From positions 81,220,001 through 81,284,000 of the forward strand of contig NC_135812.1 in NCBI RefSeq assembly GCF_964213995.1: a stretch of 64,000 nt of DNA, read 5' to 3'. Each line of letters begins with the position of its first letter. Position 1 is the stretch's first letter. Below the pieces are notes generated by a model. That model worked only from the letters and a program-made list of their open reading frames with translations, made no database searches and was not told where the DNA came from. This document shows positions 1 to 64,000 of this stretch, piece after piece. The translations under genes were made by a program, and so were the position numbers. Source of the DNA: Mustelus asterias (Eukaryota).

Positions 1-830
1 TTCTTTCAACTATTTATCCAATTCTCTTTTTAAATGATACCACTGAATCTGCTTCTGCCACTTTTTGTACTCCATACCAATAAAAGCAAGGATCCCATTT
101 CATTTTACTTGCTTGTGCTGCCACCTTCATTGGTGTAGCTGCAGTCCTTTAAAATTATGCCATTTGGTTTATGTTGTCTCTCTTCTTTGTTCCAACCAAA
201 ATGAAGCAATTGCCACTTCACTGCTTTATACTTGATCTGTAATGTGACTTCCCATGTTACCAGTTAGTCCATGTTCTCATGAAGTCTGTAGCTATCCTTT
301 GTTATTCACTACAAGATTATGCCCTGTATACCCAAATACACATCAAAACATGTGGTCGTTCTAATACTGATCCTGGGACACACCGTTGTACACTTCCAGT
401 GGGAAAACAACTGTTCACCAATACATGCTCTTTCTTGTCATTACCCATATAACCAACTGTCTCTTCAATACCATGGACTTCAATTTCACTGATAAATCTA
501 TTATATGGTACACATTCGGAAAGTCCATATACACATCAACGTTCTGCCTTCATCAATCCTCTTCATAACTTCATCAAAGAACTCAATTAGGTTTGTCTCA
601 CACAATTTATCTTTAACTAACTTTGCTGACTTTTATTTGCTAGCCTTTATTTTACCAAATACCATATTATTTTGTCCCAGATCAGTGCCTCGATACTTTA
701 TTGGTGTTAGGCTGATTGATTTGCCTTTTCTGGGTTTATCCCTCTCCCGTTTCTTGAAATGGGATGAAAGGTTTGCAATTCTCCAGTCCTCCAGCATTTT
801 CTGTCTAAAGAGGATTGGATGATTGCTGCC
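1..830 (-). mobile_element. Old, degraded CR1-clade LINE fragments
   Basis: Reverse-strand similarity to the CR1 3' ends elsewhere in the window (e.g. tatttatccaattctcttttaaatgataccactgaatctgcttc); no intact ORF. Confidence 0.5.
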
Positions 831-1026
831 TCTGCACTTTCCTCACTAACTTAGATACAACCCATCCAGCCGAGATGACTTTGACTTTTCAACTTTCAGT
901 ACTTCAACCATTGCGAGTACCAACAGTTCATCTATTTTTACCCCATCCAATACTACTGCTATCTACTCCTTTATTGCAATATTGGCAGCATTTTCTTCTT
1001 TAGTGAAGATAAATAAAAGTACTTTG

Positions 1027-1350
1027 TAGAATAGAATCCCTCCCTTGCAGAAGAAGGCCATTCAGCCCATTGAGTCTGCATCAATTCTCTGACAGTATTT
1101 TACTGTCCTCGCCCTATTCCTGTCACCCCACACATTTTACCGTGGCTCACCCACCTAACTTACACAGCTTGGGACACTAAGGGACAATTTAGTGTGGCAA
1201 TCCACCTAACCTGCACAACTTTGGATAGTGGGAGGAAACTGTAGCACCTGGAGGAAACCCACTCACACACGGAGAACATGCAAATTCCACACAGACAGTC
1301 ACCAAGCCCTGAATTGAACCCGCAGTGCTAACCACTGTGCTACCATGCCA
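1027..1350 (-). mobile_element. HE1-type V-SINE (tRNA head, CR1-like tail)
   Basis: Reverse complement of tggcatggtagcacagtggttagcactg head, central ggtttcctccaggtgctac, tail gaatggccttcttctgca...attcta. Confidence 0.9.
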
Positions 1351-1639
1351 CTCCCTTAGCCCTGTTCTGTCTCCACAAAATGATTTCCTTTTTGATCCTT
1401 AATCCTTTCTATCTACTACCCTTTTTAATATATTTATGATTAGACTGTTTTGATTCTATATAAAGGAAAACAAATGGCAATTTGGGAAAAGAAAGAGCTT
1501 ACAATTTTTATTCTTTCACAGCTTGCGGGTATCACTACTGGGCCAGCGTTTGTTACCCATCCCTAAATTTATTTGCTGCGTTTCATAGCTTCAGAATCTC
1601 TCAAAACATTTTACAGCTAATTGAAGTACTTCTGAAGTT

Positions 1640-1830
1640 CTCCCACAAGAGAGAATCTAATAATCCTCCCTTAATGTTTATCAGCATTAGCACTGCCGAA
1701 TCCCTCACCATTATTATCCTGAGGTTACCATTGACCAGAAACCTATCTAGACCAGCCATATGTATACTGTGGCTACAAGAACAGGTCAGGGATTGACTTC
1801 CCAAACCCTTTTCACCATCTACAAGGCTGC
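1640..1830 (+). mobile_element. CR1/L2-group LINE RT fragment
   Basis: gttaccattgaccagaaac...actgtggctacaagaacaggtcag encodes degenerate VTIDQKL.W..H..TVATR; similar to 17950-18020. Confidence 0.6.
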
Positions 1831-2169
1831 CGTGCCCAGTAAAGGCCTGTCATTTTCACAACGTTTTGAACAAAATATTAACTGTATTCAGTGTGGAGTC
1901 TGAGGGTCATCGGATCCTGTCTCTTGATTCTAAACTGTCACATTGTCTCAAAAGGACACACTCTGGACTGGATCTGCCACTACCCACTTCTTGAAACCAT
2001 GTTGGCCTCCCAATTTAATCCTTAAGTGTTGCAGCAACACCTATACCTAAAGAACTGGAGTATGTAACATTGTAAGGTCTCCAAGTATGTTCCTTTTTTG
2101 AATTCACCAAGTTAGCAAACCAACCCCCTGGTACCAAGACCACAAGCAACTAACTCCGTGATCTGCAGG

Positions 2170-3600
2170 AGTGAGAACCTCTTTTTCATCAGGCCTGCAC
2201 TCTGTGTTTTCCAAGGTGAGCCAATGTGAATTACAAAGTTTTACCTGAATGTTTGTCAATCTGGCTTCAAGAATGACTTTAGCATATGTTTGATCACTCC
2301 ACTGAATCTGAAAGATGTGGTGAAGCCATTCTTGGTGAGAGATCTCTCGTGCCCTTGCGTATCACTAATACACAGTCCAGGTCTTGATGCAGTACAGGAA
2401 TGTGTTGTGTACACTAGACTTTTGTTGACTTGCAGAGGTCTTTGTGGTCAACCACCCACTGCTGTTGGAGACTGAGCTGGTCCACCTCATTGATTCACTC
2501 ATCAATGATGGCCTTTTGAAATAGTGGCTGCCAAGGTATGGAAACATTAAACATATTCCGGAGTCCCTCCTTCAACATCTGTGAGAGGTGGAATATTGGG
2601 ATAACTGGGCATGTTTATGAGTTTTTTGTTTTGGGAGCATTCAAGGACAGGCTGGGTCTCTTGTACGTGGAATTGATTAAGAGCGGCTTACAAATCTGGT
2701 GCAGAATGAGCAATGACTCTGCAGTCACCTGCAAACAGCGGACAATCTGTATCTATGGTGATCAGTTTTGTTTTGACATGGAGATTAAATATTGCCAAGA
2801 GTTTTCCATCTTGGCAATATTTAGTACTGACACCAGAGAGCAGTTGGTCTTTGAGTTGAATAGCCACTATCAGGTAAGTTTTATAAATAGTATGGGGGTT
2901 ATCACACTACCTTGTTTGACCCCAGTGTGGATTTTGAAGATATGTTTCAGATCTCCCACTCAAGCGAGTTGCTGCAAAATCATCAAGCATTTGGCGGATT
3001 GTGAAGTTTCTTGGACTTCCAAATCTCTGTAGCGCAATCCACAGAGCCTCATGATTTACTGAGTCAGATTCTTTGCTCCGGTCAATGAGAGCAATGAAGA
3101 GTTCCTGGTGGAGTTCTCAACATTTGTTTTGTATTTGTTTGGCAACAAAGAACTTGTCAGAGGTTCCTCTAGTAGGGCTAAACCACATTGCGTTACAGGG
3201 AGGATTTCCTTAGCCACAGGAAGTAAGTGATTCAGGAGAATGTGTGTCCAGATTGTCCCTGCTATGGACAAGAGCATGACTCATCTCCCTTTGTAAAGAT
3301 AGTTACAGTTGTCAAATTCCTGAAGTCAGGGCAGGGGCTGTGGGGGGAGAAGGTGAAGAGAGAGGGGGAAAAAGAACTCTCCACACAACCCTCTCAACTC
3401 CATAGACTGAGTACATGGAGCCTTGATGTGAGTGAAAGCTTTGAAGACCTCAGCTGGAATACCACTAGGCCATAGGCTTCATTTTTTTTCATCTGTTTGA
3501 TTGCTTGTTGTAGCTCTCCTACCAATCGTGGTTTACTCATGAATTCTACCACAGGGTACTGAGGTTTAGCCTGGAGAGTATAAACTGCCACTGTGGATTC
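2170..3600 (-). mobile_element. Degraded RTE-clade LINE (RT region)
   Basis: Minus-strand peptides LLSIAGTIWTHILLNHLLPVAKEILPVTQCG (RTE PESQCGFR-like) and TFLYCIKTWTVY (LLYGCETW-like); many stops and frameshifts. Confidence 0.75.
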
Positions 3601-3859
3601 ACAGTTGCGGAGTTTTTGAAAATGTTCTTTTCAGTGTGGATGAAATGGCATTGTCATCCTTATGAAGAGAGACACTGTGCCGTGAGGAAATAGGATTTTG
3701 TCCATTTAACCCTGGCCTATTCATGGCCCTGGTCGCTTCAGAAAAGTTTTTACACCTAATGACAGCAATAAATATTGTCCTTGCTAGCAACACTTGTATC
3801 CCATGAAGGAAGGAAAAGTGCAGACACTGTTGAAATGTAGGAAGTATGGCAGATAAGTT

Positions 3860-4085
3860 TTGGACAGTGGAGTCCCCAAAAATAGCAATGAAATAAATGG
3901 TCAAATCATCTGTTAGAGGGGTGAATGTTGGCCGAGTCACCTTGCTCTTCTTTGAGCAGTACTGTGGGACCTTCTTTGTCCATCTGAGAGGGTAGGTGAG
4001 GACCAGGTTTAACATCTCATCCACATGATGACACATCTGAGAGTGCAGCACACCCTCAGTAAAGTATTGAAGTGTTAGCATAAAT
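3860..4085 (-). mobile_element. DeuSINE (SacSINE1/AmnSINE1-like) fragment
   Basis: ggtttaacatctcatcc...gacacatctgagagtgcagcacaccctcagta is the reverse complement of the Deu central domain; a second copy lies at 27540-27905. Confidence 0.7.
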
Positions 4086-4499
4086 ATCAAGTAAAAAGAA
4101 AGGCGCACACAACATCAAACCATAATGACCTAAGAACAAGTACCCTAATAAAGATAAAGCTGATGATTACTTTGGTTGGCATCATTGGCTAGTCAGTTGG
4201 ATAATTCTAGGACTTGGCAAAGATGGTGAATATGCTACTTATGAATAATTGATATTATACCAGGGACTATTATGAAATATTTAATTATGCAGCTATAATG
4301 ACTCTAGTTGAGAACCTTAGAACTATGTTATTGTTCTGGATGGTACTGTTGCTATAATTGCTACCATTGCTGTTGTGTTAATGACATTATTAGCACAGTT
4401 TTCTTTAAATACCTAGCTAAGGATGCTTTTCCTGACATCATCATCTATCCACGTGCAATAGTATGAATGATAAACCTGGAAATTAGCAGTTTGTCCTAT

Positions 4500-5815
4500 T
4501 GAGGATGTAGCGTAGCCTAGCCATGGATTTATGAGACAAGCCTAGCATTTGCACCTCCCTCTCGACCTCGTAGGCTGGTATCCAGGGAAAGATTGAAAGC
4601 CTATACATCTGGGCCTAGCTGGTTCCTGGTGTTGACAAAAGGTGCTAACTTGAGGGAAATCCCAACCATCTAATTGGATTCCACTCCAGATTTCATTGGG
4701 TTCACTCCCCTGGCCATTAGTTCTTGATATTTTGTGAGACTAACTACAACTCTGCCTGGCAGGGAAAGAGTGCTGGAGTCCACCGTGAGCATGTTGTAGA
4801 CATCACAATGAGCAACCAGCTGATAATGGTCAATGGAACTGCAATCAAGGCTACTTGAGTGTCTCATCTGCCTATGGCTGTCATCTGATTGAGGTGCAGC
4901 CAACACAATATGCACTGACATATCAACTATATATGCTAGCATTTCAGGCTACCTACCTGACTTTCTGAAGAGTATGCCAAATGGCAAGAGGCTATTCATC
5001 CTGGATGATTTCAGTGCACATACTGGGGCAGACTGATTTATGGCCGATTTGTCTCGGTCCTCAGGATGTGGGTAAGATCAACATAACGGATAACACCTTC
5101 TTGAGCTCTGTGTCCTGAATGAACTCTGCATCATCAACACCTTCTTTCAGGGCAGACATTGCCACAAGGCATCATGGTTCCACTCAAGGTATGGCCATTA
5201 ACACCAACTAGACCTGGTCATCATGAGAAGGCACAATCTGCCTAATGGTCTCCACAGGCACACTTACTACACTGCAGATTGCAACACTGACCAATCTCTC
5301 ATCAGCAACAGAGTGAATGTGCACCATCAAATGTTTCACAATTCCAACCACAATGGCCCGCCATGCATCAACATCCCTTACACAAGTAATGATGTCAAAT
5401 ACCAATATTTAGCACTATCCCAAGATTTATCAGGAAGCGTCAATATTGATATCGATGAAGATTGGAAATCACCAAGCTCAAACATCTGTGAAGCAACAGG
5501 AGCATGATTTGGTCAAGGTGGAACCTTCAAGGACTGGTTTGAGACCTACTCATCTGAGCTGACATCTGTTATTGATCCACAAAAACAAAGCCTACATGGC
5601 ACACACAACCTAGACCCACAACTAAAACACTGCATGACCTGAAAGTAGCTAAGGCATCCAGGGAAGTGGTGTGCAAATAAACAATGGATCAACTTATGGC
5701 AGGAAGTTCAAACTGCCTGTGACAATGCAAATCTGAATTTTATCTGGAGGGATCAAGAGGGCACTTGGTCTTATAATGACCAAGGATACCCCCTCAAATC
5801 AGCATGTTCTCACCA
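4500..5815 (+). mobile_element. Degraded RTE LINE, 5' part (AP endonuclease)
   Basis: Peptides LFILDDFSAH (GDFNA-like), LCIINTFFQ, ASWFHSR, QLDLVIMRR, ADCNTDQSLI (C.TDH-like). Confidence 0.75.
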
Positions 5816-6482
5816 GTAGAAGTATTATGGATAAGTAATATAAGAAATACTCATCACTTGAGCTGTAAACAGCTTAGAAACTGACCAGAGACAGATGGAA
5901 TCCCAGCTGAACTGTTCAAGCACAGATAGTCCCATTGTTTTCCACACCTTTATGACTTTTTTCCATCTCTACTGAAAGGTAGGCTCCATTTCACAGGAGA
6001 TGTGTAACACCTGTTACACACCCTAACTTACCTTAGTCTTGAGTTCAGAGGTCTGGAACTCAAGCCCTGACCGACCTCCCACTCCTGCACATGCTGGGAA
6101 CAGGCTGCATATACAAATTTCTACATCTTTTACGTTCTGCCTATGGGAGTTATGACGCCCAGTGTCTTCATCCGATGCAGCTCATTGACTACTTCCTGCA
6201 TCATAGCTAAGGATACTCTCCTCACAGCACAGACTGTTGGTGGTATCGAGGCATCTAGCCACATGTGGTATATTACAGGTAGTTTACCAATGACATTGCA
6301 GTTGAAGAGGTCTTTGTACTCTATCGTTTCTGGGCCTGGTCATGCAGAGAGTCCAATTCTGGACCAAGGTGGATGAACCCCAGTGTGATGCTGTCCCAAA
6401 GACCTAGCTGTAGCCATGTTCTGGTCAAGTTGCTCTGTGTGCAATGGAGAGTGGCCACACCTTCCATGTGGATGATTTTTCT

Positions 6483-6662
6483 TTCGGAGCGCTGCTCCTT
6501 CGTCAAATGGAGTGGAAATCTCTCTGACACATCTCATCTGACGAAGGAGCAGCGCTCCGAAAGCTAATGGCATTTGCTACCAAATAAACCTGTTGGACTT
6601 TAACCTGGTGTTATTAAAACTCTTACTGTGTTTACCCCAGTAAAACGCCGGCATCTCCACAT
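6483..6662 (+). mobile_element. Penelope-like pseudo-LTR mini-insertion with an inverted partial copy and a 12-bp TSD
   Basis: TSD GATGATTTTTCT at 6471-6482 and 6663-6674; 25-bp perfect inverted repeat 6481-6505/6540-6564; tail aataaacctgttggactttaacctggtg also at 60813-60935. Confidence 0.8.
6536..6572 (+). ncRNA. Minimal type I hammerhead ribozyme motif (Penelope pLTR)
   Basis: CTGACGA-a-GGAGC(agc)GCTCC-GAAA-GCTA: core boxes, 5-bp helix II, near-palindromic helix III. Confidence 0.6.
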
Positions 6663-7737
6663 GATGATTTTTCTGCCATACGCCACAAGGTCCACCTGGG
6701 TGTTTGACTCTGGTTCTGCATATGTGTCTAGTTCCTGCAGCATTTGCCTGGGTAATATATTACACTTTACTCCAATGTCAATCTTTACTTTGTTTTGCAT
6801 TGCATTGCTGCAAACAATGTTCAAGGTGGTGAAGATCTCGCCTTTCTCTGACGGTGTCAACACTCTCTCACAGTGGAGTGTTGTTGGAGGCTTAGTGGTT
6901 TGGTTGCTCTGATTGAGCTCCAGGTTATTCATCTTGCTCATGCTCCAAACCTTGGAGGAATGATCGGCTGTAATGTGGCTGGTAGCATAGGAATGCTGTT
7001 ACAGTCTAGATTTGCAGCATTTCGCAAAATGGTTCCACTTGCTGCATTTATTGCAGCGTTTACTAAATGCCAAACGTGCTGTTCTGTTTTGAGGGTGATG
7101 GCCACCACAGTTGGGACAGCGCATACTGAACCACACATTCAGCATACAGATGCTGATTGCAATGTTAGATCTTTCTCAAAGAAGCTACTTGCAGACAAGA
7201 TCACAGTGGATCCCACACACTATGCGATCCCTGACTACGTCATCAGTAAGGGTGCCATATGCACTTTTTTTTGCGCGACGATTTTTAAAGTGACAGTTAA
7301 ATGCATGCCTGCCTATCGAGTATAATCTTCACTGGCAAACAAATCTTCTCAAACTTTTTAGCAGTATCTCAGGGTCCTCTTTCCCCTCCTCCATTGGAAA
7401 ACAATAGGTTCAGACTTTGTATTTGTCCGATTAAACCGGCACTGCTGTACGTGTGCCGCTCTTTTTCAAACTTGGCCCAGTTGTCTGCAATATTTTTGTC
7501 AAACATGTACAAGTCCTAGGTTCCAAGGACTTATAACAACAACAGTTTATTAAGTACTCAGAGCAGTTCTTTACATGTTGTAACTCTGCCTGCGCTCTGA
7601 AGAGAACTCCCAATATCCTGTCATGTGACCCTTTAAGGAGCCGCATCTTCATGACATCACGTGACCACTCGATCTACAATAGGCATCAATAAAACCGTGG
7701 TTGTGGGACAGGTGTCGCGTCGCCACCCCTGATCACA

Positions 7738-8180
7738 CTAAATAATACTCTTCTGGAAGCAGTTAGCAAATTCTGCTTGTCTACTGTGTTAAAGTCCACA
7801 GTGACAGATAATCTGTTCCTTGATGCAGAGGTCAATACATGCGTAGGGAAAGCAGCTACCTCCTTTGGTTGACTCTCAAAACATGCGTGGAGTAACGTCA
7901 AGCTGATGCGTTATAAAGACCAGTGTTTCTTCGTACTTGCTGTAGGGCTTTGAAACATGGATGGCTTTCAGCTACAGCTCAACAATTTCCATCTTGGCTG
8001 TCTGCGAAACATTTCGGATAGACCCTGCCAGGACAAAGTCACAATTACGGTAGTCTTCTCAAAGGGCAGAGCCTCCTAGAATGTTAGCACTAATCAAACA
8101 GGTGTCTTCAGTGAATTGGGCAAGTCTGCAGGATGGAAGAGGATCGTATACCCAAGGAGCACTGATCTGGGAAGTGAGAA
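7738..8180 (+). mobile_element. RTE LINE 3' part (continuation of 4500-5815)
   Basis: LDAEVNTCVGKAATSFG*LSKHAW (RTE FGRL motif), followed by FETW, LNNFHL.CLR and MQDGRGS-like motifs. Confidence 0.75.
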
Positions 8181-8426
8181 AACAGAGCAATCACCAAAAT
8201 ACACAATACATTTCCCCCCCTATCACCCCACACACACAATGTTCACTAAGTTTGCAGGGGGAAAAAAAATTAAAGCAACAAAGCTGGCATTGTTGCTGAT
8301 GCCCACAGCTCATGAAAGAATAAAATTAAGATAAAACTTTCAGAATCCGTAGGGTATGAAGGAATCTGGGAAAGAATATAAGTGATTTGAAGAAGTTAAC
8401 CACAGTTAGTCTCGAGGGTTACTGAT

Positions 8427-8613
8427 CATAGAATCATAGAAACCCTACAGTGCAGAAGGAGGCCATTCGGCCCATCAAGTCTGCACCGACCACAATCCCA
8501 CCCAGGACCTACCCCCACATATTTACCCGCTAATCCCACTAACCTACGCATCTCAGGACTCTAAGCGGCAATTTCTAACCTGGCCAATCAACCTAACCCG
8601 CACATCTTTGGAC
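8427..8613 (-). mobile_element. 5'-truncated HE1-type SINE at the edge of a solo LTR
   Basis: catagaatcataga tail; ACTGAT on both sides (8421-8426, 8612-8617). Confidence 0.85.
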
Positions 8614-8859
8614 TGATGCGCTATCAATAAGGCGAAAGACTACCGATATGCCAATATAAGTGTAGGCTTTTATTCACAACAGAATCAGGAGCAGATCCCA
8701 ACAAATAACCGACCTGGACTGAACAAGGGGGAGGAGACAGCCACCTTTATACTAGGTGCTGAGGGGAGGAACCAAACTGGAAGGGGATGTGTCCAGGTAT
8801 GACAAGCGCACACAACGGTGGTCCATATAGGACAAAGGTACAACCTGAGGTCCACCACA
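8614..8859 (-). mobile_element. Solo LTR related to the Gypsy element at 32914-37324
   Basis: TG...CA ends; colinear with LTR 32914-33152 (gcgctatcaat, gtaggcttttattca, cacctttatactagg, gtccaccaca); TSD GTTAC at 8418-8422 and 8860-8864. Confidence 0.9.
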
Positions 8860-9147
8860 GTTACTATCTACATTCTGCAGTGGTCACAAGTGAACATGTT
8901 TTAAAGCTAGCCCTGAACTCCCCGCTGCTGTGTCCAGGGAGAATAGGAACAATACGTTAATAGTTCCACCGCTGATAAAGCCTTGGACCATTTGAAGGAA
9001 ATCCTTGCATAGCAAGAGCATAGTTTGTGGAAAAAAGCTCACAAATATTTCTGCTATGTTATGAACAAAGCAAGATAACATTCTAGCTAGTCAGTTTAAT
9101 TACCATTAGTATGGCTACATGCAAGCCACAAACTTTTGTTTTAAAAT

Positions 9148-9895
9148 TCTTTCATGAGATGTGGAGGTCATTGACAAGGCTAGTATTTGTTGCCCACCAC
9201 TAATTGTCCTTGAGAAGATGATTATAATCTCCCTCCTTGAACTGTTGCAGTCCATGTGGTGTAGGGACACCAACAGTGCTGTTAGGAAGGAAATTCCAGG
9301 ATTTTGTTCCGATGACAGAATGGTGGATGTTATAGTTCCAAGTCAGGAATGGTGTGTGGCTTGAAGGGGAACTGGCAGATGACAGTGTTCCTATGTGCCT
9401 GCTGCCCTTGTCCTCCTAGGTAGTAGAGGTTGTGGGTTTGGAAGATGCTGTCTGAGGAGCCTTGGTGTGTTGTTCCGGTATATCTTGTACATTGTACATT
9501 GTTCCCATTGTAAGTCTCTATTGGAGGGAGTAAATCTTTTAGGCTAGTGGATTGCTTTGTCCTGGATAGTGTTGCAGCTTCTTGAACACTGTTGGAACCG
9601 CACTCATCCAGGTATTCCTTCACACTCCTGGCTTGTGCATTGTAGATGATGGGTAGACTTTGGAGAGTCAGGAGGTGAGTTACTCACCTCAGAACACCCA
9701 GACTCTAAACTCTCTTGGAGCCGCAGTATTTATATGGCTGGTCCATTTCAATTTTTGGTCAATGGTAACCCCTCCGCCCCCAGAATGTTGTTAGTGGGAG
9801 AATCAGCAAAGGTAATGCAATTGAATATCCTGGAGGGTAATTCGATTCGCTCTTGTTGGAGATGGTCATTGCCTGGCACTTGTGTGGTGCAAATG
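9148..9895 (-). mobile_element. CR1/L2-group LINE 3' fragment
   Basis: Reverse complement of the 3' end gggcaa..aaatactagcc...cacatctcatgaa; same family as 19700-19900 and 59185-59660. Confidence 0.75.
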
Positions 9896-9934
9896 TTCTG
9901 TATTTTTGGGTAGAATTAAAAATGTAATGCTCTT

Positions 9935-10148
9935 ATGCATTTCTTCGCCCAAAAATGTTGTGTATCTTTGGAATTCTCTAACCCAGAGGCTTGTGGATCC
10001 TACATCATTGACTGGGTTTAGGGCTGAGATAGAGAGCTTTTGGCCTCTCAGGGAATCAAGAGGTATGTGGAGCAGGTGTGAATGTCGATCCATGATGTTG
10101 AATGGCAGTGCAGGCTGGATGAGTCATATGGTCTGCTCCTATGTCTAT
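9935..10148 (+). mobile_element. CR1 LINE 3' end
   Basis: VVYLWNSLTQR motif and ggtctgctcctatgtc tail. Confidence 0.7.
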
Positions 10149-10318
10149 AATATTATAATATTATATATGTTGTGTATAGTATCCTGAACTAGCTTGTGTA
10201 ACTTAGTTAATCCTTTTGAAATAATTCTATTACATTCAACTGATGGTGCAATATGTTTGCTTATTGAGAAATCAATTCTCACTGACCTAAAAATATTATC
10301 CCAAAATTATGAAACTCC

Positions 10319-10356
10319 ATGACTTGAAACAAGCCATATGACTTGAAACAAGCCAT
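10319..10356. repeat. 19-bp tandem duplication
   Basis: atgacttgaaacaagccat x2. Confidence 0.9.
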
Positions 10357-11407
10357 GAGACAAAGGGAGGTAAAAGCAACATTATGGTACTGGAATTTTA
10401 ACAGGTTGTGAATTAATTTCCACCAAGTTGGGGAAATTTAAAACGGGCAATTAATGGGCTGACTTTAGATAAAATGACCGTACACATTCCTGAATAGTCA
10501 TAAAAATCCCATTGTTTCGCTAACCCCTTTGCATGGTCAGGACCTGCCACCCCTCCCACACCTGGGCCTAAGAATAACTCCAGCCCTATATTATGTAGTT
10601 CATTCTTAATGGCCTCAGGGAAATGAGGGAAAGGCAAGGGAGATCGCCTTTCACATCCAGCCACATCCCAAGAATTTTCCAAACAAAATGCTTTGAAGTG
10701 ACTTTGTGTAGGAAGCAGTTCATGCCCTCCACACTTTCTCGTCCTTTCTTGACTTTCATAAGGAGGACCAATAAGTGGAGGTTCAAGGCTTCTTAAGAAT
10801 CTAGAGGAAAAATTGCAGATGGCTCACCTCTAAGCATTCCCCAGTTGTTAATTCAAAGGAATCAATCCAAGACCTAGAATTAGGTTGCTGCAGGCTCTTT
10901 GCATTCTGAAATAATGCATGCTTCAGGGATTTCAGGCTGGGATGAAAATCAGCTGAAAGGACCACCCCTCTTCGTATACCTCAGTTCTCAGTCAGTACTT
11001 CAAAAGGAACATAATTACGTTTGAACACTGACCTCGTTTTGCCAATTACTTTTAAACATATTCCACAAGTGTATGCAGTTCACCAGAGCAAGTTCCCCTT
11101 TCTGTATTGATATCAATAAATTCATTTTTATTTAGCAATGTTAAAGTCTCAGCCTTACTATTTAATGACCTTGCCTCCACTTGTTTCAACTATAAGTAAC
11201 AAACTATTTACAGAGAACATTCATGACCAATGCTCCAGATCTCTGCCCGATTTGTGTCTTCTGCTCCTCAATGCAGTGACTCATCATTTTTGAACTGCAG
11301 CTTCATGAGGGTTTTCAGACTCCGGAGTGATGCCAGTCAGTGTGACTCCACTCTCTAATTCCTCTTTTTGGCTCCTTAGCCACCCTCAGGGGCTTCAAGC
11401 TGCCCAA

Positions 11408-11708
11408 GGGTGGCACAGTGGTTAGCACTGCTGCCTCACAGCGCCAAGGACCCGGGTTCACTTCCAGCCTCGGGTCACTGTCTTTGTGGAGTTTGCACAT
11501 TCTCCCCGTGTTTGCTCCAGGTTCCTCCTACACTTGAAAAATGTGCATGTTAAGTGAATTGGCCATACTAAATTGACCCTTAGTGTCAGGGGGATTAGTA
11601 GGGTAAATACGTGAGGTTCCAGGGTTGGGGCCTGGGTGAGATTATTGTCAGTGTAGGCTCAATGGGCCAAATGGCCTCCTTCTGCACTGTAGGGATTCTA
11701 TGATTCTA
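11408..11708 (+). mobile_element. HE1-type V-SINE
   Basis: A box tggcacagtgg, B-box-like gggttcacttcc, tail gggattctatgattcta. Confidence 0.9.
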
Positions 11709-13132
11709 GGCTCCTGTCACACTACCACTCGCAAGTCCTAACCTTGGCCTCACTGCTTTCTCCCTCGCCATGGCCTCAAGCTCAGTCCCTCAGTTTCTCA
11801 AAGACTGCAGGGAGAAGCCTCAGTTAGCCTGCTCAGTGCTCTCACCCATGATCACCACCCGTTGCTGGATGCCTCACTAAACAATGGAGAGCTGTTGTCT
11901 CAACAACCAGACACATCACTAGTGTTTACGAGTAATCGTGTGATCAATAGGTTTAATTGAGATATGGCAGCCAACATTTTTTTCATGTGTTTGGCGCCTC
12001 AGCTTGTCAAAGCCACTGCTCATTGCAGGAAGGGGCCCACTAGGGCCAACCTGTATCTCTGCTCAGTGTCCTCCCCCACCATTGCCACCTGCTACAGGAG
12101 GCCCCGCTTCACTATCTTTTACCACACATACTAATCTGTGCTTCCATTCTTTTGACTTTGGCTTCCTGTTCATTTCTCATGCCTTTTCCTCCAAACTTGG
12201 TGACACAGCTTCCCATCAGCATGGCCTATACTCTGGAACTCTTTACTTACTCCTTCCATCATGCTAATCCTCTCCCCACTTTCAGAAGCCTTCTCAAAAA
12301 CTGTCTACTTTGCCTTCCCCAAGTAAGCTCTCGCAATTCTTTTCCTAGCAATCCTCAACGTTAACTTTCTTAAGCATCAGATGGAAGTTTGCTACATTTA
12401 CCAGATTCAAGCAAGTTCTCGTATGTTTTTGCCATGTGAAATTGCAGCAAGGACAGAACAGTAATAAAGTGCAAAATGTGCATATTTTTAACAATCGTGC
12501 AAAAATTTCAGCTAAACATAGATTTTTGAGTCAATTACAAATGAAATGATTGATGTGTGTAATGAATGTTGAAATGCTCAGTTCCTTAAAAATGCACCAA
12601 GGCATCTGATAACACTGTCACAATATATCCTGTACCTATATCTTTGAAGCCTGATTATGCCTGTTGTAATATTAAGAAATGGACAGGTAACATGAGAAAA
12701 CTTGAAGACTGGTTTATCCTTTGAAAGCTTATCTGTCTCGATTTCACAAGCAATTGCAATTAACTTGCAATTCCAGACTCCAGTTTATGTGCAAAGCTGT
12801 TCCCTTTCAAAGTAACATGTACATAAACTGTGACTTGATCTGCTGGCCCAGAAAAGGTTACACTGGAGGAAATCCTAGTGGATTCTCTCTCATTTTTCAT
12901 TGTCAATACTGTACAGATTGCTAAATTATATTGGCCATTGTTACCTCAAATGCTAAAGATTATATTTTAAGTTTGAATAATTTGAAATAGCAAACTACCG
13001 GCAGCCATCTTCAGCGAACAGACATGACTGTGTAATGTGTAACCGGATCCTGCACCAATGGGAAATGCTAATAAGCTAACACTACAGAGAATGCCTTGAT
13101 ATATAATCTCTGCTGATTCTCTTTGCTGTCAG

Positions 13133-13262
13133 CTCTGAAGGAACGTCTAGACTCAACGTTGACTCTATTCTCTCCCCACAAATGCTGTCGGACCTGTTGA
13201 GATTTTCCAACATTTCCTGTTTGTGTTTCAGATTCCAACACTGCAGTATTTTGCTTTTATCT
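13133..13262 (+). mobile_element. Penelope-like pseudo-LTR fragment (second family)
   Basis: ctgaagga...gactcaacgttgactctattctctccccacaaatgctg...gattttccaacatt; related copies near 28450, 32410, 46380, 47340 and 53769. Confidence 0.6.
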
Positions 13263-13417
13263 TGGTGTTTAACTCATTACCACATATCTTCTAGGAATGC
13301 CTTCCCTGAAGAAGTACTGCTCTTCTCTCCGACAGAATTTCCGTTTGTTTCTTTCACCCTGTGCACCGTCACTGCTTTCCATTTCCTTCTTGGTGTTTAC
13401 CAAAACTCGCCTTGTGT

Positions 13418-13710
13418 CACAGCTTGGTATGTCTTCTGCTCTGTCCAAGACCGCAAAAAAACCACAAAGGTCGTGAACAAAGCCCAGTCCATCACACAAA
13501 CCAGCCTCCCATCCATTGACTCCGTCTACACTGTAGATGGTGCCTTTGAAAAGCAGCCAGCATAATCAACCACCTCGGACATACACTCTTCCGTCGGGAG
13601 ACAAAGATACAAAAGTCTGAGGATACGTACAAACCGACTCGAACAGCTATTTCCCTGCTGCCATCAGATTTTTTGAATGGACCTGCCTCCTATTAAGTTG
13701 ATCTTTCTCA
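13418..13710 (+). mobile_element. Rex1/Babar LINE 3' fragment
   Basis: TAWYVFCSVQDRKK..KVVNKAQSITQTSLPSI; matches the 3' end of 28800-30365. Confidence 0.75.
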
Positions 13711-14088
13711 CCGCTGTTCTAAAGGGTTACCTTGGCTCCCATAGCACAGATTCACCAACTTTTTGCAGCCTTTTTTAACTCTCCAGGGCTTCTCCCAAGC
13801 ATGGAACCTATCAATTGCTGCATTTTAAATTCGCTCCCCATTGGTTCCTTCCAGTATTTTTGACTCCTTTCCCAGATTCCCTCTCTTTCTTTCGGATTTC
13901 TCCCTGTTTCTTCTCCTTCAGCTCACTCTTGGGTTTCCCTCTTTGGGACTTCTTCCTCTCCCCTCTCCCCGCCCCCATGTTTTGACGACCTACTCCTGGG
14001 TCCTGTGATCAGGTTTTTGCACGGTTTTTACCCATGCAGGCCCAATTGGCACACGATTCTGAACTGTGCATGTGCAGTCCACTCCTGA

Positions 14089-14156
14089 TGCACAGTGGTT
14101 AGCACTACTGCCTCACAGTGCCAGAGACCCCAGTTCGATTCCTGGCTTGGGTCACT
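14089..14156 (+). mobile_element. V-SINE tRNA-head fragment
   Basis: gcacagtggttagcact...gttcgattcctggcttgggtcact. Confidence 0.8.
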
Positions 14157-15319
14157 CCTGATGCCCTAGTATTTTTCGCACGTGCGCGCATGTTGAAACC
14201 TTGGGCGGCAGGTAAGTCTGGATTCCTAACACCAAACCCTTCTCTATGGTGAAGCTTTCTTTGCAATAGTTTTGAAAATGCAACACATTCTTATTCTCAC
14301 AAACCTCGAGCAAATTGCTCATTACGTATTGTGCAGGTAACCAGTTAATTTTTCACATTTACACATATAATATGAAGGTTTAACCAAAACAATGCAAGCA
14401 CATTCGCAGAATTTGAACATCATAGCATTATCAGGACTCCGAATCGGCCTTTTTTCTTGCACCTTTTCTTTAACCCCTGGACAGAATGTCAACAATTATG
14501 TTTTTTGTCCCCATAATCTTTTCACGGTGAACCAAAAATAGTGAAGGTGCCTTCAATTTTTTTTTTTGTAGCAACATCTTGACCAGTTTGTATTTCTATT
14601 TTGTACCATGGGTTTTAAACCTTTCTGGGAACCAATACTCTGGTCGTCTTCCCTTTCTCACATACGGATGTATATTAGTCATGTTCTAAGACTAATGACT
14701 TTAGCACATATTTCTCAGTTTCAACACAGAAGAACATAGGGTTTTCTGACTCTTCCCTCTGTTAAGTCGGTTGGTCCTTAAAGTTTGCTGCAGAAACTGT
14801 GTATGTCTGATTGGCGGCCAGCTTTTGCCATTTCATTGTTTTGATCCGCACCATGTGAATAAATCTGCACCGAGGGAGATTTTCTGCCTTTACTTGAACC
14901 ATTTTCTAGTTTATCTGAGAGAAGTGCCCCAGCCTGATGCACACATTCATATTCTTCATGCCAACGCTTGAAAAATTGAACCTTCATCTCCATTTCCTTC
15001 ACAATTTCACCCAGATCTGTGCTAAATCTCTTATGTTCCAATTCTTTTCCAAGTTTGTTAGTCACTTCATTCAGCTCAGTGACTGATCAGGTCAGTGCAG
15101 TTGCCTTTGTTTCAGAGTCATCTTTAGAACCTTAATACAAGCTTAACAAATTCACACGAGCATCCATTCGTTTTGGAACCTTTCTTCCATGTGTCTTTAC
15201 ACTCTTTGAATTTATCCATTAGGTCCTCAGTCTGTTTCTTAATATTTTCCTTTCCAATACTGCACATCTCATCCTTTTCTTCTTCTCCAGATTGCATCAA
15301 AGATCAAGAATATTTGGAC

Positions 15320-15612
15320 TGCACAGTGGTTAGCACTGCTGCCTCACAGGTCTAGAGACACGGGGTCGATTCCTGGCTTGGGTCACTGTCTGTGCGGACC
15401 TGTACGCTCTCCCCATGTCTATGTGGGTTTCCTCCGGGTGCTCCGGTTTCCTCCCACAATCCGAAATATGTGCTGGTCAGGTGCATTGGCCATGCTAAAT
15501 TCTCCCTCAGTGTGCCCGAACAGGTGGTGGACTGTAGCGACTAGGGGATTTTCACAGTAATTTTATTGCAGTGTTAATGTAAGTCTACTTGTGACACTTT
15601 TAAATAAACTTA
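15320..15612 (+). mobile_element. V-SINE, short-tail subfamily
   Basis: HE1-like head and body plus tail gactaggggattttcacagtaa...gcagtgttaatgtaagtctacttgtgacac. Confidence 0.9.
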
Positions 15613-15894
15613 AAGGATATCATGATGAGGTTTCAGTAGTCCATCAATCATGGCTTTTAGTTCTGCATTCAACTAGCTGTTCTGATTCATCAGTATTTCC
15701 TTTTTCTGTTCAGGGCATTTATTACAATATTTACAGACTCCTGGTACTTGAAGTTCATCAAGTGTTACCTGAAGACCTATCTTTTTTGGATTTGCTTCGA
15801 CAAGTTTATTACTGAGATAGTTCAAGTGTTCTACTTCCTGTGACCGACAATTTGGGGTTCTCACCAGCACTCCGTTTTCATTAGTCAACGTACA

Positions 15895-16075
15895 AACGTG
15901 GAGTAGGCCATTCAGCCCCTTCAGCCTGCTCCATCATTTAATAAGATTGTGGCTGATCTAATGGTAAACTTAAATCTGCATCCTGCCTATCCCCTATAAA
16001 CTAACACCCCCTTGCTTACAAAGAATCTATCCACCTCTGCCTTAAATGGACGACCGCTTATTTTGAAACAGAGAC
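15895..16075 (-). mobile_element. CR1 LINE 3' tail
   Basis: ggagtaggccattcagcccct...aagaatctatccacctctgcctt. Confidence 0.7.
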
Positions 16076-16847
16076 CTGTTAAGGACCAGATCAGAAGTTT
16101 TTAAAGAGTTCTGACAATTCTTATCTATCATTCCCTGGCCTGGTTGTACATTCACTGGCATCTCTTTAGGTTCAACTAAGGTTTCCTTTACCACTTTAAC
16201 ACACCCCACTGGCTTATCCTGCTTTACATGTCTGTCTTCCCAGTGCTTTTCTTAAACCACGATTTTGTGTGTCCTACTTTATTATAGTGAAAGCATCGAG
16301 GCTTTTGCTCTTCTGTCTTGATGAGTTTCCTTTTTAATCTGAGATACACTGTCTTTATCTCCTATGAGATCTCCTCTGCTTTTACCACCTGAGGATTTCT
16401 CTCTTCCCCGGTTTCTCTCCCTCACAGGCTGAAACTGATGTCGGAAAGCAAACTTTGATTTATCAACTAATTTATAATCGTCAGCCATTGGAGTTGCCAT
16501 CGACGGTGCAGTCAAGAGCACTTGCACTTACTCAACAAAGCCTGCTTACTGGCGCTCAGTTTGTGTTTCACCAGGGCCACTCAGCTACCTCATTACAGCA
16601 TTGTGCAAACATAGACAAAGAGTTGAACTCCAGAGTTGAGGCAAGAGTGACTGTCCTTGACATCAAGGCAGCATTTGACCAAGTGTGGCATAAAAGAGCC
16701 CCAGCAAAACTGGAGTCAATGGGAACAAGGGGAAAAAACTCTCCAGTGGTTAGAGTCCAGTCTTAACTAGCAGAAAGAAAGATTGTTGTTGGAGTTCAAT
16801 CATCTTAGTCCAAGGACACTGGTGCAGGGGTTCCTCGGGGTAGTGTC

Positions 16848-17590
16848 TGTTGCTGTGGTGGACAAAGAATTGTGAATAGATTTCTTGTTAATGCAATAAT
16901 ATTTAGTTACAAACTTATTAATCACCCACCCAATCAACATTAAGTTATCTTACAGAATACTAAAGTTCAAGTACAATACTAGACCTTGACTTAACTTTTG
17001 TGTGACTGGCAAGTACCCAGGCAGATGTTGGCCTTTATCCATGTGTTGGTCTCCGTAGTCCTCTGTGTGGTCTGGTCTGACACTCTGGCTCTGGTTTTCC
17101 TTCCTTCCTTGGGTGTGGTGGCTCTCCTTGTGCTGGTGATGGCCACCGTTGTTGTCGTTCGTTCGTCGAAAGAGAGAGATTCTTCTGCTGCGCAGCACCC
17201 TTTATACCCCATTGGTTTTTGTGCCCTTTTTGGCCATTGCCGATCAATCGATCAGGACTTGATCACCCTGATCAATAAGGTCCAATCAGGTACTGCCACA
17301 CCAATCTCTGGGTGTGTACCCAATAGACATGCCTGTAGGTGCTGGAGGCACATAGATCACATACCTCCCTCCCAAATAAGGGGTTAAGGCACCCCTATAT
17401 CTGGTAAACAACCCAGTTTGACCAGAATGTCCCTTGCCCTGGAGATGGCCTATATCCTGTGTATTCCAACTGCAGCCTGTTTATCTCTGTCCAATTTCTT
17501 TTCTGGCTGCAGCCTGTCTGTTTCAATGCTTGGCCAATTATCCCAGCACGCTCTTGCAAACCAGCATCTGAGGTGGTCCATCTGGCAACT
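16848..17590 (-). mobile_element. 743-bp solo LTR
   Basis: Termini TGTTGC...GCAAC(T); 4-bp TSD TGTC at 16844-16847 and 17591-17594; removing it restores the LINE GVP.GSVLGP motif. Confidence 0.8.
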
Positions 17591-17644
17591 TGTCCTAGGC
17601 CCAACAAATCTTCTTCAATGAACTTACCTCTATCATGCGATCAG

Positions 17645-17780
17645 TGCCAGAATTCTCCTGTCTCATATGTCACATTAGTGGTGCCAATGAGAACAGAGAA
17701 TTTGGCGCTCAGCCAAATCTCCATTTTCAGCAGCGGGACCAGAGAATCCGAGCCGCGGGCGAGGTCAGTGAATTCTGACC
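17645..17780. mobile_element. Harbinger-like MITE (136 bp)
   Basis: TIRs gccagaattc / gaattctgac; 3-bp TSD CAG at 17642-17644 and 17781-17783. Confidence 0.75.
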
Positions 17781-18020
17781 CAGAAGTGTGGATGTTCACT
17801 GCTGATTGCACAAGGGTAAGCATCTTTTCATTACTCCCCAGACATTGGGGCAGTGTGTGATTATATGCAGCAAGACCTGCACAATATGCAGGCTTGGGCA
17901 GAGGAGTGGCAAGTGATATTCATGCTACACAAGTGTCAGGGAATGACGAGCTCCAACAAGAGAGAATCTAACCATCTCCCCTTGACATTAACATCGCTGA
18001 ATCTCCCACTATCAGCATCC

Positions 18021-18390
18021 CATGGACCAGACTCTGACCCACTTGGGAGCTTTTATCAAAACAAACTTTATTTAAGAACACAGTCAGAATATAACAAAAA
18101 GAATTAGCATAACTTTTAAAAATTAAAATACTTAAACATGACAATGCATAATTCTTAATAGCTATCAATCTGTATTGTTCCCATTTAGCAGTATCCCACA
18201 TAGACATAACCCCTTCTTCTGAACCAGCTAGCACCAAATGCAGATATCCTTATGTGGTTGCTAGATTTCCAGCCTTTTAACACTCTGGATAGAGATCCAG
18301 ATGGACACGTGTCTTCTGACTCTGAGAAATAAAACTAGTCTCTGGCAGATGACTCGGAGCTACTTATTCTTTCCACAGCTCCCAAAAAAA
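18021..18390 (-). mobile_element. LTR-like fragment (family also at 51400-52340); probably resumes at about 19391-19635
   Basis: gacccacttgggagcttttatcaaaacaaactttatttaagaa shared with 51620-51660. Confidence 0.55.
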
Positions 18391-18404
18391 ACAATTGAGT
18401 TGAT

Positions 18405-19390
18405 GGGTGGAATTTGACAAGATTTTTTCTTAGTGTCCAGCTAGTGTGAAAATGAGAAGTTCCTGATCCGTTTTTTGGCCGAGTTTACACACCAAATCTT
18501 ATGCACTCAGTCTTTGAAAAAGTGGGTTAAACCATTTCTAGCCACCAGAGGTGGGGCTTAATTCACCAGGCAGCCAGTAACTGATCGGAGCCACAAACTA
18601 CGCATGTGCCGAAAAAGCGAAAAAAAAACCCCCAGCAATTAAAGAACTCTGTTCGCCCCCAGCCCAGCAACACACACACTCCCCATGCCCCCCCCCACAG
18701 ATCCCAGAATGGCAACACATCTCCCCCTATTTCCACCCCCCAACTCACAAACACACACCCAAAACCCATGCAATAGTGGCCACAGTGCAGCTTGATGAGT
18801 CCTGAGGCTGCAGTACTGCCAATTCAGAGAGTTTCCAGCCCATCCCCCACCAGCAAAAGTGCTTGCTGCTGCCAGCACTAGGACCCAGAGTAAGTGCTAA
18901 GGCCCGAGGTCAGTGCTCTGACCTGGGTCCATCCTGAGAGGCCGAAATCGGACCCCATGAACAACAGCAGCCCCTCCCGACCTGAAACACAACATGGCTG
19001 TCATGAAACAACCCCCTCTGAGAAGCATGGAGCAGTTTGAAAGCACAGACTTACCTCCTCACTCACCCTCTCTGCTCAAACACCTGAATGCGATTTTAAT
19101 ACTTGGGGTGTTTTCCTGACCGATCCAGCTGCATTGAGCGAGGTTGGTAAGACAGGTGAGCTGGGACGATTGGGAGTGAAACTCGCTAATTACATTGTGA
19201 TGAATGCAAAAAAATGCAAATTGACATTTTGCCCATTTTGGGCAGGGTCCCGATTGCACCGATCTTTTTTTTCTTGGTAAAATGGGAATGGGCAAGAAAA
19301 CAGGCGCCATTCCTGCCAGTCGCATCACACCCGATTTTTATGACATTTTCCCGCCCAAAACGGGCGCAATGAGGTTGTAAAATTCTGCCA
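18405..19390. mobile_element. Non-autonomous Harbinger-like element
   Basis: Imperfect TIRs gggtggaatttgacaa / ttgtaaaattctgcc; GC-rich interior resembling other MITEs in the window. Confidence 0.55.
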
Positions 19391-19909
19391 ATTTCTCTGT
19401 GTAACCCTAGTTCCAACCACTCTCATGATTTGTTTCCTGTCAGCCATCCTAATCAAGCCCTACTCTGCAGAACCCCAGGGGAACACTAAGAACAACAGAA
19501 CAGTATTAGTCCAGGTTAAAACAAACATTCTAGCAATTGGGAGCAAATAAGCTGCTGCAGTAACAATACAGGGCTGCCGGATATAGACCCAGCGGCACTG
19601 ATAAAATGGCAGGAACTGCTAAAAACATCTCACATATACATGGCTAATACATTGGTACAGTATCATACACACCTGCCAAGGCGCACACCATCTGACAAGG
19701 AAATCTATCACCTTCCCTTCACTATCGCTGGGTCAAATTCCTGGAACTCCCTCCCTAAAGGCACTGTGGGTGTACCAACACCACTGAGACTTCAGTGGTT
19801 CAATAAAGCAGAACACCATCATGTTCTCAAGGGCAATTTGGGATGCTTAATAAATGGTGGCCTAGCCAGCAACATCCACATTCTGTAAACAAAAAAAAAT
19901 TAAAAATCT

Positions 19910-20130
19910 TCACATCAAGGCTGATAAAAATTTTGAACTCTTTTTTCCAGAGCTGGCAATTGATGTGAGGCTATTGTTTAATTTTTAAACTGCATTCGTT
20001 AGATTTATATTAGCTGATGGCAATGAGGCAAAGGCGGTTGGTTATATGGAGGAGTTACAGATCAACCATGATCTCATTGAAAGTGGGGCAGGTACAAGAG
20101 GCTGAATGGCCTACTCCTGTTCCTATTTTC
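19910..20130 (+). mobile_element. CR1 LINE 3' end
   Basis: ctgaatggcctactcctgttcctat tail. Confidence 0.65.
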
Positions 20131-21176
20131 CTAGATTGTGCCGACTACAGCCACAGTTCTCCAGTAGTGGGGGAAGTGAGTGTTTAAAATGTTGGGTTGT
20201 GTCCCAGACAACTGGTCTGCTTTGTTCTGAATGGTGTCAAACTTCTTGGTATTATTGGAGCTGCGCTCATCCAAGAAAGTGGAGAGTATTCCATCAAATA
20301 CTGAGTTGCATCATAGCTTTGGGACACAGGAGATGAGTTGCATACTGCAGAATCCCTAGCCTCTGACCCACTCCTGTATGCCTATATACGGCATTAACAC
20401 AGGGATAAAAGGTCGGTTATCAAAGGGCCAGAAATGTTATTAGCCTGTCTTATTGCAAATCCAAAATCCCCATTTCATGAGTAATCAAATGTCTTTAGTT
20501 ATATGCGTCATCTATGATGCAATTGGAAATCATTTTCCTCTAGTCAACATTAATGCAGGACACAGTTACCACTTTCAAGGAACTGTTCTTCAACTTACTG
20601 TTCTGTGGGGAAAGGACTTGTCAGTTGTTGGTTTCAGAGCTGCATTTAAGAGTTTGATGAAGGCAAGCTCCTAAGACTAGAAATTAATCCATATACTCTC
20701 AAGACAACTTTCATACTTTAGTCTCATTTTTCACCTTTTCCATTCTTTCACATTTGGGGTAATTTTCCCTCCTTTAGGTGAGCTATATAGAATGAATATA
20801 TGTCACAATTGCAGTGTATATTTATAATGCTTTAAGAACTCAATGGGAAGGTATGTCACATAACGAACAATTAGTCTGGAAAAGGTAAGAATGTGATGAA
20901 ACGATCCATCTGGAGAATTACCTTAAGAGTGTATGTCAAAATGGTTTCATGCAACTGTTTTGTACATAGCCTGTACTCCCATACAGCAATAGTTATATAG
21001 CATTTGATTTATACAGCAACACAGTAATCATTTTGTCAAAACTTAAATGCTGTAAATGTCAGGTTTGTATAGATGGGAAAAAAAATCAAACAGAAGGGGA
21101 GGATAATTAAATACGATGAAGTCTATAAAAGAAGGGAAGCAAAAGTGAGGCATGGAAGAGAATGCAAATGATCCTA

Positions 21177-22980
21177 TTGTGTTTTGTGCCTCAGATATAG
21201 ATGACACACCAGGTTCTACGTGTGAACAGAAGGTTTATTACAATGCTTTTAAAATGTCTGCTTTCTTCCGCTGGCGGCTGCTTTCTGTTTATCTGTAGCC
21301 ACATCCACAGGCTTGATTCACAACACAGAACGCAGACTGCAGTCAACAGATACATATAATTCGACACTGAACAATTATCTGTCCTGTAAAACTGAAGGAA
21401 TTTATTTTAAATTAAGCTATCCTAAACAACAAACATGTACATTTGAGTCATTGCTTACAGTTCAGTGTCTGGTTTCACTAAGTAAAGAATAGGCTTTGAG
21501 ATATGAAGGTTGCTGATGACTGCGCGGAGATCTATGAACTTGAGGTTGAGTTTCTACATGATCACCTCGATGACTAACCTCATGGTTGTTCATCAGAGAA
21601 CGAAATGCATCTTCATAATCGCTCAAAATATTCCGTCTGCTCTCAATCAAAATCTTGCGTTCCACTTAAGTGTTGCCATCCAACAAGTAGTATTGGTACT
21701 GAGTAACCCCTTGATTTGCTTTGGTCCTGATAGAGATGATGCAGTCTGTGGTAGTGATTTTGAAGTGAACCCAATCTCTAACTTCAAATTGTGGTTTATT
21801 TGTGTGTTTGCTTGTCGAACAATACTTGTGTTCTACCCTGTTGCTTTGCAATTTCTCCTGCCTTGGCTTTGACATTCCTGTTAGATGGCAGTGATGTCTT
21901 TCGAATAGTCAGCAGCATGTGTAAGTTACAATCCATCCTAAGTTCAGCCGTTATCTTTATAGTTGGAGAGTGTAAGATGGATTGATGTGCGGGAAGTAAG
22001 GATATGAATGTTTTCCCCTTCAACTTGCCAGCTCTCAGATTGTCCTTGATCACCCTGTTGAATCATTTGACACCACCATTTGATTGCGGGTTGTGGCGCA
22101 ATGTTAGATGGTGGTGAATTCTGCAGTTTGCTACAGACTCTGTGAACTGACTGGAAAACAAGTGCGGTCCATTGTCTGTATTGGTAAACTCCAGAAAACT
22201 CTGTTTTGTAAACAACTTGTCAATGAGTGTACAACTGAAATTCTGAGGCAAGGAAACATGTCATCATCAGTAACCATAGCTGTAAAGTATTGATTTTGTC
22301 CTGCTAGTGGTATCTAAAATTATCTCTGTCTCATGTCAAGTTTTGTGAAGACTGTGGTCATAAAATGATGTTGATAATTCTTGGATTGTGGGAGGTGGAC
22401 ACTTAACTGGAATGATTGCTTGTTGACCATCTTAAAGTCAACACATAATTTAAGCGCTCAATTTTTGCATCATGCAACGGTTTGGCTCAATGTCCATGAA
22501 GTTAAGTTGATTCAATCAATGGTACCATCTACTTCAAGTGGTTGCAGCTCTTGTGACAAATGGTAACCATCTCAAATTTTGTGAAATTGACATGTTGATG
22601 TGAAGAGCATGACAGCACCCCTTTCTCATCCCGGAAATAAGGAAGGATGATGTTGTGCATAGTTAGTGTCATTGATCATGTTAATGTATGCGCTGTGGGG
22701 TCTTCAAGTTCCAAGACAATCTTATCGAATAGATTTACAACCAGAGAGCTTCTGCTTGAATGCTTGTTGGCCTTCAGCTTCAAGGCAATGGAAAGATTGC
22801 CTTCTTGTGGGTTGTTGCTGTTGTAGGGAAAAATCCCTTGTACCAGTGCATTCAAGGAGGTCGAGTCTCAAGGCAAGGTTCAAAGTGTTTTTCTTTATTG
22901 TACAATTACTGGGATCCCAGGGAGACCCGCGTAGCCAGCTCAGAAACAGTGGCTTGGCCACGATGATCTCAACAGTTACA
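21177..22980 (-). mobile_element. Degraded, internally deleted Gypsy-like LTR retrotransposon (LTR, integrase, gag fragment)
   Basis: Integrase core TDNGPHLFSSQF...HHHLTLRHNPQSNGGVK (22063-22251); C-terminus RSPRSHQQPSYLKAY; gag-like HCLEAEGQQAF; LTR-like start tgtgttttg with minus-strand AATAAA near 21235. Confidence 0.7.
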
Positions 22981-25145
22981 CATTCGCTCTGGATATTTAT
23001 AGGAATCCAAATTCGAGCGGGAGCATTTGCTCATACATTTTTACAATACTTAAAAAGTGGCGGGATTCTTTAATTGCTGCCCTGAAGATTTCGATTCGAA
23101 CAGATTAACACTAAGAATATGTATCCTATCCGGTCAGGAAGTTCCCTGGTAGACTTTGTCAATTTGCATCTGTATGGTGTGTGTCCGTGTTAATGGGACT
23201 GTCTTTTCTTGTCCCGGTGTTTTAATGTGTTTCCCATTATCCTCTCGATGTGTCCCCTTATCTAAATCGACCTCCGATGTTTGTGTCTGTATTCTATTCT
23301 TGCGAGATTAGGTGTTAATGTCATTTTGTCCTGCTGTGTGTAGGGGGATTTAATCTAATCTTTTATTCTTTTTATCCTGGTTTATTAAGTTTCTTTGCCT
23401 GCCTTGGCCATTTTATTCCCATAATATTTTATTTACAGTACAGTTGTGCCATATATCCCACTGCCAGGTCTTGACTCGCAGATATCCCGATCTTCTGGCC
23501 AAGGGCCGTTTTAAAATGCAGCTTCGTGCTGTTGCTGGGCAGAATAAGGATCTTCTGTCAAATTTGAATTAAAGGTCTCTCAGCTGTGCAGAGGGGGATT
23601 TAAACTAATGTCCATTCGGGTGTTCCCCTCTGAATTGTGGGCACATTATGAATGGTGCCAATCAGTCCAATAAATGAATATGTTTAATGAGGTGACTATT
23701 GATGAGATAATAAAAATATGGCTTTGGAAAATGGCCTACTTCATTGCTATCTATCTACCAGCGAAAGAAAGATGCTGGAGCTTGTAAATGTAAACTATTC
23801 TCTATCTCCATCAACTAATGTTGCATTTTGCACCTAATAGATATGTGTGAACAGGAACTTTATTGCAAAGTTTTTAAAATATCTGTTCTCATGTTTACTG
23901 CTTGTTTCCGTTTTCCTGTAACTCCATCCACAAAATTGAATTGCAGTGCACAGCATTGTAAGCAGTTAACAGACACACAAAACCAAGCATTCCTGGTCAG
24001 ATGGTCAAAGATTTACCCAAATTATGGAGGTACCCTCGATTCACAGGCACCACGTCCAGGTCAAGGGGAAAACATATAACTCATACTCAAAAATGAATCA
24101 TTTTGCAAAGGTGTGAAGGTCGTCGATGAAGAAGGCTTGATCAGTTTGACAGATGGAGGAATCTATTCCCAAGAATGAAATACAACCTGTGCATATCATA
24201 TCAAATCCAACTTGTCTTGCCACCCTAAAATAACTTTCCAAAATTGAAAGGTCCCATGGGTTTTTGTTTGTTGACTTTAATGTGCCCAATTCAGGGACAC
24301 ACTTGCATGTACAATTATTCTGCTTCAGTTTTACAACCATTGAAAAGCTAGAATACATTATAATTTCAGAAGCTGAGGAGCATTTGCCTATCTAATAGCA
24401 ATTTAAGTGTATGCAGACTTCAAATGAGTTCATCCCACTATGCATAGCACATTTCTGCTTATCCTTTACACAGATCCAGCTGTGGTCTGGGCTCGGTAGA
24501 GGGCTGCCAATTAGTGGCAGCCTGCAGGGAAGTATAGGAAAGCAATAAAAACGAGTATTGGGAAATAGCTTTGACAGATTGGCACCATGCCATGATGAAA
24601 TGGCTCAAAGATAGAACTTTAAATTTGCCTAGAAGGAATTATATGTCATGATGTTGAAATAACGAACCTGTATGCTTTTAAATAAGGACTGCAGTGGACA
24701 TTCCTCCAAGGAAAATGCTAATTGCCTCAGCCTTGTCAGCAGCAACCACAATAAACAACCTCTGACTGCTCCAGGTTTAAATGAAAACGTTGCAAATTAA
24801 CATTCAGCAGCAACCTTTTACAGTGTTGAAAATCCTCTCTGTATTGTTTTAATTTTGGACAGCTGGTACACTCTGAAAGACCGAAAACAGAGCGGAAAAT
24901 GTCATTTTGATACACTTAATATTTGTTGCTGTTTCAATCTATGTTCAGAATTGGAATGCAATGAAGTGTGTTATTGAACTAATTTGTGTGCATGATTGAG
25001 CTTTTTAGTGCTGAATGTTTGTGAGAAGGATATAAGTATATCACATGGCCTGGTAGCTACAGCAACTGAATATTGGAATCACAACTTGATTTAACATTTG
25101 AATTTTAGTTCTTCAGCTAGTGTCCATCTTTCCAGGTGAGGAGGT

Positions 25146-25430
25146 TTAAGTTTATTTATTAGTGTCACAAGTAGGTTTACATTAACACTTCAATTAAGTT
25201 ATTGTGAACCCCCCAATCATTAAATCAACTTGAGTGAGAATTTAGCACAGCTAATACACCTAACCAGCATGCCTTTGGGACTATGGGAAGAAACCGGAGC
25301 ACCTGGAGGAAACCCACGCCAACACTGGGAGAATGTGCAGACTCCACACAGAGTGACCCAAGCCGGGAATCAAATCCAGGTCCCTGGTGCTGTGAGGCAG
25401 CAGTGCTAACCACTGTACCATCGTGCCGCC
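25146..25430 (-). mobile_element. V-SINE, short-tail subfamily
   Basis: aagtttatttattagtgtcacaagtagg...gctaaccactgtaccatcgtgccgccc. Confidence 0.9.
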
Positions 25431-25836
25431 CTGGTGAATTAGCAGACAGGATCCCATCCTATGATGCTCGTGAAATGAGGTTGGAATGGGAATGAAGAGG
25501 CCAACTTAACTAACTGAAGGAGCATATCTTGAGCCAGTAATCATGAAACTGATTTGGGAAGAAAAAGTGTATATTTTTTTAAATGAGGAATGCAGTACTA
25601 AACAGGCCCAATCTAGAGAATAACCATTAGAATTTGAAGCTGGAAGTAAATCGTAAATCATCCCAGATCTTATTGATTCCAGTAAAGGAGATGGTGAAGC
25701 TATCATTTAATTTGGAGGCTATGGAAAATAAATGGATTGTTTGTGAAGCTTCAGTTAATTGAAAGATTTTGATCGGTAAAATTAAACAACTATGGTAACT
25801 TAAAACTGCCATTTAGCCATTGTATTGAAAGACATA

Positions 25837-26378
25837 CTGTGAGCAATTTTGGGCCCCACACCTCAGGAAGGACATACTGGCACTGGAGCGGGTCCAGCGG
25901 AGATTCACACGGATGATCCCGGGAATGGTAGGCCTGACATACGATGAACGTCTGAGGATCGTGGGATTGTATTCATTGGAGTTTAGGAGGTTGAGGGGAG
26001 ATCTGATAGAAACTTACAAGATAATGAACGGCTTAGATAGGATGGACGTAGGGAAGTTGTTTCCATTAGCAGGGGAGACTAGGACGCGGGGGCACAGCCT
26101 TAGAATAAAAGGGAGTCACTTTAGAACAGAGATGAGGAGAAATTTCTTCAGCCAGAGAGTGGTAGGTCTGTGGAACTCATTGCCACAGAGGGCTGTGGAG
26201 GCCGAGACGTTGAGCGTCTTCAAGACAGAAATTGATAAATTCTTGATTTCTCGAATTAAGGGCTATGGGGAGAGAGGGGGTAAATGGAGTTGAAATCAAC
26301 CATGATTGAATGGTGGAGTGGACTCGATGGGCCGAATGGCCTTACTTCCGCTCCTATGTCTTATGGTCTTATGGTCTT
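25837..26378 (+). mobile_element. Young 5'-truncated CR1 (HER1-like) LINE
   Basis: Open ORF2 C-terminus 25913-26293 (LYSLEFRRLRGDLIETYK, TRGHSL, FFSQRVVGLWNSLP); (tatggtct)n tail; candidate TSD ACATA at 25832-25836 and 26379-26383. Confidence 0.9.
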
Positions 26379-26654
26379 ACATATAATTTATAAAGTATAA
26401 ATCAGTACTAAAATTATTGCTAAAGAACAAAAAATCAGCAGAGTCAAATTTAACTAAGAACATTTTGATTCTCTACAGTCACTGTGACTTTGTGGGGTTG
26501 TAAGCAAGGAATATTTAGTTCAAAGTGGATGTGTGATCGAGATCCATGATTTATTATTCCAGATTTTCTTCAAATAAACAGCACTATGAAAGCAAAATGC
26601 AGATTGATTGGAAAAGGTTGCTGAGTGGTTAAGTTAGTCAATCTATATAGTTGC

Positions 26655-26795
26655 ATTAAAGAAGGCAAATGGTATGTTGGCCTTCATAGCGAGAGGATTT
26701 GGGTATAAAGAAAGGGATATTATGCTGCAATTGTATGGGGTGTTGGTGAAGCCATGTCTGGAGTATTGTGTGCAGTTTTGGTGTCCTCACCTGAG
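26655..26795 (+). mobile_element. CR1 ORF2 fragment
   Basis: KKANGMLAFIARGFGYK...LVKPCLEYCVQFW. Confidence 0.8.
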
Positions 26796-27539
26796 GTCAA
26801 TAGCATTGAGAGTCTATGACTGCACTGTATGGCTTCATTCCAACCATTGAATTGTTGCTGATCTGATCTAGTCAGATTAATCGCAGATAAATTGATATTT
26901 GCCTCAATTGAGAGTAGCACAGTGTCCCTCCATGACCCCAATACTGATTTTCATCTTATCTGATGTCCCACTTCATGAGTCCAATCAACCTTGCTGTAGG
27001 AAAGTAAACCAGCAAACAGATTAGTGTTGTTGTATCAATCTGTATAATTGAGTTTAAGAACTGCAAAAGGCTGTCACTGTTCACTCTGCGATTGACATAT
27101 TTTGTCTACAAAATACATATACTCACATCACTGTATACATACCCTTGTCTTAGATTCAAAACTGAAGCATTTATACATTTCCGATACACTCCCAAAATTC
27201 TAAAGAGTTAATAAAGTAATTTTGTCAAATTACACTTCAAAAACAGAAAATACATATGTCAGTCCATGAGAACCAATCTTGAACTGTAAATGTTTGGTTG
27301 ATTTAATGATTGGCAACACGCCAACTTCAAGACTTTTAAAGCCACTCACTTGATGCTAACCCTGCTGCGACTGGTAAGTCCCTCAATATGACATTAAACG
27401 TGGCTGAGAAGTACGAACAAAATGCTGACTGGTGTTACATCCAGGGACCTGGTTTACCCCTTCAGTGTAGGATCAGGGCTGCCCTGTTTTAGATGCCACT
27501 AGATACCCTCTGCTTGTTGACTGCAATTTCAAAAGAAAG

Positions 27540-27905
27540 GAAGACTTGCATTCACACAGACAACATTATATTGTCGGAAATGCAGTTGCTAATTTGCGAG
27601 CAACAAACTCCCACAAAACAGCAATGTGATACTGACCAGGTGATGTGTTTGTTTTTAATGTTGATTGAGAGAAGACTATTGGACAGGGCATTGGGAAACA
27701 ACCCCTCTTTTTCAGACTAAATCATCCATGGGGCTGTTTACATCCACTGAGAAGGCAGCCTGGTCCTTTGTTTAATGTCTCGTGGTATTTCTGCCAGTAG
27801 AGCACTCCCTACACTGGAGTGTCAAGTCCTGGAGTTGGACCTGAACCCAAAACCCTGTAAGTCAGAATTAAGAGTGGTACCAACCGAACCACAGCTGATA
27901 CCTCT
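27540..27905 (-). mobile_element. DeuSINE-like element
   Basis: catccactgagaaggcag...gtttaatgtctc...agcactccct (Deu domain, reverse) and a tRNA-like head near 27830-27900. Confidence 0.65.
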
Positions 27906-27997
27906 GAAGTGCAGTAGTTGTACAAGGACAATGAGAAACTGGCCTTCAGAAACGGTTGCTAAGAAACAGCATTAAAAAATGCAATAAACTTCCAGAT

Positions 27998-28338
27998 TAT
28001 AGAATCCTACAGTGCAGAAAGAGGCCATTCGGCCCATCACATCTGCACTGACTCTCTGACACAGCATCTTTCCCAGGCTCTATCCCCGTAACCCCATGCA
28101 TTTACCCAACACATCTAACCTACTAACCTACACATCTTGGGACACTAAGGGGCAATTTAGCCTGGTCAATCAACCTAACCTGCGTATCTTTGGAATGTGG
28201 GAGGAAACTGGACCCAGACGAAATCCACACAGGCACAGGGAGAATTTGCAAACCCCACACTGTGACCCAAGGCCATAATTGAACCCAGGTCCCTGACGCT
28301 GTGAGTCAGCAGTGCTAACCATTGTGCCACCATACTGC
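27998..28338 (-). mobile_element. HE1-type V-SINE
   Basis: tagaatcctacagtgcagaaagaggccattcggccc...gctaaccattgtgccacc. Confidence 0.9.
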
Positions 28339-28446
28339 ACTGATTAGTGGAAGTGTTTTCAAACTGTATTTAGACCAAAGCATTGAGTGTTATTTGCACT
28401 TGAACTTGGGGCAGGATTAATTCCACTTCCCAAAATCATGCAATGA

Positions 28447-28730
28447 TAATAAAAACAGAAAGTGCTGAAAAACTCAGAGCACTTCTGAAGAAGAGTGATA
28501 TTGAACTTGAGATGTTCAAAGACATTTTATGGCCTCGCTCATCCCGAAACCGTAAAATCCCACCCGAGGTGGGACCTTCCTATTGTCCGCCACTCGCCCA
28601 CTCCGATTCCCACAGCAGGTGGGATGGTAAAATTCTGGCCGTTAACTCTATTCCTCTCACCACAGGTGCTGCCAGACCTGCCAAGTTTTTCAAACACTTA
28701 GTTTTGCATGACCTGAAATAAAAACAGATT
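28447..28730. mobile_element. Penelope pLTR with an inverted partial copy, interrupted by a ~125-bp MITE (about 28517-28640)
   Basis: aaaaacagaaagtgctgaaaaactc inverted against gtttttcaaacacttagtttt; ctgaagaagag...gtt[insert ending aaaattctggcc]gttaactct. Confidence 0.6.
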
Positions 28731-28799
28731 TAGACCTGAAGATAATGTTACATTCTGACAGTGTAGGACACGTTTGATGGACCAGCTTGTCTTTTCCAT

Positions 28800-30365
28800 T
28801 GGGTGGACATAACGGGCTACAAGATGAAGGCATGTAAAATCATCGGCTCCAATGCACCTCACCTCTCCCTGATGAGCTCAATGCATCCTGTGCCTGTTTT
28901 GAGCAAGAGATCAGCAAGAGCATGCCCTCCACCCTGGATGAAGCTGTATCTGAGGTCACCATTGCAGATGTCAGAGCAGCTTTCTTGAAGGTCAACCCAC
29001 GGAAAGCACCTGGCCCGGATGGGGTGCCCGGACATGCACTCCGATCCTGCGTGGATCAGCTGGTGGAGGTATTCTCAAACATCTTCAACCTCTCTTTACA
29101 ACAATCTGAGGTCCCTATCTGCTTCAAGAAGATGACCATCATCCTGGTACCTAAGAAAAACAAAGCAGCGTGCCTTAATGACTATCGGCCGGTGGCTCTA
29201 ACATCCATCATTATGAAGTGCTCAGAAAGGTTAGCGATGGGATGAATCAATTCCAGCCTCCCAGACTACCTGGACCCACTACAGTTTGCCTACTGCCGCA
29301 ACAGGTCCACAGCAGACACCATTTCCTTGGCCCTGCACTCAACCCTAGAACACCTAGATAACAAGGATACCTATGTCAGACTCCCATTTATTGGCTACAG
29401 CTCAGCTTTCAACCCTATTATTCTCACGAAACTCATCTCCAGACTCCATGGCCTGGGCCTCGGCACCTCCCTCTGCGACTGGATCCTGAACTTCCGAACT
29501 CAGACCACAATCATTTAAGGATAGGCAACAACACCTCCTCCATGATCATCCTCAACACGAGTGCCCCACAAGGCTGTGTTCTCAGCCCTCTGCTATACTC
29601 CTTGTACACCTATGACTGTGTGGCCAAATTCCCCTCCAATTCGATTTTCAAGTTTGCTGACAATACCACCTTAGTGGGTTGGATCTCAAACAATGACGAG
29701 ACAGAGTACAAGAATGAGAGAGGGAATCTGGTAAACTGGTGTGGCAACAATAATCTCTCCCTCAATGTCAACAAAACAAAGGAGATTGTCATCGACTTCA
29801 GGAAGCATAAAGGAGAACATGCCCCTGTCTACATCAATGGGGACAAAGTAGAAAGGGTCGAGAGTTTCAAGTTTTTAGGTGTCCAGATCACCAACAACCT
29901 GTCCCGTTCCCCCCACCCCCCCCTCCCCCCCCATGCCGACACTATAGTTAAGAAAGCCCACCAACGTCTCTACTTTCTCAGAAGACTAAGGAAATTTGAC
30001 ATGTCAGCTATAACTCTCCAACTTTTACAAATGCATCATAGAAAGCATTCTTTCTGGTTGTATCAAAGTCTTGGCAAAGCAGCCAGCATAATTAAGGATC
30101 CCGGACATACACTCTTCCACCTTCTTCCTTCGGCAAAAAGATACAAAAGTCTGAGGTCACGTACCAACCGACTCAAGAACAGCTTCTTCCCTGCTGCTTG
30201 CCTTGCATTAAGTTGACCTTTCTCTACATCCTAGGTATGACTGTAACACTACATTTTGCACTCTCTCATTTCCTTCTATGAATGGTATGTTTTGTCTGTA
30301 TAGCGCGCAAGAAACAATACTTTTCACTGTATGCTAATACATGTGACAGTAAAAAATCAAATCAA
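28800..30365 (+). mobile_element. 5'-truncated Rex1/Babar LINE with a disrupted RT
   Basis: KAPGPDGVPG, NDYRPVALTS, SAPQGCVLSPLLYSLYT, FADNTT, SFKFLGVQI, RLYFLRRL; aatcaaatcaaa tail. Confidence 0.92.
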
Positions 30366-30559
30366 AGGGTGTGAAATATGGGCTGATCTTTGCATGGGTT
30401 TTCCAAAAGAAACTGGTTTAAACCACGGGCACTTTGAAATTGTCAATGGATTGTACTGTATAACATTACTGTCCTTATTTTATTTCTGTGAATTAAATTT
30501 TTAAGCAAATCTCATTAATAGTTTGCCCTGTGCAAGTGGAGGGCACCCAACTTATTCTC

Positions 30560-31745
30560 CAGTAAGAATGCAAAGTAAGCAAAATCTACATTGATTTTAG
30601 GAAGGCTTTTGACAAGGTCACACATGGCAGACTGGTCAGAACAGTAAAAGTCCGGGATCCAAGGGAAAGAAGCAAGTTGGATCCAAAGTTGGCTCAGTTG
30701 CAGAGAATGGGTATGGTTTACAGCTGTTTTTGTGACTGGCTGTTTCCTGTGGTATTCCACAGGGCTTAGTACTAGGTTCCTTGCTTCCCATGGTGCCTAT
30801 CAATGATTTAGACTTAAACGTACAGGGTACAATTAAGAGATTTGCAGAGGATGCAAAAAGGTTATGTGGTTTGTAGTGAGGTAGAAAGCTATAAACTGCA
30901 GAAAGATTCCAATGGACTGGTCAAATTGGCAGAAAAGTTGGCAGATTGAATTCAGTCTGCAGATAATGCATTGGGGAACATAAGGTGACATACAATAAAT
31001 GGGAGGGTACTGAGAGATGTAGAGAAAAAGAGAATTGTAGTGCACATTTATAGATTGCTTAAAATATTAGGACAGATAGAGAAGGTAATTAAGAAAGCAA
31101 ACCGGATTATTTTCTTCATTAGCCGAAGCATGGAATATAAAACAGGGAGGCCATGCTAGAACTGTTTAATACTAGTTAGGCCAAAAGTAGAGTACTGTGT
31201 ACAGTTCTGATTACCACGACTGGAATTCTCCAGCCATTCACACCCGCCTCCGCTGCAAGCGAAGATGGAAAAATTGGCGTTCAGCCCAATCTCCGTTCAC
31301 TGCAGCAGAACCAGAGAATCCCACTGGCATGAATGGCTGGAGAGTTCCATCCCATATTACAAACAGAGGAGACTGAGGGGAAAATTAATTGAGGTGTATA
31401 AAATTGTAAGGGGCCTAGATGGAGGTAATAAGAAAGAGCTGTTTTCCTTAGCGGAGTGGTCTATAACTAGGAAACATAGATTTAGCACAATTGGCAGAAG
31501 GATTATTGGAGAGTGAAGTTTTTCTTTCAACAAGAGCATGGTCAGAGTCTGAAACTCCCTGCCGAAAGCAAAGGTAAAGGCAGAACCCTCATTGCATTGG
31601 GAAACTACTAGGATATGCATTTGAAGTGCTGGAACCTGCACTGCTTTGAACCAAGACTGCAAAGCGGGCTTAGGTAGGATTTCTCTTTTTCGGTTAGCAC
31701 AGGCTCGATGGGCTGAATTGCATCCTTCTGTTCAGTAACTTTTCT
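30560..31745 (+). mobile_element. Degraded CR1 LINE RT and 3' end containing a MITE at about 31218-31352
   Basis: DFRKAFDKV, GIPQGLVLG, FAED, RRLRGKLIEVYK; MITE TIRs ctggaattctcc / ggagagttccat. Confidence 0.8.
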
Positions 31746-32409
31746 ACATTTCCTTAAATTTGTTTTTAGGCATGTTAGAGTGGTGGGAGATAATGACTAG
31801 TTATGAGTCATGTTATTTCAGTGCAGCAGAGTAACACATGCAGCTTTTATATTCAAAGAGACATTATCTGTTTTAAGAGCCAAGCCCTTCACTTGAAAAA
31901 CATATATAGCAAAAGGTATGAATCATAACATGAGGAAATCCAACTTGTCCAGCTGAATATAATTATAAAAACTTTCACATTGTGCCTTCTCTCAGCTTCA
32001 GCTTTAAACACTGTTTGTATTGTAGCTCACCTGACCAGTTCCTTCTTTAACTTTTATATTCATCTCTGCCCTTTGATTTCCCTGTGAAGCTGTACTTGGG
32101 GAAAAGTTCATTCGTTTAGTCCTTGATTAATTAACTTGCTCCCATATATTGCTTTCCTTTCTTGTGCTAAAGCCTGTCCCAATGGAAAAAAAATCGTGAT
32201 GCGATAATGTGATTCATTTCTTTCACACCAAATGTAGAATAATAATTACATCGAGTAAATGAACTGCTTTGACTTTTTTTAAATAGATGAAACTGGCAGT
32301 TCAAACCTTGTTGCATGAGATTAAAGACAATTGTTCTAATTACAATTATCCATTCGATAAATAGAAGTTGCTTTTAGTTTTAGGGGTGATTCCATGATCT
32401 GGCCTTCTC

Positions 32410-32602
32410 AACTTTGACAAAGAGTCCTATCCAGACTCAAAGAACAAAGAAAATTACAGCACAGGAACAGGTCCTCCAGCCCTTCAAACCTGCACCGGTT
32501 GGTTCTATTCTGTCACTGAAGATGCTCTCAGATCTGCTGAGATTTTCCAGCATTTTCAGTTTTTGTTTCGGATTCCAGCATCCACAGTAATTTGCTATTA
32601 CC
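32410..32602 (+). mobile_element. Penelope-like pLTR fragment interrupted by a short CR1 tail (32440-32498)
   Basis: tgacaaagagtcctatccagactc...gatgctctcagatctgctgagattttccagcatttt. Confidence 0.55.
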
Positions 32603-32647
32603 TGGCCGCCTTAGTTGGATGCATTAAGTTACTGATTCACAGATTAT

Positions 32648-32913
32648 AAGAACAAAGAAAAGTACAGCACAGGGACAAGCCCTTTGGCCCTCCGAGCCTG
32701 TGCCGATCATGGTGCCCTAACTAAGCTAAAGAAAAAACTTCTGCCCTTACTCAGTTCGTATCCCTCTATTCCTTCCCTATTCATGTACCCATCCAGACAC
32801 CACCTATTCGTTGCTAAAGAGCCTGCTCCCACCACCTCCTCTGGCAGCATGTTCCAGGCACCGACCACTCTGTGTAAAAAAACTTCCCCCGCACATCTCC
32901 CTTAAACTTTCCC
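32648..32913 (-). mobile_element. CR1 LINE 3' end (host of the Gypsy insertion)
   Basis: aagaacaaagaaaagtacagcacagg tail; continues at 37325. Confidence 0.85.
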
Positions 32914-33152
32914 TGAAGCGCTATCAATTAGGCAAAAGACTACTTGTGTGCCAATACAACTGTAGGCTTTTATTCATTACAGAATTAGGAGCACATCCCA
33001 ACAGGTAACCGACCCAGGCTGAGCAAGGGGGGGGAGACAGCCACCTTTATACTAGGTGACAAGGGGAGGAGCCGGCAGGGGATGTGTCCAGGCGTGACAA
33101 ACACGACAACGGTGGTCCAGACAGGACAAAGGCGCAACTGTAGTCCACCACA
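32914..33152 (-). repeat. 3' LTR (239 bp)
   Basis: TG...CA ends; minus-strand TATAAA and AATAAA; direct repeat of 37114-37324. Confidence 0.95.
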
Positions 33153-33166
33153 TTCACCCCTCCTTT
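33153..33166 (-). other. Polypurine tract
   Basis: Minus strand AAAGGAGGGGTGAA abuts the 3' LTR and is preceded by a U-run. Confidence 0.85.
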
Positions 33167-33198
33167 AAAAAAAAAAACGGGGTGAAGCGGAAACAATG

Positions 33199-34410
33199 TC
33201 ACAAGTTCAGACGATCTGGTGGCTTGATCCGCCGTCGCGATCGTCGTAGTGCAGGTTGCAGAGTCGTCCGAGCAAGGAGCGGAGTCAGCCCAGGCACTGA
33301 GCGTCGAGAGGAGGCGCCAGGTGGTGTGAGGCGGAACCATCCATTGTCCCGTCCAGTAGTCGGGTACTGCGTGGCGACGGCACCGGCGACTCAAGCGAGC
33401 TGTACATAGGGGTGAGGGAAGTGAGCTGTGGCCCTGGTGGTGTATGGAGAACAGAGGGAACTGGGGCTGGGGGGCGGAGGGACGTAGTGGGCTCTGGGCG
33501 CACAACACAAGGGACTGGGACAGTGGGGCGGAGGGACGTGGTGGCCTCAGGGGCACCTGCGGGTGCCAAGTCACAGACAGAGACTGTATCCTCCTGCCCA
33601 TCAGGGTATGCCACGTAAGCATATTGAGGATTAGCATGTGGCAATTGGACCCTCTCGACCAAGGGGTCTGCCTTATGGGTCCGGACATGCTTCCGAAGCA
33701 GAACGGGCCCAGGGTACATCAGCCAAGCTGGGAGCGAGGTACCCGAGGAGGACTTTCTGGGGAAAGTGAACATCCGCTCGTGAGGGGTCGTATTGGTCGT
33801 TGTACACAAGAGTGACCTAATTAATTGAATGGAGTGCATCCGGGAGGACGTCTTGCCAATGGCTGACTGGAAGGCCCCTAGAGTGTAGCGCTAATAGAAC
33901 AGCCTTCCAGACAGTTGTGTTCTCCCGCTCCACTTGACCATTACCCCTGGGGTCATAGCTAGTGGTGCGGCTGGAGGCAATGCCTTTGGCGAGCAGGTAC
34001 TGCCTCAGCTCGTCGCTCATGAATGAGGACCCACGGTCGCTATGAACATAGGATGGAAAACCGAACAGGGTGAAGAGCGTGTTCAGGTCTGAATCACCGT
34101 AGCCGTGGTCATGTCCGGGCAGGGGAAGGCAAAAGGGAAACGCGAATATTCATCGATGACATTCAGAAAATAAATATTGCGGTTAGAGGAAGGGAGGGGG
34201 GCCTTTAAAATCAATGCTGAGGCGCTCAAACGCGCGAGTGGCCTTTATAAGGTGCGCCCTACCTGGCCGATAGAACTGCGGCTTGCACTCTGCGCAGACC
34301 CTGCATTGCCTCGTAACCGACCGGACTTCCTCGAGGGAGTAGGGCAGGTTACGGGCTTTGACAAAGTGGAAAAATCTGGTGACACCCGGGTGATAGAGAT
34401 CATTATGGAG
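33199..34410 (-). pseudogene. Integrase (frameshifted), no chromodomain
   Basis: HHCC (LHNDLYHPG...CRVCAEC), DFKGP, HSDRGSSFMS, GNGQVER; P/S/T-rich tail ending RRSRRRIKPPDRLNL*. Confidence 0.9.
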
Positions 34411-35833
34411 AGACTAGCTGAACTAGTTGGGCGCTGGCACATGTTCCACGGGACAGGGCGTCTGGGGGCTCATTGAGCTTCCCAGGCCGGTACATGATAT
34501 CATATCTAAAGGTGGCGAGCTCAATCCTCCACCGCAAGATCTTATCATTTTTGATCTTGCCCCTCTGCCTGGTGTTGAACAGAAAGGCAACGGACCACTG
34601 GTCCGTAAGTAAAGTCAACCGTTGGCCCGCAAGGTAATGGCGCCAGTGCCGGACAGCTTCCACGATGGCCTGGGCCTCCTCCTCAACCAAGGAGTGTCAA
34701 ATCTCAGGGCCTTGTAGGGTCCGGGAAAAAAAGGCCATCGGACGGCCCCTTTGGTTAAGGGTGGCGGCTAGGGCAAAGTCAGATGCATCACTTTCCACTT
34801 GGAATGGGATGGATTCATCCACAGCATGCATCGCGGCCTTCGCGATGTCTGCTTTGATGTCGTCGAAGGCCAGATGGGCCTCCTCCGCCAGGGGAAAAGA
34901 GGTCGATTTGAGAAGCGAACGGGCTTTATCCGCATAACGGGGAACCCACTGGGCATAGTAGGAGAAGAAGCCCAGGCATCTCCTCAGTGCTTTGAGAGTA
35001 GTAGGGAGGGGAAGCTGCATAAGGGGAAGCTGCATAAGGGGACGCATACAGGCTGGATCGGGACCAAGGACACCATTTTCCACCACGTACCCAAGGATAG
35101 CGAGGCGGCGTGTCCGAAAGACACGCTTCGCCTTATTATATGTCAAATTCAGGAGAGTGGCAGTACGGAGGAATTTTTGTAAGTTGGCATCATGGTCCTG
35201 CAGGTCATGGCCGCAGATGGTGACATTATCCAGATACGGGAAAGTGGCCCGTAGCCCGTGCTGGTCCACCATTTGATCCATGGCCTGCTGGAAAACTGAG
35301 ACCCCATTGGTAACACCAAAAGGGACTCGGAGGAACTGGTAGAGGCGACCATCCGCCTCAAAGGCAGTATATGGGCGATCCTCCGAGTGGATAGGGAGCT
35401 GGTGGTAGGCCGATTTTAAATCAATCATGGAGAAAACACTATCGTGCACGATGCGATTGACCATGTCAGAGATGCGGGGAAGAGGGTGCGCATCTAGTTG
35501 CGTATACCTGTTTATGGTCTGGCTATAGTCGATCACTATGCGGTGTTTCTCCCCCGATTTAACTACGACCACCTGCGCCCTCCAGGGGCTGGTGCTGGCC
35601 TGAATGATCCCTTCCTTGAGCAAAGGTTGTACTTCGGACCGAATGAAGGCCCGGTCTTCCGCGCTATAGCGCCTACTTTTGGTGGCTATAGGCCTGCAAT
35701 CCGGGATGAGATTATCGAATAAAAGAGGTGGGGCAATCTTGAGGGTCGAGAGACTGCAGGTGGTGCGCGGGAGGCGCTTAAGTAACGGCACATTGCAGAC
35801 ACAGAGCGGGGAATAAGGGCCATCATACTGCAA
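34403..35833 (-). pseudogene. pol: Reverse transcriptase / RNase H (in-frame stop at 34697)
   Basis: SPW, IDYSQTIN, IDLKSAYHQ, VPFGVTNG, YLDN, LGFFSYY, ESDASD, LLTDQ. Confidence 0.95.
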
Positions 35834-35843
35834 AGTGACGCTC

Positions 35844-36290
35844 CTATGATGGATGGGGAAATCTAACCCCAGCAGTACAGCTGCAGAGTTGCGGCAGCAC
35901 GAGGAGCCGAAAACGCTCGTAGACTGTGCCCTGTACCGTCAGCGTCACCACGCAGCACCCAAGGACATCCACTGAGTGAGAATCCGAAGCCATGGAGATT
36001 GTCCGTCTCCAGGGCCGCATGGGAAGGGCATATCGACGCACTGTGCGAGGGTGTATAAAACTCTCTGTGCTCCCGCAGTCGAACAAACAGTTTTCTACAT
36101 GGTTGTTTACCTTAATCTCCATCGTTGACTTGGAGAGTTGGTGAGGCTGAGATTGGTCTAGACGAATTGATGCAACCGTCGAACCCAGTGAGTATTCATA
36201 TTCGTCTGCGTCTGATGATGTCGCGGATGAAGTTTCCCGCTCGGCACGCCTTGATGACGGCACCCAAGATGGCGATTTCCGTGCAGCCAC
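35844..36290 (-). pseudogene. Aspartic protease region
   Basis: CLFDCGSTESFI (D-S/T-G-like active site). Confidence 0.8.
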
Positions 36291-36345
36291 TGACTACATC
36301 AAAGATGCCGATTCCCGTGCAGCCACTGACTGCATCAAAGATGGC
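36267..36345. repeat. 36-bp tandem duplication in the gag-protease linker
   Basis: aagatggcgatttccgtgcagccactgactacatca followed by aagatgccgattcccgtgcagccactgactgcatca. Confidence 0.85.
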
Positions 36346-37088
36346 GGCACCCGCGGAACACACATGGCACCACGAGACTTTGTGATCGACTTCGCCCGGC
36401 AGACTTTGACGAAATGGCCTTGCTTACCGCATCCGGAGCAGATCGCATCCTTCGCCGGGCAGCGACGCCGAGGGTGGTTGGCTAGGCTGCAGAAGTAGCA
36501 TTTGAGCCCCGCTGGAACAGCCACTGCGGTGGAACCGTCGATGGAACGGCATGCATTCTAGGCCCTGAGATTGCGGGAGGCCGCTTCTAGGGATTCAGCC
36601 ATCGTGGCCGTTTTCTGGAGATCCAGGCCACCCTGTTCAAGCAGGCACTGCCGAATGTAAGTAGACTCAATACCTGCGACGTAGGCGTCCCGGAACATGT
36701 CCTCCGTGTTCTGAGCGGTTAAAACAGCCTTACAGTCGCAAGCTCGAGCTAGGACCCGCAGGGCGCGCAGAAACTTGGCGCACGATTCTCCTGGCTGCTG
36801 CCTGCGAGTAGCCAAGAAATGTCTGGCGTAGACCACATTAGGGCCCTTTTGAAACTGCCCTTTCAAGAGTTCTATAGTGTCCACGTATGTAGTAGCATCC
36901 CGGAATATACAGTAGACTGTATCGCTTACCTGGGCGCGGAGCACGCGGAGCTTATCACCGTCGGAGTCAATGACCGCAGAGGTGCTGATGAAAGCTTCAA
37001 AACAGTCCAGCCAATAGTCAAAACTATCAGAATCTCTGACCTCTTGAGGGTCCAAGGTTAATCTGTCAGGCTTCAAAAGCTGCTCCAT
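36294..37088 (-). pseudogene. gag: gag with two CCHC Zn-knuckles (in-frame stop at 36558)
   Basis: ATG at 37088 (MEQLLKPDRL), RQQPGES, CYFCSLANHPRRRC, CSGCGKQGHFVKVC. Confidence 0.9.
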
Positions 37089-37113
37089 ATCGGTCAAAGG
37101 TAATGAATGAAAT

Positions 37114-37324
37114 TGAAGCGCTATCAATTAGGCAAAAGACTACTTGTGTGCCAATACAACTGTAGGCTTTTATTCATTACAGAACTAGGAGCATATCCTA
37201 ACAGATAACCGACCCAAACTGAACAAGGGGGAGGGAACAGTCACCTTTATACTAGGTGACAAGGGGAGGAGCCAGCAGGGGATGTGTCCAGGCATGACAA
37301 ACACAACGGTGGTCCAGACAGGAC
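37114..37324 (-). repeat. 5' LTR, missing its outer ~25 bp
   Basis: Matches 32914-33127 and then runs directly into CR1 sequence; no TSD retained. Confidence 0.93.
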
Positions 37325-37757
37325 TTAAACCTGTGCCCCCTTGTAATTGACACTTCCACCCTTGGAAAAAGCCTTTGACTATCCACTCTGCTTATGCCTC
37401 TCATTTGTAGACCTCTATCAGGTCTCCCCTCATCCTCCATCTTTCCAGTGCAAACAATCCTAGTTTATTCAACCTCTCTTTGTTGTCAACGCCCTTGAGA
37501 CCAGGCAACATCCTGGTGAACCTTCTTTGCACTCTCTCCAAAGCTTCCACTTCCTTCTGATAGCAAGATGACCAGAACTGCATGTAATACTCCAAATGTA
37601 GTCTAACCAAGGTTTTATAGATCTGCAACATAATTTCCCAACTCTTGTACTCAATGCCTCAGCTGATGAAGGCAAGCATGCTATATGCTTTCTAATCACT
37701 TTGGCCACCTGTGTTGCCACTTTTAGGGAACTGTGGACCTGCACGCCCAGATCGCTC
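37325..37757 (-). mobile_element. CR1 LINE ORF2 fragment (upstream continuation of 32648-32913)
   Basis: YKTLVRLHLEYYMQFWS, LERVQRRFTRMLPG, RMRGDLIEVYK. Confidence 0.9.
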
Positions 37758-37766
37758 TGTTATTAT

Positions 37767-38601
37767 GGGCGGAATTTCTCCAAGTGCCATAACCGTGAGA
37801 ATACCGGACTGATCCGCGCTGGTCTCTCAGGTTCGCTCCGCACTACAATCATCCATACTTAGTCACATTTTTGGAGAGTGGCGTTACTGAGGGGGGTGGG
37901 GCCTAAACAAGCCCAGCTTCAGAACATTTGGGCACCAAGATCGCACAGTGCACTGGAAGACCCCTTCTTTCCCTCCTGCCCCACCCCCATGGACATCTAG
38001 ACCACACCCTCCCCATCAGTGGCATATTCCCCCGCTCCCTCCCCAACTTGGATCATCAGCATTGGGGCCCTCCCAATGGGGCCCCCTGCATGACCATTGA
38101 CAGGCTCCCTCGTTATGACCCCTTCATGATCCACACCTGTACGAGCCACATCCCCACTTGGGCCCCACCCCTTTGGCACTGCCCCTGGCATACTGGCAGT
38201 GCCCAACTGACACTGCCAGGTGGGCACTGCCGGCCAGGCTCCCAACCACCCAATGACCAACGCTTCAATGGCCTCTGATTTCTCTCCCCCCCCCCCCCCC
38301 CCGCACCATGTACCCATCATGCCTGGTTTCCGCTAATGGAGACCAGTACTAATTCAGTGACCTCCCACTGAAAAGGTGGGAACCTTCGTGTGGTTGTACT
38401 TGCTAATGAGACAGAAATTCAGTCAATCTCCTGCTAATCCGATTTGTGCTCTTTCCGGGCGTGTTCCGGTTCATGCCAGTAGAAAGTGGCCTGAACGGTT
38501 GCAAGTCTTTGCTGGGTGCAGATTGGATATTTAGGCCTGCACGCTAATTTCCGGGATCAGCATGATCTGCGCCAGATCCGGCGAGGTCGGAAAATTGCCC
38601 C
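37767..38601. mobile_element. Non-autonomous Harbinger-like element
   Basis: Termini gggcggaatttctcc / ggaaaattgcccc; 3-bp TSD TAT on both sides. Confidence 0.7.
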
Positions 38602-39964
38602 CTATGTTTCTGACTTGTTCTTTCGTGCAGATTAATATGAGAGATGTTATTGCTGCCGAGTGCAACATTCTCCTATCTGTGACGCTTTGGATTGTGTCCA
38701 CATCAGACCCTTTTCACTTTTCTTTAGAAAGGACATTCCTGGCTCCAATCAGTGTGTTCTTTCTTCAATCACTTTACCAGCAATCTTCACTAACCGCTCT
38801 GAGTAAGGGATGAACAATTGCTGGCTTTGCCTGTGACATTCACATCCCATAGAAGGATAAAAAATGTATATAAGGTGACCAAATTCTTGTCAATTTGTGA
38901 AGCAATCTTGGGTGTTGCGCCCATGTCCAATGAGACCTTGGTAAAATTGGTCAATTGTATTTAGAAGCCTTTAGAGAGAGGAGATTTTTCATGCAATTAC
39001 ACTGGAACATGGTGGAACAGACCTGAGAGAGTGAGGATGGTGTTCTAATTCAACGTATGATTCAGCCACCCAGTTGTGAATTACTTTTTTTTCAGTTGGA
39101 AAATGGGATGTGCTGCTTTGTGGTGGGTAATGACCCCCAACTGGTTATTTCCATATCTGTAGTTGTGCACTGACTGACGACACTCAGTTAATTGGAGAAA
39201 TGTGGTGGAAAATCCACCAGTATAAATGTTGTTGGTAGCAGTTACTCTAAGGTGACCTGGCAAAGCAGCAGAAATTATGGTGAGATTTTCACTCAGTAAA
39301 CAGTTTGTGAAATCATTAATTCAGGATTTGCCTACTGAGTTCCAATTGCCTTTAACATTGTTTTTCAATTAAGATTATGTAATTCATGCAGGCTTTGTAA
39401 ATTGCTACTTTCCCCTTCTCACCAGGTCACCTTATTGCTGATGTGCAGCTCCTGATGCTTGAGTGATTTGATCTAAATATGCTCCTGTGAGCAGTTTAAT
39501 AATAGTGTTGGAGTATCAAGGCAACACTCAACTTAAGTTAAACACCACGAGGAGCTAACGCGGATCTTCTTAATTGAAACTTGCATGGGCACATTTTCTG
39601 GCCTTTTTGTCCCCTGTTGATGAACCCAGTTGACTTCAAATTGATCTGGCATTACTCCACTCATTAGTGCCGCTTGAATCTCCAAACTGGTGGTAAATAT
39701 ACTATTTGCATATTTACGACTGGCAAAAATGTTCATATCACCACCGAGTCCACCCAGGGAGACTTGTGTTAGAAATATGACAGAAAATCCATTTTGGAGT
39801 GATATTATTGAGAAAACAAGAATTACTGGTTCAGACTGAATGTGCCTATAAGTGCGGTTTTACTGTAAATACTTGTCAGTGATTGCTAGCTATAATATTG
39901 ATACCGATCGAACAATATACTCAACTAAACTGCCTGAATTTGACTTAATTCTGTAGTCATGGTC

Positions 39965-40290
39965 ATCGAATCATACAGTGCAGAAGAGGCCCTTCAGCTC
40001 ATCTGCACCAACACATTCGAAACACCTGAACTCCCACCTAATCCCATCTGCCAGCACTTGACCCATAGTCTTGAATGTTATGACATGTCAGGTGCTCATC
40101 CAGGAACTTTTTAAAGGGTGTGAGACAACCCGCCTCTACCACCCTCCCAGGCAGCGCAATCCAGACCGTCACCACCCTCTGGGTAAAAAAACGTTTTTCC
40201 TCACTGCCTCCCCCGGCCCAAACCTCCTGCCCCTCACCTTGAACCTAGGTTCCCTTGTGACTGATCCTTCAACTAAGGGTCAGTCACGAC
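39965..40290 (-). mobile_element. CR1 3' fragment
   Basis: Reverse complement of gtcacaaggg...ttttacccagagggtggtgacggtctgga; inverted partner at 41025-41325. Confidence 0.85.
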
Positions 40291-40552
40291 TCCTTATCCA
40301 CTCTACCATATCCCTCATTGAAATGAATTGAGGTGAAAACAGGAGCGTTCGTGATCTTCATATTTTAATCAACTTCTGATATGTTTAAAAAGTGCTTTGG
40401 AGATTCAAAGCCTTTGAGCAATTTTAAAACTGTGTTTATACTGGGCCAGGGTTACGATCTGTGTGATGACAAATCCAAACAGGAACTATTTCCTCTTGAG
40501 ACCGCTCCATACTGATGGTTAGGACAGGTCATGAGTTGCAACGTGACTTTCA

Positions 40553-40855
40553 TGGTAGCACAGTGGTTAGCATTGCTGCCTCACAGAGCTACAGACCCCA
40601 GTTCGATTCCCGGCTTGGGTCACTGTCTGTGCGGAGTCTGCACATCCTCCCTGTGTCTGCATGGGTTTCCTCCGGGTGCTCTGGTTTCCTCTCACAGTCC
40701 AAAAGACACATTGGTTGGATGCATTGGCTATGCTGAAATCTCCCTCAGTGAACCCGAACAGACGCCGGAGTGTGGCAAATAGGGGATTTTCAGAGTAACT
40801 TTATTGCAGCATTAATATAAGCCTACTTGTGACACTAATTAATAAATAAACTTTA
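40553..40855 (+). mobile_element. V-SINE, short-tail subfamily
   Basis: A and B boxes plus aagcctacttgtgacactaa tail. Confidence 0.9.
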
Positions 40856-41024
40856 AAAAAACTTCTGTGATAGTATCTATTGAATGTGTCTTTAAATTTA
40901 CCTGCTAGTTTTTACACCTTCACTTTAATCAAAGACCACTTAAGGGCCTTAATAGGCAAATGGGTGAGTTTCCCACCAGAGGCCCGAACTGCCCAAGCGT
41001 TGAATTATGTCTGGGTTTAGCTGA

Positions 41025-41325
41025 GTGGGTTCTTGGCTGAAGGGTCAGTCACGAGGGGACATAGGTTCAAGGTGAGGGGCAGGAGATTTGGGAAGGATGT
41101 GAGGAGAAACTTTTTTACCCAGAGGGTGGTGACGGTCTGGAAGGCACTGCCTGGTAGGGTGGTAGAGGCGGGTTGCCTCACACACTTTTTAAAATGAATC
41201 TGGATGAGCACTTGGCATGTCATAACATTCAAGGTTAAGCATCACGAGCAGGTAGATGGGATTAGGTGTGAGTTCAGGTGTTTCTAATGTGTTGGTGTAG
41301 ATTCAATGGGCCGAAGGGCCTTTTG
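41025..41325 (+). mobile_element. CR1 3' fragment inside a palindromic MITE-like element (about 40935-41820)
   Basis: AEGSVTRGHRFKVRGRRF..DVRRNFFTQRVV; flanking cacttaagggcctt / aaggcccttaagtg. Confidence 0.8.
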
Positions 41326-42321
41326 CCAACTAAGGCCCTTAAGTGGCCACTTAATGGCTTTTAGAGCTTTATCCTGCCCAAACTCAATTTTTAGGTGGGC
41401 AGGTGTTGGGAGGGTGGGAAAGTAACACTTGCACTTTTCCCCATCTCTAGTGGGAAGTAAGGGGGGGGGGGGGACACTGGGACCACCCCCATCTGTCGGG
41501 GCATTAGATCTCCGAGGCCCTTGGGACTTTCTTTTTCAAAGGTGCTGGGACTAAGTCCGAAGCAGAGCACTGCAGTACTACTTCTGGCCACTGCAGTGCT
41601 CTACCTGGTCGGGTTGAAGAATTGTCAGCCAGTCTGATTGGCTGACAGCTCTCATAGGTGGGACTTCTTTCCAAGGGCAGATGGAGGCCCTGTCCACTGC
41701 CAGTCAATGCTCAAGTGAGCATTAAATGGCAGTGGGACTAGAAAGAGTCAGTGGCTGCCCAATAGGTGCCAATTCTCAGGATGGCGAGTGCCAATTGTTT
41801 GCCATCCTTAAAATCCTACCCTACGTGTTTTCACCCCCATTGTGTCAGTGATTGTGAGCCGACCTGCTTCTTAAGATTGTTCCCTCTGCAGCTTTGTTTT
41901 TCTTTGCTGTGTCCACACTGTTCCTGTGTGCATTTGTTCCCTCCCCAGGGTTAATTAATGTACACTGCCTGAGGTCGGTTACGTATTTGGAAGTGAAGGC
42001 TGAAGAGTAGCAGTGAGGAGAGCATTTTGATAGTAGTGATCATAATTCAGCTAGGTTTAGAATAATGATGTTAAAGGACAAAGGTGGACGAGGAGTAAAA
42101 GTTCTAAATTGGGGAAAGGAAAATTTTACGAAACTAAGATTTTTTTGGCAAAAATAAACTAGAAACATGGGCCTAGATCTTCCAGTCAGAATAATGCTGC
42201 ACATGTTGCCACTGCCCGCAAAGATTTCTAAGACCCGATCAAATTGTAATATTTCAGCCAGGATTTCTGATCCCAGCTGAAGCAGCAATGAGTCAGTGCA
42301 GCCATTCGTATAATTATATGA

Positions 42322-42573
42322 GACTATTCAGCCCATCAAGCCTGCACCAACAACAATCCACTCAGACCCTATCCCTTTAACCCACGTATTTACCCTGCTA
42401 ATCCCCCTGACACTAAGGGGCAATAAACCTAACCCGTACATCTTTAGATTGTGGGAGGAAACCGGAGCACCTGAAGGAAACCCATGCAGCCACAAGAAGA
42501 ACATGCACACTCCACACAGACAGTCGCCTGCGTCCCTGGCACTGTGAGGTGGCAGTGCTAACCACTGTAACAT
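42322..42573 (-). mobile_element. HE1-type V-SINE
   Basis: ggaggaaaccggagcacctgaaggaaaccc...gctaaccactgt. Confidence 0.85.
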
Positions 42574-43263
42574 GGGTGGCCATTTTGCTAAAGATTAAGG
42601 ATGCGATATCTCGCACTGGTCTATCGGTGTGGTGAGCCAGTAAGATAGGGCAAGAGGCAAAAACATGGGTTCACACCTGGTCGTTCACCTCTCCCAATCA
42701 TACAGACACAGTTTTGCCGGTGAAATGTAATGACAGCATTTAAATGTCATTAGTGAGTCCCGGACTTGCCCTTACTTGCTTGCCCGTCAAACTTCTCACC
42801 AATCGAGCTTCTCACTGGCAAGAATCACAGCTGGTCTACATTGGCGGAGACCAGATGTGATGGCCTCACCATTGGGACAGGAGGCCATTGCAACCCCCAA
42901 CTGGTTGGGTGCAGGGCCGGACAGTTTCCTTTGGACAATGCCAGCCAAGCACTCTTACACTGCCCAATGGGCCAAGGGGATGGGACTGGGGTTTGAGGGG
43001 GGTAGAGAGGTGGCAGGGGAGAGCTCCAGGTGGGGAGGAGAGAAGGGAGGAACTCTGCAAAGGGGGCGACTGGAGGGGGGACGGTGGAAGACCAGCACAG
43101 AGAGAAATCAATGGGGGGGGAAGGGGATGATGGGACACCTGAGCAATGGCACCCCAAGAGCTCTGCAGCCGGCTTTGAGTGAGTTTAGGCTCCACCCTTC
43201 CCCCTACTGGCGAAAATCGCATTCTGACTCTTAGTTGCACTAACAGTCGTAAGATTGCGACTC
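42574..43263. mobile_element. Probable Harbinger-like non-autonomous element
   Basis: GC-rich interior with G-runs like the other MITEs; degenerate termini. Confidence 0.4.
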
Positions 43264-45082
43264 ACAGCTTAGGCCAACCTGAATTTTCCAATTGGCCTTG
43301 CATTATCAGGATCCCTGTGTATGGAGATCAGCTCTTCAAAGAATGCATCGTAGAGAGTGCAACAGCAATTATTTTTAGCAATCTTATTGCTGAGGGCTTG
43401 GAGTGGATCACAAACTGTTCCATTCTGTTTCTAGGCACAGGGGAACAATATAACAGCCTGAAGGGTTTGGGAGGGGGGCATCCTGCTTGCCTGGATTCAG
43501 CTGCAGTCAGGGGTAGCATAATGGTCCGGTTGCTTGGAAATAGAGAAGCTGGAGAGTGGATATCTCAAAATGGAAGTACCCTTTCTCTTCGTTGCCTAAC
43601 ACTGCAGCCAACTAGTTGGAAGACTTTGAGAGCCTGCCCACCTTCCTTAATTGGACTGCGAACCACCCTCGGGCCATAAGTTGGCCAATTTGGGGAAAAT
43701 TACAGCTGGGTTTCTAACCCCCATTTGACCGTTATTGTAGGGTTCCAAAGCCCTTGGGATATCTTGCCCATTACGAGCAAAATGGCTCCATTATGTGTTG
43801 TTACATTCTCTATGTTGCTTTGTTTTGACATCTTATAAACCTATCTGACACTCATTCCCATTACAAATTGCCAGCGGCATGCTCATTTTTACAATCTGGC
43901 ATTTTGTGTTTATTAGTCACAGTAGGCTTTGATGTCTGAATTATATTTCCTATTCGTTATCGCCACACTCTCCTTGCTGAGTCTCATTGTACTGTTCAAT
44001 GGTGTTGAACATGATAATGTTACTCTGGGAAATGAGGGATGATATTGTGATATAAGTGCTTGGAGAAACTAATATGAGTGCATCATGTACGCTCCACTGT
44101 TGTCACCGTGGGGTGGTCTTGACTTCGGAATTCGAAAGAGGACAAAACATAATCGGTATAATTTAATAATTCACAGGAAACTGCAAACTAATTTATATCA
44201 TAAAATCACGAGGATTTGCTGCTACCAGCAAATATCCTTCTAACATATTAAAATAGACCTAGTAGTAGCAATGCCTAAATAAAGCGTATACTTTAAGAGA
44301 AGCATTTAATAAAATCAAGTTAGATGAAAAAAATTGGCATAGTTTAAAGAATGCTGTCAAGTTTCTAAGTACTTGAATATGTTGTGTCATGTGTTTCTGA
44401 TTTCTGCACATATCTTATTGTTGAATTTGCAAACGCAACTAACTGTTTAGAGGACAGTTTGGGAAAAAGAAAAGGTACGTGAAAAATGTTCAAAGTCCGA
44501 GAAACTGCATTCAGTGTTACGTTCACTGATGGAGAGACATCAAGGGAGTTAGGGGCAAACCACAAATTGCTGAGTATCCAGACTGTTTTGGTCATCACAG
44601 TGCCATTCTGATTGGCTTAATTACATTTCTGGTCATTGGTGACTCCGAGGATATTGATGGTGGAAGGTGTGGTATTTTTAAAGGATAGGCTTGCCGACCA
44701 CAAAGGTATAAACAAACAACAGCTTTATTGGAAAATGTTTACTCTACAGGCTGTGAAGTCTTTGACTCTTGCATTATCAGGGGAATGTTAAATGAAAAAG
44801 AAGAATGATTTGCCTTTATATTGCACCTTTCATGACCGCTGGATGTCACAAAGCACTTTACAGCCAATTAACTACTTTTCAATGTATTGTCGCTGTGGCA
44901 GTGTGAGAAATGTGGCTTCCTCAAAACAAGGTGATAATTGAGTTGAATGCTTTATTGAGGTTGAGCAGCCTTATTCATTCTAGACCTTCTAGTGTAATAA
45001 AGCCTTTGCTAAAGAAGGTGACTAAGGATCCTGCCCCAAGTAACTCAAACAACAATGTCCAGCAGCTGTTATGATTGGCCAT

Positions 45083-45550
45083 TGGGTGGGATTTCATGTT
45101 TATTTTTAAGATGGGAAATTTGGTGTGTAGCCCGCCGGCTCCACTGCTGGCTTTTCCCGCCATATTTTTTTTTGTCACTCAATCAAAGCCTGCCCACCAA
45201 CACCAGCCTTCAAGAGAACTGGGTGTCCTTTAGATCTGAACATAATAAAACAAAAAGGAAGTGGTTTTCCCTCCCATGGACACGGGAATGCCCCACACAC
45301 GCACGCCGCCATGGACACAGGCCAGGGGCACTGCAAGGGTATTGCACAGGCATGACCCTCTCCCCCTGGGGGCTGTACCTACCTGTATCCTGACCCTTCA
45401 TGGTGGGTACACTAATAAATCATTGGTGTGGTGTGGGGATAATCGAACAGGGAAATCCTGTTGGCATGGAAGTTGTTAAGGAACTTCCCCTCGATTCTCC
45501 ATCACGCCATCGTTCCCACCCACCAAAAATGGGGATGGAAAATCCACCCC
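45083..45550. mobile_element. Harbinger-like MITE (same family as 54654-55117)
   Basis: TIRs gggtgggatttc / gaaaatccaccc; shared core ggcatgaccctctccccctgggggctgtacctacctg. Confidence 0.7.
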
Positions 45551-45944
45551 CTCCCCTTGTGTTTTCCTGACTCCTGGGTTTCCTACTGGTCCAACATTCC
45601 CTACTCCTCACCACATTCCAACATGACCTTTCTAGGACATCTTTAGTGGCATTCTCTGTCAAATGTTGCCTTGATGTCCAGGGCAGCTACACAACCTCTT
45701 CTCTGCTGTTTAGCTCTTGTGTCTGTGACTGGATCAGGAAATGGTGAGGACATAATCCCAAGTGACTCTTGTGAAACAGTTCACCGGTGAGCATTTGACA
45801 CTTACTGGGAATATTGGTTATGTATTCCTTTACCTTGTTGATGATTGGGAGAAGACTGATGGGATTGTAATTGGCTGGTCTTCAGTTGTCCTGTAAGTAT
45901 GACTCTGACCTTCAATTGCTTTCTATTTCAATTAACTATCTTGC

Positions 45945-46480
45945 TCTCACGCTCACATTTCTGCCCTTGGCCTGCTACAATGTTCCCGTTAAGCCCTACC
46001 AAGACTTATCTTCTGATTAAGCACTTTACAGCCTTCTGGACTCAACATTGAGTTCAACAACTTCAGACCATGAACTCTGTCCTCCACTTTGATTTATTTC
46101 CCCCAAGTGTCAGTCTATATCTCGTTCTCATGTTTTTGATTTAGTGCAGACCTTTTTCAGCTTCCTGACAATGCTGACCTTAATTTTGCTATGAGCACCT
46201 ATTCTGGACCAATGCTTTGTGCCGTTTAATAAAATCATTACCGTTCTCTTTGCCTTGTGTTCCATGACATCCTTGTCATTCAAACTCCCCTCCCTCTAAC
46301 TTATTCCTGACCTCTTTTGCTCCACCTACCCTGCACCTTTTTACAACAGCCTTAAACCCATTACCTTCCTACCCCTCTACTGTTCCAAAGAAGAGTCATA
46401 TTGGACATGAAATGTTAACTCTGTTCCTCACTCCCCAGAAGCTGCCAGACCTGCTCAATTTTTCTTAGCAGTTTTTAAAT
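45945..46480 (+). mobile_element. Penelope-like element 3' end and pLTR, degraded
   Basis: ggcctgctacaatgttcc, cagccttctggactcaacattgagttcaacaacttcag, aagaagagtcatattggacatgaaatgttaactct. Confidence 0.6.
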
Positions 46481-47089
46481 TTCCTTTGCCCTGCTCAGTC
46501 CAAGAGAATATACCTGTAAGATTTTCTACGTGATTGGGTAAATGTTGTATCATGGGGGTGCTGGAATAGTTAGGCCAGGGGTTAGTTAGTTCATCTTCAG
46601 CAGTGCAACTAGATTGTCTATAAGGCCCATAGCCTGCATTGCATCAAGTGCAATCATTACACAGAATGAACTGAATTGGCAGAACAATAGCTTTTATGAT
46701 GGAGAGGTCCCACAGAACATGCCCCATCTTGGACAATTCACCTATAACAATTAATCTGTTTCATTGGGCCTAATTTTCATTGGTCTGAGGAGGCTGGAGT
46801 GGAGGTGGGCATACTGACAATTCTGTGCTAACCCTGTCATTCCAGGCTGCTGGCATGTTCCTGCCTCCATTCATGGAGGCTACTTCTGGGGGCGATGGCT
46901 ATCTTGCCCACTAGATGGGTAGTCCATACGCTCTTTTAAAGTGCTTAGTGAGGGCACTCATCATCGTCTGGAATTTTCCAGATAGATCCCCTGTTGAGGC
47001 CAAGGCCAAATGGCCTTCTGGTGGCAAGTTGTGGAACCAGCAATGCCTCATATACTTCCCTACCCCACCCACGCCATGGCCAGAGGGTC

Positions 47090-47395
47090 ACTGCAGCTGT
47101 TCAGCATTCTCCTGTTCACACCTCCTCTAGGCACATCTCATGTTTCTTTACTTGTCCTATTATCATTCCCTTTACTCCGAATACCACCAACGATTTTCTT
47201 ATTTAACCTCTTGTCTTCCACCCCCATCACAGACCTTCCTTTTGTTCTTTTTCCACCTTCCCACTTTTCATTTGCTTAAAATCTATTAAATTTATAATAT
47301 TTCCTGGTTCTGATTGGGGGGGGAAAAAATCAACCAAAAATGTTAGATGCTATCTGACCTGCGAAATATTTCCAGCATTTTATATTTTTCTTTCT
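47090..47395 (+). mobile_element. Penelope-like pLTR fragment
   Basis: cccccatcacagaccttcc, gatgctatctgacctgcgaaatatttccagcatttt. Confidence 0.5.
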
Positions 47396-47584
47396 GTAAG
47401 GAGTGAAAGGTGTGCTGACAGATTGTAACAATGTAAAATGGTGTTGATAATGGCCGATGATATCTTGTTCTGGGCAGCTGAAACTTGCTCTGATCTGAAG
47501 TCTGGATCCTTGGGAAATAGTTCAACTGGTATTTCTGCAATATATTCAACCACATATTGTGAGATTGGAGTCACCTTTGCTGAG

Positions 47585-47750
47585 AGAACATTAGTGAACC
47601 AGTAAGATTTTTAAGACAATCTGACAAGCTTCATAGCCTACAAATGATCAGATTTATTGAATTGAGTTTCACTTACTTGTCATGTTGGAGTTTGAACTCT
47701 TGCTCTCTGTGCTGGTAGTGCAGTACCATAATCACTAGGCTGCCATACTC
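47585..47750 (-). mobile_element. Degraded SINE related to 50400-50757
   Basis: cattagtgaaccag...tttgaactc...ataatcactagg. Confidence 0.5.
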
Positions 47751-48204
47751 TATAATAGTCTGTGGAGACTTAATATCTCAGCAAACACACAAAGAATGGC
47801 TAAGTGTCAACATTGGGAAAATCTCTAGTGTGGGATTTTCAGTCATGAGCTATGTACCTGAGGCAATACTTTGCACCTAACGTAGAAGTGGTTAGAAGCA
47901 GCAAGCTGAGTCCATCACAAGTCACAGGAGATGATGAAGCATGATAAACATATTTTCTCTTTTTTTGCTCCAGTTTTGTTTTCCTTTCCTGAACTTTTTT
48001 CTCTGGACAAGATTGTGAGCTGCTGGCGAGGAATGCAAGTTGTGCTGATGTAATCACGGGAGTGGTCTCGCACCCATTTCATTTTGCACTGCAGTTCTGC
48101 TGCTCCCTGTGCACCAGCATGTATTTTCATGCCTTTGTCTTTTTAAAGGTTCAGAGCAGATAAACTCTTCACACAATTATGATTTTTTTTTCATTTTATG
48201 TTCA

Positions 48205-48472
48205 CGTTTTGTGTGGAATTTGCATGTTCTTCCCGTGTCTGCGTGGGTTTCCTCCGGGTGCTCCGGTTTCCTCCCACAGTCCAAAGATGTGCAGGTTAGG
48301 TGGATTGGCCATGCTAAGTTGTCTCTTGGTGTCCAAAGATGTATAGGTTAGCGGGATTAGTGGAGCAAATACGTGGGGTTACAGGAATAGATTCTGGGTG
48401 GTTGCTCTGTCAGAGTCAGTGCAGGGTCGATGGCCCAAATAGCCTGCTTCTGCACTGTAGGGATTCTATGAT
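48205..48472 (+). mobile_element. 5'-truncated HE1-type V-SINE
   Basis: gggtttcctccgggtgctccggtttcctcccacagtccaaag...ctgcactgtagggattctatga. Confidence 0.9.
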
Positions 48473-48937
48473 TTGAATGAGAGCAAGGAAAGGTATGAGT
48501 AAAGAAACGTATTTCATAATATATATTTTTAGTATGGTACTTTGGGATATTTCAATAATATTTTCAATCTATTGACCAAAAACAATTGATGTTACAACTT
48601 ATTTTCCTGAAATGCAGTATTTCATGTTGGAGTGGCCAAATGATGAAAGAAGATAAACCAAAGCTACACACAGGGCCTGGTCATCCTGTCTTTCTGTGTT
48701 ACATTTTGTCTTAGTTTACATCCAATCAGCAGGGCATGATTCTGGAGCTTGTCTATCTGCAGCAACTAAGCTGTAACATTGGAACAACACTGCCCGTGAC
48801 CAGATCACCACTGTCCTCTACTGTGATGCCTACAGGTCATTCCTAGGTAGCACGGCAATGGTAGAAGATGCTGCTAATGCATAACGTGGCTGATGTGTTG
48901 TTCAGCATGGCTTGTGTTCCTGTCTCGTTCAACATGC

Positions 48938-49161
48938 TATTCCATTTTGTGTCCTTGCATCAGGTTTACTTTCCTTTTCTTACTGCCTGCCATTTCTTCT
49001 TTGTCCTCATTCAGATCTAATTTTATCTATTTATTAGTGTCAGAAGTAGGCTTACATTAACATTGCAATGAAGTTACTGTGAAAATTGCCTAGTCGCCAC
49101 ACTCTGGGGCCTGTTTGAGTACACTGAGGGAGAGTTTAGCATGATTGATGCACCTAACCAA
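48938..49161. repeat. Copy 1 of a local duplication (non-SINE flank plus SINE tail)
   Basis: tattccattttgtgtccttgcatcaggtttactttccttttcttac repeated at 49680. Confidence 0.9.
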
Positions 49162-49769
49162 TGTAACTTCCCTGCTGCATTTCTCAAGATGCAGGAACAT
49201 TGACGGTTTACAGATGTCCAATCCAAAGGCATCAGTAAATGATTTTTGTGTTTCAATGATGCATGAAGCAAAAGTATGATTATGGCACCACTTTCAAGGT
49301 GCAGCTTGCAAGCTTTCCCTGTTAATTAGGAATCGGGCCTAGGGGATCAGGCTTTTTTGTGGGAAAGCAGTTAATGAGGAACAGATTGGCAGGCAGATTT
49401 TTTGTGGTATCTACAGAGATTTCTCCTACTTGCCAGGCTTCTTAATACCTTCTCCAGCTCCTGTTGTTTTCTCAGCTAATGCACTGTTAGGCCTGGCTGC
49501 CACCTACTGTCAAGCATGTTGTACTACCATCATGTGGGAACAGCATGCCAAACAGGGCACCCCCTGCCAGCACGCCCACCCCCACTACCACCTTTCATCC
49601 ACCTCGTGTAGCAGCCTGCTAACTTAATCAGCCATCAAGCAGAGGGTCAACTTTTGCTTTCGCATGGGAGTTCCTCAAGTATTCCATTTTGTGTCCTTGC
49701 ATCAGGTTTACTTTCCTTTTCTTACGGCCTGCCATTTCCTCTTTGCCCTCATTCAAATTTAATTTTATC

Positions 49770-50063
49770 TGGTTATTAGCGTCACAAGTAGGCTTACATT
49801 AACGCTGCAATGAAGTTACCCTGAAAACCCCCTAGTCACCACACGCCGGTGCCTGTTCGGGTACACTGAGGGAGAATTTAGCACAGCCAATACTCCTAAC
49901 CAGCATGTCTTTGGGACTATGGGAGGAAACCGGAGCACCTGGAGGAAACCCACGCAGACATGGGGAGAACGTACAAACTCCAGACAGACCGTGAGCCAAG
50001 CCAGGAATTGAACTCGGGTCCCTGATGCTGTGAGGCAGCAGTGCTAATCACTGTGCCACCATG
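49770..50063 (-). mobile_element. V-SINE, short-tail subfamily
   Basis: Full head to tail in reverse orientation. Confidence 0.9.
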
Positions 50064-50399
50064 TCAGCAATATTTTGGTGCAAGTTTTTTGGAAAGGTTT
50101 TTTTTATCATTTTTTGTTTTCCCCCTCCCAACCACCACTTCTAAGTGACCATATCATTTTTTTATTCTGGCAGAAATTCCATCCATATTTCAGTCATGTT
50201 CCTGCGTCTGAACCAAGGGTTTGGTCGAAAGATTTGAACAATCTGAGAATACAAACTCAGGCAGCACCACGTCATTGTGGAAAGCTAATTGCAGCTTTCT
50301 GCCTGCAATGCATTTAAATTGCTTAATCAGTTTGTTATTCTTTGTATTTTTTTGCCCCTTCAAAGACAATGTTTGCTGGAGAATAAGGAACCCAATATA

Positions 50400-50757
50400 T
50401 TTTTTGTTCATTTGTGGGACATAGGTGTTGCTGGCTGGCCAGCATTTATTGCCCATCCATGGTTGCCCTTGTTCAGAGGGCAGTTGAGAGTCAACCACAT
50501 TGCTGTGGCTCTGGAGTCACATGTTGGCCAGATCAGGTAAGGCCAGCAGATTTCCTTCCCTAAAGGACATTAGTGAACCAGATAGGTTTTCCAACAGTCA
50601 ACAATGGTCATCAGTAGATTCTTAATTCCAGATATTTTTTCTTGAATTCAAATTCTGCCATCTACTGTGGCGGGATTCAAACCTGGGTCCTCAGGACATT
50701 AGCTGAGTTTCTGGATTAATAGTCTAGCGATAATATCACTAGGCCATTGCATCCCCC
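50400..50757 (-). mobile_element. tRNA-derived SINE, MetaSINE-like, sharing its 3' tail with the CR1/L2-group LINE
   Basis: Minus strand: tggcctagtg (A box), ggtttgaatccc (B box), ctggttcactaatgtcctttagggaaggaaatctgc core, gggcaataaatgctggccagccagc tail. Confidence 0.75.
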
Positions 50758-51081
50758 AATGACTTTGGAATAGGGTTATTACACTGTTAATGATGGTAAT
50801 CAAAGTGCTGTGTTAAAAATATACACCTTTATATGCACTTTCCAGTGAGAGAGAAGAAAACCATACTGCCATACCTCAGCGGAGTTAGGCTGTGTGGTGA
50901 GAGAGCGGAAGATTCTGATTCCTGGGTTACTGTGATCATTAATGCGAGATAGTTAGTATGTCTAGGAGTGGTCATTTAGGAATGTAATTGAGGACAGCTA
51001 GTTCTGTGGAGCTGCAGCTTCAGGAAAGGAAAGCATTAAGTTGGGACTGTAGAAAGAAAAGGCAATGACAAAATTTATTTT

Positions 51082-51398
51082 GAATCATAAAATCTTCACA
51101 GTGCAGAAGAAGGCCATTTGGCCCATCAAGTCCGCACCGACTCTCTGTCAGAGTATATCACCCAGACCCTCTCTCTTGCCCTATTCCCATGTATTTAACT
51201 CAATCCCCCTAACCTATACATCTTGGGACACTAGGGAGCAATTTAGCATGGCCAATCCTCTTAACTTGCACATCTGTGGGAAGAAACCCACGCAGACCAG
51301 GGGAAAATGTGAAAACTCCACACAGACCATCACCCAAGGCCAGAATTATACCTGGGAGACCTGACGCTGTGAGGCATGTGCTAGCTACTGTGCCACCC
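51082..51398 (-). mobile_element. HE1-type V-SINE
   Basis: cagtgcagaagaaggccatttggccc...ctactgtgccacc. Confidence 0.85.
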
Positions 51399-51399
51399 T

Positions 51400-52340
51400 G
51401 TGAAAATGTTTATAGAGGGGAAAATCTAACAGTGTGAATTCAATGCTTATAACAGAACCCAGCTTAAATTTCCTGTCAAATCAGGTACAGCAAGAGAAAT
51501 TGATATAATTCAGGTCAGAAACTCGAGTGTTTTATGAAGTCTGTCTGCATCATATGTTTTTTGCATCTTGAATTTAGCTAGGATAAGCATGATATGTTTC
51601 ACTTCAGGTATGATTCAAATGACCCACTTAGGAGCTTTTATCAGACAAAGTTTATTTGAGAAGACAGTTAACATGTATAGAAAGAAAATAGCAATAACTT
51701 TTATCATTACAAACAACCATGATATTGTATAAACCTTAACAGCTAAATACTGTTGCAACCAAATAAACAAAACCCTTGCCACAGGGTTTAGCGCAGAAAA
51801 TATGAATGCTCACGTGATGCTGGATCTTAGTCCTTTGGTTGGATGCTGCAGGTCTCTTGATACACAGACACGCTTGAAGTCAGAACAGCTTCCCAAAACA
51901 CCAGGGAGAGAAAGACAGGCTCTACGTACTAACGAGCAAACCACCAACGGTAGAATTCTCACTCCACGAAGGCCAGGAGACCTGTTTCCAACTAGTCAGC
52001 AGAAATTTCAATCCCAGGGAGAGAGAGAGAACCTGCCTGCCACTTGACAACCAGGGCAGCTTCTGACTCTTAAGACCAAAACTGAAAATGAATCCTTAGA
52101 TCCTTCTGGGGAGGAACCACCTGACTTTGACTTCCCCCTCACAATGCTGGGTCATAAAAAAAAAATTCCAGAAAGTATCTGAGGCCCGGAGTAGAAATAG
52201 ACAAAACCCTATTCAAGCCATTGAAGCAGCAATGAAAGGACTTCTAGCAGACAGCTCAGCAACAATGAAACCAAAAGACCTGCTTACAACTGCAGAGAAC
52301 ATGATTTTAAAAAAATTCTTAAAGGTACACAAGCATCACA
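51400..52340 (-). mobile_element. Probable solo LTR (about 0.9 kb)
   Basis: tgtga...tcaca termini, minus-strand AATAAA, homology to 18021-18390; TSD not resolved. Confidence 0.55.
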
Positions 52341-53427
52341 AAATAAATAGAGGAAAAATACAGTTAGATTAAATGAGAGGGAAAATAGAGACAGGAGGTA
52401 AAAGCAATGTTTTAAAAATTTACAATTTTACAATCTCCAGCAAAAATTGAAACCAGAATGGATGAGACTCCACACTAGCCATGGTTGATTTTCAATGCCA
52501 AAGAAGTTCATGGACACTAATGAACATTTAAAATACGAAGGCTGAATAGACAAGACTTAGTGCAACAAATTTGGTTCATATCCGCCAAGAAGGTACAGCA
52601 ATTTCAAGTCTTTTAATGGTGGGTCAGACAATGAGGTGCTATTTTTAAAAAGCTGACAGAGTGGTACTACATGGATAGCAACATCCTCGTACTCGAGTTA
52701 ACCAAGCATCCTCCTTTCATCTGGAATTACTGAACCATTCGCACATAAATACCAGCAAGTACCTTCGCCTCACTGTTACTTAGACAAGAAAGTCCAGGCC
52801 TTATTATGGTAAAACAGTTAATTTAACTGTTGACGTAGTGTCTGGAAATGTCAACTCAAATGTATTTAACGCTCGCAACAGTCAGACGTGCAAATATATA
52901 ATGAGTAGATTTACATTTGACTGGTTAAAATTACTGGATATGCCTCTGTTTAGATGGAGTAGTTTCATTTTAGCTGCCAGTGGTGTGAACGTGGTTAGGG
53001 ATGAATATTTGTTCCTTTTAACGAAACATGCTATTGACACATTCTGTGGCAAGATGTACTTTTCTGACGTTGGCCAGGAAGCCAGTTGACAGCAGGTATT
53101 ATTAATGAAGGTGATAAATCTCTGTCTGTAGCCACTTAACCTTTGTACCAATCTTTCTGCATGAAATCTTATTGTGGGAACCCTAAACAACTGCCTATTT
53201 TATGGAATGTGGATCAGAATTGTTCATTTTAAAAGTCTGTACAAAGGGTTTCATATTTTTACAATATTTAAAGAAGAATACTATTGAGATAATTTTCATA
53301 TTATCTCAATGGCAGTTCAAACGCACCCTCATTCTACCCCTGGGGAACTAACCATATCTAACCGCAAAGACAAGATAATCACCAGTAAATTCAAGAGAAA
53401 CTTTACAATCCAGATAATGGTTAGAAT

Positions 53428-53768
53428 GTTTGATTTGATTTATTATTGTCACATGTACAAGTATATAGTGAAAAGTATAGCTTCTTGCGTACTATACAGG
53501 CAAAGCATACCGTACACAGAGAAGGAAAGGAGAGAGTGCAGAATGTATTGCTACAATCATAGCTAGGGTGTAGAAAAAGATCAACTTAGTGCGAGGTAAG
53601 CCCATGCAAAAGTCTGATGGCAGCAGGGAAGAAGCTGTTCTTGAGTCTGTTGGTACATGTCCTCTGACTTTTGTATCTTTTTCCCAATGGAAGAGAGTAT
53701 GTCTAGGGTGCGTGGGGCCCTTAATTATGCTGGCTGCTTTTCCAAGGCAGTGGGAAGTGTAGACAGAG
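53428..53768 (-). mobile_element. Rex1/Babar LINE 3' end
   Basis: tttgatttgatttattattgtcacatg, ggcagcagggaagaagctgttcttgag: reverse of 30170-30365. Confidence 0.85.
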
Positions 53769-53865
53769 CTGATGAAGCGTCATCCAGACTTGAAACATTG
53801 GCTCTATTCTCTCCCCACAGGTGCTATCAGACCGGCTGAGATTTTCCAGCATTTTCTGTTTTGGT
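53769..53865 (+). mobile_element. Penelope-like pLTR with a hammerhead core
   Basis: CTGATGA agc GTC atcca GAC tt GAAA cattgg...ctgagattttccagcattttctg. Confidence 0.6.
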
Positions 53866-54222
53866 TCTCTTCTTATCTTCAATGGCTGACAGGTCGCCAC
53901 TTGCTGATGATTGTGCTGACACTCTCGGGCTCCTGATTTTTATATTGTGAAGTATCTCACTCACGCCGATGCTCATACCCATTCTGGGTCATCAGACAAT
54001 GGTGGCACATATCCCTGTTCAAGTTCATAAAAGTTCAATCTTGAGCTTAAAAAAAACTTCAGCACTTATACTTTCTTGAGGATAAACAGTCTCAGTTCGT
54101 ATTTTATTCAGCTCGAGTTTTTGCAGGTAGGCTATTTTGTCCATTTAAGTGAAAAGCAGGAAAGCACATGTTTAATCTTTGTCCAATTAAGCAATCATGA
54201 TATTCTGGGGTTTTTTCCATTC

Positions 54223-54477
54223 TGTGATAACCTCCATGGGGAATCGTGGATTGATTTCCCTGGGGGCTCATTGAGTACAAGTTCCCCAGGTAACAGGCAG
54301 TGGCCTGCCCAGCTTGAATTCATTGGATGAACCTTTTATAAGGCAGGCCCAGGACTGGGCCTGCTGAGCTGTAGTCCCAGGCAGGGACTAGTGTGTGTAC
54401 ACCATGGTTGTGGTTTTACTTTGCATTCTGTAATAAACTACGTTCCTTTCCAGTCAGGCCTCCTGAGTCATTTCGCA
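54223..54477 (+). mobile_element. Probable short solo LTR (255 bp)
   Basis: TG...CA ends, TATA-like tttataagg near 54336, AATAAA near 54432; TSD imperfect (attc/tttc). Confidence 0.55.
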
Positions 54478-54653
54478 TTTCATCACTCATGAAGTCCTTC
54501 TTTGTTTTACCAACTTTGTCCATTTCTGTATGCAAGACCGTCAAGTGATACTTACAAGTTCAAATGAGTATAAAGCACTCCTGTTCAGCACTACAAAACA
54601 TTAGTAAAATAAAATTAAGGTTAAAATGAAAATGTGTTAAAAAGAAAGAGACT

Positions 54654-55117
54654 GGGTGGAATTTTCTGGATTATTTCCAAGTGTTTTCTCAGGTGAGAAA
54701 AGCAGTGTGCAGAATGCCGGCCAGCTGCACTGCCAACTATTCTCACCAAACTTTCCAGCATGAGAAAAAGGACATGCAGGAGGTGTGTTCCACTGTCTCG
54801 GGGCAGCACTAGGGTACTGCCCAGGCATGTCCCTCTCCCCCTCTGGGGGCTGTACATACCTGTGCACCCTGGTGTGGTCGCTGCAACTGGTTCACATTGC
54901 TCAAGAACTGTTCTAAACCTCGGGAATGTGACGTTGCATTGGCAAGGAGGAAAATCCCAATATGCGGGGATGATACAGTGGGGAAGCCGGCTAATGAGAT
55001 TTAAATGGATTTAACTGAGGTTCCTGACACTCTTGGACTGGAACCTCAATGGGGGGAGGGGGGAACAATCGCGTCAGGAGATCTTGCTGCCAAATTCTCA
55101 TTCTGCAAAATCCAGGC
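54654..55117. mobile_element. Harbinger-like MITE
   Basis: gggtggaattttc / gcaaaatccaggcc; core shared with 45083-45550. Confidence 0.65.
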
Positions 55118-55602
55118 CAATGGAGTGAAAATATGGGTCTGGCAGCCCTTTCCTGTCAAATCCTAGAATCCTTTAAAATCCATGTCACATCTTTCCATAA
55201 ACTCAATGTTGGAACCTCTCCAAACACTTTGCCATTCCACTCCATCGAAAAGGCTTCAGTGATATCGGCTGTGATTGTGACCACTAACTAACCCTCCCTG
55301 CCTCCCAGGCATGCAGCCTTTGACATGATTAACCACCACATCCTTCACAAATGTATCTGGTCATTATCCAGCTGAGTGGGACTGTTTGTCTGGTTTCACT
55401 ATTACCTGTCCAGTTATGGCCAGAGAATCTTTTGAGTGGTTCGTCTTCCTGACCTCTAGAATCTCCAAAGTATCCATCCTTTTACCCGCTCCTATTTCTC
55501 ATCTACGATGTTTAATAATATTTCAATATTATTTAACGTCAGGTTCCACATGTACACTCACAAGACTGAGCACTACCTCACCATCATCCTTCTCAATCTT
55601 TA

Positions 55603-55926
55603 AAGTTAAAGTTTATTTATTAGCCACAAGTAGGCTTACATTAACAATGCAATGAACTTACTGTGAAAATCCCCTAGTTGCCACACTCCAACACCTGTTC
55701 AGGTACACTGAGGGTGAATTTAGCATGGCCAATTCACCTAACCTGTACATCTTTGGACTGCAGTTGGGAGGGGGGGGGAGGTGGAACGGGAGCACCCGGG
55801 AGAAACCCACGCAGACACGGGAAGACTGTGCAAACTCCACACAGACAGTGACCAAAGCCGGGAATCGAACCTGGGTCCCTGGCGCTATGAGGCAGCAGTG
55901 CTAACCACTGTGCCACCGTGCCGCCC
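55603..55926 (-). mobile_element. V-SINE, short-tail subfamily
   Basis: Full length; ends gtgccaccgtgccgccc. Confidence 0.92.
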
Positions 55927-56219
55927 CACTTTCCCTGTTCTGTTTGACCTTTTGACCAGTTTAATTCTGGATGAGCCAATCCTTTTATTTTTAATTAAAC
56001 TAACTGAGCCATTGATTCCATCCCTTTCCCTAACTACATTCTTGAGTTGAACCGACTGTTGGTAAACAAATGGTGCTATTTTGTATTCTAAACGAAGATT
56101 CCAAGCTCTCAAATTCTTCATTGCCAAGACAGGCAATTTCCACCTCCATAAAATAGCCTCTCTCTGACCCTATCTCAGCTCTCATCAACTGTTGGAACTT
56201 ACATCCACGCCTTTGCTAA

Positions 56220-56496
56220 AGTTTAAAGTTTATTTATTAGTGTCACATATATTAACACTGCAATGAGGTTACTGTGAAAATCTCCTAGTCGCTATGCTCC
56301 GGTGCCTGTTCAGGTACACTGAAGGGGAATTTAGCATGGCCAATGCACTTAACCAGCACGTGTTTTGGACTGTGGGAGGAAACCAGAGCACCTGAAGGAA
56401 ACCCACGCAGGCACGGGGAGAACGTGCAGTCTCCGCACAGACAGTGATCCAAGCCAGGAATCGAAGCTGGGTCCCTGGGCCCTGGTGCTGCTAACT
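56220..56496 (-). mobile_element. V-SINE, short-tail subfamily
   Basis: aagtttatttattagtgtcac tail; ggaatcgaagctgggtccc head. Confidence 0.9.
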
Positions 56497-56910
56497 CCAG
56501 ATTCAAAATATCCCAACATTATCCTGGCCGGAATCTTCCACCTTTTCATAAATTTAAGCTCTTTTGGATCTCTGATACTCCTAATTCACGCCACGTGCTT
56601 GTTGACCTATATTGGTTCCCAATACTCCTCGGTTGAGCTTTTCCAGCCCTGAAACTGGCAGGCTTCATCGTGGACAGGGTGGGGAAAAAGTCAGCAGCTC
56701 TTCAAATGTTCCCGTCCCACTCATGACAATACTCAATGTTGGCGGGTCTAGAAATTCCCAATCTCAATTTAAAACTCTCCACCTTTTGCTCAAATTCCTC
56801 AATGGCCTCCCTTCTCCCTATCATTGTAAGTTCCTACAACCCTTATTGCGAACTCCAAGTTCCACCAACTTGAACTTCTTGTGCATAAGTTTTTAAGTTT
56901 ATCACCAAAC

Positions 56911-57205
56911 AGGTAGCACAGTGGTTAGCACTGCTGCCTCACACCCAGGTTTGATTCCCGGCTTGTGTCACTGTCTGTGCGGAGTCTGCACGGAGTCTCC
57001 CCGTGTCTGCGTGAGTTTCCTCCGGGTGCTCCGGTTTCCTTCCACAGTCCAAAAGACGTGCTGGTTAGGTGCATTGGCCATGCTAAATTCTCCCTCAGTG
57101 TATCCGAACAGGCGCTGGAGTGTGGCAACCAGGGGATTTTCACAGTAACTCCATTGCAATGTTAATGTAAGCCTACATGTGACACTAATAAATAAACTTA
57201 AGCTT
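56911..57205 (+). mobile_element. V-SINE, short-tail subfamily
   Basis: ggtagcacagtggttag...gtgacactaataaataaactt. Confidence 0.9.
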
Positions 57206-58129
57206 TAAACTTTAAAAGAAGAATGTTAGGAGATTTGATACATAAGATGTTTTTTAGGAATTCAGAATACTAAATTAAATGTATTTCTGGAATTCATAAT
57301 GAATTTTAAAAGGAGAGTGAATAAATATTTGAAAAATAAAAATTGAGGGCTATAGTGAATGGACAGGGGAATGGGTCCAAATATATATCTCTTTGGCAAA
57401 CAGCCAGTACGTAATTGGCAAGCTGATTCACCTCCTTCTGTGCTGCAGAATTCTATGAAATTAATTTAACCATCAACTTTCCACCATTGCTTGTCAGTAT
57501 TTCTAAGCGGGAGAGTGGACACATTGCACAGAAACCATGGCTGGAGTTTTCCAGTCCCGCTCGCTGCAGAACTGGAAATTAGCCACCTGAAGTCAATGGA
57601 CTTTTCACAGTTCCATTGACTTTTCTGTCCCACCCGCGGAGATTGTCACCATGGTCAGGACCAGTAATTCATGGATTTTGTCTATGTTTAAAAGCAGTTG
57701 ATTATAAGTGTCGCTAAGACCTGCCCCTTTTTTTTGTAAAGAAAAGAAAGTTTTCTGAATAAAACGTCTACAGCCAGTCATGTCAAAAAAATCTTTTCCA
57801 TTGGCAAGAGCCAAGCCATTTGTTTCATTTTTATCAGAAAATGCACCCCATCTTAAATAGCTGCATTAACAAAATGGATAAAATGCAACTTTACAGAGGT
57901 TATAAATTAATTGTAAGCCTCCCATTTTGCTTTAATGAGACATTTTTTATGTACTGTCAGAATCCTTTTAATAACAGCTGTATGTTTGGCAGAGAAAAAT
58001 ATCATGTAATTATTATTAATTTGGACACAATTATAACTGATTGCATTTCCTGACATTGTGTGCTAGGAATTTGTCTGTACTGTTTCTTGGGCATGGGCCC
58101 ACACCTATTGCTGTGGAGATTCGGCAGCA

Positions 58130-58900
58130 TGTACATTTGGTGCTGCCTTCTCATCTACCTGATTGCAGCATAGTTTACACAGGGCCCAGCTGCTGATTGC
58201 CCTAGTGCTCAGCAAGGGACCAGGCAACGTTTGCAGAGAACACATAATGAGCGCCTGCTCCTCTTAAAGGCAGTCTGCCCCTTGTCGAAGAAAGCTGTAC
58301 TGAATCACAGGAGGCTGTTAGTAAATTTGATTGCTACAATTTTGAAGAAGGAAAATGGAACACCAGAAGAGAGAGAGGGCTCCCAGGTTCGCGGATGTGG
58401 TGCTGAGGCCCATACCATGAATGTTGATAGGGGAGATGCCAAGTTTCTGCAAGGAATGAAGGGGCACTGAAGAAAACATCAGGTTTTCATGAGCCTTTGG
58501 ATGGGGATGGGATTGGGAGCAGATGGGGAGGGAGATCAATTCCGAGCCTGGTCTCATGGACCTGGAAACAAGAACACATGCATGGTCAAGATCAGTGAAT
58601 GCACCTTTACATGACATCTCCTACCTAACAACCTCCTTGCATTGTTCAATGTACCACAACCCCATCAGTCTCCTGGCACATAGGACTGAAGTTGAATATC
58701 CAGCTACTCACCTCACATGCATTCCAATAACACCAACCCCACGCCCAGCTCTCGCTGCTTCCAGTTATTCAACTGCAGCAGGTACAGCACTCAAAACACA
58801 ATACAACACATTACTGACATCCTCTCTTTCTGGTAGGACAAGGTAATACTCAATAGCTGAGAGCAGAGGAGAACCAGAAAGGATGCCTGCAGCTCTCAGC
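58130..58900 (+). mobile_element. Possible Harbinger relic with a degenerate Myb/SANT-like ORF
   Basis: gagagggctcccaggttcgcggatgtggtgctg = ERAPRFADVVL, then WEQMGREINS, which resembles Harbinger-associated MSANTD proteins. Confidence 0.45.
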
Positions 58901-59184
58901 CCTATGGAGGAATTGCTTCACTAAAATTGGAGTCATGACATCCAGCGTTGCTGGGAACATTGAAGATGAAGTATGTTCCTGCCTTATACCTTTCCTGAAC
59001 TTTAATGACTTTTTGTCCATTACAAGTTCAGAAGTGCAGATGTTGTTCCAAATGTCGGTTGACAAATATATTAACCCTATTGTAAATGAGGACTTGGAGA
59101 TAAACCTATTCTTACCTTTTAAAAGAAGTGCACTATTAATAATATGTCTCTTTTTCAAGAAAGACTGAAGCTAAACTTGAATAT

Positions 59185-59660
59185 ATTATTTTTTCATGGG
59201 ATGTGGGCATCGCTGCTAGCGTCCGCACAATTTCTACCTTGAGAAGGTGGGGCCGAGCTGCTGCCTTAAAACCGTTGCAGTCCATGTGGGGTAATTTCAT
59301 CCACAGTGTTGTTAGAGATGCAAATCCAGGATTTTGATCCAGAAGTGAAGAAACCATGATTTATTTTCAGGCCGGGATGATGTGTGATTTGGAGGGTGGG
59401 TGATGTTTTCATGAGCCTTCTCCTTTTTGTTCTTCTGGTTTGGAATGCACTGTTGCAGGACCTTTCATGAGTTGCTGCAGTGCATCTTGTCAATGGTACA
59501 CATTGGTGCCATGGTGCACTGGAGTTGAAGGAGTAAATGTTTAAGGTGGTGGATGGGATGCTAATCAAGCGGGCTGCTTTGTCATGAATGTGATTTGAGC
59601 TTCTTGAGTGTGGTTTTGAAGCTGCACTCATCCAGGAGAAATTTAACCAAGTGGTGGAGA
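59185..59660 (-). mobile_element. CR1/L2-group LINE 3' fragment
   Basis: WMSAAS..., DKAARLISIPSTTLNIYS; tail ttcatgggatgtgggcatcgctg. Confidence 0.8.
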
Positions 59661-59919
59661 ATGTCCTTTCTGTTGAAAACGGAAGCATGTTTTCTTTAGG
59701 CTTTAATTGGCTTTCAGTTGATTGGTCAGAGCAAAGTTAGCCTGAACCTGGTAGTAACACAGGGCACTGTTGTTTGATCATGTAGCCTGGGCCACTAATG
59801 GGTCTGGCACTGAGGACCAGAGCCCTGTCTAAAATATTCCTCTAAGTCAATGCTGTAACAAGTAGGAAATTCATAGCTAGATAAGCAGCAGAAAGTTAAG
59901 GATACATTAAACATGCAGG

Positions 59920-60045
59920 CACAGTAAGCAATTAAAGCAACTGATATGTTAACCTTTATTGCAAGGAGGTTGGAGTACAAGAGTAAGGAAATCTTGCTGC
60001 AATTATATCAGGCTTTGATGAGTTCACATCGGAGTGCACCATGCA
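59920..60045 (+). mobile_element. CR1 fragment
   Basis: KATDMLTFIARRLEYKSKEILLQLY. Confidence 0.7.
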
Positions 60046-60353
60046 AAATCTACAATTGTCAGACTCTGAGGTCCCAGAAAAGTGATATTGATTTGTAAAA
60101 GGTTATGCTGGAATCTGTCCCTTGACTTCTACGATGATAAAGGATAATGAATTAACATTTCTACTCCTATGCAAAGCTAATGTGTTTTTCATTGCCATGG
60201 GAAAGAGGTTGAGGAAGCCATTTTGAGATTAGGTTACAGGCTTCCCAATCAGTTGCAGTTTTGCAAATGGATTTCATATCTTGTATGCTAAACTACTGAA
60301 TTGGAGTTTTGGCTAAGCCAATTGAGTTGAGATCAATAGGAAACATAAGACTA

Positions 60354-60605
60354 TGGCCAGAATTTTACAATTACCACCCCCCCCCCTCCCCCCCACCCAC
60401 CCAAACCCTCCAGCCACGGCAGGTTTTCCAGTGTCAGAGGAGGCTCACCATTGGCAACTACTGGGGTAGGAAGATCCCATGGAAGTCAATGGCAATTTGC
60501 ATAGCTCTCCCATCCTAGAAAGGTGGTACTGATATCAAGTTGTGCTGGGACTGCCGGGGAATCTGCAGTGGGGATCGACTTCAGTGGGACCAGAATATCC
60601 TGCCA
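60354..60605. mobile_element. Harbinger-like MITE
   Basis: ggccagaattttac start and aatatcctgcc end; related short copies at 56665-56760, 57538-57680 and 61765-61890. Confidence 0.5.
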
Positions 60606-60812
60606 GAGGGAAGAGGCTGGAAATTAAATTACTTTTTTTCAAGTGTAACCCTCCCCGCCCCCATGCGTTCTGATGAAAGATTTTACCTGAAACCTTGGAC
60701 TTCTGGTTAGCACCAATACAGTGCACATTGCCACTGACTATAAGGTTTATAATGGCCCAACGACATCGTCCATTATTTTTGGGATCTTTTGATCCTGGCT
60801 GAGAGAGAAACA

Positions 60813-60935
60813 TGATGTGGAGATGCCGGCTTTGGACTCGGGTGGGCACAGTAAGAAGTCTAACAACACCAGGTTAAAGTCCAACAGGTTATTTGGTAGC
60901 ACAAGCTTTTGGAGCGCTGCCCCTTCATCAGGTAA
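60813..60935 (-). mobile_element. Penelope pLTR with a hammerhead-like motif (same family as 6536-6662)
   Basis: Minus strand CTGATGA aggggcagcgctcc aAAA GCTT...aataacctgttggactttaacctggtgttg. Confidence 0.75.
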
Positions 60936-61346
60936 GGGAGAAACAGGCAGTGCTGCATCTTCAGGGTAAGTCCAACTAGTATAGTGGAGTTGGGGGAAGG
61001 AGAGGGATGACATTAAATGCCTTTTTAAGCGAAGTTTTAAATGTCAAAGTCTTTTAACAAATGAATGCAGGTTAGTGAGTGGGTGAGGAAGCGAATGGGG
61101 AGGTGGGTGATTATAGCTTCCTGCTGGGAAAGGAAGTTGTGGAGTTGTCTCTTGTATTTTATAACATCATGATTGCTGTGAACAAGATGTCCAGATGCAG
61201 ATTTTTAATTGCAAAACATGAAGCAGATTGAAATAACAAGCAACAATTATTGTTGTTCCGCATGTATAGCTGATGTTGCTCATTTTAATACACACTGGAG
61301 TTTTTAATATCAATGTGAAATATGTGATAGCTTCCCAGGTTGTTCG

Positions 61347-61642
61347 TAGAATCATTGAATCTTACAGTGCAGAAGGAGGTCATTTGGCCCATTGAGCCTG
61401 CACCAGCAACAATACCCAGGCCCTATCCTGGAAAACCCCAAGTATTTACCCTGCTGGTCCCCCTGACACTAAGGGGCAATTTAGCATGGCCAATTAACCT
61501 GATCTGCACATCTTTAGACTGTGGGAAGAAACCGGAGCACCCGGAAGAAACTCACACGGAGAACATGCAAACTCCACATAGGCAGTCACCTGAGGTGGAA
61601 TCGAACCCGGGTCCCAGTGCTAACCACTGCCGCCATGCTGCC
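61347..61642 (-). mobile_element. HE1-type V-SINE
   Basis: cttacagtgcagaaggaggtcatttggccc...ggaatcgaacccggg. Confidence 0.9.
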
Positions 61643-62225
61643 CTCTGTTCTGACCAAGAAAAGTGATACAATCCTGCAGGAAAGTAAATATAGAATTTTG
61701 TACACTAGCTCCCAGGGAAACACCTAGCAAAATTCAAATATTACGGCCAGTTACAGATATTGGGAGGAAGTTTATGGCCCCTCTGGCGGGTGGAATCTTC
61801 CAGTCCTGCCTGAGTTAATGGACTTTTGAACACTTGCTGCACTTTCTAGACCCACCCCCACCACGAGGAGGCTCTGAAATTTCGGCCAAAGAGCCGGTTG
61901 TCTGATAAGTATCTTACATTGCCAAGAGGTACTTTAGGGGGTCGGATTTCATTTCAATCATAAAGCTTAGTTTGCAAAGCAATGGAATTGGTATCACATC
62001 ATGCATTGTGGTATATTTGAAATTTTTAGCAGCTGTTGTATAAAATTAGCCTGGTCTGTCACATTGTCAGTTTTTTATCCCAGGAATTCTGGTTCTCTCA
62101 TCCAAGGGTGAATCAGGTTCCACTTCTTCACATTTCCCCTTCCCAGGGCTCATTACCTTGGTTCAGCATGAGGAAGATGAGTAATGTTTGCAAATATATA
62201 ATTGGTAAAGGGCCTGGAAAACAAG

Positions 62226-62576
62226 AATCATAGAATCCTTACAGTGCAGAAGAAGGCCATTCAGCCCATCGAGCCTGCAATGACTCTCCGCTAAAGCCTA
62301 CCCATGCCTACCCCCCACGTATTTACCCTGCTAGTCCCCCTAACCCTAACCCACCCTATTCCCGTAACCCCATATATTTACCTTGCTAATCCCCCTAACC
62401 TACACATCTTTAGACACTTAAGGGGCAATTTAACACAGCCAATCTACCTAGCTTATACATCTTTGGAGTGTGGGAGGAAACTGGAGCACCCAGAGGAAAC
62501 CCATGCAGACACAGGGAGAATGTGCAAACTCCACACAGTCACCCGAGCACTGCTAATTACTGTGCCAATGTGCCAC
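62226..62576 (-). mobile_element. HE1-type V-SINE
   Basis: gaatcatagaatccttacagtgcagaagaaggcc... Confidence 0.9.
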
Positions 62577-63034
62577 TCAAAATGAGAATTATGTAAGGAG
62601 GTGGAGTGGGAAGACCAGTTATTTGCAAATTAATAAAGGAGAAAAGCATTTTGGTTCCTTTAAGTTCAGAATTTAGTTTTGATACATTAGATGAGCTACT
62701 CTTGAAGTCATCTACTGATTTGTAAAAGTCAGTAAGGGATTTCCATAGAGGGAATATCATTCCTTTGATGGGATACTGAAGAAAATGACAGAAGTTACCA
62801 TATCAATGGTTCACCTGCTACAGTATTGACTTTTGACTGGACCCAAAAGTAGTCTTCCTTGCTGTGATCCCAGCCAGTTGAGATGGATTGGATCAGTTAG
62901 CTAGGGTACCAACTTCTTTTCACTCAGATATTTATTCTGATTTTTGTAAAATTGTGACCCACCTCACACAATTTGATAGCTCAGTTACAAATTTTCTGAT
63001 CTATTGTGAGATGTACAGAAGGTCAATACCTGAA

Positions 63035-63093
63035 GAACATGGGATTTTCACAGTAACTTCATCGCGGTGTTAATGTGACACTAATGAATAAAT
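63035..63093 (+). mobile_element. Short-tail V-SINE 3' fragment
   Basis: gggattttcacagtaacttcatcgcggtgttaatgtgacactaat. Confidence 0.7.
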
Positions 63094-64000
63094 TGAGAAG
63101 TAAACTTGAACTTCTCTGTAGTGATTTCAAAACGTGAAAACGATGCAAACAATTTCTGATTATTTTTTATGTAATACTTTTCTTCATTTTAACAGCTTAA
63201 GATTTTTTTTGTTTATTGGTTTGCGATTTGAGAATTAACCATTCTGATGCACAATGCATAGGAAATGTACGTGTAATGACTTCAATCAAGCCATTGAGGT
63301 TGGCCTATTCTTAATTAAGGAATTAATTGATGGGCCATTCAGGGAGTCTTTTCCTTGTATTTAACTGGGAGTGTCAGTTCCTTTGGCACTCCTGAAGGTA
63401 GACTGACAGCACTCTGTTGTACAGCTGTTGGAATTGTAAATAAAGGGATTTTGGTGGAGGATTTCTACCTCTGAAGACTTACTACAGTACAATGCAAAAT
63501 AATTTGAATATCAGTGGGAGAATTAATTGGATTTCAAATTTTGATGATAGGCTGGAAGCAAATGGAACAATGTAAGCTGTTTTATGTGGCATCACTTCTT
63601 TAATGTTCAAATCTTTAATGTTATTTCTCAGGTCTCCCTCTTGCAAACATGAGAACGCAGCATTCAATATTCTCCTTTATTGTGCTGACTATGTTTTAAA
63701 ACTACGTGTGTACATTTTCATGAGGCTATTATGATTCAGTAATTTATTACCTCATTGAATTAACATATTCTCCCGCGGATGGCCTATTATTTAACCTTAA
63801 CAGACTGTTAAAGTGCTCTTTATAAAAGTCTCCTCTGTCGCCGACCGCACTGTTGGCTAATTATGAGAATTTCAAATAGTTTCCCAGTCCAATTAACTCT
63901 TCCAATGCTAATTTTTTAAATACGATACAGCACACATTTAAATACATCTCGAGTGCTTTTAAACCAGTTCCTAGCACAAGTATGCCCCACGTTGACGATT

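Follow-up and report, generated by a model that had tools for sequence, protein, structure and literature searches.

A candidate self-primed clade of animal Gypsy elements whose primer-binding site pairs with its own LTR

A Gypsy element on the minus strand of the Mustelus asterias genome carries, directly behind its 5′ LTR, a primer-binding site (PBS) that complements a segment of that same LTR, and the resulting duplex is real and present throughout the clade to which the element belongs. We consider it likely that members of this clade start reverse transcription from a fragment of their LTR RNA, which would be cut and extended in place, and not from a tRNA. To our knowledge self-priming has been demonstrated for Tf1 only and counts as characteristic of the Tf1/sushi chromoviruses; one case in Copia has been predicted besides. 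The element lies in a stretch of 64,000 nucleotides (the window; NC_135812.1, positions 81,220,001 to 81,284,000), in which we place the following features, all on the minus strand and numbered from the first nucleotide of the window:

37324-32914, minus: Gypsy element, a copy of family A
37114..37324, minus: 5′ LTR, about 26 nt missing from its start (alignment with the 3′ LTR and 29 sister copies)
37246..37251, minus: TATA box, TATAAA (sequence and family spacing)
37217..37222, minus: Inr-like TCAGTT; transcription start predicted at about 37220 from motif spacing
37168..37180, minus: predicted self-primer segment with AATAAA at its end (pairs and covaries with the PBS)
37164..37167, minus: GCCT right after the predicted cut site; opens a small hairpin in distant families
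37100..37112, minus: putative PBS, 1 nt past the LTR and without TGG (pairing with the LTR segment)
37090..37098, minus: leader stretch with predicted partner 37206-37212, a second stem in family A (predicted fold)
33567..37088, minus: gag-pol, with two CCHC knuckles, protease, RT-RNase H and an integrase without chromodomain
33153..33166, minus: polypurine tract plus AA ahead of the 3′ LTR
32914..33152, minus: 3′ LTR, complete, 239 bp, TG...CA (comparison with the 5′ LTR)
8614..8859, minus: solo LTR belonging to sister family B; its primer segment differs from that of family A

The 5′ LTR ends at 37114 (...GCGCTTCA) and is followed by one spacer A and then by TTTCATTCATTAC (37112-37100), which is complementary at 12 of 13 positions to the LTR segment GTAATGAATAAAA (37180-37168), located 55 nt upstream and containing AATAAA. 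An initial annotation of the window had described this 12/13 pairing and its overlap with AATAAA, together with the absence of a TGG tRNA-type PBS behind the 5′ LTR and a gag ATG only 25 nt past it (its A at 37088), and each of these observations holds in the window copy. A DNA search of the host genome returned 2,506 candidates, from which 29 other family-A copies were fetched; since all 29 pair at the position of the single mismatch (37109), this mismatch is private to the window copy, and in 19 of these sister copies the duplex runs unbroken for at least 13 bp. The predicted fold of the window leader includes the duplex at −33 kcal/mol (z −1.86), a modest margin, with 10 of 200 shuffles equally good; the second stem (37090-37098 with 37206-37212) is absent from the predicted folds of some families.

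By its TG...CA LTRs, its polypurine tract and its PR-RT-RH-IN order the element belongs to Ty3/Gypsy, with a size of about 4.2 kb and LTRs of about 240 bp, and a second copy of the primer segment lies at 32968-32980 within the 3′ LTR. The gag-pol frame of the window copy is disrupted by stops and frameshifts, with the RT-RH frame still open at 34697-35938. A small deletion removed the LTR start and the left target-site duplication, and the flanks (37325-37700 and 32750-32913) resemble pieces of one LINE 3′ region hosting the insertion, a LINE that we take to be CR1-like. The 5-bp flanks of the solo LTR at 8614-8859 are unequal, and sister solo LTRs show clean 5-bp duplications. Between the two LTRs of the window copy (37114-37324 vs 32914-33127) 15 of 215 columns differ, the differences being confined to the first 144 columns and the last 71 identical, and the LTR pairs of other copies with intact target-site duplications likewise differ at subfamily markers. 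Such differences suggest frequent intermolecular plus-strand transfer or conversion; being common within single copies, they make dating based on LTRs unreliable or biased.

To sample the clade blind to the PBS, we used two foreign gag N-termini as queries, which yielded 157 distinct loci among the 300 matches listed, 100 of them picked by hand; these 157 loci added 14 further segment variants, each with its matching PBS. A distant set came from a profile of 28 Pol proteins, which found 65 metagenome loci and 10 loci in genome bins, with a gag start detectable in 37 of the 75. (Ten contigs carrying the clade, L186-L195, sit in bacterial genome bins, probably as host contamination.) Anchored on gag, at least 11 of 12 positions form Watson-Crick pairs in 172 of 195 host-genome loci, a tally that takes in 30 copies chosen for likeness to the window's own leader, and in 31 of 37 distant loci, as opposed to 2 of 390 and 0 of 74 dinucleotide shuffles, respectively. 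The longest perfect duplex measures 13-18 nt in 21 of 22 representatives and 10 nt in the remaining one, as compared to averages of 6-8 nt and maxima of 7-12 nt in shuffled leaders. Overall the duplex spans 11-18 bp, the segment ends in ...AAA, and the PBS begins 1 nt past the CA of the LTR in all families compared. Among the five low-scoring distant loci, the duplex becomes visible in L141 and L142 via the copy at the other contig end and reaches 11 bp in L187; no clear duplex was found in L149 and L169. Distant families have short LTRs (about 85-200 nt in loci with both copies visible) that seem unrelated from one family to the next but are laid out identically.

That the two partners change together emerged from a panel with one copy per family, picked by hand and anchored on best pairing, comprising 21 distant families (three of them close kin) and 16 host-genome variants. 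In own-family combinations positions 6-13 pair at 0.98, whereas PBSs swapped between families pair there at 0.47 (distant) and 0.69 (host genome), and none of 5000 permutations matched the observed value; slid registers pair at only 0.17-0.35. Shuffles, swaps and slid registers thus reject chance pairing of AT-rich sequence. Covariation between PBS and LTR, proposed in the initial annotation as a check, is present both across subfamilies and in distant hosts. A more pointed forecast had been drawn from the solo LTR of family B, whose different segment predicted a correspondingly different PBS in its subfamily. Of 29 other family-B LTRs fetched, most are solo LTRs and eight have gag behind them; examined blind, all eight gag-linked copies carry TTTTATTCACAAC opposite GTTGTGAATAAAA. 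We also considered that the window copy had lost a TGG site by deletion, with other copies retaining it. This was rejected: neither the 29 sister copies nor any of 232 loci has a true TGG-type site at the PBS position, the sole regex match (L335) falling within U5. As a control, each of 11 copies of a different Gypsy family from the host genome has a TGG-type site.

The 3′ end of an LTR is set by the annealing position of the minus-strand primer. Self-priming, as the initial annotation had put forward, is the best reading of these data because the minus-strand primer must anneal exactly where the duplex sits; and the primer would be the element's own LTR segment because this is the only RNA able to pair at that site in every family. 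The covariation, the fulfilled forecast from the solo LTR and the lack of a TGG-type site at the PBS position all support it. We propose that transcription would start at the Inr, about 53 nt ahead of the duplex end, so that the segment would lie inside R and not at the cap, and that the 5′ leader would fold back onto the PBS. By analogy with Tf1, the element's RNase H would then cut the AAA|RCC junction and leave a capped primer of about 53 nt with its last 13-17 nt paired. Having copied U5 back to the cut, reverse transcriptase would transfer to that part of the 3′ R which lies between cut position and poly(A) site, and plus-strand synthesis would copy the primer, re-templating the PBS from the LTR segment again and again. 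Such re-templating would explain how easily PBS and segment change together.

Promoter motifs bear on where the primer would lie. In the window copy TATAAA occupies 37251-37246, as the initial annotation had it, and its Inr at 37219-37223 turned out to be one base off, the motif being TCAGTT at 37222-37217; the segment begins 40 nt past the Inr A. Among nine host-genome families examined, TATAAA stands 83-86 nt ahead of the duplex end in eight and an Inr-like motif 50-53 nt ahead of it in seven. The TATA-Inr spacing is conserved at the usual value, and the segment is therefore predicted about 40 nt inside the transcript, in line with the earlier proposal that it does not lie at the cap, the start itself being predicted from motifs. 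No consistent promoter motif was found in the 14 distant families examined. Past the duplex, RCC comes first in 17 of 19 distant families, and a small hairpin is formed in 13 of 19, versus 1.6 expected by shuffle. The distant family L163 keeps the duplex with a different junction (segment end ...AAAT, spacer T, no RCC), and the AAA|RCC motif is therefore not obligatory. The central duplex was present in all 20 predicted leader folds, the flanking stems being variable, and a three-duplex pretzel of the Tf1 type was not conserved in these 20.

If the PBS is re-copied from the primer, it should travel with U5, and the LTR segment with U3. In a linkage test on 83 copies of one family, 71 were concordant and 12 discordant at one site, and the PBS was linked to U5 with r 0.41-0.44 versus 0.27-0.28 for the segment, a slight excess that distance alone could explain. 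The 3′ LTR was located for nine of the 12 discordant copies; in five of them (two duplicates) the PBS matches the 3′ LTR, and in the copies L271, L286, L292 and L304 the PBS allele is unlike both LTR segments and goes with the U5 marker of the 5′ LTR, the marker lying at a CpG-prone site in two of the four. These four copies fit templating by the primer, a weak signal that we regard as suggestive.

Could the duplex serve another end, with some different primer acting? It might do nothing but mask the poly(A) signal of the 5′ LTR, or regulate gag translation. The segment ends in A(A/T)TAAA in all 16 host-genome variants and in 12 of 21 distant families, one family has changed AATAAA to ATTAAA with a compensating change in its PBS, and the duplex terminates 5-15 nt ahead of the ATG, all of which such a role would accommodate. 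Yet the remaining nine of the 21 distant families keep the duplex without a canonical hexamer, two of them having the hexamer in a loop outside it, and masking is therefore not the sole reason for the duplex. Its start is moreover fixed 1 nt past the LTR end, and the PBS takes many different sequences that no other primer fits, so that we judge a duplex devoid of any priming role quite unlikely. Where segments contain AATAAA, the self-priming duplex would additionally conceal this poly(A) signal in the 5′ LTR but not in the 3′ LTR; masking may be its second role.

A further possibility is that the same LTR segment primes from elsewhere, either as the copy in the 3′ R of a partner RNA or as short transcripts of solo LTRs trimmed at AAA. 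With transcription starting upstream of the segment and polyadenylation falling downstream, it is present in each of the two R copies; solo LTRs, too, are numerous, and sequence cannot separate action in cis from action in trans. However, cutting the 3′ copy would presumably destroy the acceptor of the first strand transfer, and folding in cis is favoured in each of the 20 predicted folds; priming by another molecule therefore appears improbable to us. As to tRNAs, a clear match of the PBS to a tRNA fragment would have spoken against self-priming, but the PBSs of eight host-genome families match the tRNAs retrieved (about ten isotypes, mostly from Thr and Lys arrays) over at most 6-7 nt. (At about 97.2-98.7 Mb of contig C16, genes for tRNA-Lys(UUU) and tRNA-Thr form large tandem arrays with a period of about 1.8 kb.) The LTR segments of 19 distant families resemble nt 12-24 of the host tRNA-Thr(AGU), with a mean identity of 8.89/13 (ceiling 9.42) in a comparison made post hoc over about ten isotypes. 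None of 200,000 random 13-mers did as well, the stretch ranked top among 2,572 13-mers of the retrieved tRNAs, and the next isotype scored 6.79; by eye, over tRNA nt 12-43, the RCC...GGY hairpin behind the segment also resembles the anticodon stem of tRNA-Thr(AGU). This average of 8.9 of 13, with some families matching 11-12, might mean that the true primer is tRNA-Thr(AGU), as a 5′ fragment with its end in the D-loop, and that the LTR segment does no more than mirror the PBS. We consider this very improbable: host-genome PBSs match the tRNA at 6-9 of 13 positions but their own LTR at 12-13, and for every PBS the own LTR is a better partner than tRNA-Thr, except for a tie in one distant family. 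A tRNA primer would also restore a constant PBS again and again, whereas the actual PBS follows the LTR. The likeness is possibly a relic of tRNA priming, or a mimic, and not the present primer. A fuller version of the self-priming reading, which we advance tentatively and hold to be less than even in probability, is that the clade came to prime itself independently of Tf1/sushi, by incorporating its ancestral primer into the LTR; primer and hairpin would then mimic, or be left over from, the D-arm and anticodon arm of tRNA-Thr(AGU), and the cut would fall inside the capped leader at the poly(A) signal.

The initial annotation had placed the element outside the chromoviruses, on an integrase without chromodomain. 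No chromodomain was detected in the frames of the window; Chromo and SH3_Tf2-1 were found in none of the 12 clade proteins scanned, both being detected in the control, and PF00385 was absent among the 120 homologues listed. The clade has the RT motif PWRAQV and a branch support of 100/100, and two CCHC arrays are present in Gag, both in the window translation and in relatives. The clade comes out as sister to Mag-like rows in both trees computed, with support of 96/86 from RT-RH (45 rows) and of 89 from RT-RH-IN (42 rows, six having been dropped without a joint hit); we take these sister rows to be Mag-like from their motifs and not from named references. Chromovirus rows, which comprise algal and plant elements and no fungal or vertebrate Tf1/sushi, group apart from the clade in the best trees. 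The stem branch of the clade is long (0.6-0.7 changes per column), and a constraint uniting clade and chromoviruses was not rejected (AU p 0.19 and 0.21). Domains, the clearer evidence, and best trees argue for a placement outside the chromoviruses, with the clade best placed beside Mag-like elements, while a position as sister to the chromoviruses stays compatible with the data. A search of the host genome for chromoviruses with PF24626 gave weak matches only, from other lineages, a protein search from a chromovirus query gave algal and plant elements only, and scans of viral contigs found no relative. The host genome also has retrovirus-like elements with long open pol frames (L226-L228, L234, L208-L216), which served as outgroup only. 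Among the 120 homologues listed, the nearest named ones are from catsharks and rays (63-78% identity), and named members occur in Trichuris, Trichinella, Actinostola, Apostichopus and Styela, known here from protein records alone. Cigr-1, which we take to be a plausible name for the clade and set beside it by description only, presumably has a 245-bp LTR and a single ORF, which would fit. It is classed under Mag in a supplement of PMC6238403, and two CCHC arrays in Gag, shared by the clade, are described for Mag and Micropia/Mdg3 in excerpts of PMC2577118.

Excerpts of the literature place self-priming in Tf1/sushi, Tcn1 and Copia TAR (PMC6317226, PMC3601003, PMC5006619, PMC6238403, PMC3670739, PMC4600332, PMC2864245, PMC10085805, PMC2577118, PMC5341516, PMC7175516, PMC6934838, PMC5445492, PMC8220671). 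Akin to the present clade, Tf1, Tf2, Tj1 and Tf1/sushi are described in such excerpts as lacking a tRNA PBS and having a post-LTR PBS complementary to their own 5′ LTR (PMC7175516, PMC4600332, PMC10085805). In Tf1, as excerpted, the first 11 nt of the RNA pair with the PBS, a length similar to that of our duplex, and RNase H cuts the primer off between nt 11 and 12 (PMC7175516; for the removal by RNase H also PMC5341516). As opposed to Tf1/sushi, the clade has neither chromodomain nor SH3_Tf2-1, carries two CCHC knuckles and is compact (about 4.2 kb). Whereas the primer of Tf1 is the 5′ end of the RNA, that of the clade is predicted to lie about 40 nt into the transcript and to overlap the poly(A) signal; the three-duplex pretzel of Tf1 is not conserved in the predicted folds of the clade, and its priming is what we infer from sequence. 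Outside the chromoviruses, self-priming had been predicted earlier from PBS-LTR complementarity for the Copia TAR lineage (Houba, Osr-1), according to the excerpted text of PMC6317226; that lineage is plant Ty1/Copia, whereas the present clade has Gypsy domain order and lives in animals. Half-tRNA priming in Copia (Osser, Bryco, Bianca), with anticodon-region halves of tRNA-Met or tRNA-Ile (PMC6317226, in excerpt), would be a precedent for an ancestral tRNA-fragment primer, although the clade resembles the D-arm of tRNA-Thr and bears that likeness in the LTR itself. In full-text literature and parts of the supplements of PMC6238403 and PMC8556966 we found no description of self-priming in a non-chromovirus animal Gypsy clade; subscription papers, Repbase or GyDB may hold an earlier note.

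Taken together, the mechanism proposed is a known one; what sets it apart here is the lineage, the predicted internal position of the primer, the poly(A) signal that the primer overlaps and, possibly, an ancestry in tRNA-Thr. If true, it would represent a further and probably independent origin of self-priming, with another geometry, in a large clade of animal Gypsy elements whose named homologues span cartilaginous fishes, a tunicate, a sea cucumber, a sea anemone and nematodes. Its members would be independent of tRNA supply and of silencing by 3′-tRNA fragments, and LTR finders that rely on the PBS would misjudge them. Should the tRNA-Thr relic also prove true, a single duplex would do double duty, providing the primer and keeping 5′ polyadenylation silent, and a change from priming by tRNA fragments to self-priming would be on record in this clade. 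The likeness to tRNA-Thr offers a testable handle on how tRNA priming and self-priming interconvert.
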